From contig OY776510.1 of assembly GCA_963675665.1 (NCBI GenBank), positions 2,656,001-2,720,000 of the forward strand: a DNA stretch of 64,000 nt, in the 5' to 3' direction. Source of the stretch: Spirochaetia bacterium. Its GTDB lineage: Bacteria; Spirochaetota; Spirochaetia; UBA9216. The notes beneath the pieces are model-generated. The model was given only the letters and a program-made list of their open reading frames with translations, ran no database searches and was not told the origin of the DNA. The first letter of the stretch is position 1, and each line of letters starts with the position of its first letter. A program made the position numbers and the translations under genes. Positions 1 to 64,000 of the stretch are shown here, in pieces.

Positions 1-1
1 G

Positions 2-286
2 CTGCGCCCGGGCGATCTAATCAAGTGTTTCGGTGTCGGTTCTGCTGTAGTCGACAGGGTAAAAAATATAACCCTGCGCGAACCGGTATACAACCTGGCG
101 GTAGATGGACACCATAATTTTACAGTCGGAAGCTGCGGAGCTCTTGTTCATAATAAGGATGCCCAGGAAGAATCTCCCGTGATGTTTTATGCGAACCGTC
201 CCTTTATTTTTATTATAAGGGATAACCTGACCGGAGAGATTTATTTTATGGGAAGGCTGAGTAAGCCCGGTCAGGTGAGTAAGTAA
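2..286 (+). CDS. 3' end of a serpin-family protein with a Hint (intein-like/BIL) domain just before the serpin C-terminal strands (5'-partial, runs off the window)
   Basis: Manual translation of frame +2: LRPGDLIKCFGVGSAVVDRVKNITLREPVYNLAVDGHHNFTVGSCGALVHN-KDAQEESPVMFYANRPFIFIIRDNLTGEIYFMGRLSKPGQVSK*. LxPGD and VYNLxV...HNFxV...LVHN are Hint motifs. FYANRPFIFII fits the serpin signature and is followed by RDxxTGxIxFMGR. Confidence 0.85.
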   Translation: MRPGDLIKCFGVGSAVVDRVKNITLREPVYNLAVDGHHNFTVGSCGALVHNKDAQEESPVMFYANRPFIFIIRDNLTGEIYFMGRLSKPGQVSK

Positions 287-300
287 AAGCAGGAAGAATA

Positions 301-939
301 TTCGGCCACGGATATATCGGGCGGTACAGGCGGGTCACACGGACTGCGTTAATCCATATAGTCTGACTTAAACTATCAGCACCGAAGCCGTAGGCGTAGG
401 TATGAACACTGATTGAAGAAGTGATTGAGTTAAATCCTGTTTTAAAACAAGAAGAACTTTTCTAAATTGCTGTTAATCTTTTCTGTGTGAAATTTTGGAG
501 TTAGCTATTCGGGTGGAATATCCTGTCTGCCTTCATTATTTTTAATTTATAATCCATATTATTGCAACAATATTAACGTACCGGGTTATAATAATGATAG
601 AGATTCCTGCTATATATTTTCATTAATCATGGTTGTCTGCATATCATATATGAAGACGGGGCAGAGAAACTGATTGTCGGAACAGGTCAATACGGTTTTG
701 TTAAATTGTCCGGGGCCGCTGCAGCTTATCTGGAATCAAGGGGTTGTGCCTGCCTGCTTTATCCGACGCCGCGAGCTGTAAAAGAGTGGAATGCGGAGCA
801 GGGAAAAGTAATGGGGTTGTTTCATATCACCTGCTGAGCCAGCCCGGTTTAACGGGCGGGAAAAGTCTTACCCCCTTTGCTGATTATCCGTGTCAATCCG
901 TGTTGCCATTCATATGTGCCGCCTATATCCGTGGCCAAA
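301..939. repeat. Imperfect inverted repeats (about 301-346 and 894-939) built from CACGGAT-like units
   Basis: ggccacggatata (304-316) is the exact reverse complement of tatatccgtggcc (924-936). The match extends to ggcggtaca/tgtgccgcc and acacggactg/caatccgtgt. Confidence 0.6.
640..837 (+). pseudogene. 5'-truncated Mth938-like (DUF498 family) gene remnant
   Basis: Frame +1 reads HIIYEDGAEKLIVGTGQYGFVKLSGAAAAYLESRGCACLLYPTPRAVKEWNAEQGKVMGLFHITC*. IVGTG, PTxxA and the terminal FHxTC are typical of the family. There is an in-frame stop at 598-600 and no ATG between it and the conserved region. Confidence 0.7.
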
Positions 940-1009
940 CGTCTTTAATGTCCACATTTTCAGGTCAGCGCCAGGCTCAGAGAATATAACGGTAAATATA
1001 TTTTTCCAC

Positions 1010-4000
1010 CTAAATCCTGATGCTGCCGCTTTTCCGTCCGGAGACTGCATATTTCATATATGGAATTATTACATCGTTCTTTAATGATTCGGTCCCGTCA
1101 TAGGTTATGGTAAGTACCGGAACACCGGTCAGCTCTTCAATGTCCCTGCTCATGGCTTCGGTGACGAGCGAAGGACAGCAGAATGCGGGGTTTGTCTGAA
1201 TAAAAAGTGAGACATCAGGGTGTTCTTTTATAATGCGGAAGATTTTAAGGATGTTTTCATTGCTTTCGCCTTCCTGCTCCACTCTGATATTAAAATTGGC
1301 AAGCTGGGTCTCAATATCTGGGTTCTTTGACTTTATCGGATCACCTATGTATTTGCTCAGATACCGGTAGTAGCGGCCCTCAAGCAGTTCCATGGCTGCA
1401 AGAAGGGATTTGCAGATGACAACATCGGAAATTTTCAACTCCCTGAACCATCTTTTAAAAACCGCACTGCTGATAATTTTAGCGTATTCGTTATACGGTG
1501 TCGTCAGAACCTCGCCGCCTGCATCTTCTATAATCTTAATCAGGTTCTGATTCATAACATCATTATCCCTGACATACAGATCTCCGAATAGCGCAACTTT
1601 CGGGCGGTCTGTTTTATTGTACTCTATCGCATCAAGCCCGGCTATAATTGATTTCACCGCTTCAGTAAAGTGCATTTCCCCGAGGAACGCTTTTTCCAGA
1701 ATTATTCTTGATTCCGCAATAACCCTGTCTGTTTCTCCCTTATGTACCTCATAGGGTCTTATCATGCAGCCGATTTTTTTCAGGTTGCCTCCGAACATAT
1801 AAGCAAAGTAGGTTTTGATTGATACAATGGGACTGATTTCCACCATGGTCAGCACGCCGGTATAAACACCTGCCGTCTGCAGTCCGTTACCTTCCTTTTC
1901 CATGAGGCTTTTAATGTAGGACGGATACATCGGTATGTTGCAGGCCCATGCTGATTTTATCATCCACAGGACGGTGTCCGCGGGGTTGAGCTTATATTTT
2001 TTTATGTATTGTGCATACTCGTGCGCTATTGTGTTTACAGGAATGCACTGGCCCGTGTTCATTCTCATACTTTCCGCTATCATCTTCGGAGTTTCTTCCA
2101 GCACCCTGGCATCTATTCCCGCGTAGCGCAGATTTGCCGCGACAAGGGGAAGAACAAAGGTGTCCCAGTTCGGCAAAAGAACTGTCTTTCCTTCAAGCGA
2201 TTTGGAGATTTGCGGCAGAACTGGAAGTTTGTTATCCTGCGCAGGAGTCCTTGCTGATTTAAAATGATTTCTGAAAGACCTGATCCCGGCTTCGATTCTT
2301 GTTTCGTATCCGATATTTGAATCGTGATCGTCGGTCTGAAGGATTAAATAAGGTTTTTCATGCCTGTCCATTATCCTCCTGAAATACTCCAGTGTAAACG
2401 AGTCGGGCGAACACTTGAATGATGTCACAAATACAGGGTAAAGCCCCTCGGTTTTCGCGCAATAATCTGCGGCGGCTAGGATCTCCGACGGATAAGCCCA
2501 GTGAAACTGGTCAAGCAGGCCGTCGACGGCTTCTGAAGGTTCGGCTGCCGGAATCATATCGGTAAAATACGTTTCAATACCGAGGGCGGCAAAGAAACCG
2601 GGAATATTCTTGTTCATCGATTCAAGCAGCACTGTATACGGCCTTCCTGTCAGAAGCACCTGTATATCGCCGTTTTCAGAAGAATGATAAACCTTTCTCA
2701 ATGCCTGTTTTGCTTTTTTGAAATTTTCAACTGCATCTTCAAATGCCGCGGATATTTCCGGAAAACTGAACTTCCGTTGAACATGCTCATTTACCGCTTT
2801 CATGAGTTCGAATTTTATTTTAAGCGGATTGGACCGGTAATTGATAAGAGGCATCAAACTCGTTATTTTACTGCCCCTCAGTTTCATTGATGAGGTAAGG
2901 GTTGAACTGAACTGGGTATAGTAGCAGAATTTCCGAAGCCGTGATGTATCTTTTTCATCCTTCCTGTCGCCGATGTGTATGGGCAGAAATACTACATCCG
3001 ATTTTTCGGCAACCGAGGCCGTATGACCGTAGAAAGCCGTCATCGGTGCACAGAATTCGGCGCCGGCAAGCTTTTTGCCCCGGGCTATTACGTCGGGGGT
3101 CTCTTCGCTTGTGACGGTCCTTATTCCGAGATTGTTAAAGAATTTCCGCCAGAGAAGCGTTTCGTCGAAAATCCTGAGTCCCGAGGGAATCCCGACAACA
3201 GGCAGTTCCGTCTTTTCGGGTTGCGCGGGCATCAGCGGGGCAAGTGCGGATTTTCGGATCTGCAGCAGTGAAGGCGTCTGCTGCTTTTTTACAAACTTTT
3301 TGGTGTTATAGTCCCTGCCGCACAGAAATCCGTAGGCAACCTCTTCATTTTTAACATCTGCAATTCTGATTCTGCAGTGGTTTCCGCACAGTCCGCATAT
3401 TTCGGTCCGGACTTCTATATTTTCCCGCCAGATATCGAAGCCCCTGAAGCCGGAAATGCCGCTCTTCTCTTCAGCGGCAGTGACCGCAGCTCCAAGGGCC
3501 CCGGTTAAATGGCAGTATTTTGAAACAAGCACGGGTTTGCCGAGTTTTTGCTCAAAGGCTGCAACAAGCGTCCGGTTCTTTGCGGTTGCTCCCTGAAAAT
3601 ATACCCGGTTTCCGATATTGCCTTCAGCGGCCACCTTCTGCAGATAGTTTTCCCTGACTGAAAACAGTACCGCTGCAAGAATCTCACCGACTTCATAACC
3701 TTTATTCAGGTAATGATTAATATCCCTTTCCATGAAAACAGTGCACCTGTCGCTGGTCAGGGGGGCCCTTGCTCCTTCTGCAAGATCTGCATATTCGGAA
3801 AGTGCCACGCCGAGTTTTGATGCCTGTTCTTCAATAAAGCTGCCGGTTCCGGCTGCGCATACCGTATTCATCTGTGAAAAGGTCACGACGCCCTTTCTCA
3901 GGGTTGTAAATTTAGAATCCTGCCCGCCTATCTCAATAATTGTATCGATATCAGGATCAAGCAATACTGCAGCACGCGCATGAGCTGAAATCTCATCCAG

Positions 4001-5212
4001 AACTGTATCGGCGCCGATCAGGTTGCCGATAAACTTCCGCCCGGACCCGGTGCTGCCCGCAGCAGAGACGGCAATGCTCAATTTCTCCCGTTCGATATAA
4101 GCGCTGCAGGCCTTGAATATAGCTTGAACGGCGGCGACAGGTCTGCCTGCAGTTCTGGTGTAAAAACCCGCTACAGGATTAAACGATGCGTCAATAATTA
4201 TAGCCTTTGTTGAAGTTGAACCTATATCAATTCCCATGGATACTTCAACGGGTATTTCCCCGGAAAGGTCCTGATAAATATCAACCTCTACATCGCTTTT
4301 ATCTGAAAAGTGAAAATTATAATGCTGAAGGCCGTTAAAATCGGGATAATCCGAGAGTTTCAATTCAAGCGGAGAATAAAAATATTCTTTCTCCGCGGCA
4401 TCCGCATCCTGTACCAGTTCAAAACGGTTTTCAGTTTCCTGCGGCAGGTTATCCTGAAGAAGCAGCCTGACCGCGCCGGCGGCCCCGGCAAGGTGGGAGT
4501 ACCTGTGAATCAGGATCTCGTGTCCCAGAATTTCTTCCAGATGCCCGACAACCGCCCTGTTGGCGGCTACGCCTCCGGTGAACACCATGGGGCTGTAATT
4601 CACTTTATCATCGAACAATGAGTCTGCAATATTATTGCCCAGGCCGGCGCAAAGCCCGTCGCAGATCTCTTCGATGGAATAGCCTTCCTGCTGAGAGTGG
4701 ATGATATCGGTCTTTGCGAAAACAGCGCATCTCGATGCTATTTTTGGAACAGCGCCGGTATTGAACAGGGCTTTCCTGCTCAGTTCGGCGCTGTCTGCAA
4801 GGTTTAGTCTTCCGGCCTGCTGATCCAGGAAACCGCCGGTGCCCGCGGCGCAGGAAGTGTTGGATTTCATATTTGTAAAACGGCTGCGGTCATCGAATTC
4901 GATCAATGAGAATCTTTCCCCTCCTACATTGAGGATTGATCTGATATTGCCGTAAAAAAAATTGACGCCCTGAATAATTGATACGATCGGATCAAAACTG
5001 ATCGCGCCGGTGATGATGTCGGGGGTAGAAGCCGTCCGGGCGATTCCGGTCGCATCCGAATAGTCAATTTCCAGAAGCATTTCCCTGATCGCCTTTGAGG
5101 GGTTGCCGTTATGATATCCGTAGCGGTGGTCCGTTACTATTCCTTCAGCAGTCATGACGATGAGAGATACGGTCACGGAGCCTGAATCTATGCCGATAAA
5201 TTTATCTTTCAT
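1010..5212 (-). CDS. Acyl-CoA dehydratase activase (two BadF/BadG/BcrA/BcrD ASKHA domains plus DUF2229-type C-terminal regions)
   Basis: GIDSGSVT...CAAGTGGFLDQQA...RCAVFAKTD and GIDIGSTSTK...IGGQDSK...CAAGTGSFIEEQA...RCTVF; C-terminal EFCAP, SFKCSPDS and GQCIP motifs; 1400 aa. Confidence 0.9.
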   Translation of the reverse strand: MKDKFIGIDSGSVTVSLIVMTAEGIVTDHRYGYHNGNPSKAIREMLLEIDYSDATGIARTASTPDIITGAISFDPIVSIIQGVNFFYGNIRSILNVGGERFSLIEFDDRSRFTNMKSNTSCAAGTGGFLDQQAGRLNLADSAELSRKALFNTGAVPKIASRCAVFAKTDIIHSQQEGYSIEEICDGLCAGLGNNIADSLFDDKVNYSPMVFTGGVAANRAVVGHLEEILGHEILIHRYSHLAGAAGAVRLLLQDNLPQETENRFELVQDADAAEKEYFYSPLELKLSDYPDFNGLQHYNFHFSDKSDVEVDIYQDLSGEIPVEVSMGIDIGSTSTKAIIIDASFNPVAGFYTRTAGRPVAAVQAIFKACSAYIEREKLSIAVSAAGSTGSGRKFIGNLIGADTVLDEISAHARAAVLLDPDIDTIIEIGGQDSKFTTLRKGVVTFSQMNTVCAAGTGSFIEEQASKLGVALSEYADLAEGARAPLTSDRCTVFMERDINHYLNKGYEVGEILAAVLFSVRENYLQKVAAEGNIGNRVYFQGATAKNRTLVAAFEQKLGKPVLVSKYCHLTGALGAAVTAAEEKSGISGFRGFDIWRENIEVRTEICGLCGNHCRIRIADVKNEEVAYGFLCGRDYNTKKFVKKQQTPSLLQIRKSALAPLMPAQPEKTELPVVGIPSGLRIFDETLLWRKFFNNLGIRTVTSEETPDVIARGKKLAGAEFCAPMTAFYGHTASVAEKSDVVFLPIHIGDRKDEKDTSRLRKFCYYTQFSSTLTSSMKLRGSKITSLMPLINYRSNPLKIKFELMKAVNEHVQRKFSFPEISAAFEDAVENFKKAKQALRKVYHSSENGDIQVLLTGRPYTVLLESMNKNIPGFFAALGIETYFTDMIPAAEPSEAVDGLLDQFHWAYPSEILAAADYCAKTEGLYPVFVTSFKCSPDSFTLEYFRRIMDRHEKPYLILQTDDHDSNIGYETRIEAGIRSFRNHFKSARTPAQDNKLPVLPQISKSLEGKTVLLPNWDTFVLPLVAANLRYAGIDARVLEETPKMIAESMRMNTGQCIPVNTIAHEYAQYIKKYKLNPADTVLWMIKSAWACNIPMYPSYIKSLMEKEGNGLQTAGVYTGVLTMVEISPIVSIKTYFAYMFGGNLKKIGCMIRPYEVHKGETDRVIAESRIILEKAFLGEMHFTEAVKSIIAGLDAIEYNKTDRPKVALFGDLYVRDNDVMNQNLIKIIEDAGGEVLTTPYNEYAKIISSAVFKRWFRELKISDVVICKSLLAAMELLEGRYYRYLSKYIGDPIKSKNPDIETQLANFNIRVEQEGESNENILKIFRIIKEHPDVSLFIQTNPAFCCPSLVTEAMSRDIEELTGVPVLTITYDGTESLKNDVIIPYMKYAVSGRKSGSIRI

Positions 5213-5371
5213 TTTACTTCATTTTAACTGTAAATTGTCTCAGAAGAAACTGATTTATTAATTGAATTATGCCCTTTATACGTAATAATGTAATTCAGGC
5301 GATATCGGCAATGTTATAAAATATGTTCCGCTTATTTTGCCTGTTGCCATTCTGAATCATTATGTAAGAAA

Positions 5372-5896
5372 TTATGACCGGCCGAGAACATATGCTATAT
5401 CCGATACTGCCTGCGCCGGATTGTTGTTGTTTGTAAAATCCTTGTCGAACAGATTGGTCACAAACCCTTCGGAGGCTTTACTGAATATCATGTCGTGTCC
5501 TACGAATAATCCCATTGAAATGTTCAATTCGGTTTTTTTTAAATTCAGATAATCTGCCTGTCCGGCAGGATTACATATTATCTGATTGCTGCTTCCGCCG
5601 AGAATATCTTTTTTAGGTATGCGGCCGTATTTGCAGTCGACTGTGAACACGGAAAAATACCTTGAAAAATATTCCTTCAGAATCACTGCTTCCCTTGAAA
5701 AGGTAATGCAGTGAGCAATTCCGATCCGGCTGAACCCGGCGCCCCCGGCAAAATTCATGATTTCTTCAATACGGTTTGAAGTCATGCTGGTACAATCGTT
5801 GTTAACCTTCATTATTTTTCTAAAAGCGTCGTTGTATAGTTTATTCATCATATGAAAAATAGGGAAAAACCCATTCAGAGTCAATACTTTAAACAC
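5372..5896 (-). CDS. DUF1847 domain protein (start uncertain, possibly near 5851; may be degenerate)
   Basis: RIEEIMNFA...IGIAHC...CK...CNPAGQADYLN...TELNISMGLFVGHDMIF...VTNLFDKD. Confidence 0.75.
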   Translation of the reverse strand: MFKVLTLNGFFPIFHMMNKLYNDAFRKIMKVNNDCTSMTSNRIEEIMNFAGGAGFSRIGIAHCITFSREAVILKEYFSRYFSVFTVDCKYGRIPKKDILGGSSNQIICNPAGQADYLNLKKTELNISMGLFVGHDMIFSKASEGFVTNLFDKDFTNNNNPAQAVSDIAYVLGRS

Positions 5897-6190
5897 GGGG
5901 GCTATACAATCGACGGCGCTATGAGCTGTCTGATAGGCACAAACCCGGTCCGGACGGCCATTCGACGATATTCGACATACTTGATGAACGGTTCATCGAC
6001 AAAGAGAGCCGCAGGTATTCGAGCTTCTGATTTACAAGTATGATCCGACACTGTCGGAAGAAGAAAAGACTGTGGTAATTACGGCTGAGCTGGAAAAGCG
6101 GTTTCCGGGTTTTAATTCAATGATTGAAATGCGAGATCTTGCTACACCCGTAGCATGGGTTCGCTACACAAGCAATTGTCGTTCAGACTG
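5893..6190 (+). pseudogene. Internally deleted remnant of a phytoene-desaturase-like NAD(P)/FAD oxidoreductase
   Basis: Collinear motif fragments in different frames: GGYTIDGAMSCLIGTNP; DGHSTIFDILDERFIDKE; IYKYDPTLSEEEKTVVI; AELEKRFPG...MRDLATPVAWVRYTSN. Confidence 0.7.
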
Positions 6191-6221
6191 TTGTTCTTTC
6201 TTCAAAATTTATATGATCATA

Positions 6222-6293
6222 AAGTTATAAATTGTTATGAAATGTTATAAAATGTAATATAAATGTTGACTTATGTGAAAAATATGATAAAAT
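6222..6293 (+). promoter_or_regulatory. Sigma70-type promoter with upstream ~10-bp-period TGTTATAAA repeats (candidate DeoR operator)
   Basis: TTGACT (6266-6271), 16 nt, TAAAAT (6288-6293) with a TG extension. Upstream repeats: gttataaat/tgttatgaaa/tgttataaaa/tgtaatataaa. Confidence 0.55.
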
Positions 6294-6324
6294 CATAGAA
6301 AAATAAAACATAAAGGAGACGATT

Positions 6325-7572
6325 ATGAAAAGGTGTTTTAGCGGGTTACTGTTAATTCTGGTTGTCAGCGGAATGGTTTTTGCCGGCGGCAATGCTGAAA
6401 CGTCGGATCCACAGAAACCGGTGGAAATTACAGTATGGCATCGATGGAGCGGGGCAAACGGAGAAATCCTGTCGGATATCTTTCGTTCTTTTGAAGCGCA
6501 GAATCCCGGGATTATAATCAAGGATTCACAGAAAATTGGTGAGTATCTTGTATTGCTCCAGACGCTGATGGCTGATTTGGCTGCCGGAAGCCCGCCGCCT
6601 GATGTGCTCATCGGAAGTTATAATTATCTGGACTTTCTGTACAGCGAACTCAGCCCTGTTCCGATCGATACGCTTGCCGATAGAGATCTGGTAGAAAAGG
6701 TCTTTAACAGGTTTGAAACTTCTGTTCTGGATTTGGGCAAGGTCGAAGGAGTTCAGGCTGGAGTTCCGTATGCTATCAGCAACATAGTTCTTTACTATAA
6801 TCCGGATATTTTCAGGGCGGCAGGTTTGGATCCTGATAATCCGCCGAAGACATGGGATGAAGTATTCGAACAGGGCCGGATTATTAAGGAAAAAACCGAC
6901 AAGTATGCCATAGCCATCCAGAAAATGGATAACTGGGCCGACCAGGCGCTGATTTTCAGTAACGGCGGACATTTGAAATCTGTCGACGGAAGCAAAGTTC
7001 TTTTTAATGACGAGGGCAGTGTCGGAGCTTATGAAATGTGGGCCAGACTGCATGCCGAAGAATTGTCTCCTCCCGGAGCTGATGAAGAAATCGCCGCAAG
7101 TTTCCTTGCCGGAGATCTTGGTATGTACGGCACAACAATAATGAAGCTTCTCTCGCAAAGAAACATGGCTACATTTGAACTGGGAGTCGCACCATTCCCG
7201 GCTTTCACCGGAAAAGAGAAAAGACTGCCTGCCGGCGGCGCAGCGATCAGTGTTTTTACGGAGAAAAAAGAGAGTCAGGATGCGGTATGGAAACTGATAG
7301 ATTACATGACTTCCGATGAGGCATTGAAAGAATGGACAAAAACCGGATATTTATGTGTTACAAAAGCAGACGTGCCTGTAGCAAAAGGACAGGATATTGC
7401 CTATTCACAGGTTCCCAATGCTGTCCCCTGGCAGGCCATGCCGGGAGGATCTACAGGTCTTGAGATCGACAGAATCTTTCTTGATACCAGAACCAAGATT
7501 ATTTATGGAAATGTTGACGCAAAAGAAGGTCTTGATTCTGCTGCGGAGGCATCCAACAAGTTGCTTAAATAA
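6325..7572 (+). CDS. ABC transporter substrate-binding protein, UgpB/CUT1 family
   Basis: SD aaggag; leader FAGGNAE; VEITVWH; LYYNPDIFRAAGLDPDNPPKTWDE; LPAGGAAI. Confidence 0.88.
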   Translation: MKRCFSGLLLILVVSGMVFAGGNAETSDPQKPVEITVWHRWSGANGEILSDIFRSFEAQNPGIIIKDSQKIGEYLVLLQTLMADLAAGSPPPDVLIGSYNYLDFLYSELSPVPIDTLADRDLVEKVFNRFETSVLDLGKVEGVQAGVPYAISNIVLYYNPDIFRAAGLDPDNPPKTWDEVFEQGRIIKEKTDKYAIAIQKMDNWADQALIFSNGGHLKSVDGSKVLFNDEGSVGAYEMWARLHAEELSPPGADEEIAASFLAGDLGMYGTTIMKLLSQRNMATFELGVAPFPAFTGKEKRLPAGGAAISVFTEKKESQDAVWKLIDYMTSDEALKEWTKTGYLCVTKADVPVAKGQDIAYSQVPNAVPWQAMPGGSTGLEIDRIFLDTRTKIIYGNVDAKEGLDSAAEASNKLLK

Positions 7573-7752
7573 ATAGAAGTTTAGCCCGGAGCTTATTGAA
7601 GATAAGGCCTGCTTGATTATGACAGGTGGAGAACCAGCCGTTTTTTACTGGATGATATTGATAGGCTTCGGGTATAATTTAAAGATAAACAGGAATTTGG
7701 TATATACTGAAAGGTCAGATTTCAGATCCGGATAACTGTATGGAGATTTTAA

Positions 7753-8562
7753 ATGGTTCATTCTATAGGCAATCAATCCGAATATGCCGTATCTACCTGG
7801 TTTTATAAGCATGAACAAATTGAGACGGCAATTAACAAATTGAAGAATTCCGGGTTTAAAAGGATAGAGTTGTGGGCGGATCAGGTCCATGCTGATCCGA
7901 GGTTGAATAATCTCTCCGGTATCAAAAATGCCTTATCAAAAAATGATGTGGAGGTGCATTCCGTTCATGCCCCCTTTTCAGGAATAGGAAATGAATTTCA
8001 GGATTCTTCCTTTTTCAGGAAATGGGAAGAGCTTCTTGATAAAACTGCTGAATACTGCAGTGAATTAAACTCGGAACTCATGGTTTTACATATTCTCAAT
8101 CGATCGGCATATAACCTGTTCAGTAATGATATCGAAAAAGTATGCTGTTTTATTGAGAATATGTCTGAAAAATTTCGCTCCAGGGGTGTTAAAATACTGT
8201 TGGAGAATTTGATTGGTTCAGGTGCTCCGGGAGAATTTGAATGCACAATCGCTGAACTGAAAAGGGTTTTCGGTTCTCTGGATATAGGTTTTTGTATAGA
8301 TATCAGCCATTCCGTGCTGACAAATCAGGATATTGAAAATGAAATTCGAATAGCCGGCGACAAGTTGTTATCGGTTCATGTCAGCAGTACCGACGGTAAG
8401 AACGACCTTCATCTGCCCCTTGATCAGGGAGTAATAAAATGGCACGAAATGTACGGCCTTTTTCGGCGGATGGGGTATAAAGGCGATTTTGTACTTGAGA
8501 TTAACGGCAGAGACTGTCCTGATGAAATTATGAAAGGTATAGAGAACTATTTCAGCAAATGA
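7753..8562 (+). CDS. Sugar phosphate isomerase/epimerase (xylose-isomerase-like TIM barrel)
   Basis: SVHAPF, LLENL, CIDISHS, VHVSSTDGKNDLHLPLDQGVI and FVLEI metal-ligand pattern. Confidence 0.82.
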   Translation: MVHSIGNQSEYAVSTWFYKHEQIETAINKLKNSGFKRIELWADQVHADPRLNNLSGIKNALSKNDVEVHSVHAPFSGIGNEFQDSSFFRKWEELLDKTAEYCSELNSELMVLHILNRSAYNLFSNDIEKVCCFIENMSEKFRSRGVKILLENLIGSGAPGEFECTIAELKRVFGSLDIGFCIDISHSVLTNQDIENEIRIAGDKLLSVHVSSTDGKNDLHLPLDQGVIKWHEMYGLFRRMGYKGDFVLEINGRDCPDEIMKGIENYFSK

Positions 8563-8575
8563 CGAATACAAATTA

Positions 8576-9478
8576 TTGTTTTACAAGATTGGGGTTGGCG
8601 TAGTGAGAAAAAAAATTATTCCATATTTATATGTACTTCCGGCAATAGTAGTGTTTATTGTTTTTAAATACTGGCCGATGTTCTTTGGAAGTTTTCTGAG
8701 TTTCTCAAAATGGAATTTTATCGGAAAAATAAAATGGGTCGGACTGGCAAATTTCAAAAACCTGTTTGCAAGCGACCTGTTTATATCTGCCGTAGTAAAT
8801 ACCGTAAAATATACTCTGGTATTGGTGCCTGTCTATATTGTTGTGCCGCTGTTACTGGCTATTTTGATTCTGAGGGTTAAAAACTCCCTGCTTTCAAATA
8901 TGTATAAAATACTGATTTTTATGCCTACAATTCTTTCCTTTGCAATCACATGTATGGTCTGGATGTGGATTTTTAATCCGAGTTTCGGAGCCCTGAATAC
9001 AATTCTGGGTTACTTCGGTGTGGATAATGTTTTCTGGTTGAGTGATGATCGCATGGCGTTTTGGTCGATTGTACTGGTGTCTTCATGGAAAACGCTGGGA
9101 TACAATATGATTATTTATATTGCCGGTTTATCGGCAATATCTCCCGAATTGATTGAAGCGGCATATATTGACGGGGCCAATTCATGGCAAACATTCTGGA
9201 GGATTAAATGGCCGTTATTAAGTCCAATGACGTTTTTTATATTAATTACTTCATTTATTTATGCAACGGACAAGGCGTTTATCCCCATAAATATCCTTAC
9301 AAAGGGCGGCCCGCATGAGGTTACGACAAATCTTGCCTATTCGATTTATATTTACGGATTTGAAATATTCAATATAGGGGCTGCCAATGCTGTTTCCATT
9401 TTGACATTTATTGCCTTTCTTGCCATTACATTTATTATTAACAAGACATCTAAAAAGTGGGTGAACTATGAAAACTAG
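8576..9478 (+). CDS. Carbohydrate ABC transporter permease (UgpA-like; start may be GTG 8603)
   Basis: EAA loop ELIEAAYIDGANSWQTFWRIKWPLL; multiple TM segments. Confidence 0.9.
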   Translation: MFYKIGVGVVRKKIIPYLYVLPAIVVFIVFKYWPMFFGSFLSFSKWNFIGKIKWVGLANFKNLFASDLFISAVVNTVKYTLVLVPVYIVVPLLLAILILRVKNSLLSNMYKILIFMPTILSFAITCMVWMWIFNPSFGALNTILGYFGVDNVFWLSDDRMAFWSIVLVSSWKTLGYNMIIYIAGLSAISPELIEAAYIDGANSWQTFWRIKWPLLSPMTFFILITSFIYATDKAFIPINILTKGGPHEVTTNLAYSIYIYGFEIFNIGAANAVSILTFIAFLAITFIINKTSKKWVNYEN

Positions 9479-10298
9479 GAATATAACTTTAAGCCTGTTG
9501 ACTAACATATTTCTCATATTGATTGCTTTGTTCGTAATTTTCCCGATTGTTTTAATGATTTCCAATTCATTTAAACTTCCGGATGATATGTTTATCAGCA
9601 AAATTCAGCTGATTCCAAGGACCTGGACTCTGGAGAATTATTTTCTGTCCTGGAGAGATTATGATGTGCCGATCTGGTTTATCAATAGTATTGGAATAAC
9701 CATCGGTATTACATTTTTCCAGCTGATAATCTGCGTTCTGGTTGCCTACGGTCTGGTATTTCAGAAAATAAGATTTAAGAATGTTCTTTTTTCATTTTTT
9801 ATCGCGTCCATGGTTGTTCCGTTTCAGGTTACGATGATACCGAATTATATTCTAATCAGCAAAATGGGGCTTATGAATACGTGGATGGGGGTTATACTGC
9901 CGAACCTTGCAAATGCGTTCGGTATATTCCTTTTAAGGCAGCATTTTTCATCTTTTCCCTATTCTCTTTACGAGGCTGCCGTGCTTGAGGGCGCCAATTC
10001 GCTGGAAATTTTGTGGAAGATTGTTTTGCCAATCAGCCAGTCGTTTATAGCCGCCCTGGTAATACTGTTTTTTATGAATTCGTGGAATCTCTATTTCTGG
10101 CCCCTGCTGGTTATGCATACTCCTGAATCAAAGACACTGTCTATTGGTTTGCAGCAGTTTATTGATTATGAATTGGGGCACCGGTGGGGATTGTTTATGG
10201 CAACTGCTACTTTGGCATGTTTACCTACAATAATTTTATATAGTCTTATGCAGAAAAGAATAATAGCCACTTATTCCAAAGCGGGGATTAAGGGTTAA
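9468..10298 (+). CDS. Carbohydrate ABC transporter permease (UgpE-like)
   Basis: FLLRQHF...LYEAAVLEGA...IVLP; WNLYFWPL. Confidence 0.9.
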   Translation: MKTRNITLSLLTNIFLILIALFVIFPIVLMISNSFKLPDDMFISKIQLIPRTWTLENYFLSWRDYDVPIWFINSIGITIGITFFQLIICVLVAYGLVFQKIRFKNVLFSFFIASMVVPFQVTMIPNYILISKMGLMNTWMGVILPNLANAFGIFLLRQHFSSFPYSLYEAAVLEGANSLEILWKIVLPISQSFIAALVILFFMNSWNLYFWPLLVMHTPESKTLSIGLQQFIDYELGHRWGLFMATATLACLPTIILYSLMQKRIIATYSKAGIKG

Positions 10299-10333
10299 AG
10301 AAGAATAATAATCATTTGCAACAAGAGGGATTT

Positions 10334-11131
10334 ATGCAAGCTGACATTTCTAAGGGAAATTTGATTCCGGCCAAAAGGCGTGAAATTATCTGTAATATTG
10401 CCCGGAAAGACGGGGTTGTCCGGATTAAGGACCTGAGTGAAAAACTGAAAGTGACCCAAATGACCGTCCACAGGGATCTTGAGATCCTGGAAAAGCAGGG
10501 TGTGCTTGAGAGAACTCACGGCGGTGCCATTTTTTCACACCGGACCGATTTTGAACCTTTGTATGTGCAAAAAAAAGAAAAGAACATTTTGCAGAAGGAA
10601 GAGATAGGAAAGATGGCTGCTTCGCTCATCAAGGAAGGAGACACAATATTCATGAATTCCGGGTCTTCAACCCTGAGTTTTATAAGGAACCTGTCGTGTG
10701 ACGGGGTCAAAATTATTACAAATAATCCCCTGGTTTCTGTCGAATCAATTCCGAATAATCTGGAGATATTTCTTACCGGGGGGCTGCTAAGGAAGGAGTC
10801 GTTCTCTTTGGTCGGAGAGTCAGCCTTACGGGATATCCGTGAAGTATACGCATCGAAGGCAATAATCGGAACCGACGGGATAAGCATGAAATACGGTTTA
10901 ACAATTTCCGTTAGGTCCGAAGCAATACTGAATTCATTGATGATTGCCCAGACTCACGGACCGGTAATAATTCTGGCGGATTCAACAAAATTCGGAAATG
11001 TTTCCAGTTTTGTTTTCTCATCTATCAAGGAAATAAGTGATGTGGTTACTGATGACGGGCTGGATAATATGTATATTGAAGAATTTGAGAAAGCAGGAGT
11101 CAATGTACATCTGGTGAAAATAAATAGATAG
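10334..11131 (+). CDS. DeoR/GlpR family transcriptional regulator
   Basis: HTH VTQMTVHRDLEILEKQGVLERTHGGA; DeoRC motifs IFMNSGSST and LADSTKFG; ATG 10334 follows SD gaggga. Confidence 0.92.
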   Translation: MQADISKGNLIPAKRREIICNIARKDGVVRIKDLSEKLKVTQMTVHRDLEILEKQGVLERTHGGAIFSHRTDFEPLYVQKKEKNILQKEEIGKMAASLIKEGDTIFMNSGSSTLSFIRNLSCDGVKIITNNPLVSVESIPNNLEIFLTGGLLRKESFSLVGESALRDIREVYASKAIIGTDGISMKYGLTISVRSEAILNSLMIAQTHGPVIILADSTKFGNVSSFVFSSIKEISDVVTDDGLDNMYIEEFEKAGVNVHLVKINR

Positions 11132-11218
11132 AACTGTATTTGGAAAGAAAAAATCAATTTACGCATGTTTTCACCTTCTGATGGTACAGGTTTTTGGAAA
11201 ATGTGGAGGAATATGGAT

Positions 11219-12535
11219 ATGGATTTTATGAAATACGCTGATGAGCTTCAAACAAAAATATTTTTCAACTCTGAAGGCAGTATAAAAAGTCTAGGACCGG
11301 AGTTTGAAAAGAGATATCCGCAGACGGGGGCTTTTATAGTTTGTGACGGCAATACCCTGCAAGTAGCCGGCAATGATGTTATCCGTCTTTTAAAAAATAA
11401 CGGTATAGAAACAAAACTGTATTTATTTGAAGAGAAATCTCAAAAAATGCTGGATCCCGATTATGAGAACGTAAAAAAACTAATCAGCGGGCTTCCTGCT
11501 GCCGGTTTCATTCCTGTGGCCGTTGGAAGCGGAACCATCAATGATTTGGTAAAGCGTGCAGCTTCTGAAAAGAAAGTTCCATATGTATGTATTCCTACGG
11601 CGTCATCTGTTGACGGTTATTGTTCTTTCGGAGCAGCCTTAACAGTGGACGGTTTTAAAATGACGCTTGGTTGTGACGCGCCGGAAATGGTAATTGCCGA
11701 TTCCGATATTTTAAAAACGGCGCCCCGGGAAATGACCTCTGCAGGATATGGAGACCTGTATGCCAAAAAGACAGCCGGAATTGACTGGATTATGGCTGAT
11801 ATGCTCGGTGTCGAGTCCCTTGATGAAAGAACATGGAAAATGGTACATGATGATCTTGATTCAATTTTAAAGGATTCGGACAGAATCGGCGGGGGAGACA
11901 GCCGCGCTTTATCAGGATTATTTGAAGGTCTTTGTTCTGCAGGTTTTGCGATGCAGCTTTACGGTACTTCACGGCCTGCTTCCGGGTTGGAGCATATGTT
12001 GAGTCACTACTGGGAAATGGAAAATAAAGAAAACGTACTCAAAGTTTCACATGGGTTCAAGGTCGCAGTAGGGATTCTAATCAGCACAGCCGTTACGGAA
12101 AGTTTTCTTGATTTTCCGGTTGAAACTCTGGATATAAAGAAAATTATTGATAAAAGGGAAAGTTGGGAAGAAAGAGCAGGATATATTAAAAGTTCATTTT
12201 CTTCTCCTGTAATCTCCGGGAAGGTTGAGGAAGAATGCCTCGCCAAATGGCTCAATAACCGGGAAATGACGGAGCGATTGTCTTTGCTGAAAGATAAATG
12301 GGCGGACATAAAGCAGAAAATAAAGAATGAAATGATTCCCTTCAAACAGGTGAAATCGGAGCTCAGTAAAGCAGGTTGTCCTGTCAGTATGGAAGAAATT
12401 GGTCTTTCAACAAGCTTTTTACGTGATTCTGTAATCAGGGCCCAGATGATACGCAGCCGCTATATAGTTTTGGAAGCTGTCTATGACTGCGGGTTGATGA
12501 ATGAAATCCTTAATAAGGTTGAAAACTATTTCTAA
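11219..12535 (+). CDS. sn-glycerol-1-phosphate dehydrogenase (AraM/EgsA family)
   Basis: AVGSGTINDLVK, PTASSVDGY, AGYGDL, SRPASGLEHMLSHYWEM, HGFKV; start chosen after SD ggagga. Confidence 0.85.
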   Translation: MDFMKYADELQTKIFFNSEGSIKSLGPEFEKRYPQTGAFIVCDGNTLQVAGNDVIRLLKNNGIETKLYLFEEKSQKMLDPDYENVKKLISGLPAAGFIPVAVGSGTINDLVKRAASEKKVPYVCIPTASSVDGYCSFGAALTVDGFKMTLGCDAPEMVIADSDILKTAPREMTSAGYGDLYAKKTAGIDWIMADMLGVESLDERTWKMVHDDLDSILKDSDRIGGGDSRALSGLFEGLCSAGFAMQLYGTSRPASGLEHMLSHYWEMENKENVLKVSHGFKVAVGILISTAVTESFLDFPVETLDIKKIIDKRESWEERAGYIKSSFSSPVISGKVEEECLAKWLNNREMTERLSLLKDKWADIKQKIKNEMIPFKQVKSELSKAGCPVSMEEIGLSTSFLRDSVIRAQMIRSRYIVLEAVYDCGLMNEILNKVENYF

Positions 12536-12544
12536 CAGGAAACA

Positions 12545-13378
12545 ATGATCATGGAAAAACTGAAGAGCAAAAACAACAATATACAAGAAATCCCAAAACA
12601 ATTCTGTTGTGATCTGGAATATTTTTTTACTGATATTGATGACACGCTTACAACAAACGGTTTGCTTCCTTCATCCAGTCTTGAGGCCGTCTGGGCCTTG
12701 CATGAGGCCGGAATAAAAGTTGTTCCAATTACAGGGAGGCCCGCAGGCTGGTGTGATCATATTGCACGTATGTGGCCGGTTGAAGGTGTTATTGGAGAAA
12801 ACGGGGCATTCTATTTCTCATATGACAGGAAGAATTTAAAAGTTGAGCGAGTTTATAACTTGTCTGAGGATGAACGTATTCAATGTATCGAAGGTCTGCT
12901 GAGAATACGCCGGCGGGTTCTTGAAGAGGTGTCGGGGTGCGCCATAGCTTCTGATCAGGATTATCGGTTATTTGATTTGGCCATAGATTATTGTGAGGAT
13001 GTTTCTCCCCTCGATCAGGATGCGTTGAAAAGGATTATTGAAATTATTGAGGAAGAAAAGGCAGTTTATAAAATATCCAGTATCCACATCAACTGCTGGT
13101 ATGGTCAGTATGATAAAGTAAGCTGCCTTAAAAGATTTCTTATGGATAAAACAGGCAAAGCCGTTAACGAATATCAGAAGAGAGTCTTCTTTGTCGGCGA
13201 TTCGCCGAATGATGAGCCTATTTTCAGGGAGTTGAATTATACCGGAGCTGTTGCAAATATTAAAAAGTTTTTGGATTCAATGAAAGCTCACCCGTTATAT
13301 TTAACGTCCGGTGAATCCGGCAATGGTTTCAGGGAAATGGTTCAGGTGCTGTTGGAAAAACGGATGAAATATCTTTAA
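12545..13378 (+). CDS. HAD-IIB family hydrolase/phosphatase
   Basis: FTDIDDTLT, PITGRPAGWC, GENGA, SSIHIN, FVGDSPND. Confidence 0.88.
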   Translation: MIMEKLKSKNNNIQEIPKQFCCDLEYFFTDIDDTLTTNGLLPSSSLEAVWALHEAGIKVVPITGRPAGWCDHIARMWPVEGVIGENGAFYFSYDRKNLKVERVYNLSEDERIQCIEGLLRIRRRVLEEVSGCAIASDQDYRLFDLAIDYCEDVSPLDQDALKRIIEIIEEEKAVYKISSIHINCWYGQYDKVSCLKRFLMDKTGKAVNEYQKRVFFVGDSPNDEPIFRELNYTGAVANIKKFLDSMKAHPLYLTSGESGNGFREMVQVLLEKRMKYL

Positions 13379-13386
13379 AGAACAGA

Positions 13387-15093
13387 ATGACTATTTGGAA
13401 TATATTTACGTTAATAGGTGGATTAACCGTTTTTCTTTACGGCATGATGGAGATGAATAAACATCTTACCGCTATTGCCGGAGCCAGGATGAAGGGTATT
13501 ATGCTGGCATTGACAAAAAAAAGATTCCGGGGGTATCTTACAGGGCTCGGGCTTACAATGGTGAATCAGTCATCTTCTGCCACAACAGTGCTGGAAGCCG
13601 CATTGGTAGGAGCCGGGCTTATGACTTTTCAGCAGAGTCTGGCTGTTACCCTGGGCGCTGAATTGGGATCCACTTTTCTGCCTCAGCTTGTGGCTTTCCC
13701 GTCAATAACCAAATTCTCTTCTTTGATAATTGCTGTCGGTTTTTTTATCATGATGATGGGGATGACTCGCAGTAAGCATATCGGTATGGCAATACTCACC
13801 TTTGGGCTGCTTTTTTTTGGTATGGATATGATGTCTTCATCCCTGGAGCCTTTAAGAACATTTGACCCTTTTATAAATATGATGAAAAATATCGAGACTC
13901 CTGTTTGGGGAATTCTAATGGGGCTTGTTTTTACAATGATAATACAGTCGTCAGGCGCCACCACCGGTATAACGATTGCTATGGCCATGGCAGGTACTAT
14001 ATCTTTGGAGCAGGCAGTTCCGATTAATCTGGGGGCTGCCGTCGGGACATGTATCACCGCAGTTTTAGGCAGCCTTACTCTAAGCTGGGAAGCAAAACGC
14101 TCTGCCTATATTCATGTAGTGTTTCAGCTTATAGGAACCGTCTGGGTTTTCATTTTATTGATGGTTCCTTTCCGCGGAGAGAGGATGTATATCTGGTTTA
14201 TCAGGTGGTTCACATTTACAATTTTCAGAACAGACAGTGTGGCAAGGCAAATTGCCATGGCATTTACTTTTATGCCGGTAATCAACCATATAATTGTTTT
14301 TCCAAACCTTAACCTGGTAGTAAAATTCTTCAACAGGCTCTTTCCGGTAAGAAAGGGGGTAAAACCTTTTGGTCAGGAATATATAAAAGACAGTCTCATT
14401 AAGCAAAGCGTCAGTTTATCTCTGGAAATGGCTAAAAAAGAAATTATCAGGGTGACGGAAATTGTACAGGCTATGATTTCTGAAATGAGAGAAGCCTTCA
14501 GAAGTAGCAGCACTCAAATCCTGGAAAGAATCCACGCTGATGATCATAAGATTGATTTGCTGCATAAAGCGATAATAACTTTCCTGGCCAGATTGTCTCA
14601 GGAAGAATTGAGCGAGAAAGAGTCACATCTTTGCATGAATTATATGTATGTACAGGATGAGTTGGAGTCAATCGGCGATATTATTGACAAGAATATCTCT
14701 GCTCTCGCAAGGAAAAAGATTGAACAGAATTTTAAATTCTCTGAAGATGGATTTCATGAACTCGAACATTTGATCTATAAACTTGATCGTAATTTTAAGG
14801 CGTTGATGAAGGTTATTACAAATGACGATCTGGAAACGGCAAAAAATCTTTTAAAATTACGGAATACGAATGAAGAAGAGAAATATAAGAATTTACATAT
14901 TTTAAGGCTTTATCAAGGGTTACAGGAATCTATTGCAACTTCTTCAGTGCATCTGGATTTGATTACATATTTTACCCGGATCAATGGGCATATAGCCTAT
15001 ATCGCCGAAAAGCTTTTATTCATGAATGAGAAGAATAAGAAAAATAAAAAGAAAAAGAAGAAACAGGAAAAGGCTGACGTCGAAAAATCATAG
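13387..15093 (+). CDS. Na/Pi cotransporter family protein with C-terminal PhoU-like domains
   Basis: Repeated QSSSATT/QSSGATT motifs, LGAELGST/LGAAVGT; helical C-terminus with ELESIGD. Confidence 0.9.
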   Translation: MTIWNIFTLIGGLTVFLYGMMEMNKHLTAIAGARMKGIMLALTKKRFRGYLTGLGLTMVNQSSSATTVLEAALVGAGLMTFQQSLAVTLGAELGSTFLPQLVAFPSITKFSSLIIAVGFFIMMMGMTRSKHIGMAILTFGLLFFGMDMMSSSLEPLRTFDPFINMMKNIETPVWGILMGLVFTMIIQSSGATTGITIAMAMAGTISLEQAVPINLGAAVGTCITAVLGSLTLSWEAKRSAYIHVVFQLIGTVWVFILLMVPFRGERMYIWFIRWFTFTIFRTDSVARQIAMAFTFMPVINHIIVFPNLNLVVKFFNRLFPVRKGVKPFGQEYIKDSLIKQSVSLSLEMAKKEIIRVTEIVQAMISEMREAFRSSSTQILERIHADDHKIDLLHKAIITFLARLSQEELSEKESHLCMNYMYVQDELESIGDIIDKNISALARKKIEQNFKFSEDGFHELEHLIYKLDRNFKALMKVITNDDLETAKNLLKLRNTNEEEKYKNLHILRLYQGLQESIATSSVHLDLITYFTRINGHIAYIAEKLLFMNEKNKKNKKKKKKQEKADVEKS

Positions 15094-15230
15094 AGATTGT
15101 TTTAGCGGTGGTATCGGTCAAGCAGGAGTTCAGGGATTAGAATATTGACTCTGATCCTGCCGGGACGGCGGCAATATTCTCAATCGGTTTTCATTTGCCT
15201 AATCAAAACAATTTAACTACTATTAATGGT

Positions 15231-16679
15231 ATGAAACGACGGTATATTTTTGTGGTATTGCTATCATTTCTTTTTTTGACATTTGCAACCCTGCAAATCT
15301 CAGCACAGAATACGGGTGATGAACCAAGGCTTGAAGCAGACCCGCAGGCATATGTATTTTCGGATGATCTCGATACATCGGACTGGCGTTCCCTTTTCAG
15401 TCTTGCATGGTGGGCTTCAGGAGCTGAAGAGTGGGAAGATGCCGCCGATGAATTTGCTCCTGCTGTGATGAAGCTTACGGCTACTGTTGTTGAAATGGAC
15501 GAAAGGCAGAAAGCGGAATTTGTACTTGAGTATATGCATAAAAGCTTTCTTGGATCGTACAGGCTGAAGCAGACCCGTATTGATACGCTTCTTGAGACGG
15601 GAGGCTATAACTGTGTGTCCTCAGCCGTACTGTATTCAATTCTGGCTACTGCGGTTGGGCTGGATGTTTCAGGCGTTAATACATCAGACCATGCTTTCAG
15701 TTCAGTGCGTATCGATGATAAGCAGATAGATGTGGAAACTACTAACATATATGGTTTTGATCCCGGAACAAGAACTGATTTTCAGGATAATTTCGGCAAA
15801 ACTACAGGATTTTCCTATGTGCCGCCGGGTAATTACAGAGATCGTAATCAGATTGATATTATGAAACTTTTTTCACTGATTATTCAGAACCGTATAGCCG
15901 ACGCCGAATCCGCAGGCCGGTATTCGGAAGCTGTAGGTCTTGCTGTCGACAGATGGGTCCTGCTCGGCGGCGGCCGGGGGCAGGAGTTTGAAGATCTGGT
16001 TACAAGGATGCTTAACTACGGGACCCTCCTGTCGAGGGCCGGCAGGGAAGCGGATGCTCTTGACTGGGCAAAGCTGGCTGTTCAGGTATATGGTACGCAT
16101 CCCAAATGGGATGAATTTATTGACGGCGTTGCCAATAACCTGCTTGTAAAACTTGTACGAAGCGGACGGCTCGATGAAGCACGTTCCCGTCTGGACATGC
16201 TGAGGCCCCGTTTGACCGACAAGGCTGTCGCCGCATTAAATTTTATGGTCTCGGATTCGGAACTTATAGCCGCCCTGGATGATGTAAAGTCTGGCGGGTC
16301 AGAGCCGGATTTTCTGAGAGTAATCGGTAGAATCAAGGAGGAAGGAGTTGTCCCGGAAGATCGTATCAGGGAAGTTGAAGTAAACTGGCGTCTATACAGG
16401 CTTGACCTGATTGCAAAAACTGAAGGATGGGCGGCTGCATATGAGGCAGCAGAAGATGCCATCATGGAGACGGGACCCGATCCGTACCTGGAAAGAGCGC
16501 GCAGAACCTATCTGTCCAATCAGAAAGCTGAACTGTACAATACTGCGGCAGATAAATTCAATCGTCGACAGTATGAAGAAGTGATAATACTTATGCAGAA
16601 TGCAATTAAAGAATTTCCGGATGAAGAAATATTCCGATCCCTTTTATCAAATACAGAGCGAATACTGGCCGGAAACTGA
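15231..16679 (+). CDS. Exported transglutaminase-like (Cys-His-Asp) domain protein with helical/TPR-like C-terminus
   Basis: Signal peptide; GYNCVSSAVLY...SDHAFS...IDVETTN; helical repeats afterwards. Confidence 0.65.
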   Translation: MKRRYIFVVLLSFLFLTFATLQISAQNTGDEPRLEADPQAYVFSDDLDTSDWRSLFSLAWWASGAEEWEDAADEFAPAVMKLTATVVEMDERQKAEFVLEYMHKSFLGSYRLKQTRIDTLLETGGYNCVSSAVLYSILATAVGLDVSGVNTSDHAFSSVRIDDKQIDVETTNIYGFDPGTRTDFQDNFGKTTGFSYVPPGNYRDRNQIDIMKLFSLIIQNRIADAESAGRYSEAVGLAVDRWVLLGGGRGQEFEDLVTRMLNYGTLLSRAGREADALDWAKLAVQVYGTHPKWDEFIDGVANNLLVKLVRSGRLDEARSRLDMLRPRLTDKAVAALNFMVSDSELIAALDDVKSGGSEPDFLRVIGRIKEEGVVPEDRIREVEVNWRLYRLDLIAKTEGWAAAYEAAEDAIMETGPDPYLERARRTYLSNQKAELYNTAADKFNRRQYEEVIILMQNAIKEFPDEEIFRSLLSNTERILAGN

Positions 16680-16701
16680 TTTATTGCCGTAAATTATAAA
16701 C

Positions 16702-18216
16702 TTAAACATTCCCGAAAGAATGATTCAATATGTCTTTACAGGAAAAATCCTCTGAATCAAGTTCCTTGATAATTTTCCCTTTGTAAAGAACCAAAATACG
16801 ATCACACATTCCGACAAGCTCAGAGATGTCGGAAGATATTAATAAAATAGCGGAATCGGAGTGTGCGATTTTATTCATAAGGTTATAAATTTCAACCTTG
16901 GAGGGTATATCCAGGCTTTGGGTCGGATCGTCCATCAGGTATATTTTACTGTTCATAAGCGCCCATCGGCAGAGATTGGATTTTTGGATGGTCCCGATGC
17001 TCTGTTTGCTTATTTTTTTTTCAGGATTCTTTACGTTCATGCGGAAGTAATGCATAGACTCCCTGGCTTCAATATTTATTTTATTATTGTCCAGAAAACC
17101 GTATTTAAGAAAACGCCTGTAAGACATCAGCATAATATTTTCTATCAAACTCAGGCTGGGAAAAATCCCCTTAAGGGTTTCATCTCCAAGATAGGCGATG
17201 TCGTTCTGTATTGCCTGTACAGGACGCTGAATTTTTACAGGCTCATCATTGATATAGACTGCACCGTCTTTAACCGTTTCAAGACCGAAGAGCATTTTTG
17301 CTATAGTAGATTTTCCTGCACCCTGTAACCCTGCAATTCCAAGTATCTCTCCGCTTTTAAGTGAGAAGTTGATATTTTTAACCGCATTATTTGTACTGCT
17401 CAGGTTTGATACCTCAAGCAAAGTTTTCCCTTTCTTTGCTTTTGTTTTAGGGTAGCGGTTAAGGTAATCTTCACCCGCCATTGAGCGAAGAAAAAAATCA
17501 TTTGAATCCAGTTCAGAATATTCTTTATTTACGACGACAGTGCCGTTGTTCATTATTATCACCTGATCTGCTATTCTGGTAACTTCCTGGATTATATGGG
17601 TTATATAGATAATGCAGGCGCCGGTTTTCTTTGCGGCGAAAATGGCGTTTATTATATTTTCCGTTTCTGTAATTCCCAGGGGGGCTGTGGGCTCGTCCAA
17701 TATGATTACGTTCGGAGCACCGTAGAAGGATTTTGCAATTTCTATCAGTTTGCATTCAGGAAGGCTTAGATCTCTGATATAGGACTTTTCACTGATATCT
17801 ATTCCCAGCCTGTCCATTACAAGTCGGGCTTTATCATAATTGGATTTGTCATTTAAAAACCCGGAATAATTATATGTTTCCTCGTTATTTATCAGGATAT
17901 TGTCAGTGACGGTAAGGTTATCAAAAAGATAGTTCTCCTGGCAGGCGATACGAATGCCCGATTTTGATGCCTGTAACGGAGAAGTCTTGTTTATGCATGA
18001 ATTATCGATGAATAAATTTCCGGAATCAGCAGGTGTAATGCCTGCAATCAATTTTGCCAAAGTAGATTTCCCTGCGCCGTTTTCCCCAAGGATACAGTAA
18101 ATCCGGCCGGGTTTAAATTCAATGTTTATATTGTTTAATACAGGGTAATTTCCGTAATATTTAAAAATATTCTGAAGGCGGACAGCTGTGTCTGACGGCA
18201 ATTTTCTCTCCTTCAA
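16702..18216 (-). CDS. RbsA/MglA-type sugar ABC ATP-binding protein with a degenerate second NBD
   Basis: NBD1 has GENGAGKST, DEPT and ITH. NBD2 has QSIGTIQK in place of LSGGNQQK and DDPTQSLD in place of DEPTRGID. Confidence 0.82.
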   Translation of the reverse strand: MKERKLPSDTAVRLQNIFKYYGNYPVLNNINIEFKPGRIYCILGENGAGKSTLAKLIAGITPADSGNLFIDNSCINKTSPLQASKSGIRIACQENYLFDNLTVTDNILINNEETYNYSGFLNDKSNYDKARLVMDRLGIDISEKSYIRDLSLPECKLIEIAKSFYGAPNVIILDEPTAPLGITETENIINAIFAAKKTGACIIYITHIIQEVTRIADQVIIMNNGTVVVNKEYSELDSNDFFLRSMAGEDYLNRYPKTKAKKGKTLLEVSNLSSTNNAVKNINFSLKSGEILGIAGLQGAGKSTIAKMLFGLETVKDGAVYINDEPVKIQRPVQAIQNDIAYLGDETLKGIFPSLSLIENIMLMSYRRFLKYGFLDNNKINIEARESMHYFRMNVKNPEKKISKQSIGTIQKSNLCRWALMNSKIYLMDDPTQSLDIPSKVEIYNLMNKIAHSDSAILLISSDISELVGMCDRILVLYKGKIIKELDSEDFSCKDILNHSFGNV

Positions 18217-18983
18217 ATATCAAAAGTGGTTAACAGTTTTATGTTTTTTTCAAAAAATGCGGTTTTATAACTGTCAATGTCACAGCGGTTTGTTACAACG
18301 CATGATATGCGTTCGAGAGGTGCTGCCTGGTACATCCCTATCCGATCAAATTTTTCATTATCAGCCAGAATGATAATTGTTTTTGAGATCCTGAATATGG
18401 AATTTAATAAATTTGCTTTATTAAGCGTGTCGCAGGTCAGTCCCGCTTTAAGGTCTATCCCGTCTACACTTATAAATGCCTTGTTGACGAAAATTTTATT
18501 CAAAGATTCCATCGAAGATGCATCCGAGGTGTAGGGTGTTCCATTAGTCTCCTTCAGTTCCCCGCCGAGCAGATAGGTCCTTTTTATTGAACTCATAAGT
18601 TCATTTGAAACGGCAACATTATTTGTAACTACGGAAATGTCTTTCAACCGTCTTAAATTCTGTGAAAAAATATAGCAGGTAGAGCCGGGGCCTATAAAAA
18701 TACTGTCGTCCTCTTCCACCAGGGTTAACGCAAGTTCCGCCAGTTTTGATTTTGCAGTATGGTTGGAAATACTTATTCGATTCGTGGTTTCCTGGTTATT
18801 GTTCTCACACAGAACAGCCCCGCCGTGAATTTTCATCAGAAATTTTTCTTTTTCAAGTTTGTCGAGATCTTTTCTTACAGTAACATCGCTGACGTTTAGA
18901 ATTGAGGTTAATGTTGAAATATCAACTGTCTTATTTTTTATTAAAAAATCTTTAATTATTTCGATGCGTTGCGCCGCAAACAT
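18213..18983 (-). CDS. DeoR/GlpR family transcriptional regulator
   Basis: VSDVTVRKDLDKLE...HGGA; IFIGPGSTC; LADNEKF. Confidence 0.9.
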   Translation of the reverse strand: MFAAQRIEIIKDFLIKNKTVDISTLTSILNVSDVTVRKDLDKLEKEKFLMKIHGGAVLCENNNQETTNRISISNHTAKSKLAELALTLVEEDDSIFIGPGSTCYIFSQNLRRLKDISVVTNNVAVSNELMSSIKRTYLLGGELKETNGTPYTSDASSMESLNKIFVNKAFISVDGIDLKAGLTCDTLNKANLLNSIFRISKTIIILADNEKFDRIGMYQAAPLERISCVVTNRCDIDSYKTAFFEKNIKLLTTFDI

Positions 18984-19067
18984 TTGTATTTCTCTCCTGT
19001 CGAAATCAGCTGATTATATCATGCTTTTTAAAAAAAACAAAATATTTAAAAAAATAACAAATAAAAT

Positions 19068-19095
19068 TTGACAATATTATTTTTAATGTTATACT
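19068..19095 (+). promoter_or_regulatory. Sigma70-type promoter of the kinase/ABC operon
   Basis: TTGACA (19068-19073), 16 nt, TATACT (19090-19095) with a TG extension; surrounded by AACAAA-type repeats. Confidence 0.6.
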
Positions 19096-19184
19096 AAATC
19101 CAACAAAAACGAAAAAAAAATAAAAATATCAAAGTTTATATAAGATTACGTAAACAAACGGAGAAAAACTGTAAAAGAGGGTAT

Positions 19185-20720
19185 ATGACAGATAAATATA
19201 TAATAGGGCTTGATTCAGGAACCTCCAGCATAAAAGCGGTTTTGTTTGATCTTGGGGGAAATGAAATCTGCAAGGAAAACCAGACTCTGAATGCAATACA
19301 GCCGGTTGAAAGCTGGTATGAAGAAGATTTTAATGAAATCTGGGATAAGGCAAAAAAATGTATCCGGAAGATTACGGCAAATTTTAAAAGTGAAGATATA
19401 ATCGGTATTGGAATTACGGCGCAGGGCGACGGGTTGTGGATGCTGGATTCGGAAGGGCTGGCGGTCAGAAACGGATGCTGCTTCTGCGACGGTCGTTCAT
19501 ACAGACAGCTTGAAAAATTAAATAATGACGGAATTACTGATGAGATTTTCAGGCTGACTGGAAGCACGATCTTTACCGGTAATCAAGGCTGTATTTTGAA
19601 ATGGATGGTTGAGAATGAGCCGGAAAGTCTTGATAAGGCCGAATATATTATGCATTTGAAAGATGCTTTGTTTTATAAATTGACCGGGGTTGTTTCAACC
19701 GATTCTACAGATCAGTCTCTTACCATAATTGATATGGAAAAAAGGGATTATAACGATCGGCTGTTTGAATTGTATGAACTGGAAAAATATAAAGATAAAT
19801 ATCCTGAAATAAAGAAAATTATTGAGAATAAATCCTGCATAAATCCGGCTGTCGCTGAAGAACTGGGACTGTCTCAAAAAACAGTTGTTACGTCCGGGCC
19901 GATGGATGTTGTTGCGTGTGCGGTAGGCGCAGGAGTTATAGGCAAGGGGCACGGGTGTTCAATTATCGGTTCAGCTGCACTTCATGAAATGGTGATTGAA
20001 AAACCATGTAATGATGATGCTTTTGCCGGCATGACTGTGACCCATGTTACTGATGATAAATGGTTAAGGTTAATGGCGTCTCTTGCGGCCACTCCCAATC
20101 TGGAATGGGTACTGAAAACTTTCGGTTCCGACGTCAGGAATGAAGCTGAAAGACAAAACAGAAACCTTTACGAATATGTTGAAGAAATGATAGCCGATGT
20201 TCCTGTCGGGGCAAACGGCGTTATCTATCATCCGTATATCCTTGCCGGGGGAGAAAGGGCCCCGTTTATTAACTCCAATGCAAAGGCAAGTTTTACCGGT
20301 ATAGGCATGAGCACTGTTTTGCCGGATATCATTCGTGCGTGCTATGAAGGGGTGGCATATGCAATGCTGGACTGTTACAGCCGTTTGTCGGAGGAAGTAA
20401 CCAGAATTACCGTTTGCGGAGGCGGGGCCTTAAGCAGTTTCTGGTGCCAGATGTTTGCCGATGCAGTAGGCATAAAGATAATCACTGTTAACGGCGAAGA
20501 GCTGGGGGCCAGAGGCGCGGCTCTCACAAATGCGGTGTCCCAGGGGTTGTTCCAGGATTTTAACGATGCAATTGCTAAAGTCGTTAAAACAGAAAACGAA
20601 TATATTCCTGATCCGGATAATCACATGAAATATTTAAGTTTTTATAAACTGTATAAAGAAACGTATGAAGCTCTGACCGGCAGTTGGAAGCTGCGTCATG
20701 AACTTCTGTTTTCAGAATAA
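19185..20720 (+). CDS. FGGY-family carbohydrate kinase (erythritol kinase/L-xylulokinase-like)
   Basis: IGLDSGTSSIKA, ITAQGDGLW, GPMDVVACA, GGERAPF, VCGGGA. Confidence 0.85.
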   Translation: MTDKYIIGLDSGTSSIKAVLFDLGGNEICKENQTLNAIQPVESWYEEDFNEIWDKAKKCIRKITANFKSEDIIGIGITAQGDGLWMLDSEGLAVRNGCCFCDGRSYRQLEKLNNDGITDEIFRLTGSTIFTGNQGCILKWMVENEPESLDKAEYIMHLKDALFYKLTGVVSTDSTDQSLTIIDMEKRDYNDRLFELYELEKYKDKYPEIKKIIENKSCINPAVAEELGLSQKTVVTSGPMDVVACAVGAGVIGKGHGCSIIGSAALHEMVIEKPCNDDAFAGMTVTHVTDDKWLRLMASLAATPNLEWVLKTFGSDVRNEAERQNRNLYEYVEEMIADVPVGANGVIYHPYILAGGERAPFINSNAKASFTGIGMSTVLPDIIRACYEGVAYAMLDCYSRLSEEVTRITVCGGGALSSFWCQMFADAVGIKIITVNGEELGARGAALTNAVSQGLFQDFNDAIAKVVKTENEYIPDPDNHMKYLSFYKLYKETYEALTGSWKLRHELLFSE

Positions 20721-20785
20721 AATCGGAGATTCTTTTTACTAATGTAAACCGGGGTTTATAACCCTAATTATAGGAGGAGGTTCTT

Positions 20786-21802
20786 ATGAAAAGAACTTTA
20801 AATGTTGTTTTGTTTTTAACTATTTGCGCATTACTTGTCAGTGTATTATGCGGATGCTCAGGTAGCAAATCGGAAGCTGCAGAGAGTGCTGCGGTATCGA
20901 ATGGAAGTGTTCAGGTTGCCGAAGGAATGCCTGAAGAGTTGAGGTTTGTTCTTGTCCCGAAGGTTGTTCATCCCTGGTATGATGCAGTTAAAAACGGTGC
21001 CGAAGAAGCAGCAGCTTTTCTGACCAGGACTACCGGAACAAAGGTTGTTATCGATTGGGCTGCTCCGGTTAAAGCTGATGTGGCTTTGCATACAAACACA
21101 ATTGAACAGGCTATTGCTACTAAACCTGACGGGCTGGCTATTGCGGTTCTGGATTCACAGGCGAACACTCCGCAGATCATAGAAGCACAGAAAAGGGGAA
21201 TTGCTACCCTGGTTTTTGATTCGCTTCCGCCCGACGGAACCAATGTTACCGCTATAGGTACGGATTATTACAAAGACGGTTATACACTTGGGAAAAAGCT
21301 TGCTGAAGATATGGGCGGAAAAGGTGATGTAGGATTGCTGCTTGGTTTCCCGACTGCGCCCAATCATAAACAGAGAGTTGACGGTATCAAGGATGCCCTG
21401 GCGGAATATCCCGGAATCAGGATAGTCGGAGAAGCCAACGACAACGACAGTATAGATGAAAGCGTTAAAGCTGCCGGTCAGCTTATTGCCGCCCACCCGT
21501 CAATAACAGGTATGGTCGGTCCCGATGCTGCTGCTCCTATCGGCATAGGCATCGCTATTAAAGAAGCAAACAAGGTTGGAACTATTAAGCTTGTAGGACT
21601 TGCGGATCTCGATGAGATTATTGAAGATGTAAGAAACGGTGTTGCGTCATGTACACTGGTCCATAGAACAAGGCAGATTGGCTGGTGGTTGACAATGTGT
21701 ATGTTCAGTGCGAACACAGGCGGAGATATGCCTTCATTTATTGATGCGGGTACATTTATGGTATACCCCGAAGATGTTGATACTTTTAAAGCTAATTTAT
21801 AA
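20786..21802 (+). CDS. Sugar ABC transporter substrate-binding lipoprotein (RbsB/LsrB-like)
   Basis: SD aggagg; lipobox LCGC; LVPKVVHPWY; type I periplasmic binding fold motifs. Confidence 0.88.
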   Translation: MKRTLNVVLFLTICALLVSVLCGCSGSKSEAAESAAVSNGSVQVAEGMPEELRFVLVPKVVHPWYDAVKNGAEEAAAFLTRTTGTKVVIDWAAPVKADVALHTNTIEQAIATKPDGLAIAVLDSQANTPQIIEAQKRGIATLVFDSLPPDGTNVTAIGTDYYKDGYTLGKKLAEDMGGKGDVGLLLGFPTAPNHKQRVDGIKDALAEYPGIRIVGEANDNDSIDESVKAAGQLIAAHPSITGMVGPDAAAPIGIGIAIKEANKVGTIKLVGLADLDEIIEDVRNGVASCTLVHRTRQIGWWLTMCMFSANTGGDMPSFIDAGTFMVYPEDVDTFKANL

Positions 21803-21822
21803 GACATAGGAAATTAAATGTC

Positions 21823-21853
21823 ATAATGCATGTTCCGAAAGGGCATGCATTAT
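21823..21853 (+). other. Intercistronic stem-loop after the binding-protein gene (mRNA stabiliser or attenuator)
   Basis: ataatgcatgttcc-gaaa-gggcatgcattat. Confidence 0.55.
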
Positions 21854-21895
21854 TTCATTATCCCCAAAAAAAATGAAATTATCAAGGAATCCTTA

Positions 21896-23413
21896 ATGAG
21901 AGATGTAGCGCTTTCTGTGAGAGATGTTTATAAATCATTTAGCAATGTTGAAGTTTTGAAGGGGACTAAAATAGATGTGAAAGCCGGGACTGTTCATGCG
22001 CTTGTCGGAGAGAACGGGGCCGGAAAGAGTACCCTGATCAAGATTGTCACCGGAGTTTACACAAAAGACAGCGGCGATGTTTATATTAATAATGAAGAAG
22101 GCTATTTTGATTTAATGAGGGATAAAATTGCCTATGTCCCGCAGGAACTGACGCTTTTCCCGCAATTGACTGTAGCCGAAAATATTTATGTTGACGAAGA
22201 ACCCTTGACAAAGACGAAAAGATTTATAGATTTCTCTAAAATGAATAATATGGCAAGGAAGATCCTGCATGAGCTCAATGTTGAAACAGCTCCCGACACG
22301 GTTCTTTCGGATTTGAGCGTTGCAAATCAGCAGATGGTACAGATAGCACGCGCCATAGCCAAGAAATTCGATGTACTGATTCTTGATGAGCCGACAGCTT
22401 CCATAACTGTGGTTGAAACACAGAAACTTTTTGAAATAGTAAAACAACTGCGCAGGCAGGGTAAAGCCATAGTCCTTATCACCCATAAACTGGATGAGGT
22501 CCAGGAGATATGTGATGATATAACAATCCTCAGGGACGGTATTTCTCTTGGAACCTGGGCTGTTAAGGATATTTCGAGAGACGAAATAGTAAGGCAGATG
22601 GCGGGCGGCAAATTAATAAAATACAAGTCGCCAAACCGGGAAGCAGATCCTGATAACGTAATAATGGAAGTCAAATCGATTTCAGGATACGGTTTTTATA
22701 ATGTTAGTTTTAAATTAAGAAAAGGCGAGATCCTCGGAATGGCCGGACTGGTCGGTTCAGGTCGAACTGAAACCGCTGAAGCGATTTACGGAGGGACAAA
22801 AATACTCAAGGGTGAAGTTTTATTAAACGGTATCGGTCTGAAAAATAAAACGCCGACCCAGGGTGTTAATAACGGAATTATTTATTTTACCGAAGAAAGA
22901 AAAACAAAGGGGATTTTCCCCAATTTAAGCGTTAATGAAAATATTATGATCCCAATAATAAAGAATTATAAAAATGGAATATTTATATCTGAAGAAAAGC
23001 TGGAAAGCAAATCTGCAGAGCTTGCTTCTGAGTATAATGTCAAAGCTGCGTCTTTAAAGGATGAAATGTGTCATTTAAGCGGAGGCAATCAGCAGAAAGC
23101 TTTGTTGGCAAGGGCTGTAGCAATGAAACCGAAAGTTATAATCCTTGATGAACCTACAAGGGGAATAGATGTTAACGCACGTGCGGAAATATATGATAAA
23201 ATCGATGAACTCATTAAAATGGGGATTGGAATTATTGTAATTTCATCGGAAATGGAAGAATTACAGAAGATTACGGACAGAATTCTTGTTTTTCATGGCG
23301 GTACCGTCAGCGCTGAAGTTAAAACGACAGAGGCAAATAATGAAAATCTGTTACGTTACGCCATGGGTTTTAACGATGAACAGGATATTCATAGTATACA
23401 AAATTTAAACTAA
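21896..23413 (+). CDS. Sugar ABC transporter ATP-binding protein (RbsA-like)
   Basis: GENGAGKST, DEPT, LSGGNQQK and DEPTRGID all intact. Confidence 0.92.
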   Translation: MRDVALSVRDVYKSFSNVEVLKGTKIDVKAGTVHALVGENGAGKSTLIKIVTGVYTKDSGDVYINNEEGYFDLMRDKIAYVPQELTLFPQLTVAENIYVDEEPLTKTKRFIDFSKMNNMARKILHELNVETAPDTVLSDLSVANQQMVQIARAIAKKFDVLILDEPTASITVVETQKLFEIVKQLRRQGKAIVLITHKLDEVQEICDDITILRDGISLGTWAVKDISRDEIVRQMAGGKLIKYKSPNREADPDNVIMEVKSISGYGFYNVSFKLRKGEILGMAGLVGSGRTETAEAIYGGTKILKGEVLLNGIGLKNKTPTQGVNNGIIYFTEERKTKGIFPNLSVNENIMIPIIKNYKNGIFISEEKLESKSAELASEYNVKAASLKDEMCHLSGGNQQKALLARAVAMKPKVIILDEPTRGIDVNARAEIYDKIDELIKMGIGIIVISSEMEELQKITDRILVFHGGTVSAEVKTTEANNENLLRYAMGFNDEQDIHSIQNLN

Positions 23414-23427
23414 TTGAGGTGTGCAAG

Positions 23428-24429
23428 ATGACCATCAAAAATGAGGGCATGATAGGGCTTTTTAAAAAAATAAGGAATTTCAAGGAAAGCGGAATACTGT
23501 TGGTTTTGTTGGGGATGTATGTTATCGTCAGCCTGTTGTCTCCGCATTTCTGTTCAATTTATAATTTTGCTGTTCTTCTGAAGGCTGTGACATATCTTTG
23601 TTTTATAGCGCTCGCTCAGCATATTGTGTTGTTGCTTGGAGATATTGATTTATCAGTTGGAGCTATTGCTGCTTTCAGCGGTGTTATTACCGGGTTTGCG
23701 ATGGGGCAGTTCGGAATTCCTATTGTTCCTTCAATAATAATAGGTTTGCTTATCGGTACGCTCTGCGGATTAATCAACGGTCTGATTGTAACGATGTTGA
23801 GAGTAAATGCATTGATAGCAACTCTCGGCACCCAGGGGATTTATGTAGGACTGACGCTTGTTATAACAAAGGGGTCCGCCGTAATGGGTTTGCCGAAAGG
23901 ATTTTTCTTTATGGGCCAGAAGGTCTTTCTGGATTTTATCCCCCTTGTATTTCTTATCATGATTGGGGCCCTGATTATTCTTACAGTAATTTTAAGGAAA
24001 ACTCCGTACGGAAGACATATTTTTGCAGTCGGCAGTAATAAAGAGGCCGCCAGAGTTGTCGGACTTCAGGTAAATAAGGTAAAAATCAAGGCATTTATGA
24101 TGTCCGGGTTACTGTGTAGTATGGCAGGTATTCTTATGGTATCAAGACTAACCTCCGCGCAGCCGTCGATCGGCGACGGCTGGCTCATGCCTTCAGTTGC
24201 CGCATGCGTACTGGGAGGAACCCCACTGACCGGAGGAGAAGGCTCAACCCTGGGGGTTTTAATTGGCGTCGGAATACTGAGTATCATAGATAACGCGATT
24301 GTTGTTCTGGGTATTTCACCCTACTGGCAGACATTTGTAAGCGGGTTGGTTGTTGTTATCGCCGTAGCTGTTGATTCGATGAGGCAGAGAAGCTCGTTGA
24401 AGAAAAAAGTACATACTGAAAAGGCATAA
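23428..24429 (+). CDS. Sugar ABC transporter permease (RbsC-like)
   Basis: IDLSVGA, GRHIFAVGSNKEAA, LGGTPLTGGEG. Confidence 0.92.
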   Translation: MTIKNEGMIGLFKKIRNFKESGILLVLLGMYVIVSLLSPHFCSIYNFAVLLKAVTYLCFIALAQHIVLLLGDIDLSVGAIAAFSGVITGFAMGQFGIPIVPSIIIGLLIGTLCGLINGLIVTMLRVNALIATLGTQGIYVGLTLVITKGSAVMGLPKGFFFMGQKVFLDFIPLVFLIMIGALIILTVILRKTPYGRHIFAVGSNKEAARVVGLQVNKVKIKAFMMSGLLCSMAGILMVSRLTSAQPSIGDGWLMPSVAACVLGGTPLTGGEGSTLGVLIGVGILSIIDNAIVVLGISPYWQTFVSGLVVVIAVAVDSMRQRSSLKKKVHTEKA

Positions 24430-24449
24430 TAATAATCGGGGAGAAAAAA

Positions 24450-24797
24450 ATGATTTGCAGAAAAGGTGAGCATCGCATTGAAATAAGAGAGAATGCACGG
24501 GGCGGAAACGGAAAAGTCGAGATCAGTCATTTATTCGAACCCGAACAGACAAAAAATAAAACGCGAATGTTTTCATTTGTTACCCTGGAGCCAGGAGCCT
24601 CGCTGGGATATCATGTTCATGTGAATGAAATGGAGTATTTTTATATTCTGAAAGGAGCTGCAAAGGTCAATGACAACGGAACGGAATATACCCTTTTTCC
24701 CGGAGATACAATGTTTACGGATGAAGGCGAAGGGCATTATATGGAAGCCTGTGAAGGTGGGCCCATGGAATATCTTGCAGTAATAATAAAAAGATAA
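24450..24797 (+). CDS. Cupin domain protein
   Basis: LEPGASLGYHVHVNEMEYFYILKG...GEGH. Confidence 0.88.
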   Translation: MICRKGEHRIEIRENARGGNGKVEISHLFEPEQTKNKTRMFSFVTLEPGASLGYHVHVNEMEYFYILKGAAKVNDNGTEYTLFPGDTMFTDEGEGHYMEACEGGPMEYLAVIIKR

Positions 24798-24852
24798 TTC
24801 TGCAAGTACAGGGAGGCAACTGCCGTCCGGGCTGTTGCTTCTGTTTTTCTGT

Positions 24853-26619
24853 CTATAAAGTATGGGGGCTGTTCCACACCTCAACACGGTTGCGGCCGCG
24901 TTCTTTTGCAAGATACAGAGCCTGGTCCGCATTTTTGGAAAGCTTTTTAAGACTGATTGATTCGCCGTCTCTGTTTGTGGATATGCCGATGCTGATTGTT
25001 ACGCGTATGGTTTTGTCTTTTATCTGAATATCTTTTTCTGAAAAAGCCTTTCGTATTCTGTCGGCTATACGGCGTGCTTCTTCTGCGGTTGTTTCAGGCA
25101 GCATAAGCGCAAATTCTTCGCCGCCCATGCGGGCAAAGATATCGCCCTTTCTTATACTGTTTTTAAACTCGGAAGCAACCAGTTTTAGTACAAGATCTCC
25201 GGTATCATGTCCGTATGTATCGTTAACTGCTTTGAAGAAATCAAGGTCCATAAAAAGCAGGCTGAGGGTTTTTCCGCTTTTTTCAGACTTTTCAAAGATG
25301 TTCTCCGTCAGTTCATTGAAGCGCCGCCGGTTAAAAACCTGGGTCAGTTCGTCTACATTAGCTATTCTGAAAGCGTTGGAAAAGCGGGCCGACAGAATAT
25401 AGGATTGAATAAACACAAATACAAGCATTCCGTACGGAGTAAGTGTGCTCATCGGATGAAAAGAACTTGAATATTGTCCGTACAGAATGTCATTGATGGT
25501 GGTAACCAGAACGATCGCGGTTCCAGTAACAACAAGGATTGCTCCATCCATTTTTTTTATAATTGCCTTTATCAGACCTGATAGCAGGTAAACTGCTGCA
25601 GAAACAATCAGAATCTGGGCAAAAGGTTCGGTTTTCACGTAAAATGACTGGTTGGTAACAAGCACCATGATGACGCTGATAAATCCTGTAAACAGCAGGA
25701 GTTTGATAATCCTTTTATGGTAAACGTCGGGATAAAGCGAATACAGAAAAGCAGTGAAAACCGGCATCAGAAGATAATACCCGGCGACCACAGTTCTTAC
25801 CCAGGCATCCCAACCGGCGCCCGGAAAAAGCGTGACAAAAAACATCTCGTTTGTTACAAGTACTCTTGAATCCATTATCAGGCATAAAAGACCGAAAAAA
25901 AGAGTTGAGCAATCCTCGCGTCTCAGGCTGAACAGTCCCAGATGGTACAGCCCCATAATAAGAAGGCTGCCGAAAAGAATGTAATTTAAAATAATGGTCC
26001 GCTCTCTCTGCTCATGAAGCATCGGTGCCGGGCCAAACTCAATCGCGGTGCTTAACCCGCCGCTTTTATAGCTGAAATTGGCCACTTGCAGGATTACCTC
26101 AAGCGAGTCCCTGTCCGCTCGAAAAGCGGTTACATGCGGTCTGAACATGGGAACAAAACCCTCTTTGGAATCAGAAACACTGCCGCATGAGGTTATTTCT
26201 CTGCCGTTTATCCATAGCCGGTATGCGGTAAAAATCTCCTTCATTTTGACGGCATACAGGATGTCGGTTTTGTCAATTTTAATATTAAGGCGGTAAGTTG
26301 CGCATCCGAATGCCGGAAGTGTCTTTTCATACCATTCACCGGTATTCCATGAAGAAGGAACAGTCATCATTTTTACTTCATTATTTTCACTGTTCAGAAC
26401 CGAAAAATCTTCGGAATAAAGAAGATTATTCCAGTAGAATTCCCATTCTCCGTTCAGCCTTACAGGCCCTTCAAGTTCAAAGTCATACCCCTGTAAATCC
26501 AGAACCCCGTTTTGTATATCCGAATGCGGGGCTGCGGTATTGTTAAAGCTGCAGCCGACAACAAGTAATATAACAAGAACGATAAAAGTGATTTTTAAAA
26601 GGTATCTTCCAGCCTTCAT
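24853..26619 (-). CDS. Diguanylate cyclase with an extracellular sugar-binding-like domain and 7TM-DISM membrane region
   Basis: LNGEWEFYW...VPSSWN, 7 TM segments, RKGDIFARMGGEEF; start 26619 follows SD agagga. Confidence 0.88.
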   Translation of the reverse strand: MKAGRYLLKITFIVLVILLVVGCSFNNTAAPHSDIQNGVLDLQGYDFELEGPVRLNGEWEFYWNNLLYSEDFSVLNSENNEVKMMTVPSSWNTGEWYEKTLPAFGCATYRLNIKIDKTDILYAVKMKEIFTAYRLWINGREITSCGSVSDSKEGFVPMFRPHVTAFRADRDSLEVILQVANFSYKSGGLSTAIEFGPAPMLHEQRERTIILNYILFGSLLIMGLYHLGLFSLRREDCSTLFFGLLCLIMDSRVLVTNEMFFVTLFPGAGWDAWVRTVVAGYYLLMPVFTAFLYSLYPDVYHKRIIKLLLFTGFISVIMVLVTNQSFYVKTEPFAQILIVSAAVYLLSGLIKAIIKKMDGAILVVTGTAIVLVTTINDILYGQYSSSFHPMSTLTPYGMLVFVFIQSYILSARFSNAFRIANVDELTQVFNRRRFNELTENIFEKSEKSGKTLSLLFMDLDFFKAVNDTYGHDTGDLVLKLVASEFKNSIRKGDIFARMGGEEFALMLPETTAEEARRIADRIRKAFSEKDIQIKDKTIRVTISIGISTNRDGESISLKKLSKNADQALYLAKERGRNRVEVWNSPHTL

Positions 26620-26714
26620 GAATCCTCTATGTGTTACAATGTGTGTTAAATCAAGTATAGTAAAAATAAAAGTATTTTCAAAATTCATTTTAATAAAAAT
26701 TATACGAGAAAGGC

Positions 26715-28268
26715 TCATCGTCCGTAACGGCATATCCTGTTTCTGCCGAGTTTTTTGGCTTTGTACATTGCTGTATCTGCCTGCTGAAGGCTTTTTTCAA
26801 GAGTGTTGCCGTTACCCGGTATAAAAGAACTTATATCGAAACTGGCGGTAATGTGAATTGTATTTTTATTATGGCAAACAGGTGTTTTTTCAATAGCTTT
26901 TCTCAATCTTTCTACCGGTCCCTGGCTCTGATCGGGGGTTGTATCCCGGTAAAGCATAACAAACTCTTCTCCGCCGTATCGGGCATATAAATCTCCGGCT
27001 CTTGTGTTTTCATCTAAAAGCCGGCCTATAATTTTAAGAGCTTCATCTCCGGCACTGTGGCCGTATTTATCGTTTATGGATTTAAAATGATCAAGATCAA
27101 AAATTATTAATGAAAAAAAGCTGTTGTAGCGATTTACCCGCGACACTTCCATGGACGCCAGTTTCATAAAGTGTCGCCTGTTGAAAAGGCCTGTCAGACT
27201 GTCGAAAGAAGCAAGCTTTTCAAGTTTTCTGACATGTGAATGTAATTCGGTAATATCATGCAGAATATAGAGGACACCAAGTTTTCCATAAAAATTATGT
27301 TCTATATCAGATCTTGATGCTTTAAAAATGTGCTGAACCTGATTAACAGGCAGGCTGATCTCTGCAGTATCGTCAATATCCCTGATCTTTTCCCAGAGCC
27401 GGAACTCCAGGATTTCAAGAGGGCTTCCGTAGCTGTCTCCGTTGCACGCAGGGAAAATTGAAGATGCAGATCGGTTGCATTCCGTTAGGCGGTTTTTATT
27501 GTCCAGAACAAGAACCGCATCTTCTATGGCATTCAATACCATATTGCTTGCTATTGGGAACAGATCGAATAATTGGATTTTGAACATACCCCAAAAGAGA
27601 AGCATACCGGATAGTGTAAAAGCGATGGGTACAATATCAAGTTTGTACGGAATTATCTGTGCCAGTAACAGAACATGGGCAAAAGACGGCAAAAGCGCTG
27701 CAGTTATTAATAACATAAACTGTCCCCTGAATTTTCCCCTTGCATTTAATGTATTATAGATCATCCGCAATGTTCCGGCTGAATGTAAAATAATAAGCAG
27801 GGTGTTTGCAATCCAGAAAAGGGGAGCCCGCTGAAACTGGGTTATGGTAATCGTTGGAAGCCCGCTCAACAGGGTGATATCACTGTAAATAAGGCGGTGA
27901 ACGGGATTAGTCCAGACAAGAACAATAATGCCTGCCGGAATCAGCCATAAATAATTCAGTCCTTTATTTGTTTTTCTGTCTTTTTCCATGTTTCGGGGGT
28001 TATAGGAACATGCAAGAAAAATCCACAGCACCGGAATAGAGGACAGGCCTATATATTCAAAATTAAGACACATTATTACTGAAGCCAAATCAGGCATGTT
28101 GATTTCAAGAAGATAACCTGTTGCATAGACAGTATTGGCAAACATCAGTGCGGAATAATACCGCAGGGGGCGTGATTTTTTTCTTTTGGTATAGGCGTAA
28201 ACTGCTAATACTGTAGAGCCGGCAGCTGAAAGCAAAGTAATTATCTTAAATATTATAACAAATTGCAT
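26715..28268 (-). CDS. Diguanylate cyclase with HisKA_7TM and PAS domains
   Basis: N-terminal TM bundle, PAS ending HDIT, DLDHFKSINDKYGH...RYGGEEF. Confidence 0.88.
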   Translation of the reverse strand: MQFVIIFKIITLLSAAGSTVLAVYAYTKRKKSRPLRYYSALMFANTVYATGYLLEINMPDLASVIMCLNFEYIGLSSIPVLWIFLACSYNPRNMEKDRKTNKGLNYLWLIPAGIIVLVWTNPVHRLIYSDITLLSGLPTITITQFQRAPLFWIANTLLIILHSAGTLRMIYNTLNARGKFRGQFMLLITAALLPSFAHVLLLAQIIPYKLDIVPIAFTLSGMLLFWGMFKIQLFDLFPIASNMVLNAIEDAVLVLDNKNRLTECNRSASSIFPACNGDSYGSPLEILEFRLWEKIRDIDDTAEISLPVNQVQHIFKASRSDIEHNFYGKLGVLYILHDITELHSHVRKLEKLASFDSLTGLFNRRHFMKLASMEVSRVNRYNSFFSLIIFDLDHFKSINDKYGHSAGDEALKIIGRLLDENTRAGDLYARYGGEEFVMLYRDTTPDQSQGPVERLRKAIEKTPVCHNKNTIHITASFDISSFIPGNGNTLEKSLQQADTAMYKAKKLGRNRICRYGR

Positions 28269-28449
28269 TAAGCACTGACCCCGACAATTAAATGAAACAA
28301 ATTATACAGCTACTACTTTATTCAATAATAAAAAAGAATACAATCAAAAAAAAGATTTTGCAGTATAAACTGCAGTAAAGAACAGTGTTATTTAGGGACA
28401 GTAACTTTTTTTACTTTACAGCAGTTGATTTCGATTTTAGTATTACGTT

Positions 28450-29427
28450 ATGAATAAAATCCTGAGAATTGTAACTCCGCTGTCAGGCGCTCTGTTCCTG
28501 CTGCTTCTCGGGTTATCTGTACGAACAATGGCAAATAATTCTCTTTTCCAAAATGACTCCGGTGAGCAGATTGAGAAAAGTAATCATTATGCTTTTTTCC
28601 TTCCGACGTCGGACTTTTCATTTTTTGAGAACATAAGATCCGGAGCGGTCGAAGCTGCAGGAAAAATGGATTGCGCCATAACCTTTTATTATATAAATTC
28701 AAATACGCTGAGCCTGAGTATGGCTCCGTATACCGGAATCGACGGTGTTGCTGTCTACCTGTACAAAGAAGATCCTGCAATCATGAAGAGCCTTATAGCC
28801 ATTGCCGACGCGAATATCCCTATTGTACAGATCGAAAACGATGTTTTAAGCAGCCCCCAATCATTTTTTATCGGCACAAACAGTTTTGATTCAGGCAAGG
28901 CGATAGGCCGACTGATAATGCGGATAAAAAAAAGCCAACTGAATGCTGCAATTGTTTACAGCGAGAAAAACCCGGGATTAATGTCCGACCGGACGCTTGT
29001 AGAGATGGGAATACAGGATACAGTTGAATACCGCAACCTGACACTGACGGCCAGGGATACAAGCCTTAATCCCCTTGATGTTGAAAAAGTCACCTATGAG
29101 CTGACCCAGCAGGACTCCCCGGTCGATTTAATAATACTCACCGATCCGAATGATACCCTGGTAACGGTGCAGGCAATTATAGACATGAACCTTGTAGGAA
29201 TTGTTCAGGTAATCGGTTTCGGCGACAATCAGGAAATTAAGGATTATATAAAGAAAGGCATTATTCTCGGCAGTATTGTCAGGCACCCCTTTGAAATAGG
29301 GCAGAATGCCGTCCTTGCTTTGAATGAAATTAATACAAGCGGGTATACATCCGCTTTTGTCGATACCGGCATCTCGGTAATCACTGAGAATTCCGACAGC
29401 ATTCTCCCGCAGGGGAACCCGAAATGA
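28450..29427 (+). CDS. Periplasmic sugar-binding sensor protein (XylFII-like)
   Basis: Type I binding fold (FIGTNSFDSGK, VIGFGD, VDTG); overlaps the kinase start. Confidence 0.78.
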   Translation: MNKILRIVTPLSGALFLLLLGLSVRTMANNSLFQNDSGEQIEKSNHYAFFLPTSDFSFFENIRSGAVEAAGKMDCAITFYYINSNTLSLSMAPYTGIDGVAVYLYKEDPAIMKSLIAIADANIPIVQIENDVLSSPQSFFIGTNSFDSGKAIGRLIMRIKKSQLNAAIVYSEKNPGLMSDRTLVEMGIQDTVEYRNLTLTARDTSLNPLDVEKVTYELTQQDSPVDLIILTDPNDTLVTVQAIIDMNLVGIVQVIGFGDNQEIKDYIKKGIILGSIVRHPFEIGQNAVLALNEINTSGYTSAFVDTGISVITENSDSILPQGNPK

Positions 29428-30908
29428 TTAAAAACTCTCTTAAATTCAAACTTGTCTATTATGTTTCAATCAGCATTTTGATACTTGCAGTTTCGTTCAG
29501 CATAATTTTGGTGATTACCATGAACATTCAGAGAATAGCCGACCAGCGTTTCGAGGATGAGCAGTTTCTGCAGGATCTTAAAGGTCAGCTGAATGAGATT
29601 CAGTCGCCGCTTCAGGATTACCTGTCCAGCTGGTCATCTTCAGCATTGTCCAGACTGCTTTTTATTACCGAAACAATGAACGAGTCGGTTCCGAAAGAGC
29701 GTCCGGTTACAAATGTAGATACTGATTTGATAAAGAGGGAAATATTTTTTCTGATAGATGCCTATCTGGTTAAAACCAACCAGATAATTGAAATGAAAAG
29801 AGGCCGCAAGGTTTCCGAGTATACTATCGCTTATGAAGAGCTCAGTCAGCTTCACACATATATCTCAAAGCGGATTGATGATGCAAGCCTTGCAGGTTTC
29901 AGGGTACAGCTGTATGAATATCGTTCATTTCTGGAACTTTTTGAAAGGATTCAGATTTTCAACCTGCTGCTCATAATTACAGCGGCGGCTTTTGTCTACT
30001 CGCTGCTGCTGCAGATGGTGAACATGATTACCAGCCCCATGTATGAGCTATCGCAGCAGGCCATACAGCTGTCGAACGGAAATTTTGAAGTTCCGGATGT
30101 GCATCTTCAGTCAGTGAACGAACTGAACCAGGTTACAAGCGCGTTTAACAATATGAAAAACAGTATCCATCACTACATAATTGAACTTAAAAACCAGAAA
30201 GAAATTGAACAGCAAATGATGGCCGAACGGTTGAGAAATATGAAAATGGAGCAGCTGCTGAAGAGAATGGAACTGTATACAATGCAGGCAAAAATGAATC
30301 CGCATTTTCTTTTTAATACGATAAACACCGGCGTTCAGCTGGCGATAGTTGAAGAGGCTGACCGGACAGCCGAGTATATGGAACACCTGGCTGCTTTGTT
30401 CAGGTTTAATATCAGGGAAACCAAATTCTTTGTTCCTCTTCGACATGAAATAGAGGGGCTGCGTTCATATTTCTATATACTGCGAATCAGGTTTCCCAAA
30501 ACGCTTAATCTTTCTCTTGAGGTTCAGGAAGAGCTGCTTGACAGGTTTAACTGCCCGGCAATGATTATTCAGCCTCTTGTCGAGAATTCCGTTCTGCATG
30601 CTTTTAAGAAGTCGGAGCAGATAGGAGAAATAAGCGTAAGCATAAAATATGAAGATCCTGTAATAATAATTTCGGTCAGGGACGACGGAATAGGAATCTC
30701 CGGGAAAATGGTAAAATCGCTGTTGATACCGCATACGCATGATTATCAGTTAAGTTCAAAGGTTATGGGCCTGGAAAATGTAATCCAGCGCTGTTATTTT
30801 TTCTATCCTGAACAGAAGGACGTTATTTCCATTAACAGCCGCCCGGGTAAGGGAACAGAAATAGTAATCCGTATTCATACCGAGGTGGAGCCGTGTATAG
30901 AGTTGTAA
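29424..30908 (+). CDS. Sensor histidine kinase, YesM/LytS family
   Basis: TM plus HAMP; QAKMNPHFLFNTIN; IQPLVENSVLH; DDGIG. Confidence 0.92.
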   Translation: MIKNSLKFKLVYYVSISILILAVSFSIILVITMNIQRIADQRFEDEQFLQDLKGQLNEIQSPLQDYLSSWSSSALSRLLFITETMNESVPKERPVTNVDTDLIKREIFFLIDAYLVKTNQIIEMKRGRKVSEYTIAYEELSQLHTYISKRIDDASLAGFRVQLYEYRSFLELFERIQIFNLLLIITAAAFVYSLLLQMVNMITSPMYELSQQAIQLSNGNFEVPDVHLQSVNELNQVTSAFNNMKNSIHHYIIELKNQKEIEQQMMAERLRNMKMEQLLKRMELYTMQAKMNPHFLFNTINTGVQLAIVEEADRTAEYMEHLAALFRFNIRETKFFVPLRHEIEGLRSYFYILRIRFPKTLNLSLEVQEELLDRFNCPAMIIQPLVENSVLHAFKKSEQIGEISVSIKYEDPVIIISVRDDGIGISGKMVKSLLIPHTHDYQLSSKVMGLENVIQRCYFFYPEQKDVISINSRPGKGTEIVIRIHTEVEPCIEL

Positions 30909-32395
30909 TAGTAGATGATGAAGAACCTGTTCTGGACAGTTTTGCTTTTATTCTTGAAAAGAATGTAGATGATTTCGAATTATGCGGTAAAGCCAGATCA
31001 GGAGCTGAAGCTATTGATTTAATCTCTGAGGTAAAACCGGACCTTGTATTTATGGATATACAGATGCCTGGAATCGACGGGATTGATGCGATTACACGTA
31101 TTCAGAAACAGTACAGGAATATAGTTTTTATCCTGGCTACCGCCTACGAACGATTTGACATAGCAAAAAAAGCGATTCCCCTTGGAGTGTTCAGTTACCT
31201 GGTAAAGCCAATTTCCAGGAAAACACTGATTCATGAACTGCGGAAGGTTAAAGTCCATCTGGACGAAATAAGAGAAAGTCACAGCAGTGAACTGCAGGAT
31301 ATCCGGTTTTATAAAAAAACCAGGGATGAAGAGCTTAACAGGTTTTTGCGCAGTTTAATCTGGAAAAATCCTTCGGAAACCGAATGGAACGATTTCAGTC
31401 ATCTTTTTTCTGTTGAAGGTGATATAGGGGCTATAATTATTGCTGACGTTCTGAATCCTCCGGAAAGCCCGATGCTGAAAGATGCCTACGCCAAACTGAC
31501 CGAACAGTTTATGTTCAAAATGCAATGCTTTTCAAGGGTTATTTCGGGACGCCTGATGCTTTTTATTCCGGCAAAAAGCGGCTCTGAGGATTTGATTTCA
31601 ACTATAGACTCGGTCTGCAGCAACATCAGGAATTATCAATACCAGTTCGGGCGGGGCAGCTTTGTGCATTTCTCCCGTCTGAACGAATCCTACATTGAGG
31701 CATTCAGACCTTTTGCCAGAGCCGACATGAATAAGAAAAGGGACACCGGTGAAAGGGCGCAGATGAAGAATCTAACACACAGTTTTCTTGCTTCAGACTG
31801 GTCGAATTTCAAGGATATGCTGGAATCATTCTGGCTCGAAGAATTCAATAATTCGGATTTTATTATTGCGAAAGGTAAGATGGTTGCGCTGTTTACCCTG
31901 CTTCTGAATGAGATAGACGAAGATTTTCTTATCTCACAGGGATTTACTGTTAATCCGGCTGAAGAGATTATGCAGCTGAAAAATGTGGAGGAGTGGCAAT
32001 TATGGTTGACGCCGACGCTCGATACGCTGCAGTTTCTTATCGGAAAATACAAAAACAAATCCTGTCCGAAACCTCTGCTGATGGCGCTTGAGCTGATTCA
32101 CCAGAAATATATGGAACCTGTTCAGCTGACTGATATAGCCGGTTTGTGCAATGTATCGACAAGCTACCTGAGCAGACTCTTTTCCCGGCATCTCGACACA
32201 AATTTCAACGAGTATTTTAACCGTTACAGGATAAAACAGGCAGTAGAACTGCTTAAAAATACAAATCTCTCAATCAAGGAAATATCTTATAAAGTAGGAT
32301 ATTCCGATCCGAATTATTTCAGCAGAATATTCCGTAAATATATGAATATTTCCCCGTCGGATCTTGGAATCAGGAGGATAAATTATGAAATTTAA
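30893..32395 (+). CDS. Response regulator with AraC HTH (YesN-like)
   Basis: VDDE, FMDIQMPG, YLVKP; VGYSDPNYFSRIFRK. Confidence 0.92.
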   Translation: MYRVVIVDDEEPVLDSFAFILEKNVDDFELCGKARSGAEAIDLISEVKPDLVFMDIQMPGIDGIDAITRIQKQYRNIVFILATAYERFDIAKKAIPLGVFSYLVKPISRKTLIHELRKVKVHLDEIRESHSSELQDIRFYKKTRDEELNRFLRSLIWKNPSETEWNDFSHLFSVEGDIGAIIIADVLNPPESPMLKDAYAKLTEQFMFKMQCFSRVISGRLMLFIPAKSGSEDLISTIDSVCSNIRNYQYQFGRGSFVHFSRLNESYIEAFRPFARADMNKKRDTGERAQMKNLTHSFLASDWSNFKDMLESFWLEEFNNSDFIIAKGKMVALFTLLLNEIDEDFLISQGFTVNPAEEIMQLKNVEEWQLWLTPTLDTLQFLIGKYKNKSCPKPLLMALELIHQKYMEPVQLTDIAGLCNVSTSYLSRLFSRHLDTNFNEYFNRYRIKQAVELLKNTNLSIKEISYKVGYSDPNYFSRIFRKYMNISPSDLGIRRINYEI

Positions 32396-33431
32396 AAAAT
32401 ATATTTTGTTTATCGTTTTGGTTGTTTGTATATTGCTGACCGGGATTTCCTGCAAAAAAGACAAGCAGCAGGATGATGATACAATACGCATCGGTTTTTC
32501 GGCAGCAACGGATACTTTTCTTCTGGAACGGTGGGACCGCGATATAAAGATTTTTACAAATGTGGCAAGAGAACTGGGTGCAGAAGTAATTTTTGCCAAG
32601 TCGCCGGGAAATGCACAGGGACAAATCCCGCAGATCCAGTACCTTCTTGATCACAACATAGATGTTCTTGTTGTTATTCCCCAGGATATGGAGCTTCTGG
32701 CCGGGGTTATTAAAAAAATAATGGACAAAGGTATTCCTGTTCTGTCCTATGACCGGCCGATTATGGGTGTTCCCATTACCGGATATGTGTCTTTCGACAA
32801 CAGGGAAGTCGGCAGACTGCTTGCCGGTGCGCTGATATCGGAAAAGCCGTCCGGTAATTATCTGATTGTTAACGGTTCAATTCACGACAACAACAGTTTT
32901 GAAGTAAATGCAGGAGTTCATGAAATCCTTGATCCCTATATCGAGAGCGGAAAAATTACGCTGTATGATGAAATATGGCTGGATCTTTGGAGTTTTGATG
33001 AAGCAAGGGAAAAGATCGGTATAGTCCTTGAAGAAACCCGGGATATAGACGCCATATCCGCAGCCAACGACGCAATAGCCGGCGCTGCCGTCAGCCTGTT
33101 GTCTGAACTCAGGCTGGCGGGGAAGGTAGCTGTTGTCGGACAGGATGCTGATCTTCTGGCCTGTCAGAGGGTTGTTGAAGGATTGCAGCTAATGACTGTT
33201 TATAAACCTATTCCGCGGCTCGCGCAAAGGGCGGCGGAACTTGCTGTGGGAATGGCAAAAGGAGAGATCCCTGAACCCGAGCAGTACCTGGAAAATAACA
33301 GCATTGCAGAAATTCCGTTTTTTGTTGAAACCCCGATCGCTGTTTCTGCAGATCAGATGGACCAGACGGTTATCAGGGATGCTTTTCATTCCCGCGAAGA
33401 CGTTTACAGAAACCTGCAAGGACAGAATTGA
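32385..33431 (+). CDS. Sugar ABC substrate-binding lipoprotein (XylF-like)
   Basis: Lipobox GISC; LERWDRD; SYDR; SFDNREVG; GQDADL; MTVYKP. Confidence 0.85.
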   Translation: MKFKKYILFIVLVVCILLTGISCKKDKQQDDDTIRIGFSAATDTFLLERWDRDIKIFTNVARELGAEVIFAKSPGNAQGQIPQIQYLLDHNIDVLVVIPQDMELLAGVIKKIMDKGIPVLSYDRPIMGVPITGYVSFDNREVGRLLAGALISEKPSGNYLIVNGSIHDNNSFEVNAGVHEILDPYIESGKITLYDEIWLDLWSFDEAREKIGIVLEETRDIDAISAANDAIAGAAVSLLSELRLAGKVAVVGQDADLLACQRVVEGLQLMTVYKPIPRLAQRAAELAVGMAKGEIPEPEQYLENNSIAEIPFFVETPIAVSADQMDQTVIRDAFHSREDVYRNLQGQN

Positions 33432-33568
33432 TGTAAAGATTATCCAGACAGGTTCCGCATATTCTTTTTAAATATCAAAAACCGGCTTGATTTACAAAAC
33501 AATTCCTGTATCACGATACAATTTCACGTAATAGAATTAATAAACTATTTTTATAAAAGGAGAACATT

Positions 33569-34675
33569 ATGAAAAAAGCATTATTGGTTCTGTTTTTCAC
33601 GATGATCATCGTGGGAATGCCTTTATTTGCAGGGGGACAGTCGGAAGGCGAGCAGAAATTTATCGGGATAGCCATGCCTGAAACTCATGTAGCCAGATGG
33701 GTCACCGACGGCGAAAAGCTTAAAGAAAATGCAATAGCATTAGGCTATAAGGCAGAAGTAACTTTTGGCGATGCAGATCAGACCAAACAGAACAAACAAA
33801 TCGAAGACTTTATAACAAAAGGAATAGATTTACTTGTTGTTGCAAGCATAAATACAGGTGTTAATACTGTGCTTGCAGATGCTGCGAGCGAAGGAATAGA
33901 GATTATTTCTTACGACCGTCTTTTGATGGATTCAGGTGATTTCAATTACTATATGACATTCAACCTGAAAAAAGTAGGTTTTCTCCAGGCAACAGCCATT
34001 GTTGAGGCGCTTGATCTGGATAATGTTTCCGAACCGCAGTATATAACCCTGTTTGCGGGATCACCGACCGACAATAACGCGTACTTCTTCTATGACGGAG
34101 CAATGGAAGTATTGAATCCGTATATCGACAAGGGCAAGCTGATTGTGGTAGGTCCTTACCCGAAAACATCCGCCGACAAAGCCAATTTTCAGCGAATTGC
34201 AACAGAAGGCTGGAGGGCTGAAGAGGCAAAAGCCAGGATGGAAAACCTGCTTACAAACGATGCGAAAGACGTTGTGCTTGATGCTGTACTTGCGCCGAAC
34301 GATCCCGTAGGACGCGCAATTGTTGAAGCATGTTCAAATGACGCGAAATATGATACAATTGCCAAACTTCCGGTTGTAACAGGACAGGACGGAGAACTGG
34401 CTACAGTCCAGTATATCTCTGAAAACAAACAGTATATGACTGTTTTCAAGGATTCCAGACTTCTTGCCGAAGCGACCATTCAACTTGCCGACGCCATTCT
34501 CAAGGGTGCAACACCGAAGATTCCGGGAACTGAAAAAACAACATTCGACACCAATGTCAAGGACGTAACCACATATCTGCTTGATCCGATTCTGGTTACA
34601 AAAGAAAATCTGAAGGAAATAATTGTAGACAGCGGATATTACACCGACGAGCAATTATCAACCATCGGTTACTAG
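33569..34675 (+). CDS. chvE: Multiple-monosaccharide binding protein (ChvE-like)
   Basis: GIAMPETHVARWVTDG, FAGSPTDNNA, VTGQDGE, MTVFKDSRLLA. Confidence 0.82.
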   Translation: MKKALLVLFFTMIIVGMPLFAGGQSEGEQKFIGIAMPETHVARWVTDGEKLKENAIALGYKAEVTFGDADQTKQNKQIEDFITKGIDLLVVASINTGVNTVLADAASEGIEIISYDRLLMDSGDFNYYMTFNLKKVGFLQATAIVEALDLDNVSEPQYITLFAGSPTDNNAYFFYDGAMEVLNPYIDKGKLIVVGPYPKTSADKANFQRIATEGWRAEEAKARMENLLTNDAKDVVLDAVLAPNDPVGRAIVEACSNDAKYDTIAKLPVVTGQDGELATVQYISENKQYMTVFKDSRLLAEATIQLADAILKGATPKIPGTEKTTFDTNVKDVTTYLLDPILVTKENLKEIIVDSGYYTDEQLSTIGY

Positions 34676-34693
34676 GATTAACCGGAAATATTG

Positions 34694-34719
34694 AGCGGCG
34701 TTATATAACGCCGCTTTTA
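34694..34719 (+). other. Perfect 22-bp palindrome after chvE (stabilising hairpin or partial terminator)
   Basis: agcggcgttatataacgccgct followed by a short T run. Confidence 0.6.
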
Positions 34720-34746
34720 TAGATTTTCTAAGTACAGGAAAACATA

Positions 34747-36297
34747 GTGAATGAAAAATACATTCTTGAAGTAAAAAATTTAACCAAGGAATTTCCCGGC
34801 GTTATGGCGCTTGACGATGTCAACCTGAAAGTAAAAAAAGGAGAGATTCACTGTATTTGCGGCGAGAACGGGGCCGGGAAATCAACCCTCATGAATGTAA
34901 TAAGCGGGGTCTTTCCTCACGGAGACTTTGCCGGGCAGGTTTTTTTTCATGGTGAAGAAACAAATTTTAAAAGTGTTAAGGACAGCGAGAATAAAAACCT
35001 GGCTATCATACATCAGGAATTGTCCCTGAGCCCCTACTTGTCAATTTATGAAAATATATTCCTGGGTCATATAAAATCAAGAACGGGTATCATAAACTGG
35101 TCAAAGCTGATTGTGGATTCTAAGATCTATCTTGAAAGAGTCGGCCTGGATGAAGACCCTGATACCATAGTAAGCCGGATGGGCGTCGGAAAACAGCAGC
35201 TTGTTGAAATCGCAAGGGCATTGTCAAAAAAAGTCGAACTTCTCATTCTGGACGAGCCGACATCATCGTTAAACGATTCTGAAAGCGAAAAGCTTCTGCA
35301 GCTTATACTCGGTCTGAAAAATGAAGGGATTACCTGCATTATGATCTCACATAAATTGAACGAGATCCTTGAAATTGCGGACAGTATTACAACCCTCAGA
35401 GACGGGAAAACAATAAACAGCTATGATGCAAAAAACGATAATGTAACCGAGGCTGTATTGATAAAGGATATTGTCGGCCGTGATATGACCCACCGTTTTC
35501 CGGAAAAGAAACATAAAATTGATGAGGAAATAGTCTTGGAGGTAAAGGACTGGACTGTATATCATCCGGAATATCCGGATCTGGCTGTGGTTAAAAACGC
35601 TTCGTTTCATCTGAGAAAAGGAGAAATCCTCGCGTTCTGCGGCCCGATGGGAGCAGGCAGAACCGAGCTGATGATGAGCATTTTCGGGAAATCGTACGGA
35701 TCAAGGTGTTCCGGCTCGGTTTTTGTGAATGGAAAGGAGATGAACTTTCATACGCCGAAGGATGCCGTTGATGCCGGTGTCGGATATGTCTCGGAGGATC
35801 GTAAAGCCCTGGGATTAATCCTGATTCAGGATATAAAAACCAATATATCCAACTCCAGTCTGAAAAAACTTTCCAGCTACGGAGTGATTAAAAAGAACCA
35901 GGAGATCAGGGAAGCGGAAAAATATCGCAAAGCCCTGAATATAAAAACCCCTTCGGTTGATCAGATAGTTAAAAATCTCAGCGGCGGAAATCAGCAGAAG
36001 GTTGTTCTCAGCCGATGTCTGCTTGCCGACCCGCTGATATTTATTGTCGATGAACCTACAAGAGGCATCGACGTCGGGGCCAAATACGAAATCTACTGTA
36101 TTCTGAATGATCTGGTCAGTCAGGGGAAAAGCATTATTATGGTTTCTTCTGAAATGCCGGAAGCAATAGGAATGGCTGACAGGATTTATGTAATGAATCA
36201 TGGAGTAATCAAAGGTGAAATTAACCGGGAAGATGCTTCTCAGGAAAAGATAATGACGATAGCACTGCAGAAAATTCAGGAGAAAGAAGATGATTAA
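34747..36297 (+). CDS. gguA: Multiple-sugar ABC transporter ATP-binding protein (GguA/MmsA-like)
   Basis: CGENGAGKSTLM, WTVYHP, LSGGNQQK, DEPTRGIDVGAKYEIY. Confidence 0.85.
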   Translation: MNEKYILEVKNLTKEFPGVMALDDVNLKVKKGEIHCICGENGAGKSTLMNVISGVFPHGDFAGQVFFHGEETNFKSVKDSENKNLAIIHQELSLSPYLSIYENIFLGHIKSRTGIINWSKLIVDSKIYLERVGLDEDPDTIVSRMGVGKQQLVEIARALSKKVELLILDEPTSSLNDSESEKLLQLILGLKNEGITCIMISHKLNEILEIADSITTLRDGKTINSYDAKNDNVTEAVLIKDIVGRDMTHRFPEKKHKIDEEIVLEVKDWTVYHPEYPDLAVVKNASFHLRKGEILAFCGPMGAGRTELMMSIFGKSYGSRCSGSVFVNGKEMNFHTPKDAVDAGVGYVSEDRKALGLILIQDIKTNISNSSLKKLSSYGVIKKNQEIREAEKYRKALNIKTPSVDQIVKNLSGGNQQKVVLSRCLLADPLIFIVDEPTRGIDVGAKYEIYCILNDLVSQGKSIIMVSSEMPEAIGMADRIYVMNHGVIKGEINREDASQEKIMTIALQKIQEKEDD

Positions 36298-37495
36298 TAA
36301 AAACGAAAGCGCCCTTGGGAATTTCCTGGAATTGGCGCGATCAAATATGCGAAAATATACAATGTTTATAATTCTCGGAATTATAATGGCGATTTTCGCT
36401 TTCGGGACATCGGGAGTGAATCTTAATCCGCGAAACTTCACTTTTATTTTTGTGCAGAACAGTTATATTCTGATTCTGGCAACCGGAATGGTTCTGGTAA
36501 TAATAATCGGAAATATTGATCTTTCGGTCGGATCGGTTACGGCCTTTACCGGAGCTGTATCGGTTATTTTATATAATGCAGGCTGCAATTTCTTTACAAC
36601 CATAGTACTTACAATCCTTCTGGGTCTGCTTGTCGGAGTTTACCAGGGCTACTGGATTGCTTTTGTAAAGATTCCTGCATTTATTGTTACGCTGTCGGGT
36701 TATCTGATGTTTCGCGGACTTACATATCTTGTAACTAATGTTACTCCGATAACCCCCAGAACGGATGTTTTCAAAAATACAGCTTCAGGAACAGTGAATT
36801 TCCTGTCGATGGATCTCGGCGGAGGCGGAGATGTTATTCATCTTCTTCCTGTTCTGCTTGGAATAGTCATTGTACTGTTTATAATATTTTTTAGTATCAA
36901 TGACAGGCGTACAAAAATTAAAAACGGGTTTAAAATTCTGCCGATTGGTTATTTCCTGCTGAAACAGGTCTTTATCTCGGGAATACTATTGTTATTATGC
37001 GTACAGTTTACCCGGTACCGCGGGCTGCCTAATGTTTTTGTCATACTTGGAATAACGGTTCTGGTTTTTACCTTTCTTACAAAGAACACTGTTTTCGGCC
37101 GGTATATCTACGCTGTAGGAGGAAATGCCAGAAGCGCCAAGCTGTCGGGAATTAATTCCGAAAAAGTGGTTTTCCTGGTTCATGTGATAATGGGCGGTCT
37201 TTGCGGCCTTTCAGGAATTGTTTTTACAGGCTATATGAATTCGGCACTTCCCGACGCAGGAATACTGTTTGAGATGGACGCCATCGGCGCATGTTTTATC
37301 GGCGGTGCATCAGCCTCGGGTGGTATCGGTACCATTATCGGCGCCATAATGGGAGGTCTGGTTATGGGCGTTATCAATAACGGACTTTCACTGATGAATG
37401 TCGGGGCTAACTGGCAGTATATCGTTAAAGCGTCGGTTCTGTTGCTGGCAGTATGGTATGATGTGTACTCAAGGAGAAAGTCCGGATTGGGTTGA
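36290..37495 (+). CDS. gguB: Multiple-sugar ABC transporter permease (GguB/MmsB-like)
   Basis: QNSYILILATGM, IDLSVGS, GRYIYAVGGN, ACFIGGASASGG. Confidence 0.85.
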   Translation: MINKNESALGNFLELARSNMRKYTMFIILGIIMAIFAFGTSGVNLNPRNFTFIFVQNSYILILATGMVLVIIIGNIDLSVGSVTAFTGAVSVILYNAGCNFFTTIVLTILLGLLVGVYQGYWIAFVKIPAFIVTLSGYLMFRGLTYLVTNVTPITPRTDVFKNTASGTVNFLSMDLGGGGDVIHLLPVLLGIVIVLFIIFFSINDRRTKIKNGFKILPIGYFLLKQVFISGILLLLCVQFTRYRGLPNVFVILGITVLVFTFLTKNTVFGRYIYAVGGNARSAKLSGINSEKVVFLVHVIMGGLCGLSGIVFTGYMNSALPDAGILFEMDAIGACFIGGASASGGIGTIIGAIMGGLVMGVINNGLSLMNVGANWQYIVKASVLLLAVWYDVYSRRKSGLG

Positions 37496-37525
37496 TTGCA
37501 ATTTGGGTATGAGTCTTTATGTAAA

Positions 37526-37558
37526 AGCAAACCCCGCTTGGTGTGCGGGGTTTTTTGC
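37526..37558 (+). terminator. Rho-independent terminator between convergent genes
   Basis: aaaccccgc-ttggtgt-gcggggttt followed by further Ts. Confidence 0.8.
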
Positions 37559-37562
37559 ATCT

Positions 37563-38684
37563 TTACTCAATCAGCTGTGCCATCGATAAAAGTGCATTCT
37601 CACTTTCAATTTCAATTATTGCTCCTGAATATAAGCACTTGAGTTCTTTCCCGGAGGCGTGGTTTATTGTTAAATTTATATTATGAATCTCATTCTTCCC
37701 GCTGAATTCCTTTAGCAGCTTGTCCCGCTGTTCAGCCGAGATTACTCCTATATCAACGGAAGTCCTGCCTATGGCTTTTTCATGGTTATAACCTGTAAGT
37801 TTTATGAAAGAATCATTTATTTCAAAGATAGTGCCGTCGGAAGCTCTGCTTATGGACATCAGCGCGGGGGTATGGCTGAAAGCGGAACGGAACAGTTTTT
37901 CCGAAGCTTCCAGTTTTTTATTGGTTAATTTCTGTTCAGTTATATCGTTGCCGATACACAGAATATACATTTGGTTTCCGTTATGATCAAAAACCGCCTT
38001 GTTATACCATTGCATCCAGAGAATTTTTCCGTCTTTTGTTAAATTCTCATTTTCATTATATTTGTAGTTTGCAGGGTTGGAGAATATCTTTTGTATAAGT
38101 TCCCTGTGATTAGAGCCGTCCGCGCCTGTTTCAGGATTAATGCTGTCGGCGCTGTGTTTCCCAAGAACTTCTTCCTGTCTGAATCCGAATATTCTTTCAG
38201 CGCCTTTACTGAAAAAGATAATCTTTCCCTCTCTATCTACTTTGATAATCGCCAATTCTGCGCCGTCGATAATTTCACGGTATTCTATTTCACTTTTTTT
38301 TATCAGGGAATGAGCTTTAAACAGCTCGATAGCCATTGTAATTGCTTCAACCAGAACAAAATTACCGGAATTCTTGATTACATATCCGTAACGGGTAATG
38401 CCTTTAACCTTTTCAACCATGTCACGTTCGTTATGTCCGGTAACAAAGATAATCGGCAAATCTCTTATTGAAAGTATTTTTTTTGCAGCCTGGGTTCCGT
38501 CCAAACCTTCGCCCAGATCTATATCCATCAGAACCAGGTTAATATCATGATCAGTAATTATGATATTGACTGATTCTTCTCCGGTATGACAGTGAACAAC
38601 CTCAAAACCATTCTCTTCCAGGAGAAGTTGTTGATTGAGGGCTATAATAGCTTCATCTTCGACAAGTAAAATTTTTACGCCCAT
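37563..38684 (-). CDS. Receiver-PAS-PAS protein with no output domain (possibly 3'-truncated)
   Basis: ILLVEDE, LMDIDL, GYVIKNSG; two PAS domains; ends LSMAQLIE* where a DIT linker would be expected. Confidence 0.78.
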   Translation of the reverse strand: MGVKILLVEDEAIIALNQQLLLEENGFEVVHCHTGEESVNIIITDHDINLVLMDIDLGEGLDGTQAAKKILSIRDLPIIFVTGHNERDMVEKVKGITRYGYVIKNSGNFVLVEAITMAIELFKAHSLIKKSEIEYREIIDGAELAIIKVDREGKIIFFSKGAERIFGFRQEEVLGKHSADSINPETGADGSNHRELIQKIFSNPANYKYNENENLTKDGKILWMQWYNKAVFDHNGNQMYILCIGNDITEQKLTNKKLEASEKLFRSAFSHTPALMSISRASDGTIFEINDSFIKLTGYNHEKAIGRTSVDIGVISAEQRDKLLKEFSGKNEIHNINLTINHASGKELKCLYSGAIIEIESENALLSMAQLIE

Positions 38685-38871
38685 ATCAGAATATAATAAT
38701 GCAAAACGGCCCAAATGTAAATTATAACGTAACACCGCAGAAAGCAATAATCATCAGCCGAAGGATGCCCGGAAAATAAGCACTTGAAGACTGGTTGATG
38801 ATTATGATATATAGTAATAGCAGCATGAATAATTAATATTTCAGCCGAGACTGAATGAACAGGATAGGGTA

Positions 38872-39705
38872 ATGTCCGATATGAAAAACTACGATCCAAA
38901 GCTTTCATACTCAGAACTTGGAAAAACAATTTCCAAGCTCGGTGAGAAAAAGGCAAATTCCAGACCCTGGCAGCTGTTTCTGCTGGGAATCCTTGCAGGA
39001 GTTTATATTAGTATCGGCGGGCATCTTTTTCTCGTTGCACTCAATGAAGGACTGGGAAAGATTGTCGGAGGGGCAGTTTTCGCGGTCGGGTTGATTCTTG
39101 TAGTTATTGCCGGCGCCGAGTTGTTCACCGGAAATGTTCTTATGCTCGTCGGCGCCGTAACGCGGCATTACAGTTTCAGGAAACTTATTCGCAACTGGGT
39201 GTTTGTATATGTCGGGAATTTTGTCGGCGCCGTGGTTTATACCTGGCTGGTGTACCGTGCCGGGCTGTTCGGACAGCCTGTTTCAATCTTCGGCGGTGTT
39301 ACGGATCCCGGCAGCATAGGCACTCTGGCCGCAGGCATTGCCGCTAAAAAGCTTGCTTTACCGTTCGGGCAGGCCCTGATACGAGGCATTTTCTGCAATA
39401 TGCTGGTTATTCTGGCGGTTATAATGTCGGCGATGGCTCGCGATATTGTATCGAAAATGCTCTGTTGTATTGTGCCGGTAATGGCGTTTGTGGCCCTGGG
39501 CTTCGAGCACTGCGTTGCAAATATGTTTCTAATCCCTATAGGGTTATTCACAGAAGGCGCTTCATTTCAGCAGCATCTGTCAATCTGGGGTAATATTCTT
39601 CCGGTCACGCTCGGTAATATAATCGGGGGCGTATTTATCCTGTTTATACATCCCAACAGAATTCGCCAGATAAGGAACCTGCTTCGCAGCCGCCGGGGGA
39701 AATAA
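38872..39705 (+). CDS. Formate/nitrite transporter family protein
   Basis: GAELFTGN, GNFVG, GFEHCVANM, VTLGNIIGG. Confidence 0.92.
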   Translation: MSDMKNYDPKLSYSELGKTISKLGEKKANSRPWQLFLLGILAGVYISIGGHLFLVALNEGLGKIVGGAVFAVGLILVVIAGAELFTGNVLMLVGAVTRHYSFRKLIRNWVFVYVGNFVGAVVYTWLVYRAGLFGQPVSIFGGVTDPGSIGTLAAGIAAKKLALPFGQALIRGIFCNMLVILAVIMSAMARDIVSKMLCCIVPVMAFVALGFEHCVANMFLIPIGLFTEGASFQQHLSIWGNILPVTLGNIIGGVFILFIHPNRIRQIRNLLRSRRGK

Positions 39706-39882
39706 TACGTTTCTGTAAAGCCTGTTTGCAGTTTGCAAGAAAACTTTGATTTGTCCGAAACCCTGATTTTCAGCCGGTTCATACACTTATATACGATTAT
39801 AAACTGAAATGGTTGAGAAATTTGAAAAAAAAATTGTCAGAATTTGATTTTATAAAAGTTTTTTCTATAATTAATTATATAA

Positions 39883-41700
39883 ATGAAAAAAACTCTCGCT
39901 TTAATATTAATAATGTCAGGTATATTTCTTATCTATATGCTGGACAGGGCTGAGGTTGAAAACAACCGCGAGGTATTGCAGAGTGAACTTTCAGGTGAAG
40001 CTGATCTGGTTATGGTTCTTCTTGAAAATGCCGTCAATATTCGTATAAGCAATACCATATGCCTGAAAGCTTTGTATGAACTTCGCCCTGATATCACCGA
40101 GGAAGAATTTGCCGGGTATGCAGCAGGTATTATGGAAGATAACCCTGCCGTCAGAGCTTTGCAGCTGACCGACAGCAACACCCAGGTTATTTACGTATAC
40201 CCGCCCAGAGGCAACGAGATAACGATAACCGAACCAATGGTTCTTCTGTCGGATCCGCAGCGCGCAAAATATACCGAAAAGGCTATCGGACAAAAAACCA
40301 TGACTGTTCAGCCCCCCTTCGAATTAAGGCAGGGAGGGCTTGGTATTGTAGCACGAAACCCGGTTTTTGCAGATGATGTTTTTCTCGGGATGGCGATAGC
40401 CGTAATCGATATAGATGAAATAATTAACGACGTTATCAGCAGGACCGATACAGACAGATTTCATTTGCATCTGACTGATGCTGAAAACAATGAATTTTAC
40501 CATAACTGTCCGAACGAGCGTATGCTTGTAGAAGAGCGAAAAATCAATTTTGCCGATTCTTTCTGGATCTTGAAGCTTCACATTGCCGATTCAGCTGCAA
40601 ACTTGGGATGGATTCAAAGAATTAAAATAGATGCAATGGCGGCTTCGGTACTTTTTCTTCTATTATTTGTAATATATCTGTTCAGAAACAAATCGGTATT
40701 CCTTGAAAATGAAGTTAGTAAACGCAGTTTTGAATTATCTGAAACTGAAAATAGGTTCGAACTCGCAATCGAAAATACAAATGCAGGTTATTTTTCTGTT
40801 GATACTGAAGGCCGGTACAATCAGGTCAACCAGGCATGGCTTGAAATGCATGGATATAAACAAAAGGAAGATATCCTGGGGCAGTCTTTCCTTAAAACGC
40901 AGACTTCCGAAGAGGCAGAAGAGGCTGCGGGTATTGTTGAAAAACTGTTGGCCGGTGAAGTATTTAAAAAAGGTGAGGCTTCACGGTTATGCAGCGACGG
41001 TTCCGTGAAATACCATACCTTTACCGCAGCTCCTGTATACAGAGACGGAAAAATAACAGGGTTTGAAGGTTTTATCTTTGATATAACCGAACGAAAAGCG
41101 GCTGAAGACGAAAAAGATTTCCTGATGAGAGAGCTTAACCACAGGGTCAAGAATAATCTGCTGATGGTTAATTCACTTGTTCACCTTAAGGATACGGCGC
41201 TGGGTGCTTCTGCCGACCTGTCCGATATAATACACCAGATCGATTCAATTCGTTTGATTCATGAAAAACTCTACCTCAGCGGCGATTTCTCGGGAATCCA
41301 TGTTAATGATTACTTCCGGGAGCTTCTGGAAGCAATCTTTTATTCGTTTACTGCTGTCCCTGTTGAGCTTAAATATAATGTTGAGCCGATTGTAATTGAA
41401 ACCAAGACGGCAGTAACGCTTGGTCTTCTGATAAACGAGGTTGCCACAAATGCTGTTAAACATGCCTATGGTAATATGACCGACGGCTGGTTCAGGATTG
41501 AATTTGTTAAAAACAAGACTGCCGATGAGTATATTCTCAGATTGTCCAACAACGGTATTGCTTTTCGTGAAGATATAACTCTTGCTCATTCCGGAACCCT
41601 GGGACTGAGGCTGATTTCAGCTCTTACTGCCCAGATGAAAGGGAACATTATACTGAAAAAGCAGCCGGTAACCCTGTTCGAAATTAGAATCCCGGTTTAA
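39883..41700 (+). CDS. CHASE-PAS sensor histidine kinase (HisKA_2 type)
   Basis: PFELRQGGLG CHASE-like region; PAS ending DITERK; ELNHRVKNNL; NEVATNAVKHA; GTLGLRLI. Confidence 0.88.
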   Translation: MKKTLALILIMSGIFLIYMLDRAEVENNREVLQSELSGEADLVMVLLENAVNIRISNTICLKALYELRPDITEEEFAGYAAGIMEDNPAVRALQLTDSNTQVIYVYPPRGNEITITEPMVLLSDPQRAKYTEKAIGQKTMTVQPPFELRQGGLGIVARNPVFADDVFLGMAIAVIDIDEIINDVISRTDTDRFHLHLTDAENNEFYHNCPNERMLVEERKINFADSFWILKLHIADSAANLGWIQRIKIDAMAASVLFLLLFVIYLFRNKSVFLENEVSKRSFELSETENRFELAIENTNAGYFSVDTEGRYNQVNQAWLEMHGYKQKEDILGQSFLKTQTSEEAEEAAGIVEKLLAGEVFKKGEASRLCSDGSVKYHTFTAAPVYRDGKITGFEGFIFDITERKAAEDEKDFLMRELNHRVKNNLLMVNSLVHLKDTALGASADLSDIIHQIDSIRLIHEKLYLSGDFSGIHVNDYFRELLEAIFYSFTAVPVELKYNVEPIVIETKTAVTLGLLINEVATNAVKHAYGNMTDGWFRIEFVKNKTADEYILRLSNNGIAFREDITLAHSGTLGLRLISALTAQMKGNIILKKQPVTLFEIRIPV

Positions 41701-41717
41701 ATTAGTCCTTTCAGTGA

Positions 41718-42404
41718 TTACTTATCTCTTGCTTTTCTAAGATCCTTTTTAAGCAGGTTAATTGTTTCCTTCATAATTTCGCTGGTCATCGCCTTGAATC
41801 CCTCGGACAGCTGTTCTTCATCAAGGTTATTCAAGCTTGCAATTGTTATTGCATTTCCGATAATATTGTCAACGCCGAAAAACCCCGGCGTAATTTGCCG
41901 ATCAACACTTACATGGCGCTGCCAGATAATTTTATTATCTTCAGGGTGATAAAAACGGGCGGTCATTGCAAAGGTCATTGCTACTTCGCCGCCGTATGAA
42001 TACGCTTCTATCCCATATTCCTTAACATCAATTTCAAGAATGATATCGGCATCGTAGAGATCTTCCGTCATTGTGCCGTCAAGGTACTTTACTATCCGGT
42101 CAAATGTCAGTTCGGCTGCGTATTCCGGAATATACAACCCGTCAAGGGCCCTGAGCATTTTCTCTTCAGCTTCAGCTGCCTCTCCGGCCTTCAGCAGGTT
42201 CGAGCCGAGCTGCACAGCCGCTAAAAGCTTGTCTTCGCCGAAATTCACTGGGGTGTAATCAATATAAACTGAAGGCTCCGGCGGTATCATCATGTCCATT
42301 GCAATTCGCTTTTCATAGATATTATATTCATGAAGGTTGTTTATTGTTGAACAACCGCTTAAAAGAATCAGCAATACCGTTACTGCGGCAATTGTCTTTT
42401 TCAT
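41718..42404 (-). CDS. Hypothetical lipoprotein
   Basis: SD aggaga; lipobox LLSGC; 228 aa. Confidence 0.7.
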   Translation of the reverse strand: MKKTIAAVTVLLILLSGCSTINNLHEYNIYEKRIAMDMMIPPEPSVYIDYTPVNFGEDKLLAAVQLGSNLLKAGEAAEAEEKMLRALDGLYIPEYAAELTFDRIVKYLDGTMTEDLYDADIILEIDVKEYGIEAYSYGGEVAMTFAMTARFYHPEDNKIIWQRHVSVDRQITPGFFGVDNIIGNAITIASLNNLDEEQLSEGFKAMTSEIMKETINLLKKDLRKARDK

Positions 42405-42509
42405 TTATTTCTCCTGAAGCTGCGTATATATGTTATAACACAGTCGGGGCGGTGATTTGTTACTTTTTTATTGCTATTGAGCGTACTCTGTATTATTTTA
42501 TATATAGAT

Positions 42510-43127
42510 ATGAATGAATATAGTTTTCTCGCCGCTTCATATGATCTCCTTTTGAACCCTTTTTTAGCGGGTGTCCGCAAAAGGGTTGTAAATCTGGTAA
42601 AGGAACTGAATCCGGCAGGTATTGTGGATTTATGCTGCGGGACAGGACACCAGCTCAAGCTGCTGAAACAGGCCGGTTATGATAACCTGATTTGCATTGA
42701 TTTATCCGAAGATATGCTTCGAATTGCATCAAAAGGTCGTCACGCCCCTGAATGCCGGCTTAAAGATGCATCGAATACGGAAATACCTGATGAATCTGTT
42801 GAGCTTGTGATTGTTTCGCTGGCTCTTCATGAAAAGCCGCGTGATAAAGTTTTGGAAGTTATCAATGAAGCGCAACGAATCCTTAAACCGAACGGGAACC
42901 TGGTAGTCTGTGATTACACAGCCGACGGTACGCAGCCGTTCTATGCTTCGGGGTTTATCCGTTTTATCGAATTTATGGTAGGCGGCGAGCATTGGCTTAA
43001 TTACAAAGAGTATATGAAGTTCGGAGGTTTGGATAATCTGCGGAAAGATGTTCCGTTTGATCTCAGAACCCGGTATTCCGTCGCCGCAGGAGGAATAGCT
43101 GTTGAGCTTTGGAGCGTTAAAAAGTAG
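42510..43127 (+). CDS. Class I SAM-dependent methyltransferase (UbiE-like)
   Basis: VDLCCGTG, IDLSEDML, SLALHE, RILKPNG. Confidence 0.88.
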   Translation: MNEYSFLAASYDLLLNPFLAGVRKRVVNLVKELNPAGIVDLCCGTGHQLKLLKQAGYDNLICIDLSEDMLRIASKGRHAPECRLKDASNTEIPDESVELVIVSLALHEKPRDKVLEVINEAQRILKPNGNLVVCDYTADGTQPFYASGFIRFIEFMVGGEHWLNYKEYMKFGGLDNLRKDVPFDLRTRYSVAAGGIAVELWSVKK

Positions 43128-43165
43128 GAAAGGCGGCTGCCGGACTCCGCTGTTTCCGGCGCTGT

Positions 43166-45157
43166 TTAATCTATTGCAAGGGCAGCAACATAATCTTTCA
43201 AGGCTTTTTCCGCATTAAGAAGTTCGGTCTGTTTTCCTGAAAGCTGTTCGTTAAGCTGCGAAAGTTCTTTTTCCTGAGAATCCAGCTGTCCGCTGTATTT
43301 AATAAACAGGTCGGATTCTTTATCCAGAACCTTCATGTTTTCCCTGATTCTGCTCTGATCGCGTATAATTCTGTTTATATTGCTGTTGAGACTGTTTATC
43401 TGCGTTCGGATGTTTTCGGATTCACTCTTTAATTCGGCAATACGACGCAACGCATTTTTCATTTCCAAAGATATACGGTCCCATTCAATGTAATAATCAA
43501 GTTCGGTTTTCTGGAAATTATACAGGGTGTACTGGCTGGCTATTGTGTATTCTTCGGTTACCCTGAAAGGTTTGTCCCATTCGGTCAGGCTGAACCGGAA
43601 CTCTCCGGTGTTTTCTTCTGCCGGTTCAGGGCTGTCGATCAATTCCCAGCCTGATTCACGCGGGTGTATTAACAGCAGCTCGTCTTCTTGCCCTGTAATC
43701 CGGTAAACAGTCGTTCTTTCCATTTTATCGGTGCGGTATAATATTCCATCGAGGATTTTCAGGGCGGTAATCCTCCTCGGCGAGGTTTCAGTCTGTTTAT
43801 CTACCTCCAGGGAACCGTGAACCGCATAGGTAATCAGCCGTTTGCTTTCGGGAATCATTTCCGGAAGCATGGCATCGCCCCCGTAGTACCGGCCTTCAAG
43901 AACAGTCGCCGGACCAGCCGACCATTGCGCCCCGGAAAGGTTGGAAAGCATTATTCCCTTGAACACAAGGTTATATGACGGGTCGTAGACACCGAGAGAT
44001 TTGCCTGCATTTTCATACTGGATTATCGGTATCATTGCTGAAGACCTGGCATCAACCGTGACCGGGTGTTTTACATCGTAGCGGTAAAAATTCCCGCTTT
44101 TTACAGCGGCTGCCTGTGAAGTTACCGGCGGCGGGGAATAGGATTCTTCTTCAGCCAAATCAAAGAAGCTTTCGGACATTGCAGCCGACGGGATATCATA
44201 AGCCTGCCGGCTTGAAGGCGCCGGCTCCGGGGCATATGCCTTTTCGTATACAGTAGAGCCTATCGGTTTTTGTGCAGCTGTGCTTACCGATTCTCTGGTT
44301 ACATAACGCGGGGTAGCAAGATCCATGGTAAATGCGTTGGGCATGCCGGCAACAAAACCCAGACTGACGTCCGTCCAGGCTGAGCTTCCGGTGTTCTGGA
44401 CTATTGCCCAGCCTTCAAGCCGGGGGACCCCTGATTCATCAAGTACAATCCGGTAACTTGTTTTCCACAGCGGTACGGAACGGATGTAACTGAGTCTGAT
44501 CCTTCGTTCTCCGTTGCCTGTGAATGATATTTTAAGGGTCCGGACAGATTTCATTCTTGAGGCGGCAATTTTTTCAAGCGCTGTCGACAATTCCTGCTGA
44601 AGAGCAGGGTCGGCAAAGCGGAGAGTTTTCAGCCTTGTAATATCAATGGAGTTTAACCCGAAGCTGTTCATGAGATTTAGAATTACACGCTGTCCATCAT
44701 CGGTTTGCTGTTTTTCAACGCTGAATATCCGGCCTTCAAGTTCATTGTCGTCAGTAGCGGCAATAATCCATTCACCCTGGGTCCGTTGCAAAAAATCGGC
44801 CAGCGGCGGAGACCCGGCAGGGTTGATTCGCAGATCTCCCAGAACAATATTCAGAGGATCAGAACTGTCGAAGTTCACTACCTCGACAGTGCCGCCGTCA
44901 AGATCTTCAATAACCAGGCTTTTCAGAATATCATTGATATCTTTCGGTTCCACCGGAAACATAAGCAGTTCGTTACCAGTGACGGTTGTTTCATGCACCA
45001 TATGTGCGAGTCCGGCCGAGTAGAGGGTGACCCTTGTTACCGGCAGATTCTCCGACGGCAAAGATGAACCGGAAAGCTCTGATATTCCTTCTCCCGAACT
45101 GAATACGGGCAGCGCCAGTAATAAAAATATCGACATATATACTGATATTCTGTTCAT
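43166..45157 (-). CDS. DUF4139-type exported protein with a C-terminal coiled coil
   Basis: Signal peptide; LPVTRVTLYSAG, NDILKSL, PLWKTSYR, GWAIVQNT, RDQSRIRENM. Confidence 0.72.
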   Translation of the reverse strand: MNRISVYMSIFLLLALPVFSSGEGISELSGSSLPSENLPVTRVTLYSAGLAHMVHETTVTGNELLMFPVEPKDINDILKSLVIEDLDGGTVEVVNFDSSDPLNIVLGDLRINPAGSPPLADFLQRTQGEWIIAATDDNELEGRIFSVEKQQTDDGQRVILNLMNSFGLNSIDITRLKTLRFADPALQQELSTALEKIAASRMKSVRTLKISFTGNGERRIRLSYIRSVPLWKTSYRIVLDESGVPRLEGWAIVQNTGSSAWTDVSLGFVAGMPNAFTMDLATPRYVTRESVSTAAQKPIGSTVYEKAYAPEPAPSSRQAYDIPSAAMSESFFDLAEEESYSPPPVTSQAAAVKSGNFYRYDVKHPVTVDARSSAMIPIIQYENAGKSLGVYDPSYNLVFKGIMLSNLSGAQWSAGPATVLEGRYYGGDAMLPEMIPESKRLITYAVHGSLEVDKQTETSPRRITALKILDGILYRTDKMERTTVYRITGQEDELLLIHPRESGWELIDSPEPAEENTGEFRFSLTEWDKPFRVTEEYTIASQYTLYNFQKTELDYYIEWDRISLEMKNALRRIAELKSESENIRTQINSLNSNINRIIRDQSRIRENMKVLDKESDLFIKYSGQLDSQEKELSQLNEQLSGKQTELLNAEKALKDYVAALAID

Positions 45158-45200
45158 AGTTTCAGAATACCACGGCAGCCGGCCGGAATCCAGCATTCTT

Positions 45201-46670
45201 TTACGCTGAGGTTCTGCATTCTTCCAGTTTTTTCCTTGCGATTTTCGGATTGCTTATTACACCCGGGCCGCAGATACAGCCCCCCTCGCAGGACATTACC
45301 TCTATCATATTGTAATTCAGCCTGCCGGCTGATGCAGTCTTAAGCAGGTTGAAATTCTTTTTGGATAAACCGTCGACAGACAAAGGGCGGAATTCTTTGC
45401 GCAGCCCGGCAGATATCCCTGCCGTTACAGCCTCCGACACACCTCCTGAGGCGGCAAATCCCCTTGCCTGAAACAGGCTGTCGGTAATACAGTTGTCGGC
45501 GTTGCAGAAATTTTCTTCTTCGCATTCGTTTACCTCTATACCGAGGGCAATAAAAAAGGCGCCGAGCTCCTCAAAGCTAAGTACATAATCAACCGAGCCG
45601 TCGCGAAGGGCTTCGTTCTTTTTGGCTGTGCAGGGACCGATGAATACTATGGGTGCGTTCGGGAAAACGGCTGCAGCCTCCCGGGCCGTATAGTACATAG
45701 GCGTGCCTGTTCGGGATACATGCTTTTTCATTTCGGGAATATGTTTTTCAGCAGTTTCAATCCAGGCCGGGCAGCATGATGTAGTCATCAGGAAGTTTCC
45801 GCCGATGCTGCGGGCTTCTTCCTCCCGTTCGGAGAATTCGGCAGCCTCCAGTTCAGCAGTTTTTGCAGCCCCGGAAGCAACGTCAAAGACAGCCCTGAAA
45901 CCGGCCTTTTTGACCGCCGCAGCAAGCTGTCCGAGACTGCCTGGAAATTGTCCGATAGCCGACGGAGCAAGCAGGGCGACTGCCGGTTTATCTTTTTTGA
46001 GTATTGATGCAACATCAATTATCTGGCTGCGTTCCATTACTGCCCCGAAGGGGCATGAGCGGCTGCACCTGCCGCAGGAGATGCATTTTTTGTAATCAAT
46101 AAACATGCTTCCGTTTTCATCGCGGCTGATCGCTCCGACGGGACAGTTTTCTTCACAGGGGACAGGGATATGAACAATAGCGTTATACGGACACAGTTCG
46201 AGGCATTTACCGCAATTCCGGCAGAGATCCCGGTTTATAACAGCTTTGCCGTTGATGAAAGTAATTGCATCAAACGGGCAGTTTGTCCGGCAGGGTCGGG
46301 CCAGGCAACCCCGGCACGCATCAGTCACCTTGTAGGAAACGCGCTCGCAGGAGCTGCATGCTGTATCGAGAACCGTCATAACCGGTTTTGAAATTTCGGG
46401 CCGGTTGAGAGCCTCTTCAAGGTATTTTCCGAGGGGTTTGAATTCATCATCCTCCTGCTCAATACTGATTCCGAGGAGCGCCATAATCCTGTAACGGGTC
46501 ATTGCCCTGTCCCGGTAAATGCAGCATCGGTAAGATGCGTTTTTGCGCGGATTCATTTCTATCGGTAATTTGTCTATTGTTTCCTTAAGATTTCCGTAGA
46601 AAAAAGATTTCAAAAGCCTGACCGTCAGCTCCTTTCTAAGGTAATTGCTCTGGTTATTCATTGTCAGCAT
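45201..46670 (-). CDS. hfsD: Monomeric [FeFe]-hydrogenase with 4Fe-4S domains (HfsD-like)
   Basis: H-cluster motifs TTSCCPAW, GPCTAKKNE and EVMSCEGGCICGPG; several CxxCxxCxxxCP motifs. Confidence 0.85.
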   Translation of the reverse strand: MLTMNNQSNYLRKELTVRLLKSFFYGNLKETIDKLPIEMNPRKNASYRCCIYRDRAMTRYRIMALLGISIEQEDDEFKPLGKYLEEALNRPEISKPVMTVLDTACSSCERVSYKVTDACRGCLARPCRTNCPFDAITFINGKAVINRDLCRNCGKCLELCPYNAIVHIPVPCEENCPVGAISRDENGSMFIDYKKCISCGRCSRSCPFGAVMERSQIIDVASILKKDKPAVALLAPSAIGQFPGSLGQLAAAVKKAGFRAVFDVASGAAKTAELEAAEFSEREEEARSIGGNFLMTTSCCPAWIETAEKHIPEMKKHVSRTGTPMYYTAREAAAVFPNAPIVFIGPCTAKKNEALRDGSVDYVLSFEELGAFFIALGIEVNECEEENFCNADNCITDSLFQARGFAASGGVSEAVTAGISAGLRKEFRPLSVDGLSKKNFNLLKTASAGRLNYNMIEVMSCEGGCICGPGVISNPKIARKKLEECRTSA

Positions 46671-46944
46671 AACTCAAGCCCCCTGTTTTGGCTTTTATAA
46701 TTTCAAGCACTTTTTCCAAATCCGCCTGCGAAATGATTTCACCGTCGATTTCAACAAATGGAGGTTTCAGCTTTTTATCTCTGCAGAATCCCAGGCATGT
46801 TGCCCCCGATATCCTTATTGAGTTTCTGTTAATGCCGGGAATATAGTCTTCAAGAGTCAGCAGGTCCGATGCCCCCATGACATAACATGTTGTTCCCGTG
46901 CAAATCCTGATATTTATTAAATCGTTATTGTTCTTGTCTTCCAT
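46654..46944 (-). CDS. Thioredoxin-like [2Fe-2S] ferredoxin (NuoE-like)
   Basis: ICTGTTCYVMG...CLGFC...PPFVEIDG; start follows SD caggaga. Confidence 0.82.
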   Translation of the reverse strand: MEDKNNNDLINIRICTGTTCYVMGASDLLTLEDYIPGINRNSIRISGATCLGFCRDKKLKPPFVEIDGEIISQADLEKVLEIIKAKTGGLSYADNE

Positions 46945-46970
46945 ATCTTTTCTCCTGCAGAATTTCAATT

Positions 46971-48152
46971 CTATATATATTCAAGAAACGTTTTTTTCAG
47001 ATACTTTTCCTCGAGAGTTTTTTTTATTCTGTTGACTATTGTTCTTCTGAGTCCGATTTCAACCGGGATACTCGGATCCTGATGGGCCTCATTTATCTTC
47101 GTCCCAATCATAAAATGCACCTCGTCCGAATCCATGAAAAGAGCAATCAGGCGCTTAACCGCATTGTTCCGCATGCTGTTCCAGCTGTCTTTGACTTCGA
47201 GATACTCCGAAGTCCGGGACAATGTAAGAATACCCTCCGTAACAAGATCCGCCCCTTGCATTCTTGATGTCGGCGGGATCTCTGCCGTGCGTTCCCGGAT
47301 ATCGGTTTCAATTGCAGCTCCGAGTCTGTTCGAGATTATCCGGGCAGTTGTTCCCCCGCAGATAATTTTCCTTCCGTTGAAGTTTTTGTAACCCTCAAAA
47401 AGAAGCTCATCATTTGCAGGGTCAACCGGGGGGCCGGAAAGAACAAGAAGTTTTCTTGGCTTTCTCGGGTATATGACGGCGCAGGTTATATCGTCCTTTG
47501 CTTTCTGGATATCATTTATAAATGCCCTGGCGACTATTTTGCGCGAGAGTTCTCCTGCGGAAATATGTTTTTTATTTTTAACCGCATTGATTATAAAATT
47601 TTCTATTGCCGGCTGGCGCCATCCCAGCGGGAATTCGGATGTCCCTATTCCCGACTGTGATACGCCGTCGCTGAAGAAAACCAGCCTGTCTTCATCCTGA
47701 AGATTGAATATGCTGTGTTTCAGGCATTCCCTGCGCCCGGGAAAGCGGTTTTCGAGGGGTATGGTTTCGAATGAAGGTTTTACAATCGCCCCGTTTCGAA
47801 GCAGGATGAACGGAGGATTATCATATTCTATTATTCCGGTTCGGCCCGATGGGTCGATATCAACCATGGTGAATGTTGAGTAGCTGATTTTTCTTTCGCT
47901 GCATATGGGAAGGGTCTTCATTATTACCCTTGCAGATTCTATAATATCCATTTTGGAACTTGTGAATTTCTGCCCCATGGAGGCGGTAAGATTTGCCAGC
48001 ACATTAGCTTTTACCCCGCTGCCGAGACCGTCGGAAAGGGTGCAGATTACGCGTCCCTCTGTTTTGTCGCGCGAGAGAAGAAACACATCTCCGGCTATTC
48101 TTTCGCCGTGTTTGCAGTTCTGATAGTAATCAACTTCAATAAACCCGTTCAT
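46971..48152 (-). CDS. hfsC: SpoIIE/PP2C-family Ser/Thr phosphatase (HfsC-like)
   Basis: LSDGLGSGVKAN, YSTFT, FSDGV, DDIT, ICGGTT, VTEG. Confidence 0.85.
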   Translation of the reverse strand: MNGFIEVDYYQNCKHGERIAGDVFLLSRDKTEGRVICTLSDGLGSGVKANVLANLTASMGQKFTSSKMDIIESARVIMKTLPICSERKISYSTFTMVDIDPSGRTGIIEYDNPPFILLRNGAIVKPSFETIPLENRFPGRRECLKHSIFNLQDEDRLVFFSDGVSQSGIGTSEFPLGWRQPAIENFIINAVKNKKHISAGELSRKIVARAFINDIQKAKDDITCAVIYPRKPRKLLVLSGPPVDPANDELLFEGYKNFNGRKIICGGTTARIISNRLGAAIETDIRERTAEIPPTSRMQGADLVTEGILTLSRTSEYLEVKDSWNSMRNNAVKRLIALFMDSDEVHFMIGTKINEAHQDPSIPVEIGLRRTIVNRIKKTLEEKYLKKTFLEYI

Positions 48153-49870
48153 CTGTCGGAGCCTGCATCGTTATAGGATTCAATCAGAGAGCTGAGAATA
48201 AGCTGTGTTTCCGCGGCATTTTCGCCCAGCAGCGACGCAATCTGCTGGACACTGTTGAGGCTTTTTTCAATAACCTCTTCCGTTTTTTTTATAATAGTTT
48301 CCTTTCGGACAGCGGGAGAGGTGATGTCCTGAAATACAGCGCCGGCCATTCCTTCGTCGCCTATTCGGAACACAAACGCCCTGTAGATTCTGTCTGAAAA
48401 ACGTATCCGGTCTTCAATCATGTTCAGTGCGGAGACCCTGATTCTGTTGAACAGGCTGCATTCGGGAATAAAACTTTCAAGAGCAAGTCCTTCAACATGT
48501 TCGCGAATCCTGTCGTTCATTTCCTGATCAACATCGGAAAACAAGCTCAGGAATTTTGAATTACACTCAAGAATCCTGTTGTTACGGTCGGTAATGACTG
48601 CTCCGAGCGGCAGGGCTCTCATAAGCGCGTTGCTCTTCTTTTCAGCAAGTTTGCGCATGTTGGTAACGCACATGGAGGGTTCTGCTTTGCCGTCAAGAAG
48701 CGCTGTTGCAAAGTCGCGACAGGTATTATATCCGCATCCTCCGCAGTTAAGCTCATCTTCCTTTCCTGTTTTGTTTAACGATATAAGTACATCAGTAAGC
48801 TGTTCTTCCGAATATAAAGCAACGGTAACCGAATCGGGATAAAAGGATTTTTTTACTCTGCTGCAGCTGACGGATCTGTTCCCGGCAGATAACATCTGTT
48901 TTTGCCGGTAATAATTCAGAATATTGATTCTTTTCACCAAATGCCCTGCAGAAGAAGTCATTCCCTTCCCGGATATGCAGCCGCCCTCGCAGGCAAGATA
49001 TTCCAGAAACATACCATTACCTTCGCCGCTTTGTGTAACATGGAGAATATCATCAAATGAGTTGATAATATTTTTTATTCCGGAACAGCTGACAAGTTCA
49101 GGATCGATTACCGACGTATTGTTTCGTATCGTATTCAGCATGCCGCCTTCAACTGCAAACTCGGAAGCAGTGATTGTATCAGACGGTATAAAATCGACGC
49201 CGTTTTCAGAAATTTCAGAAAGGCTGATCCCTTTCTCATCCAGAAGTTCCCGAAGTTCTTTAAAGGTGACAGCAAGATCAACAGGACTGTCGTCGTCATC
49301 AGCTTCCAGTTTCTTGGCGATACAAGGGCCTATAAAAACAACTTTGATCTCGTTGCCGTATGTCTCTTTGAGATAAGCGGCATGCGCCTGAAGAGGAGAA
49401 ACAAGATCCGTTATAAATTCCGTCAGTTCGGGTTTGTATTTTCTTATGAGTTCGTTCACTGTCGGACAGGCGGAAGATATCAGCATCTTATTTTCAAAAT
49501 TTCTCTCAGCAATTTGTCTGCCGATAATTTCAGCGCCTATTGCTGTTTCAGATACGGCTGAGAATCCCAGCTTGAGCAAGGCTGATATCAATGCCTTCGG
49601 TGAACAATTAAATTCCGCAGGAAAAGAAGGCGCCAGAGATACAAACACCCTTTTGTTAAGTTTTATCAGTTGCTTAAGTCTTGCTGTATCCGAACGAAGC
49701 TTTTTGGCATTAACAGGGCAGACTTCAATGCATTTTCCGCAGAAAATACACAGTTCATGCATAACCACTGCACTTCCGTTATTCACACTAATTGCTTTAA
49801 CAGGACATTGACGAACACATTTATAACAGTCTCTGCAGATGGTTTTTTCAGTATATATGGGAGATTTCAA
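48149..49870 (-). CDS. hfsB: Sensory [FeFe]-hydrogenase with FeS and PAS domains (HydS/HfsB-like)
   Basis: CRDCYKCVRQCPVKAI; ISSACP, GPCIAKK, LACEGGCI; ELNCGGCGYNTC; PAS; QQIASLLGE. Confidence 0.87.
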   Translation of the reverse strand: MKSPIYTEKTICRDCYKCVRQCPVKAISVNNGSAVVMHELCIFCGKCIEVCPVNAKKLRSDTARLKQLIKLNKRVFVSLAPSFPAEFNCSPKALISALLKLGFSAVSETAIGAEIIGRQIAERNFENKMLISSACPTVNELIRKYKPELTEFITDLVSPLQAHAAYLKETYGNEIKVVFIGPCIAKKLEADDDDSPVDLAVTFKELRELLDEKGISLSEISENGVDFIPSDTITASEFAVEGGMLNTIRNNTSVIDPELVSCSGIKNIINSFDDILHVTQSGEGNGMFLEYLACEGGCISGKGMTSSAGHLVKRINILNYYRQKQMLSAGNRSVSCSRVKKSFYPDSVTVALYSEEQLTDVLISLNKTGKEDELNCGGCGYNTCRDFATALLDGKAEPSMCVTNMRKLAEKKSNALMRALPLGAVITDRNNRILECNSKFLSLFSDVDQEMNDRIREHVEGLALESFIPECSLFNRIRVSALNMIEDRIRFSDRIYRAFVFRIGDEGMAGAVFQDITSPAVRKETIIKKTEEVIEKSLNSVQQIASLLGENAAETQLILSSLIESYNDAGSDR

Positions 49871-49871
49871 G

Positions 49872-50117
49872 TTACTTTACCTTCAGATAGTGTTTAATCA
49901 AGTCTATTACGCATTCAGGATCGCATTTTTCATGCAAAATGCCGTTAACAATTATATTTGGACCGTTAGAACAATTGCACAGGCACAGCTTTCCGGACAG
50001 TTCTATTTCTTTTTCAAGATCATTTTTACTGATGTACGATTCCGCCAGTTCCAGTGCCCTTGAATTGCCACGTGAATAGCATGAGCTTCCCATGCATATT
50101 TCAATTCTGATCATCAT
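49872..50117 (-). CDS. hfsA: Thioredoxin-like [2Fe-2S] ferredoxin (HfsA-like)
   Basis: ICMGSSCYSRG...LCLCNCSNGPNI. Confidence 0.82.
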   Translation of the reverse strand: MMIRIEICMGSSCYSRGNSRALELAESYISKNDLEKEIELSGKLCLCNCSNGPNIIVNGILHEKCDPECVIDLIKHYLKVK

Positions 50118-50129
50118 AAACCCCTATTA

Positions 50130-50201
50130 AGATAAAAATATATCTATATGATGCAATTTATACAATCGGGGGTATTGTGTCAATAGATAAAATTATATCT
50201 A
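50130..50201 (-). promoter_or_regulatory. hfs promoter flanked by two AGATA-N6-TATCT palindromes
   Basis: Minus-strand TTGACA (50178-50183), 17 nt, TAAATT; palindromes at 50130-50145 and 50184-50201. Confidence 0.55.
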
Positions 50202-50369
50202 AATAAAAAATCCGGTAAAAAAGCTGGTCCGGAACGGCTCATGAGTATGATTTTGTTTATGTAAAAAAGAGCTAATAATTTTTATCTATTATTAAAAATA
50301 TAATAAAAAAGTGTAAAAATACTAAATAAAGAAGAAAAATGGAAAACAGATAAAATATCAAAAAACACC

Positions 50370-50398
50370 TTGACATAATATTGAACAGAGTACATAAT
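50370..50398 (+). promoter_or_regulatory. Sigma70-type promoter of the ADH/kinase operon
   Basis: TTGACA-17 nt-CATAAT. Confidence 0.65.
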
Positions 50399-50471
50399 TA
50401 ATTCCATCTTTTATAAATTATATCTAACATATTGATTTTAAAGATAAAATATAAAACGCAAGGGGAAAATA

Positions 50472-51653
50472 ATGAAATCTTTTGAATTTAGTGTTCCAAC
50501 ATCAGTTTATTTCGGTGCCGGTGAAGTCGAACGAGTGGCTGAACTTGCCCCTACACTTGGAAAGAAAGCTATGTTGCTTGCAGCCGAGGGAACAATGAGA
50601 GAATTGGGTTTTCTGGATCGTGTTGAGAAGCTTTTAAAGAAAGGCGGTATTACCGTTGTAGTATCGGACGATGTTAAATCAAACCCCCGCGACAAGGATA
50701 TAAACAGGCAGACCGAACAATTTTTAAAGGAAGGATGTGATTTTACTGTAGGACTAGGCGGAGGCAGCGCCATGGATTCGGCAAAAGCTGTGTCTTTTCT
50801 TGCTGCGCAGGGCGGTGGAAATATCCGTGACTATCTTGCCGGGGGCGCAAACCCGGAAATGAAAGGCTGCAAGGATGCTCTCAGGTGTATGGTTATTACA
50901 ACTACTGCCGGCACCGGATCGGAGACAACCCCATGGTGGGTCATAACAAATACCGATGACCATGAGAAACCGGGTACCGGGAACGATTCGACGATAGCTG
51001 AAATTGCTATTGTAGATCCTGAGCTTATGCTTACTATACCCACGTCAATAACAAAAAGCACCGGGATTGACGTCCTGTTTCACGCAATGGAAGCTTTTTT
51101 GGCAAATATAGCAACACCGTTTACTGATTTGCTGTCCAGAGAGGCAATGAAGATTGTTGTTGAAAATCTGGGAATTGTTATCGAAGACGGAAACAACCTT
51201 GAAGCCCGCTCTCAGATGGCCTGGGCAAATACTATAGCGGGGATAGCGATCGGTGAAGGCAAGTCGTCAACAGTCGGTATACATGCTCTCGGTCATTCCA
51301 TCGGCGGCCAGACCGATGCTCCGCACGGACTTACAATGGCGGCAATCGGCCCGGCATATATGAGAAAAACCTGGGATGCGGATATTGCGCGTTATGCCGA
51401 GGTTACAAGAATACTTGGATACGCAGAAAGTGGTATGAGTGATGAAAAGCTTGCAGAAAAAAGTGCGGAAGCTCTTGAGAAAACTCTCGTAAAATTCGGT
51501 TGTCGGGTGAGCATGAAGGATCTCGGTGTTAAAGAGGAAATGATTGAACCCATGACTGATTCGGTATTCAAGACAATGGTCGGCTGTCTTGACTGCAGTC
51601 TGAAAGCCCTTGTTCGTAAAGATGTAGTACAGCTCTATAAAGATTCGCTTTAA
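50472..51653 (+). CDS. Iron-containing alcohol dehydrogenase
   Basis: GLGGGSAMDSAK, TTAGTGSE, DPEL, DVLFHAME, HALGH, PHG. Confidence 0.92.
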   Translation: MKSFEFSVPTSVYFGAGEVERVAELAPTLGKKAMLLAAEGTMRELGFLDRVEKLLKKGGITVVVSDDVKSNPRDKDINRQTEQFLKEGCDFTVGLGGGSAMDSAKAVSFLAAQGGGNIRDYLAGGANPEMKGCKDALRCMVITTTAGTGSETTPWWVITNTDDHEKPGTGNDSTIAEIAIVDPELMLTIPTSITKSTGIDVLFHAMEAFLANIATPFTDLLSREAMKIVVENLGIVIEDGNNLEARSQMAWANTIAGIAIGEGKSSTVGIHALGHSIGGQTDAPHGLTMAAIGPAYMRKTWDADIARYAEVTRILGYAESGMSDEKLAEKSAEALEKTLVKFGCRVSMKDLGVKEEMIEPMTDSVFKTMVGCLDCSLKALVRKDVVQLYKDSL

Positions 51654-51658
51654 AGCTT

Positions 51659-53215
51659 ATGGAAGTGAACAGAATGAATGTATATTTGGCAGGAATTGAT
51701 ATAGGAACTACAGGTTCAAAAGCCATGGTTTTTGATAAAACAGGCGAAGTGCTGGGAACAGCCTACCTGGAGTATCCCTGTACCTACCCGAAGCCGGGCT
51801 GGGTTGAGCAGGATCCTGATTTGCTTGTTGATTCAGCCATGAAGGCGATGAAACAGGCTGTTGAAAGATCCGCTGTAAGCGCTGCAGATATAGTATCGGT
51901 TTCACTTTCAGCCCAGAGATGTTGCGGAATATTTCTTGATGAAAACGAAAGGCTCCTGCGCCCGATGATATCATGGCAGGATAACCGGACGCCGGCTGAA
52001 GCGGAAGATATTGCCTCAAAGATATCTCCGGAAGAATACTACAGCATTACCGGGTATCCAAACAGCACTACCTGGCTGCTATCCAAGATGCTTTGGGTCC
52101 GTAAGAACGAACCCGGTTTATGGTCAAAAACTTCGAAGATTGTACAGATGCACGATTATTTTCTTCGTGCTCTTGGTGTGGATGATTATTTTATCGATAC
52201 GAACGATGCAGGTTTTTTCGGTGTTTATGATAATATCAGGCATGAATGGAATGACAGGCTGCTTGATATGTTTGATATTGATAAGAGCATTCTGCCCGTT
52301 CCCGCAAAATCAGGAACCCGGGTCGGTTATGTTTCCGAAGCTGCCTCCGCTAAATGCGGTCTGGCAGCCGGCACCTCAATAAGCGTAGGGGCCGGAGATC
52401 AGAGTGCCGGAGCGGTAGGGGCAGGGGTAGTCAGAAAGGGGGTGCTGTCTGTTTCAATGGGAACTGCAGGTGCGGTTACGGCATTTATTGATAAACCGTT
52501 CAGGGATCCGAACTGTAAAAGCCTTGCTACTGCACATCCTGTAGACGGGTGCTGGTTACTGGAAGGCTACCAGGCCGCAGCCGCAAGTGTTTACCGATGG
52601 TTTCGCGATGAACTGGGCGCGGCCGAACAGCTTGAAGCGGAAAAATCGGGTAAAGATTTTTTTGAAATAATGAATGAGAAGATTGCCAAGATACCTGCCG
52701 GTTCAAACGGTTTGTTGATGATGCCTTATTTTGCAAGCGCCGGAACGCCGAGATACAACTCCTCGGCCCGCGGAACTGTAATAGGCCTGACCTTTGCACA
52801 TACCCGCATCGAACTGGCCAGGGCTTTTATGGAAGGTATTACAATGGACATGCGCGATATGTTGAATGCCATGTCTGATGCCGGAGTTGATATCAGGCAA
52901 GCAAGAATACTTGGCGGTCCGACAAAATCCGATGTTTGGAACCAGATGCAGGCGGATATATACGGCATTCCTGTTGATACGCTGAAAGTAGGCGATGCGA
53001 CCGTTTTGGGCGCTGCTGTACTGGGAGGAACCGGCGCCGGTGTGTTTTCTTCCGTAGAAGAAGGAGCAGACGCAATGGTTTCACTTGAAAATAGATATTA
53101 TCCTGATGAGAAGAAACACGCACTTTATACCAGGCTTTATGATATTTACTGCAAAGCTTATGAAGGACTGGAGCATAGCGGCGTTTTTAAATCATTAGCT
53201 GAAATGCAGGCATAG
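51659..53215 (+). CDS. FGGY-family carbohydrate kinase (xylulokinase-like)
   Basis: GIDIGTTGSK, WVEQDP, ISWQDNR, GAGDQ, SMGT, ILGG. Confidence 0.88.
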   Translation: MEVNRMNVYLAGIDIGTTGSKAMVFDKTGEVLGTAYLEYPCTYPKPGWVEQDPDLLVDSAMKAMKQAVERSAVSAADIVSVSLSAQRCCGIFLDENERLLRPMISWQDNRTPAEAEDIASKISPEEYYSITGYPNSTTWLLSKMLWVRKNEPGLWSKTSKIVQMHDYFLRALGVDDYFIDTNDAGFFGVYDNIRHEWNDRLLDMFDIDKSILPVPAKSGTRVGYVSEAASAKCGLAAGTSISVGAGDQSAGAVGAGVVRKGVLSVSMGTAGAVTAFIDKPFRDPNCKSLATAHPVDGCWLLEGYQAAAASVYRWFRDELGAAEQLEAEKSGKDFFEIMNEKIAKIPAGSNGLLMMPYFASAGTPRYNSSARGTVIGLTFAHTRIELARAFMEGITMDMRDMLNAMSDAGVDIRQARILGGPTKSDVWNQMQADIYGIPVDTLKVGDATVLGAAVLGGTGAGVFSSVEEGADAMVSLENRYYPDEKKHALYTRLYDIYCKAYEGLEHSGVFKSLAEMQA

Positions 53216-53220
53216 TTTTT

Positions 53221-54039
53221 TTGAGTACGGCAGTTGAAAGATACATTATTCCGAACATCGCACGCGCTCTGAAAATCCTTGACTTTCTGTCAAAGTGCAA
53301 AGAAGGCGAGACAATTTCCGGTATTGCACAGAATTTTGGAATTCCGGTAAACAGTACCTTCCGAATAATCAAAAGTCTTGAAGTATATGGATATGTTGAG
53401 GAAGCCGGACACAGATATTTTACGACTCCGCGTCTTTTATACCTGGGTTATGCCGGGTTGAACCAGAAAGGTCTGATTCAGAATTCGATCAGCATGATGC
53501 GCAAGTTGAGAGATGATATTAATGAAACTGTTTTGCTTGGTACCATGGTTGCCAACGAAATTGTAATAATCGAGCAACTGCCGTCATTTGAATTTATAAA
53601 ATTTACAATTGAGATAGGTCACAGGGTTCCTGTTCATGCTTCGGCACCCGGGAAAGCAGTTCTTGCATTTATGCCCGGGAAGGAAAGAATATCTGTTCTG
53701 GAGCATTTAAACTATGAACGTTTTAATGATAACACCATTCCCTGTAAAAATGATATGCTTGATGAAATTGATGAAATTCTGGAAAAAGGATATGCAATTG
53801 ATAAGGGTGAAGAGATTACGGGGATAATCTGTATTGCTGCGCCGATACTTGATTATCGTAATTATCCTGTTGCTTCCGTCTGGACAACAGGTCCTGATTT
53901 CAGAATAAACAAAAAGGGAATAGATAAGATCGCAGAAAACGTTGTGCAGACTGCAATTGAAATATCCGGATGTATGGGATTAAATGAAAATGCTAAAAAA
54001 AGAAGCAGTCTGTACAGTAAAAAGCTCTACAGCATATAA
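53221..54039 (+). CDS. IclR family transcriptional regulator
   Basis: NIARALKIL HTH; HASAPGKA; GYAIDKGE; IAAPI. Confidence 0.88.
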   Translation: MSTAVERYIIPNIARALKILDFLSKCKEGETISGIAQNFGIPVNSTFRIIKSLEVYGYVEEAGHRYFTTPRLLYLGYAGLNQKGLIQNSISMMRKLRDDINETVLLGTMVANEIVIIEQLPSFEFIKFTIEIGHRVPVHASAPGKAVLAFMPGKERISVLEHLNYERFNDNTIPCKNDMLDEIDEILEKGYAIDKGEEITGIICIAAPILDYRNYPVASVWTTGPDFRINKKGIDKIAENVVQTAIEISGCMGLNENAKKRSSLYSKKLYSI

Positions 54040-54098
54040 TTTAATGTTTAAAAACCTTATTGACTTTATCGATTTGTAACAGGATAATATCATCTATT

Positions 54099-54893
54099 AT
54101 GGATAATTTTGAACGGGACAGAGAAAAAAATAAATATCTCATTCCAAATATAGCACGGGCACTGAAAATAATTGAATATTTGGCAAAAGATAAACAGGAA
54201 GCCAGTATTACAGAGATATCGGACGACTTTAAATATCCGAAGAATTCGGTGTTTCGTATATTAAACACTCTCCAGTATTATGGTTATGTTGAAGAACACA
54301 ACAGAAAATATAAAGCAACCCCCAGGCTTCTGTACCTGGGGTATGCCGGAATGCGTAATAACGGTATAACAGAGAATTCGATCGATATTATGCATGCCAT
54401 AAGGGATGAGCTCAACGAAACTGTAATGCTGGGTACCCTGTTGGGAAACGAAGTAGTAATTATAGAACAGCTGCCTTCATTTCAGTATATAAAGTTTACT
54501 ACTGAAATCGGACACAGGGTAAATATACATACATCAGCTCCCGGAAAGAGTATTTCAGCTTTCCTTCCGGAACACGAGAAAAATGATCTTATAAGTCATA
54601 TTACCTTTACACGTTACACAAACGGTACAATCCCGAGCCAAAGCGCAATGATGAAAGAGCTTGAAAAGGTCAAAGCATCCGGTTATGCGGTAGATAACGG
54701 AGAAGAGGTCCCGGAGGTCCATTGTGTCGGTGCGCCGATTTTTGACTATCGTAATTATCCTATAGCATCAGTTTGGGTGTCGGGTCCGGCCTTCAGGCTT
54801 GATGCGGAAAAGCAGGCAATGTTCGGTGAAAGAATTAGAGAATATGCAATGCAGATTTCGCGCAGATTTGGTTATGATCCTGTATTAGGCTGA
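54099..54893 (+). CDS. IclR family transcriptional regulator (paralogue of the upstream gene)
   Basis: NIARALKII; HTSAPGK; GYAVDNGEE; VGAPIFD. Confidence 0.9.
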   Translation: MDNFERDREKNKYLIPNIARALKIIEYLAKDKQEASITEISDDFKYPKNSVFRILNTLQYYGYVEEHNRKYKATPRLLYLGYAGMRNNGITENSIDIMHAIRDELNETVMLGTLLGNEVVIIEQLPSFQYIKFTTEIGHRVNIHTSAPGKSISAFLPEHEKNDLISHITFTRYTNGTIPSQSAMMKELEKVKASGYAVDNGEEVPEVHCVGAPIFDYRNYPIASVWVSGPAFRLDAEKQAMFGERIREYAMQISRRFGYDPVLG

Positions 54894-54903
54894 GGGAAAC
54901 GGA

Positions 54904-55437
54904 ATGAAAACAGAACAGGATATCAGGGATGAAGTTGTTATTTCAGTAGCACATAAAATGCTTGTTGCTGCCAAAACTGCGCCGAAGGGCAAGGGCGTGG
55001 ATAATATAAAAGCGGCCGTGCTCACAGGTGATGAAATAAAAAATATTTCAGACCACCTTTACCGTATGGAAAAAGAGGGCAGAGCCCCGGATTATTTTGC
55101 AAGAGACGCAGGTAATCTGCTGAAAGCATCAGCGTTGTTCATAATCGGAACAAGGATTGAGGCGTTAGGCGTGTCTCCATGCGGCAACTGCGGCTTTAAA
55201 AACTGCGCGGAAAAGAACAGGCATCCCGACACACCATGCTCGTTCAACACAGGAGACCTCGGAATTGCGATTGGTTCCGCTGTCAGCGTAGCAATGGATA
55301 ACCGTATAGACAACAGGGTTATGTTTACGGTTGGAATTGCCGCCAGAGAAATGGGGCTTTTAGGGAAGGATGTGAAAGTAATCTACGGAATCCCGCTGGC
55401 TTCCGAATCAAAGAACCCGTTTTTTGATCGCAAATAG
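54904..55437 (+). CDS. Ferredoxin-like domain protein (DUF2148 type)
   Basis: AAKTAPKGKGVD, CGNCGFKNC, DLGIAIGSA, DNRVMF, KNPFFDR. Confidence 0.8.
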   Translation: MKTEQDIRDEVVISVAHKMLVAAKTAPKGKGVDNIKAAVLTGDEIKNISDHLYRMEKEGRAPDYFARDAGNLLKASALFIIGTRIEALGVSPCGNCGFKNCAEKNRHPDTPCSFNTGDLGIAIGSAVSVAMDNRIDNRVMFTVGIAAREMGLLGKDVKVIYGIPLASESKNPFFDRK

Positions 55438-55449
55438 CAGTCCTGCTTT

Positions 55450-56517
55450 TTAACAGTCAGGGTCCTCTTCCATTTCCGAATTTAGATTGAGTGCAAGATC
55501 AAAAACATCTTTTTCCTTATTCAGAAGTTTTTCCATATACATTTTCTGGTCTACGAAATGGAGTATTTCTTCATAATTTTCATCATCAGCCTGATGAATG
55601 CCGATGCTTAAGCCGGTATTATATTGTTTGAGTTCTTCATCGTTACGGAGGTTGTTTTCAATTCTGGTTTTCAGACGATAAGCATCCTCAGCCGAGGTTG
55701 ACGGCATCAGTATGATAAACTCGTCTCCTCCGTATCTGAAAATAATATCAGCGCTTCTTGCGGATTTTTTCAGGACTGCTGCGGTCTTTTTCAGAACTTT
55801 ATCGCCTGCTACATGCCCGTGAGTATCGTTAACATTTTTAAAATCATCAATATCTATAAACAGCAGGCTTAAATCATCTTTTGTCCGCTTTGTCCGATCC
55901 AATTCTTTTGTGAGATAAAATTGAAAGTATCTCCTGTTATAGACTTCCGTAAGAGGATCTATATTTACAAGTCTTTTAATTCGGGAAGAGTAATATGTTT
56001 TTTCTATCGTTATAGCGGTGAAATCAGTAATTGTTGTCAACAGCTTAAGATCTATGGGAGTAAAATTTATTCCCTCAAGTTTGTTTATCAGCTCTATCAC
56101 TCCGTATACTTTTCCATGACTGATCAGAGGTGCACCAATAATAGATTGAGTTTTAAACCCGGAGTCATCATCATAACTGCTGTCGAATCTTTGATCTTTA
56201 TCTACATCCTCAATGATTAAAGGCATCTTGTTTTCTGCTATCCAGCCGGCAATTCCCCGACCTTTCGGAATAACTTTACCTTTAAGATTGGAAGACGCTT
56301 TGCCTTCAACAATAGTAAATTTCAACTCTCCAGTTTTCGGGTTTCTAAGCATCAAGGACCAGTTTAACGGTGCAAAAATACTTCCGATTTGCTTCATTGT
56401 TTCGGACAAAGTTTCATTCAACGTCATGCAGGATGCCAATGACTTTGCAATATCAGAGAAGAATGATAACTTTACAAAGTCTTCTGTAGTGGTGTTTGTA
56501 AAATTTTCAGCTGTCAT
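55450..56517 (-). CDS. GAF-domain diguanylate cyclase
   Basis: GIAGWIA GAF; DIDDFKNVNDTHGH; RSADIIFRYGGDEF. Confidence 0.9.
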   Translation of the reverse strand: MTAENFTNTTTEDFVKLSFFSDIAKSLASCMTLNETLSETMKQIGSIFAPLNWSLMLRNPKTGELKFTIVEGKASSNLKGKVIPKGRGIAGWIAENKMPLIIEDVDKDQRFDSSYDDDSGFKTQSIIGAPLISHGKVYGVIELINKLEGINFTPIDLKLLTTITDFTAITIEKTYYSSRIKRLVNIDPLTEVYNRRYFQFYLTKELDRTKRTKDDLSLLFIDIDDFKNVNDTHGHVAGDKVLKKTAAVLKKSARSADIIFRYGGDEFIILMPSTSAEDAYRLKTRIENNLRNDEELKQYNTGLSIGIHQADDENYEEILHFVDQKMYMEKLLNKEKDVFDLALNLNSEMEEDPDC

Positions 56518-56580
56518 AAAAGAATTATACTATTTAAGTGAGTTTTAGTCAGTCAAATATGGATGTAACGGATTAAAAAT

Positions 56581-56617
56581 TTGACCGAAATAGACTTTTA
56601 GACTATATTTGTCTAAA
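56581..56617 (+). promoter_or_regulatory. Promoter and palindromic operator of the TetR operon
   Basis: TTGACC-17-TATATT; the inverted repeat TTTAGAC-N7-GTCTAAA (56597-56617) overlaps the -10. Confidence 0.7.
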
Positions 56618-56620
56618 GAG

Positions 56621-57190
56621 ATGAAAGATTTTATTTATCGGAAAATAATTAAAACCGCAGAAAAACTTTTCAACAGGTTTGGAATATCGAAAACTGCAAT
56701 GAGTGATGTAGCAAAAAATGCTGATGTTTCCAGGGCTACAATATTTAACAATTTCGGAAACAAGGAGGGGCTGCTCAAGGCTGTTCTCGACAGGAAAATT
56801 GCGGAATTCAGAACGGATGTGAAAAATAGCGCGGGGAATGCTAAAAACGTCTCCGAAAGAATTAAGGCTGTGCTTGTCGGCCGTATCAGGCTGATTTCCG
56901 GCATGAAATTTATAACCGACAGACAGATTGCCGGTGAGAATATTAAGATCTCCCTGTTTCTGGAAGAACTGGACCGTGAGTTTATGGATAAAACCAGGGC
57001 GATCCTGAAAAACAGCGAAACTGCCGGTGAAGATTTAAGCAGCCTGCTTAATACAATTTCATTCATGTTGAAAGGAATCGAAAGCGGTATTACTGAAAAG
57101 TTCGATGCACTTTCACTGAGTCAGGTTGAACATGATATCGATTATTTTTTACGGCTTGCAATTCCGGAAGCCGATGAGGATTTGCATTAA
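56621..57190 (+). CDS. TetR/AcrR family regulator
   Basis: AEKLFNRFGISKTAMSDVAKNADVSRATIFNNFGNKEGL. Confidence 0.9.
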   Translation: MKDFIYRKIIKTAEKLFNRFGISKTAMSDVAKNADVSRATIFNNFGNKEGLLKAVLDRKIAEFRTDVKNSAGNAKNVSERIKAVLVGRIRLISGMKFITDRQIAGENIKISLFLEELDREFMDKTRAILKNSETAGEDLSSLLNTISFMLKGIESGITEKFDALSLSQVEHDIDYFLRLAIPEADEDLH

Positions 57191-57738
57191 TGATCTTTAT
57201 TTTTGAAAAGAGTATTTTCATCTTTTTTGTTTTTTCTTTTACAGGATGGCTTATAGAACTGGTTTTCCGCTCGGTATATGAGCGCCGACCGGTAAATCCG
57301 GGGTTTCATTTTGGACCATGGCTGCCGATATACGGCTTCTGCGGAGTTGTAATCTACCTTGTGGCCGGCAGTTTGTCCGGATATTCGATTCCGCTGAGAA
57401 TGTTGTTCTATTTTATTCTCTGCACATCTGTAGAGTTCTTTGCCGGGTTATTTCTCGAGAAGTGTTTCGGAAAACGGTTCTGGGATTATACTGCCAACCG
57501 GTTCAACTTTATGGGATATATATGTCTAAAATATTCTGCATGCTGGGTTCTTGTAAGCGTAATTGTTGAGTTTTATATTCTGCCTGTTCTCCTGGCCGCC
57601 ATGACGGACATTCCCGATTCTTTTTTATATAAAACGGATATTATACTGCTGTTTTTAATAAGCGCGGATTTTATAATATCAAGCGGTCTGCTGAGTTCCG
57701 ATAAAATACAGCGTTTAAGAAAACTGATAATTAAATGA
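57190..57738 (+). CDS. CmpB/DUF1113-type membrane protein (annotated as a putative ABC permease)
   Basis: GWLIE...NPGFHFGPWLPIYG...WDYTANRFNFMGYICL. Confidence 0.8.
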   Translation: MIFIFEKSIFIFFVFSFTGWLIELVFRSVYERRPVNPGFHFGPWLPIYGFCGVVIYLVAGSLSGYSIPLRMLFYFILCTSVEFFAGLFLEKCFGKRFWDYTANRFNFMGYICLKYSACWVLVSVIVEFYILPVLLAAMTDIPDSFLYKTDIILLFLISADFIISSGLLSSDKIQRLRKLIIK

Positions 57739-58223
57739 AAGTAAGTATCCCTGATTCATATCTTAACTTTCCCGGAATTAAAGAGATCATGAATCATCCC
57801 GAATTTGACTTAATGAAAACTTTTCGTCACCATGGTAGAATCAGTTGTTTTGAACATACATTAAAGGTTACGGAAAGGGCTTTCTGGATGACGGAAAAAA
57901 GCGGAGCCGATATTATTACAACAATCCGGGGCGCACTTTTGCATGATTTTTATCTCTATGACTGGCACGGCGGCGGGCCTTCATGGCACGGTTACCGTCA
58001 TCCTTTCAGAGCATTTCGGGAAGCCTCGGCAAGGTTTGAACTAAACAGGATCGAAAAGGACATTATTATAAAGCATATGTTTCCTTTAACACCCTTTCCG
58101 CCGTTGTATCGGGAATCATGGATTGTCTGCATTGCCGACAAGGCTTCGGCGTTTGAAGACTATTCGGGGGTTATGACGGAATATTTGAAAATGCGGCTTG
58201 TCGGTGAAGCCGCAGCGGATTAA
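57735..58223 (+). CDS. HD domain phosphohydrolase
   Basis: HHG...FEHT...GALLHDFYLYDWH...HP...HMFPLT...IADK. Confidence 0.85.
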   Translation: MKVSIPDSYLNFPGIKEIMNHPEFDLMKTFRHHGRISCFEHTLKVTERAFWMTEKSGADIITTIRGALLHDFYLYDWHGGGPSWHGYRHPFRAFREASARFELNRIEKDIIIKHMFPLTPFPPLYRESWIVCIADKASAFEDYSGVMTEYLKMRLVGEAAAD

Positions 58224-58249
58224 AACAACCAATCATTCAGTTGAAATGC

Positions 58250-58720
58250 CTATTTGAATATTTCTTTAAATTTTCCGGCAGCGGCGATGGTTTCCGCATC
58301 AGGATTTTTCCCGGGCCAGACGACTGCACCGTCCGATACGGCTTCCGCACCGGCAGCGCGGGCAAGTTTTGACATTTGGGATAGCGCATGGTTGGCGCCG
58401 GTCCATTTAAAGGGCAGCCCCTTTGTTGTAATGAAAGCAGCTTTTTTACCGTTAAGTCCGCTGAGGGTTTTCATGTAATTATTCATCGGCATTGCAAGGG
58501 AAAATGCCTGTACCGGTGCGGCAAAAACAAGGGCATCATATTTTAGAGCGTCAGGAGCATTGGTTATTTTGATATCAGTCCTGCTTCCGCCGGAATCTCC
58601 GGACGATTCTACTTTCTCGATTGAGCAGTTCAAACCCGCTGAATCCAGTTCGGTTTTCAGTTTTTCACATACTTTCAGGGTGTTTCCGGTCTGTGAATAG
58701 ACAATTATTCCTATATTCAT
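58250..58720 (-). CDS. Flavodoxin-like protein
   Basis: IVYSQTGNT, YDALVFAAPVQAF. Confidence 0.85.
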   Translation of the reverse strand: MNIGIIVYSQTGNTLKVCEKLKTELDSAGLNCSIEKVESSGDSGGSRTDIKITNAPDALKYDALVFAAPVQAFSLAMPMNNYMKTLSGLNGKKAAFITTKGLPFKWTGANHALSQMSKLARAAGAEAVSDGAVVWPGKNPDAETIAAAGKFKEIFK

Positions 58721-59044
58721 TGTTACCTCTACTTTAGAATATTCCCCGCAGAGATGCGGTTTAAAGAAATGAAGTTTGATAGCAACGCTTCAAACTTCAA
58801 ATTGATAAAAATACAAAAGATACGAAGTATCTTAAAGTATCTATTATCAATCCTCCTATCCGGTTATTATAAACCGGAACTCAACAGTAGTGGGATAAAA
58901 TTATAAAGCAGTTTGATGTCTATATTAAAGAAGCTGGGGCACAAGGGAGTCCCCGGTATTAAGCCAAATAATTTGCGATACAAAACATTTATATAAAGAA
59001 AAATATATATTGTCAAATATTACCGTAGTAGTTATATTTATAGC

Positions 59045-59680
59045 ATGAACGGAAAAAAGAATTATTTAGCATTATTATTTGTTATGATACTAATCGCCGC
59101 AGGGTTCTCAACTGTTTATGCCCGCGGAAACAGTGAAGCCGGACAACCCGAGCCTGTTGAAGTGAAAACAGCCGAAACAGCCGGCAAAGTGAGTACCTCT
59201 TCAGATTATCCTCCGCAGGGATGGGTAACCGATATTCGCGAAGCATACAGAATTGCACAGGCGGATAATAAAAAGATTCTTGTAAATTTCACCGGTTCGG
59301 ACTGGTGTGTATGGTGCAAAAAGCTGCGAGATGAGATTTTTACAACACCTGAATTCACCGCCTACGCTGATAAAAACCTGGTATTGCTCTTTCTGGATTT
59401 CCCGAATGGTATCGATCTTTCAGCGGAACAGGTGCGGCACAACCAGATTATTGCACAGTTGCTGAATGTAAGAGGATATCCTTCAATCTGGCTGCTTGAC
59501 AGTGATCTGAGCGCACTTATGGTGACAGGTTACAGGGAAGGCGGCGCTTCGGAATATATCCGTCATTTAACAGAAGACAGGCCTGATGTTTCGGATGAAG
59601 ATCGCGAGAATTTCAGAAAGGCGTTTGCTGAAGCTATTGAAGCAAATATTGGTCCACTGAAACAGGAAATATCCGGTTGA
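59045..59680 (+). CDS. Exported thioredoxin-family protein
   Basis: Signal peptide; FTGSDWCVWC; LDFP; VRGYPS. Confidence 0.88.
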   Translation: MNGKKNYLALLFVMILIAAGFSTVYARGNSEAGQPEPVEVKTAETAGKVSTSSDYPPQGWVTDIREAYRIAQADNKKILVNFTGSDWCVWCKKLRDEIFTTPEFTAYADKNLVLLFLDFPNGIDLSAEQVRHNQIIAQLLNVRGYPSIWLLDSDLSALMVTGYREGGASEYIRHLTEDRPDVSDEDRENFRKAFAEAIEANIGPLKQEISG

Positions 59681-59716
59681 TGAATATTTTGCATATTTTT
59701 ATCAGTACTTTTTGAC

Positions 59717-59742
59717 AGGCCGACAGAGGTTCGGCCTTTTTT
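59717..59742 (+). terminator. Rho-independent terminator
   Basis: aggccga-cagaggt-tcggcct followed by a T run. Confidence 0.75.
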
Positions 59743-59753
59743 ATTCATTGAGA

Positions 59754-59917
59754 CTCTTTCAGACACTCTGAGACTAAAGTCTCTTGAGTTTCTGAAAGAG
59801 CTACCATATTGCAGATGAAGAAAATTTTACAACTCGTTACACTGTCTGCATTTACCTGCAGTTGTAAAATTTTGCTTCAAAGCCACTTTCGAAACCAAAC
59901 GGGTTTTGAAAGTGGCT
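59754..59917. repeat. Three consecutive palindromes (REP/MITE-like element or structured RNA)
   Basis: ctctttcaga/tctgaaagag (59754-59800); aaaattttacaact/agttgtaaaatttt (59821-59873); agccactttc/gaaagtggct (59881-59917). Confidence 0.65.
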
Positions 59918-59968
59918 CCATTGACAATATCTTTCCAAGCCTGTAGGTTTTTAACGGAGGACAAGTCA

Positions 59969-61033
59969 ATGCCGATAAAACAGGAAAAACAACCGCCCGT
60001 ATACAGCCTTTCATGGGAAAACGGAAAACTTATATTTCTGGATCAGACAAAGCTCCCTGTTGAAGTTGTTTACGAAGAACAGAAATCAATCGAACAGGTC
60101 TGGAGCTCCATAAAACAACTGAAGGTAAGGGGAGCGCCTGCTATCGGAGTAGCCGGGGCTTACGGTTTGCTTTACGGCGTTATGGACAAACAGAAACGTG
60201 AAACGGAAGATTTTCTGGCTGAATTAAAAAAAAGCGTTGAATATCTGAATTCTTCCCGTCCTACTGCGGTAAATTTAAGCTGGGCCCTTAACAGAATGTA
60301 CAGGAAGGCTGAATCTCTTAAATCATTAGCTGCAGCAGAGTTATATGCACAGCTGGTGGAAGAGGCAAAAGCAATTCATGAAGAAGACAAAGCCCTGTCG
60401 ACAGGAATGGGCGAGAGCGGAAAACGCCTGATTAAGGAAGGCATGGGCGTGCTGACGCACTGCAACGCCGGTGCGCTTGCCGCATCAATACTTGGAACTG
60501 CTACGGCGCCGATGTACCTTGCACATGAAGCGGGAGTGAAATTCAGGGTCTATGCTGATGAAACAAGACCGCTTCTCCAGGGCGCCCGGCTGACTGCATG
60601 GGAGCTTCAGCAGGCAGGGCTGGATGTAACGCTGATATGCGATAATATGGCCGCTTACGTGATGTCCAAAGGCTTGATCGACCTTGTTATTACCGGTACC
60701 GACAGGGTCGCGGCAAACGGCGATACGGCGAATAAAATCGGAACCATGGGAGTTGCCATACTTGCCAAACATTTTAATATTCCGCTCTATATAGCCTGTC
60801 CCTCATCGACATTTGATATGAACACTGTCGAAGGCGACGATATCGAGATTGAAGAACGCGGTGAAGAAGAGGTTATATTCTTCGGCGAAAGAAGGACCGG
60901 GCCCGAAGGAATAAAAGTCAGAAACCCGGCCTTTGATGTTACGCCGCATGAGCTTATTACCGGCTTTATTACCGAAAACGGTATTGTTAAACCGCCGTTT
61001 AAAGAGAACCTGGCAAAAAAGTTCGGCCGATAA
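59969..61033 (+). CDS. mtnA: S-methyl-5-thioribose-1-phosphate isomerase
   Basis: LDQTKLP, VRGAPAIG, SRPTAVNL, LTHCNAG, DETRPLLQGARLT, NKIGT, NPAFDVTP; SD ggagg. Confidence 0.93.
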   Translation: MPIKQEKQPPVYSLSWENGKLIFLDQTKLPVEVVYEEQKSIEQVWSSIKQLKVRGAPAIGVAGAYGLLYGVMDKQKRETEDFLAELKKSVEYLNSSRPTAVNLSWALNRMYRKAESLKSLAAAELYAQLVEEAKAIHEEDKALSTGMGESGKRLIKEGMGVLTHCNAGALAASILGTATAPMYLAHEAGVKFRVYADETRPLLQGARLTAWELQQAGLDVTLICDNMAAYVMSKGLIDLVITGTDRVAANGDTANKIGTMGVAILAKHFNIPLYIACPSSTFDMNTVEGDDIEIEERGEEEVIFFGERRTGPEGIKVRNPAFDVTPHELITGFITENGIVKPPFKENLAKKFGR

Positions 61034-61050
61034 TAAGCTCTAACAAAGTA

Positions 61051-61959
61051 TTATCTTTCAAGCCAGTCGGCCATGAATTTATATATTTCATCCCGGTTTA
61101 TTTCGTTAAGACTTTCATGGCGGCCGTCTTTGTTAAGAACAAGTTCGACGTTGTTGCAGCCGAACGACTTGTATTTCTCTGCTACAGCCGAAATAAGGCT
61201 GCCGTTGCCCCCTACCGGGTCATGGTCGCCGGAGTAGAACAGAATTGGAAGATTATTCGGCGTATCTTTGAAGGCTTTATCGGATTTAAGGAAACTGATT
61301 CCATCGGCAAAATCCATATAAAGTCCTATCCGGCAGATAAAACCGCAAAACGGATCGGCCAGGTATTCGTCGACTTTAGCTTCATCCCGGGAAATCCATT
61401 CAAAACCGGTTCTTCCGGGCTTGAACTGGTCATTCAGTTTTGAAAAGGACAGTTTATCCAGAAGCTTTGCTTCAGCTTTCTTGCCGAAAAATATTTTCTG
61501 TATTTTGGCTATGCCGGTAAGAAGTTTTACCTGGATATCGGAAAAATCTCCGCTGCCCGAAAGGATAACCTTGGCAATTTTCTCCGGATGTTCGGCAATA
61601 ATTTTTCTGGTTAAAAACGAGCCCATACTGTGTCCGAATATATAATAGGGAATATCGGGGTTTTCGTCTCTCAGCCAGTCGGCAAGTCGAAGGTTGTCTC
61701 TGATAACCTTGTTCCATCCGTCGGAGTCGGCAAAATATCCTGTATTTTCCAATGTTCCGGCAGTCTCCCCGTGACCGCGGTGGTCTTCACCGGCAACCAG
61801 GAATCCCCTGCTGTTCAGAAATTCAGCAAATTCATTATATCTGGAAATATGATCCGCCATTCCATGGAGAATCTGAACAATGCCTTTCGGGTTTTGAATT
61901 TCCCATTTTTTCGCGCTGATTAATTTGCCGTCTTCCGCTGTGAAACTGTAATCTGTCAC
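61051..61959 (-). CDS. Alpha/beta hydrolase (lysophospholipase-like)
   Basis: HGMADH, DHRGHG, GHSMGS, RHESLNE. Confidence 0.9.
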   Translation of the reverse strand: MTDYSFTAEDGKLISAKKWEIQNPKGIVQILHGMADHISRYNEFAEFLNSRGFLVAGEDHRGHGETAGTLENTGYFADSDGWNKVIRDNLRLADWLRDENPDIPYYIFGHSMGSFLTRKIIAEHPEKIAKVILSGSGDFSDIQVKLLTGIAKIQKIFFGKKAEAKLLDKLSFSKLNDQFKPGRTGFEWISRDEAKVDEYLADPFCGFICRIGLYMDFADGISFLKSDKAFKDTPNNLPILFYSGDHDPVGGNGSLISAVAEKYKSFGCNNVELVLNKDGRHESLNEINRDEIYKFMADWLER

Positions 61960-62079
61960 TTCTATCTCCTCTGTTGTCCTTCAACCGAAAATTATATCAC
62001 GGGCGCATAATCTTAGGTATAAAAAAATCCTGCCGGTTATAAAACAGCAGAATTTTAATAAGAAGACGCGTAAGCCTTT

Positions 62080-63180
62080 TTACCGTTCGACTCTAGCATT
62101 ACCGCCTGTCGCTATTTTTTCAACTTCTTTTAAGGAAGCCATTGAAGTATCTCCCGGAGTTGTCATTGCAAGCGCGCCGTGTGCGGCGCCGTAGTTTAAT
62201 GCAGTCTCAGGATCCTTGCCTGCGAGGAAGCCGTATATAAGTCCGGACGCAAAGCTGTCGCCGCCGCCGACACGATCATAAATTTCAAGACGGGGCCTTT
62301 CCATTGATCTGTAGAATTTACCGTCCGCATAAAGAATGGCGCTCCAGTCGTTGACTGTTGCGGTGATAACATCCCTGAGGGTTGTGGCTATCGCCTTGAA
62401 ATTGGGATACTGTGCCGAGACTGTCCGAATCATTTCCTTGTAGTTGTCGATATCAAGGCCCTGGAAACCTTTTTGGGCGCTTTCAAGCTTAAACCCCAGG
62501 GCTGCTGAAAAATCCTCTTCATTTCCGATCATTACATCTACATACTTTGCTATTTCCCGGTTGATTTCCTGTGCATGGGCCTGTCCCCCGTTTGATTTCC
62601 ACAGTGACGGGCGGTAGTTAAGATCATAGCTGATAACGGTGCCGGCAGCCTTTGCCGCCTTCATTGACTCAATAGTCAGTTCAGCCGCTGTTTCCGACAG
62701 GGCTGCGTATATTCCTCCGGTATGAAACCAGCGGACACCGTCCTTTGCAAACAGGCTGTCCCAGTCGATATCACCGGGTTTAAGCGCAGAGGCGGCAGTA
62801 TGGGCCCTGTCGGATACGCCGAGTGCCCCTCGAATGCCGAAGCCTTTTTCAACAAAGTTAAGACCCTGCCTGCAGTTTCGACCTATACCGTCATAATCAA
62901 AAAATTTCGAATAACTGTAATCTACACCGCCCTGTGAAATCAAATCTTCAAGAAGCAGGCCTAGATCGTTTTCCGGAATCCCTGTTACAATAGCTGTTTT
63001 AAGTTTAAAACATTTGTGAAGACCCCGGATAACGTTATATTCGCCGCCGCCTTCCCATACCTTGAAATCTCTTGTATTTCTGATTCGGCCGTCGCCGGGA
63101 TCAAATCTCAGCATTATTTCACCCAATGCAAGGGCGTCCCATTTGCATTCGGCTGATTGTTTTATATTGAGAAAGGACAT
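62080..63180 (-). CDS. kdgK: PfkB-family sugar kinase, probably 2-keto-3-deoxygluconate kinase
   Basis: GEIMLRFDP, GGGEYNV, SYDLNYRPSLW, GNEED, DRVGGGDSFASG, TTPGD. Confidence 0.82.
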   Translation of the reverse strand: MSFLNIKQSAECKWDALALGEIMLRFDPGDGRIRNTRDFKVWEGGGEYNVIRGLHKCFKLKTAIVTGIPENDLGLLLEDLISQGGVDYSYSKFFDYDGIGRNCRQGLNFVEKGFGIRGALGVSDRAHTAASALKPGDIDWDSLFAKDGVRWFHTGGIYAALSETAAELTIESMKAAKAAGTVISYDLNYRPSLWKSNGGQAHAQEINREIAKYVDVMIGNEEDFSAALGFKLESAQKGFQGLDIDNYKEMIRTVSAQYPNFKAIATTLRDVITATVNDWSAILYADGKFYRSMERPRLEIYDRVGGGDSFASGLIYGFLAGKDPETALNYGAAHGALAMTTPGDTSMASLKEVEKIATGGNARVER

Positions 63181-63201
63181 AATTCTCCTCCGTGAAATTG
63201 T

Positions 63202-63300
63202 GTTTTATAATATGAAACTTTATAAATTATAAAAGCGCTGAAAAAAGTTGTCAATATTACTTGATTAAAAAAAATTCATAATCTAAAATAAAGTTTCATA
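63202..63300. promoter_or_regulatory. Candidate IclR/KdgR-type operator sites between the divergent kdgK and iclR genes
   Basis: gttttataatatgaaac (63202-63218); perfect 13-bp inverted pair tatgaaactttat (63211-63223) and ataaagtttcata (63288-63300). Confidence 0.6.
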
Positions 63301-64000
63301 TGGCGGAACAAATTGACGGAAAAGCCACAGGTGTACAATCAATAGACAGGGCATTTGATATTCTTGAATGTCTTTCATGCGAGCATAAAGGAATCAGGCT
63401 TACGGATTTATCTGAGCAGCTTGGACTTCATAAATCGACGGTGCACAGAATATTAAATTCAATGCAGGAGCGCGGTTATGTTGAAAAAGCAGATCGAAGC
63501 TATAAGCTCGGACCTGGATTTATTCATCTGTCAAGCCAGTTCCTGAACAGTATTGAGTTAAAAACAGAAGCGGAACCCTTACTCCGAAGCCTGTCGGATG
63601 AAACGGGCCAGACTGTCTTTATGGCGGTCAGGGAAGATACTGATGTGGTATATATAGACAAGGTTGAACAGTTTAACAGTCTGCGGAGGTATTCGATTAT
63701 CGGCACAAGAGCGCCTGTTTACTGTACATCATTGGGACGTGCCCTGTTATTCGACAGTGATGAAATATATATAAGAAACCTTTTAAAGAAAATTGAATTA
63801 AAAAAAATTACCCGGAATACTGTCACAAATGTTGAGAATCTGATAGAAATGATAACCGAATTTAATGAAAGAGGCTGGTCCGAGGATAACGAAGAGCATC
63901 AGGAAGGTGTCAGATGTGCAGGAGCTCCGGTTTATGATTACCGTAGACGAATAATAGCCGCAATCAGTACCGCATGGAGCGTAAGAAAGACCGGGACAGA
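63300..64000 (+). CDS. IclR family regulator (KdgR-like), 3'-partial
   Basis: Manual translation: MAEQIDGKATGVQSIDRAFDILECL...LGLHKSTVHRIL...YCTSLGRA...DNEEHQEGVRCAGAPV; runs off the window. Confidence 0.88.
   Translation, partial: MAEQIDGKATGVQSIDRAFDILECLSCEHKGIRLTDLSEQLGLHKSTVHRILNSMQERGYVEKADRSYKLGPGFIHLSSQFLNSIELKTEAEPLLRSLSDETGQTVFMAVREDTDVVYIDKVEQFNSLRRYSIIGTRAPVYCTSLGRALLFDSDEIYIRNLLKKIELKKITRNTVTNVENLIEMITEFNERGWSEDNEEHQEGVRCAGAPVYDYRRRIIAAISTAWSVRKTGT

Follow-up and report, generated by a model that had tools for sequence, protein, structure and literature searches.

A serpin gene at the start of the window carries a complete Hint domain inserted into its reactive-centre loop, and the same architecture recurs in other bacterial proteins. 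The window is the whole stretch of DNA analysed here, 64,000 nucleotides (G000:C1:2656001-2720000) lying on a single 5.15-Mb contig. Serpins are metastable proteins that depend on one intact loop, and Hint domains catalyse the rearrangement of peptide bonds in their own chain; the inserted domain, judged by its sequence, is a type A bacterial intein-like (BIL) domain. The fusion is tentatively read below as a pro-serpin that would be matured by excision of the Hint and re-ligation of the loop.

A Hint domain at the reactive-centre loop position

The serpin gene begins 1.4 kb upstream of the window, and an open frame (2-286, + strand) enters from before the window start. It reads, in order, LRPGD..., VYNLAVDGHHNFTV and GALVHN (the Hint C-terminal stretch LRPGD...VYNLAVDGHHNFTVGSCGALVHN, whose last nucleotide is 154), followed by KDAQEESPVM and FYANRPFIFIIRDNLTGEIYFMGRLSKP. 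An earlier note on this DNA had claimed that the C-terminal half of a Hint is joined here to a serpin C-terminus in one frame. The frame reads exactly as claimed and Pfam agrees, since residues 52-89 of the 94-residue fragment encoded in the window match positions 333-370 of the 370-position Serpin profile (36.2 bits, cut-off 27) and residues 16-51 give weak matches to Intein_splicing and PT-HINT. The serpin body that the note had expected upstream is also present, as the frame is uninterrupted for 574 codons (L001:62-1786). The ATG at L001:125 is the likely start of the gene, and a promoter-like site (L001:74-101, score 11/12 with a TG extension) lies directly before it. Translation from this ATG gives a product of 553 residues that is identical to the database protein P0002, and its N-terminus, MKKTCRLLILVLVLLLCSSILFA/EE (slashes mark boundaries here and below), looks like a signal peptide when read by eye.

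Features of the serpin-Hint gene (positions in the window, or in L001 where so prefixed)
Feature	Position	Strand	Basis
Serpin body	L001:125-1183	+	upstream frame
Hinge codons	about L001:1142-1183	+	upstream frame
Hint start (Cys1)	L001:1184 = window position -316	+	upstream sequence
Last 51 residues of the Hint (of 157 aa), blocks F and G, ending in His-Asn	2..154	+	Pfam; alignment to 2lwy residues 80-138
Hint C-flank, primed side of the reactive-centre loop, Lys(+1)-Asp-Ala-Gln-Glu-Glu-Ser-Pro-Val-Met, 10 residues	155..184	+	
Serpin C-terminal segment FYANRPFIFIIRDNLTGEIYFMGRLSKPGQVSK	185..283	+	Pfam Serpin profile positions 333-370
Serpin gene stop codon	284..286	+	translation

The full protein scores 321.6 bits against the Serpin profile (PF00079; cut-off 27) in two stretches, residues 53-371 corresponding to profile positions 4-329 and the tail to positions 333-370, with the break at 329/333 marked by Hint matches. 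The junctions read hinge EEGSEAAAATVAGG / CFPAGT...LVHN / KDAQEESPVM-FYANRPF, which places the 157-residue Hint at about P4/P3 and bears out its proposed position in the reactive-centre loop, between the hinge and FYANRPF. The earlier note had predicted that a Hint beginning with Cys (CFxxGT) would follow a hinge of the EEGTEAAA type, and had named a missing N-terminal Cys as evidence against the idea; the upstream sequence reads NEEGSEAAAATVAGG/CFPAGT, with Cys1 right after the hinge. Hinges of the inhibitory type have Glu at P17, Gly at P15, Ser or Thr at P14 and small residues at P12-P9, and the hinge of P0002, EEGSEAAAAT, has each of these. With the conserved hinge Glu taken as P17, which we assume as the numbering convention, Cys1 is preceded by P4, and rejoining of the ends would make the Lys that follows His-Asn P3; the earlier suggestion that this Lys lies near P1 is not upheld.

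The distance from the hinge to the FxxxxPF segment is 181 residues in the precursor, compared with 19-30 in 125 plain serpin loops, and the loop of P0002 without the Hint has 24 residues. The precursor has no continuous reactive-centre loop of about 20-30 residues, and we infer that the presence of a 17-kDa domain three residues ahead of the scissile position makes it unable to work as a normal serpin.

The top sequence match of the Hint in the PDB is 2lwy_A, a 'bacterial intein-like domain' (E 9.4e-13), which aligns with both halves of the domain in two stretches (Hint residues 2-74 and 101-157). On the full protein, Pfam PT-HINT (PF07591) passes its cut-off marginally (28.8 bits, cut-off 27.7), Intein_splicing stays below (28, cut-off 35.8), as do Pfam Hint (PF01079; 19.9, cut-off 29.7) and the intein N-terminal profile TIGR01445 (20.9, cut-off 24.5), and the C-terminal profile TIGR01443 lies above (19.9, cut-off 15.6). 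The Hint of P0002 carries Cys1 (C354), the block-B motif TSNH and a terminal His-Asn, with Lys next (LVHN/K). In passages of PMC4031507 and PMC7765530, type A BILs are defined by Cys1, block B, a terminal His-Asn and the absence of a +1 nucleophile. The domain is assigned to this type because it combines Cys1 and a terminal His-Asn with the absence of both a +1 nucleophile (Lys occupies this position) and an endonuclease, and the BIL-A assignment made earlier agrees with these features, with the size of the domain and with the 2lwy match. The location is also that of type A BILs, namely a variable region of a secreted-type protein, and the complete Hint leaves no room for a homing endonuclease, as had been noted before. 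Canonical class 1 inteins have Cys, Ser or Thr at +1, and this position is Lys in P0002. No other Hint of this type was found in the G000 genome, in which the serpin copy is the sole one.

A chimeric junction, which the earlier note had named as a way for the fusion to be undone, is excluded. The fusion is not a misassembly, because both junctions are also spanned by contigs of another study. These come from a marine metagenome (X4), where two contigs (1126-1444 and 1426-1872) carry 10 substitutions each, with no indels and no joints. In run X3 the N-junction is bridged by a contig covering L001:886-1269 and the C-junction by a separate contig covering L001:1508-1854, and a contig of run X1, which may be the source sample, covers L001:62-1866 with zero differences. 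Within the Hint, the X4 strain variant has seven synonymous and three non-synonymous codon changes, which is weak evidence of purifying selection since depth is low.

In an AF2 model of the fusion the Hint forms a separate domain (pLDDT 70-89 in the Hint blocks), and pLDDT is low only at the junctions, residues 352-357 and 511-518, falling below 50 in the latter. The N-side of the loop is modelled as a strand (342-352, pLDDT about 94), the top fold matches are latent or cleaved serpins, and structures of miropin and tengpin are among the matches. This loop-inserted body was rejected as evidence of self-insertion and is uninformative, because a control serpin that has no Hint, modelled from an alignment just as shallow (13 sequences), likewise has its loop as a strand (332-345) and matches latent or cleaved serpins, with a poor global rmsd of about 20 A.

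The upstream neighbours, an S1-domain protein and a nitroreductase, are unrelated to the serpin, and no protease or other obvious partner gene was found among the neighbours adjoining it. No RNA data sets listing the serpin-Hint gene were found. Downstream of the gene and convergent with it lies a frame for a fusion protein of the CoA-enzyme activase type (1,400 residues; window 1010-5212, - strand), in which two stretches match BcrAD_BadFG ATPase and others match DUF2229 and, weakly, HGD-D. Just downstream of the serpin stop there is a dispersed repeat of about 100 bp (window 304-413; G000:C1:2656304-2656413) with three further copies, at G000:C1:2630098-2630198 (+, 90%), 2645784-2645891 (-, 88%) and 23257-23318 (-, 85%). 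The X1 and X3 contigs break or branch at this repeat (loose ends at L001:1827), and a comparison of the repeat with Rfam gave no match.

Recurrence of the fusion and of its Hint module

The earlier note had called for a search for serpin-Hint-serpin architectures, and public protein sets hold at least 54 cluster representatives in two groups, 35 in clade A and 19 in clade B. A phmmer search run exhaustively over 1.84 billion representatives gave 42,970 matches, mostly plain serpins. Among the best 150 of these together with the query, 28 of the 151 proteins carry this Hint: the window's own protein (counted twice), nine full-length and four partial clade-A proteins, 12 clade-B proteins, and one non-serpin with three tandem Hints. 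When the hinge-Hint-tail segment served as the query of a word-indexed search, 72 proteins reached E <= 1e-5, and 35 of them have both PF00079 and PF07591. The two clades were set by regular expression over 219 proteins, which missed at least one member (P0159). Complete fusions are present in 2 of 41 relatives (G023 and G000) and in 2 of 401 sampled genomes of the phylum (G119 and G000). A profile search of genome contigs showed no recognisable fusion among the matches listed (at least 78 loci, with plain serpins dominant), which is uninformative on distribution.

In clade A the Hint has 156-162 residues, reads CFPAGT...LVHN and is placed at P5-P3. Counted from P17, the N-flank has 13-15 residues; the C-flank has 8-14, and exactly 10 in 24 of the 35 proteins. 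The residue at -1 is Gly (30/35) or Phe (5/35), and that at +1 is Lys in 28, Gly in four, and Asn, Met or Glu in one each, with Cys, Ser or Thr in none of the 35; Gly or Ala follows at +2 in 28. Clade-B Hints are 136-138 residues long, end in W[VT]HN and are placed at P2-P1 of longer proteins with C-terminal extensions. Their N-flank has 16 residues in 11 of 19 members, 17 in seven and 19 in one, and the lengths of 16-17 therefore bring the Hint N-terminal scissile bond on or beside the canonical P1-P1' bond. The +1 residue of clade B is variable (Ser or Thr in 5/19) and +2 is Cys in 10 and Tyr in seven, a sign that the splice nucleophile may be shifted or unusual. The clade-B proteins (P0023-P0206, including P0198) are planctomycete-type serpins of 627-1,425 residues, and P0193 also has a dockerin domain (PF00404).

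When the Hint is left out, the sum of the N- and C-flanks is 21-27 residues in clade A (median 24, n=35) and 20-29 in clade B (median 23, n=19), compared with 19-30 in plain serpin loops (median 25, n=125). The flank sum is thus normal, although about five of the residues counted come from the GG...KGG of the module itself. In an alignment of 13 clade-A sequences (30-39% identity), the invariant parts of the Hint are Cys1 and Phe2, the Thr of block B, GRWV, GD, the Val of block F, and Leu-x-His-Asn (L507, H509, N510). In the serpin part of the same sequences the hinge residues E340, G342 and A347 are invariant and T349 is nearly so, and P526 and F527 (PF) and F541, M542 and G543 (FMG) of the tail are also invariant. 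The block-B His is replaced by Gln in 3 of the 13.

The tree rows were picked by their score to a Hint-bearing query and are biased, with groups defined by the feature itself, and the trees are to be read with this sampling. The clade-B bodies form one well-supported clade (100), and the clade-B Hints do likewise (100); beyond clade B, the Hint tree resolves only the three Hints of P0033. Clade-A bodies are scattered in a FastTree of 151 serpin bodies. AU tests over 61 rows reject neither a single clade A (p-AU 0.776, the constrained tree being 27.8 lnL better) nor a single clade uniting A and B (p-AU 0.523). A claim of two independent insertions was therefore dropped, and one or two insertion events are possible.

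The same type of Hint, with flanks of the form GGG/C...HN/KGG, is found in DUF2330-ankyrin, VWA, LVIVD, DUF4349, Tim44/Vint and RHS proteins, and the nearest Hint to that of P0002 by identity (43%) lies in a non-serpin of the same genus (G001). The flanking Gly and Lys belong to the chemistry or history of the module and are no protease bait, because the same flanks recur in these non-serpin hosts. G001 encodes, at L009:1186-3480 (+), a secreted ankyrin-repeat protein of 764 residues with the flanks HRGG/CFPAGT...ILVHN/KGGLE, and in its relatives P0176-P0188 the same Hint is paired with DUF2330 (PF10092). Two or three tandem Hints, each in the context GGG/C...HN/KGG, are present in the non-serpins P0033 (793 aa), P0196, P0199, P0202, P0204 and P0207, and some of the tandem-Hint non-serpins also have Tim44 and Vint domains.

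Decayed forms have been found as well. A remnant in G109 (L097; G109:C22:12754-13275, +) retains the C-terminal two-thirds of the Hint and the serpin tail, reading ILVHN/GKEKGFPPKPIIFRADHPF, with in-frame TAG stops and no in-frame serpin body upstream. P0075, a metagenomic protein of 463 residues, has a serpin loop with a Hint of about 77 residues in which CFPAGT and ...ILVHN/KGGA are kept and block B is missing; it is presumably an internal-deletion derivative incapable of self-processing.

Possible fates of the interrupted loop

According to passages in PMC7664689, PMC7765530 and PMC4031507, type A BILs form an N-terminal thioester and are cut at their C-terminus by Asn cyclisation. Review passages further describe an aminolysis route, in which the freed amino group attacks the thioester and the flanks become ligated. 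The products of BILs are predominantly cleaved in the account of PMC7664689, and a passage of PMC7765530 states that A-type BILs 'cannot ligate the flanking sequences'.

The reading favoured here, with some reserve, is a secreted pro-serpin matured by Hint excision and re-ligation. It would be exported with its bait loop interrupted at about P4/P3 by a Hint sitting on flexible, Gly-rich junctions, and after export the Hint would turn the Gly-Cys1 peptide bond into a thioester. Cyclisation of the terminal Asn would sever the Hint-Lys bond, and the freed amino group of the Lys would attack the thioester by the published aminolysis route of type A BILs. The products would be a 17.1-kDa Hint and a serpin of 373 residues (42.1 kDa) with a 24-residue loop of normal length, which would act as an ordinary suicide inhibitor. 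As long as the 17-kDa loop domain is in place, it would hold the inhibitor inactive, delaying inhibition past secretion and folding, and a loop-cleaved relaxed serpin would arise as a by-product, possibly in large amount. Maturation by splicing is favoured because the joined loop is of normal length despite its roughly five module-derived positions, because the flanks are small, unhindered residues (Gly at -1, Lys at +1, Gly or Ala at +2), which would favour aminolysis, and because the serpin body and the Hint have persisted together. As the clade-A bodies fit one clade, this persistence suggests that the fusion yields a working product. The agreement in loop length could be inherited from the ancestral loop, however, and ligation would leave the Lys at about P3 of the joined loop, with Gly at P1 in many members. 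Flanks of the form GGG/C...HN/KGG are typical of the module, occurring also in non-serpin hosts, and are not those of a protease bait, and there is no target protease gene nearby. The block-B Gln of three members may disable the N-terminal step in those proteins. Ligation is moreover at odds with the dominance of cleavage in the BIL chemistry described in passages of PMC7664689 and with its denial in a passage of the review PMC7765530. Finally, aminolysis involves a broken-chain state, and entry of the loop into sheet A at that stage could part the thioester from the amine before ligation.

That the spring can fire in the broken-chain state is equally the kinetic argument for an alternative in which the Hint would only cut, by C-terminal Asn cyclisation or by hydrolysis of the N-terminal thioester, and would thereby release the serpin spring without a protease. 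We regard this, the main rival reading, as a real, minority possibility. The N-side of the loop would enter sheet A to give a hyperstable, two-chain relaxed serpin, and if the C-terminal cut came first, the still-attached Hint would be dragged to the far pole. The Hint would then serve as a trigger or timer that needs no protease, and selection would act on the conformational change or on the relaxed product rather than on inhibition. Such a role is consistent with the published prevalence of cleavage products in the passages cited above, with the lack of a +1 nucleophile throughout clade A, and with the N-flanks of 16 or 17 residues in clade B that bring the scissile bond to P1-P1' or beside it. 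The hinge is still of the inhibitory type that loop insertion requires, the flanks are module-typical and not bait-like, and the loss of the block-B His in three sequences in which His-Asn is kept fits a conserved C-terminal cut. Cys1, on the other hand, is invariant even where that His is lost, and the conserved, normal flank-length sum is left unexplained if the ends never rejoin. Moreover, a bacterial serpin that inactivates itself has no known function, and the loop-inserted AF2 model gives no support, the Hint-less control being the same.

A third account treats the Hint as a tolerated passenger, a semi-selfish BIL module spreading among the exposed, Gly-rich loops of secreted proteins, which would sit in the serpin loop only because this is the one long and flexible loop that tolerates insertions. 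Processing would not be regulatory, and decay of the module may be under way in some lineages. The recurrence of the same Hint and flanks in the DUF2330-ankyrin, VWA, LVIVD, DUF4349, Tim44/Vint and RHS proteins fits this account, as do the placement of the nearest Hint in a non-serpin of the same genus, the decayed G109 remnant and P0075, and the patchy distribution of complete fusions among the phylum genomes and the relatives. It is nevertheless unlikely, given that the catalytic residues are invariant at 30-39% identity and the serpin bodies are intact, that the module has no endonuclease or other mobility function, and that the G000 genome holds a single Hint of this type. A passenger would also require excision, and on the chemistry it overlaps with the pro-serpin reading.

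Within the splicing chemistry, the Lys at +1 could itself be the splice nucleophile, its side-chain amine attacking the Gly-Cys1 thioester before the Asn cut. Lys occupies +1 in most non-serpin hosts of the Hint subfamily as well as in 28 of the 35 clade-A serpins; such a role is nonetheless very improbable. Were it true, the chain would never be broken and the serpin spring would be safe from premature firing. The mature loop would contain an isopeptide link and a free alpha-amino group, and the reaction would represent a new class of protein splicing that makes a branched reactive-centre loop.

Comparison with known systems

No published description of a natural serpin-Hint fusion was found among the papers listed in full-text searches of a mainly open-access literature. 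This agrees with the impression in the earlier note that the architecture was undescribed. In PMC4582956, the one paper in which both 'bacterial intein-like' and 'serpin' occur, the passages apply the two terms to different proteins. The fusions themselves are present in public protein sets, where the sole source names are 'hypothetical protein [Spirochaetales bacterium]', 'serpin family protein [Lacipirellula limnantheis]', 'serpin B' and 'serine protease inhibitor'. For a folded, putative autoprocessing domain within a serpin reactive-centre loop, no earlier description was found.

The significance of the fusion lies in the occurrence of a Hint inside the serpin loop repeatedly and under conservation. 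If the pro-serpin reading is true, it would provide a zymogen-like inhibitor that matures through a protein splicing reaction with no nucleophilic side chain, and if the Hint only cuts, a serpin that fires its own spring protease-free; either would be new for serpin biology. Furthermore, a serpin host separates the outcomes of BIL chemistry measurably, as splicing would yield an active inhibitor and cleavage a hyperstable relaxed form, and the long-open question of the purpose of BIL domains becomes directly testable. The fusion may also offer a natural template for engineered self-activating protease inhibitors.

Like canonical mini-inteins and conditional splicing systems, the Hint of P0002 occupies a functionally critical site of its host, which would be inactive until excision, in the manner of a post-translational switch. 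Unlike canonical mini-inteins, it has neither a +1 nucleophile nor a homing endonuclease, its Intein_splicing score is below the cut-off, its host is a secreted accessory protein and not a replication or repair protein, and the module occurs in many unrelated hosts. The PT-HINT domains of polymorphic toxins are similar in that PF07591 is marginally passed and that relatives of the Hint are found in RHS and 'polymorphic toxin-type HINT' proteins. In contrast to these toxins, P0002 has no downstream toxin domain, only a serpin tail of 43 residues; as this tail is integral to the serpin fold, release of a C-terminal cargo cannot be the purpose of the Hint. The Hedgehog Hog domain differs in another respect, since the Hint of P0002 ends in His-Asn and leads straight into the serpin tail without a sterol-recognition region. 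The DUF2330/ankyrin hosts (that of G001, and P0176-P0188) share the Hint subfamily, the GG/C...HN/KGG flanks and the secreted character with P0002, and the G001 host shares its genus as well, but the fold of the ankyrin host is different and no spring-loaded change is coupled to the cut.

With bacterial inhibitory serpins such as miropin, tengpin and the siropins, P0002 shares a full serpin fold, a signal-peptide-like N-terminus, an inhibitory-type hinge with small P12-P9 residues and the C-terminal FxxxRPF segment. Known serpins have a continuous loop of about 25 residues, whereas the loop of P0002 contains a folded, putative autoprocessing domain.

The closest parallel among BILs is 2lwy, which is reportedly BIL4 of Clostridium thermocellum; Amitai (2003), Dassa (2004) and Aranko (2013) are cited for type A BILs in reviews and may list BIL hosts. 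As in type A BILs such as BIL4, the Hint of P0002 has Cys1, a block-B TxxH motif, a terminal His-Asn and a mini size, lacks Cys, Ser or Thr at +1, and is inserted without an endonuclease into a variable region of a secreted host. It is about 20 residues longer than 2lwy (157 compared with 138), and its subfamily has strongly conserved flanks, Gly at -1 and Lys-Gly at +1 and +2. Unlike the 2lwy-type BILs, it interrupts the bait loop of a spring-loaded serpin, where a cut would have a large conformational consequence.
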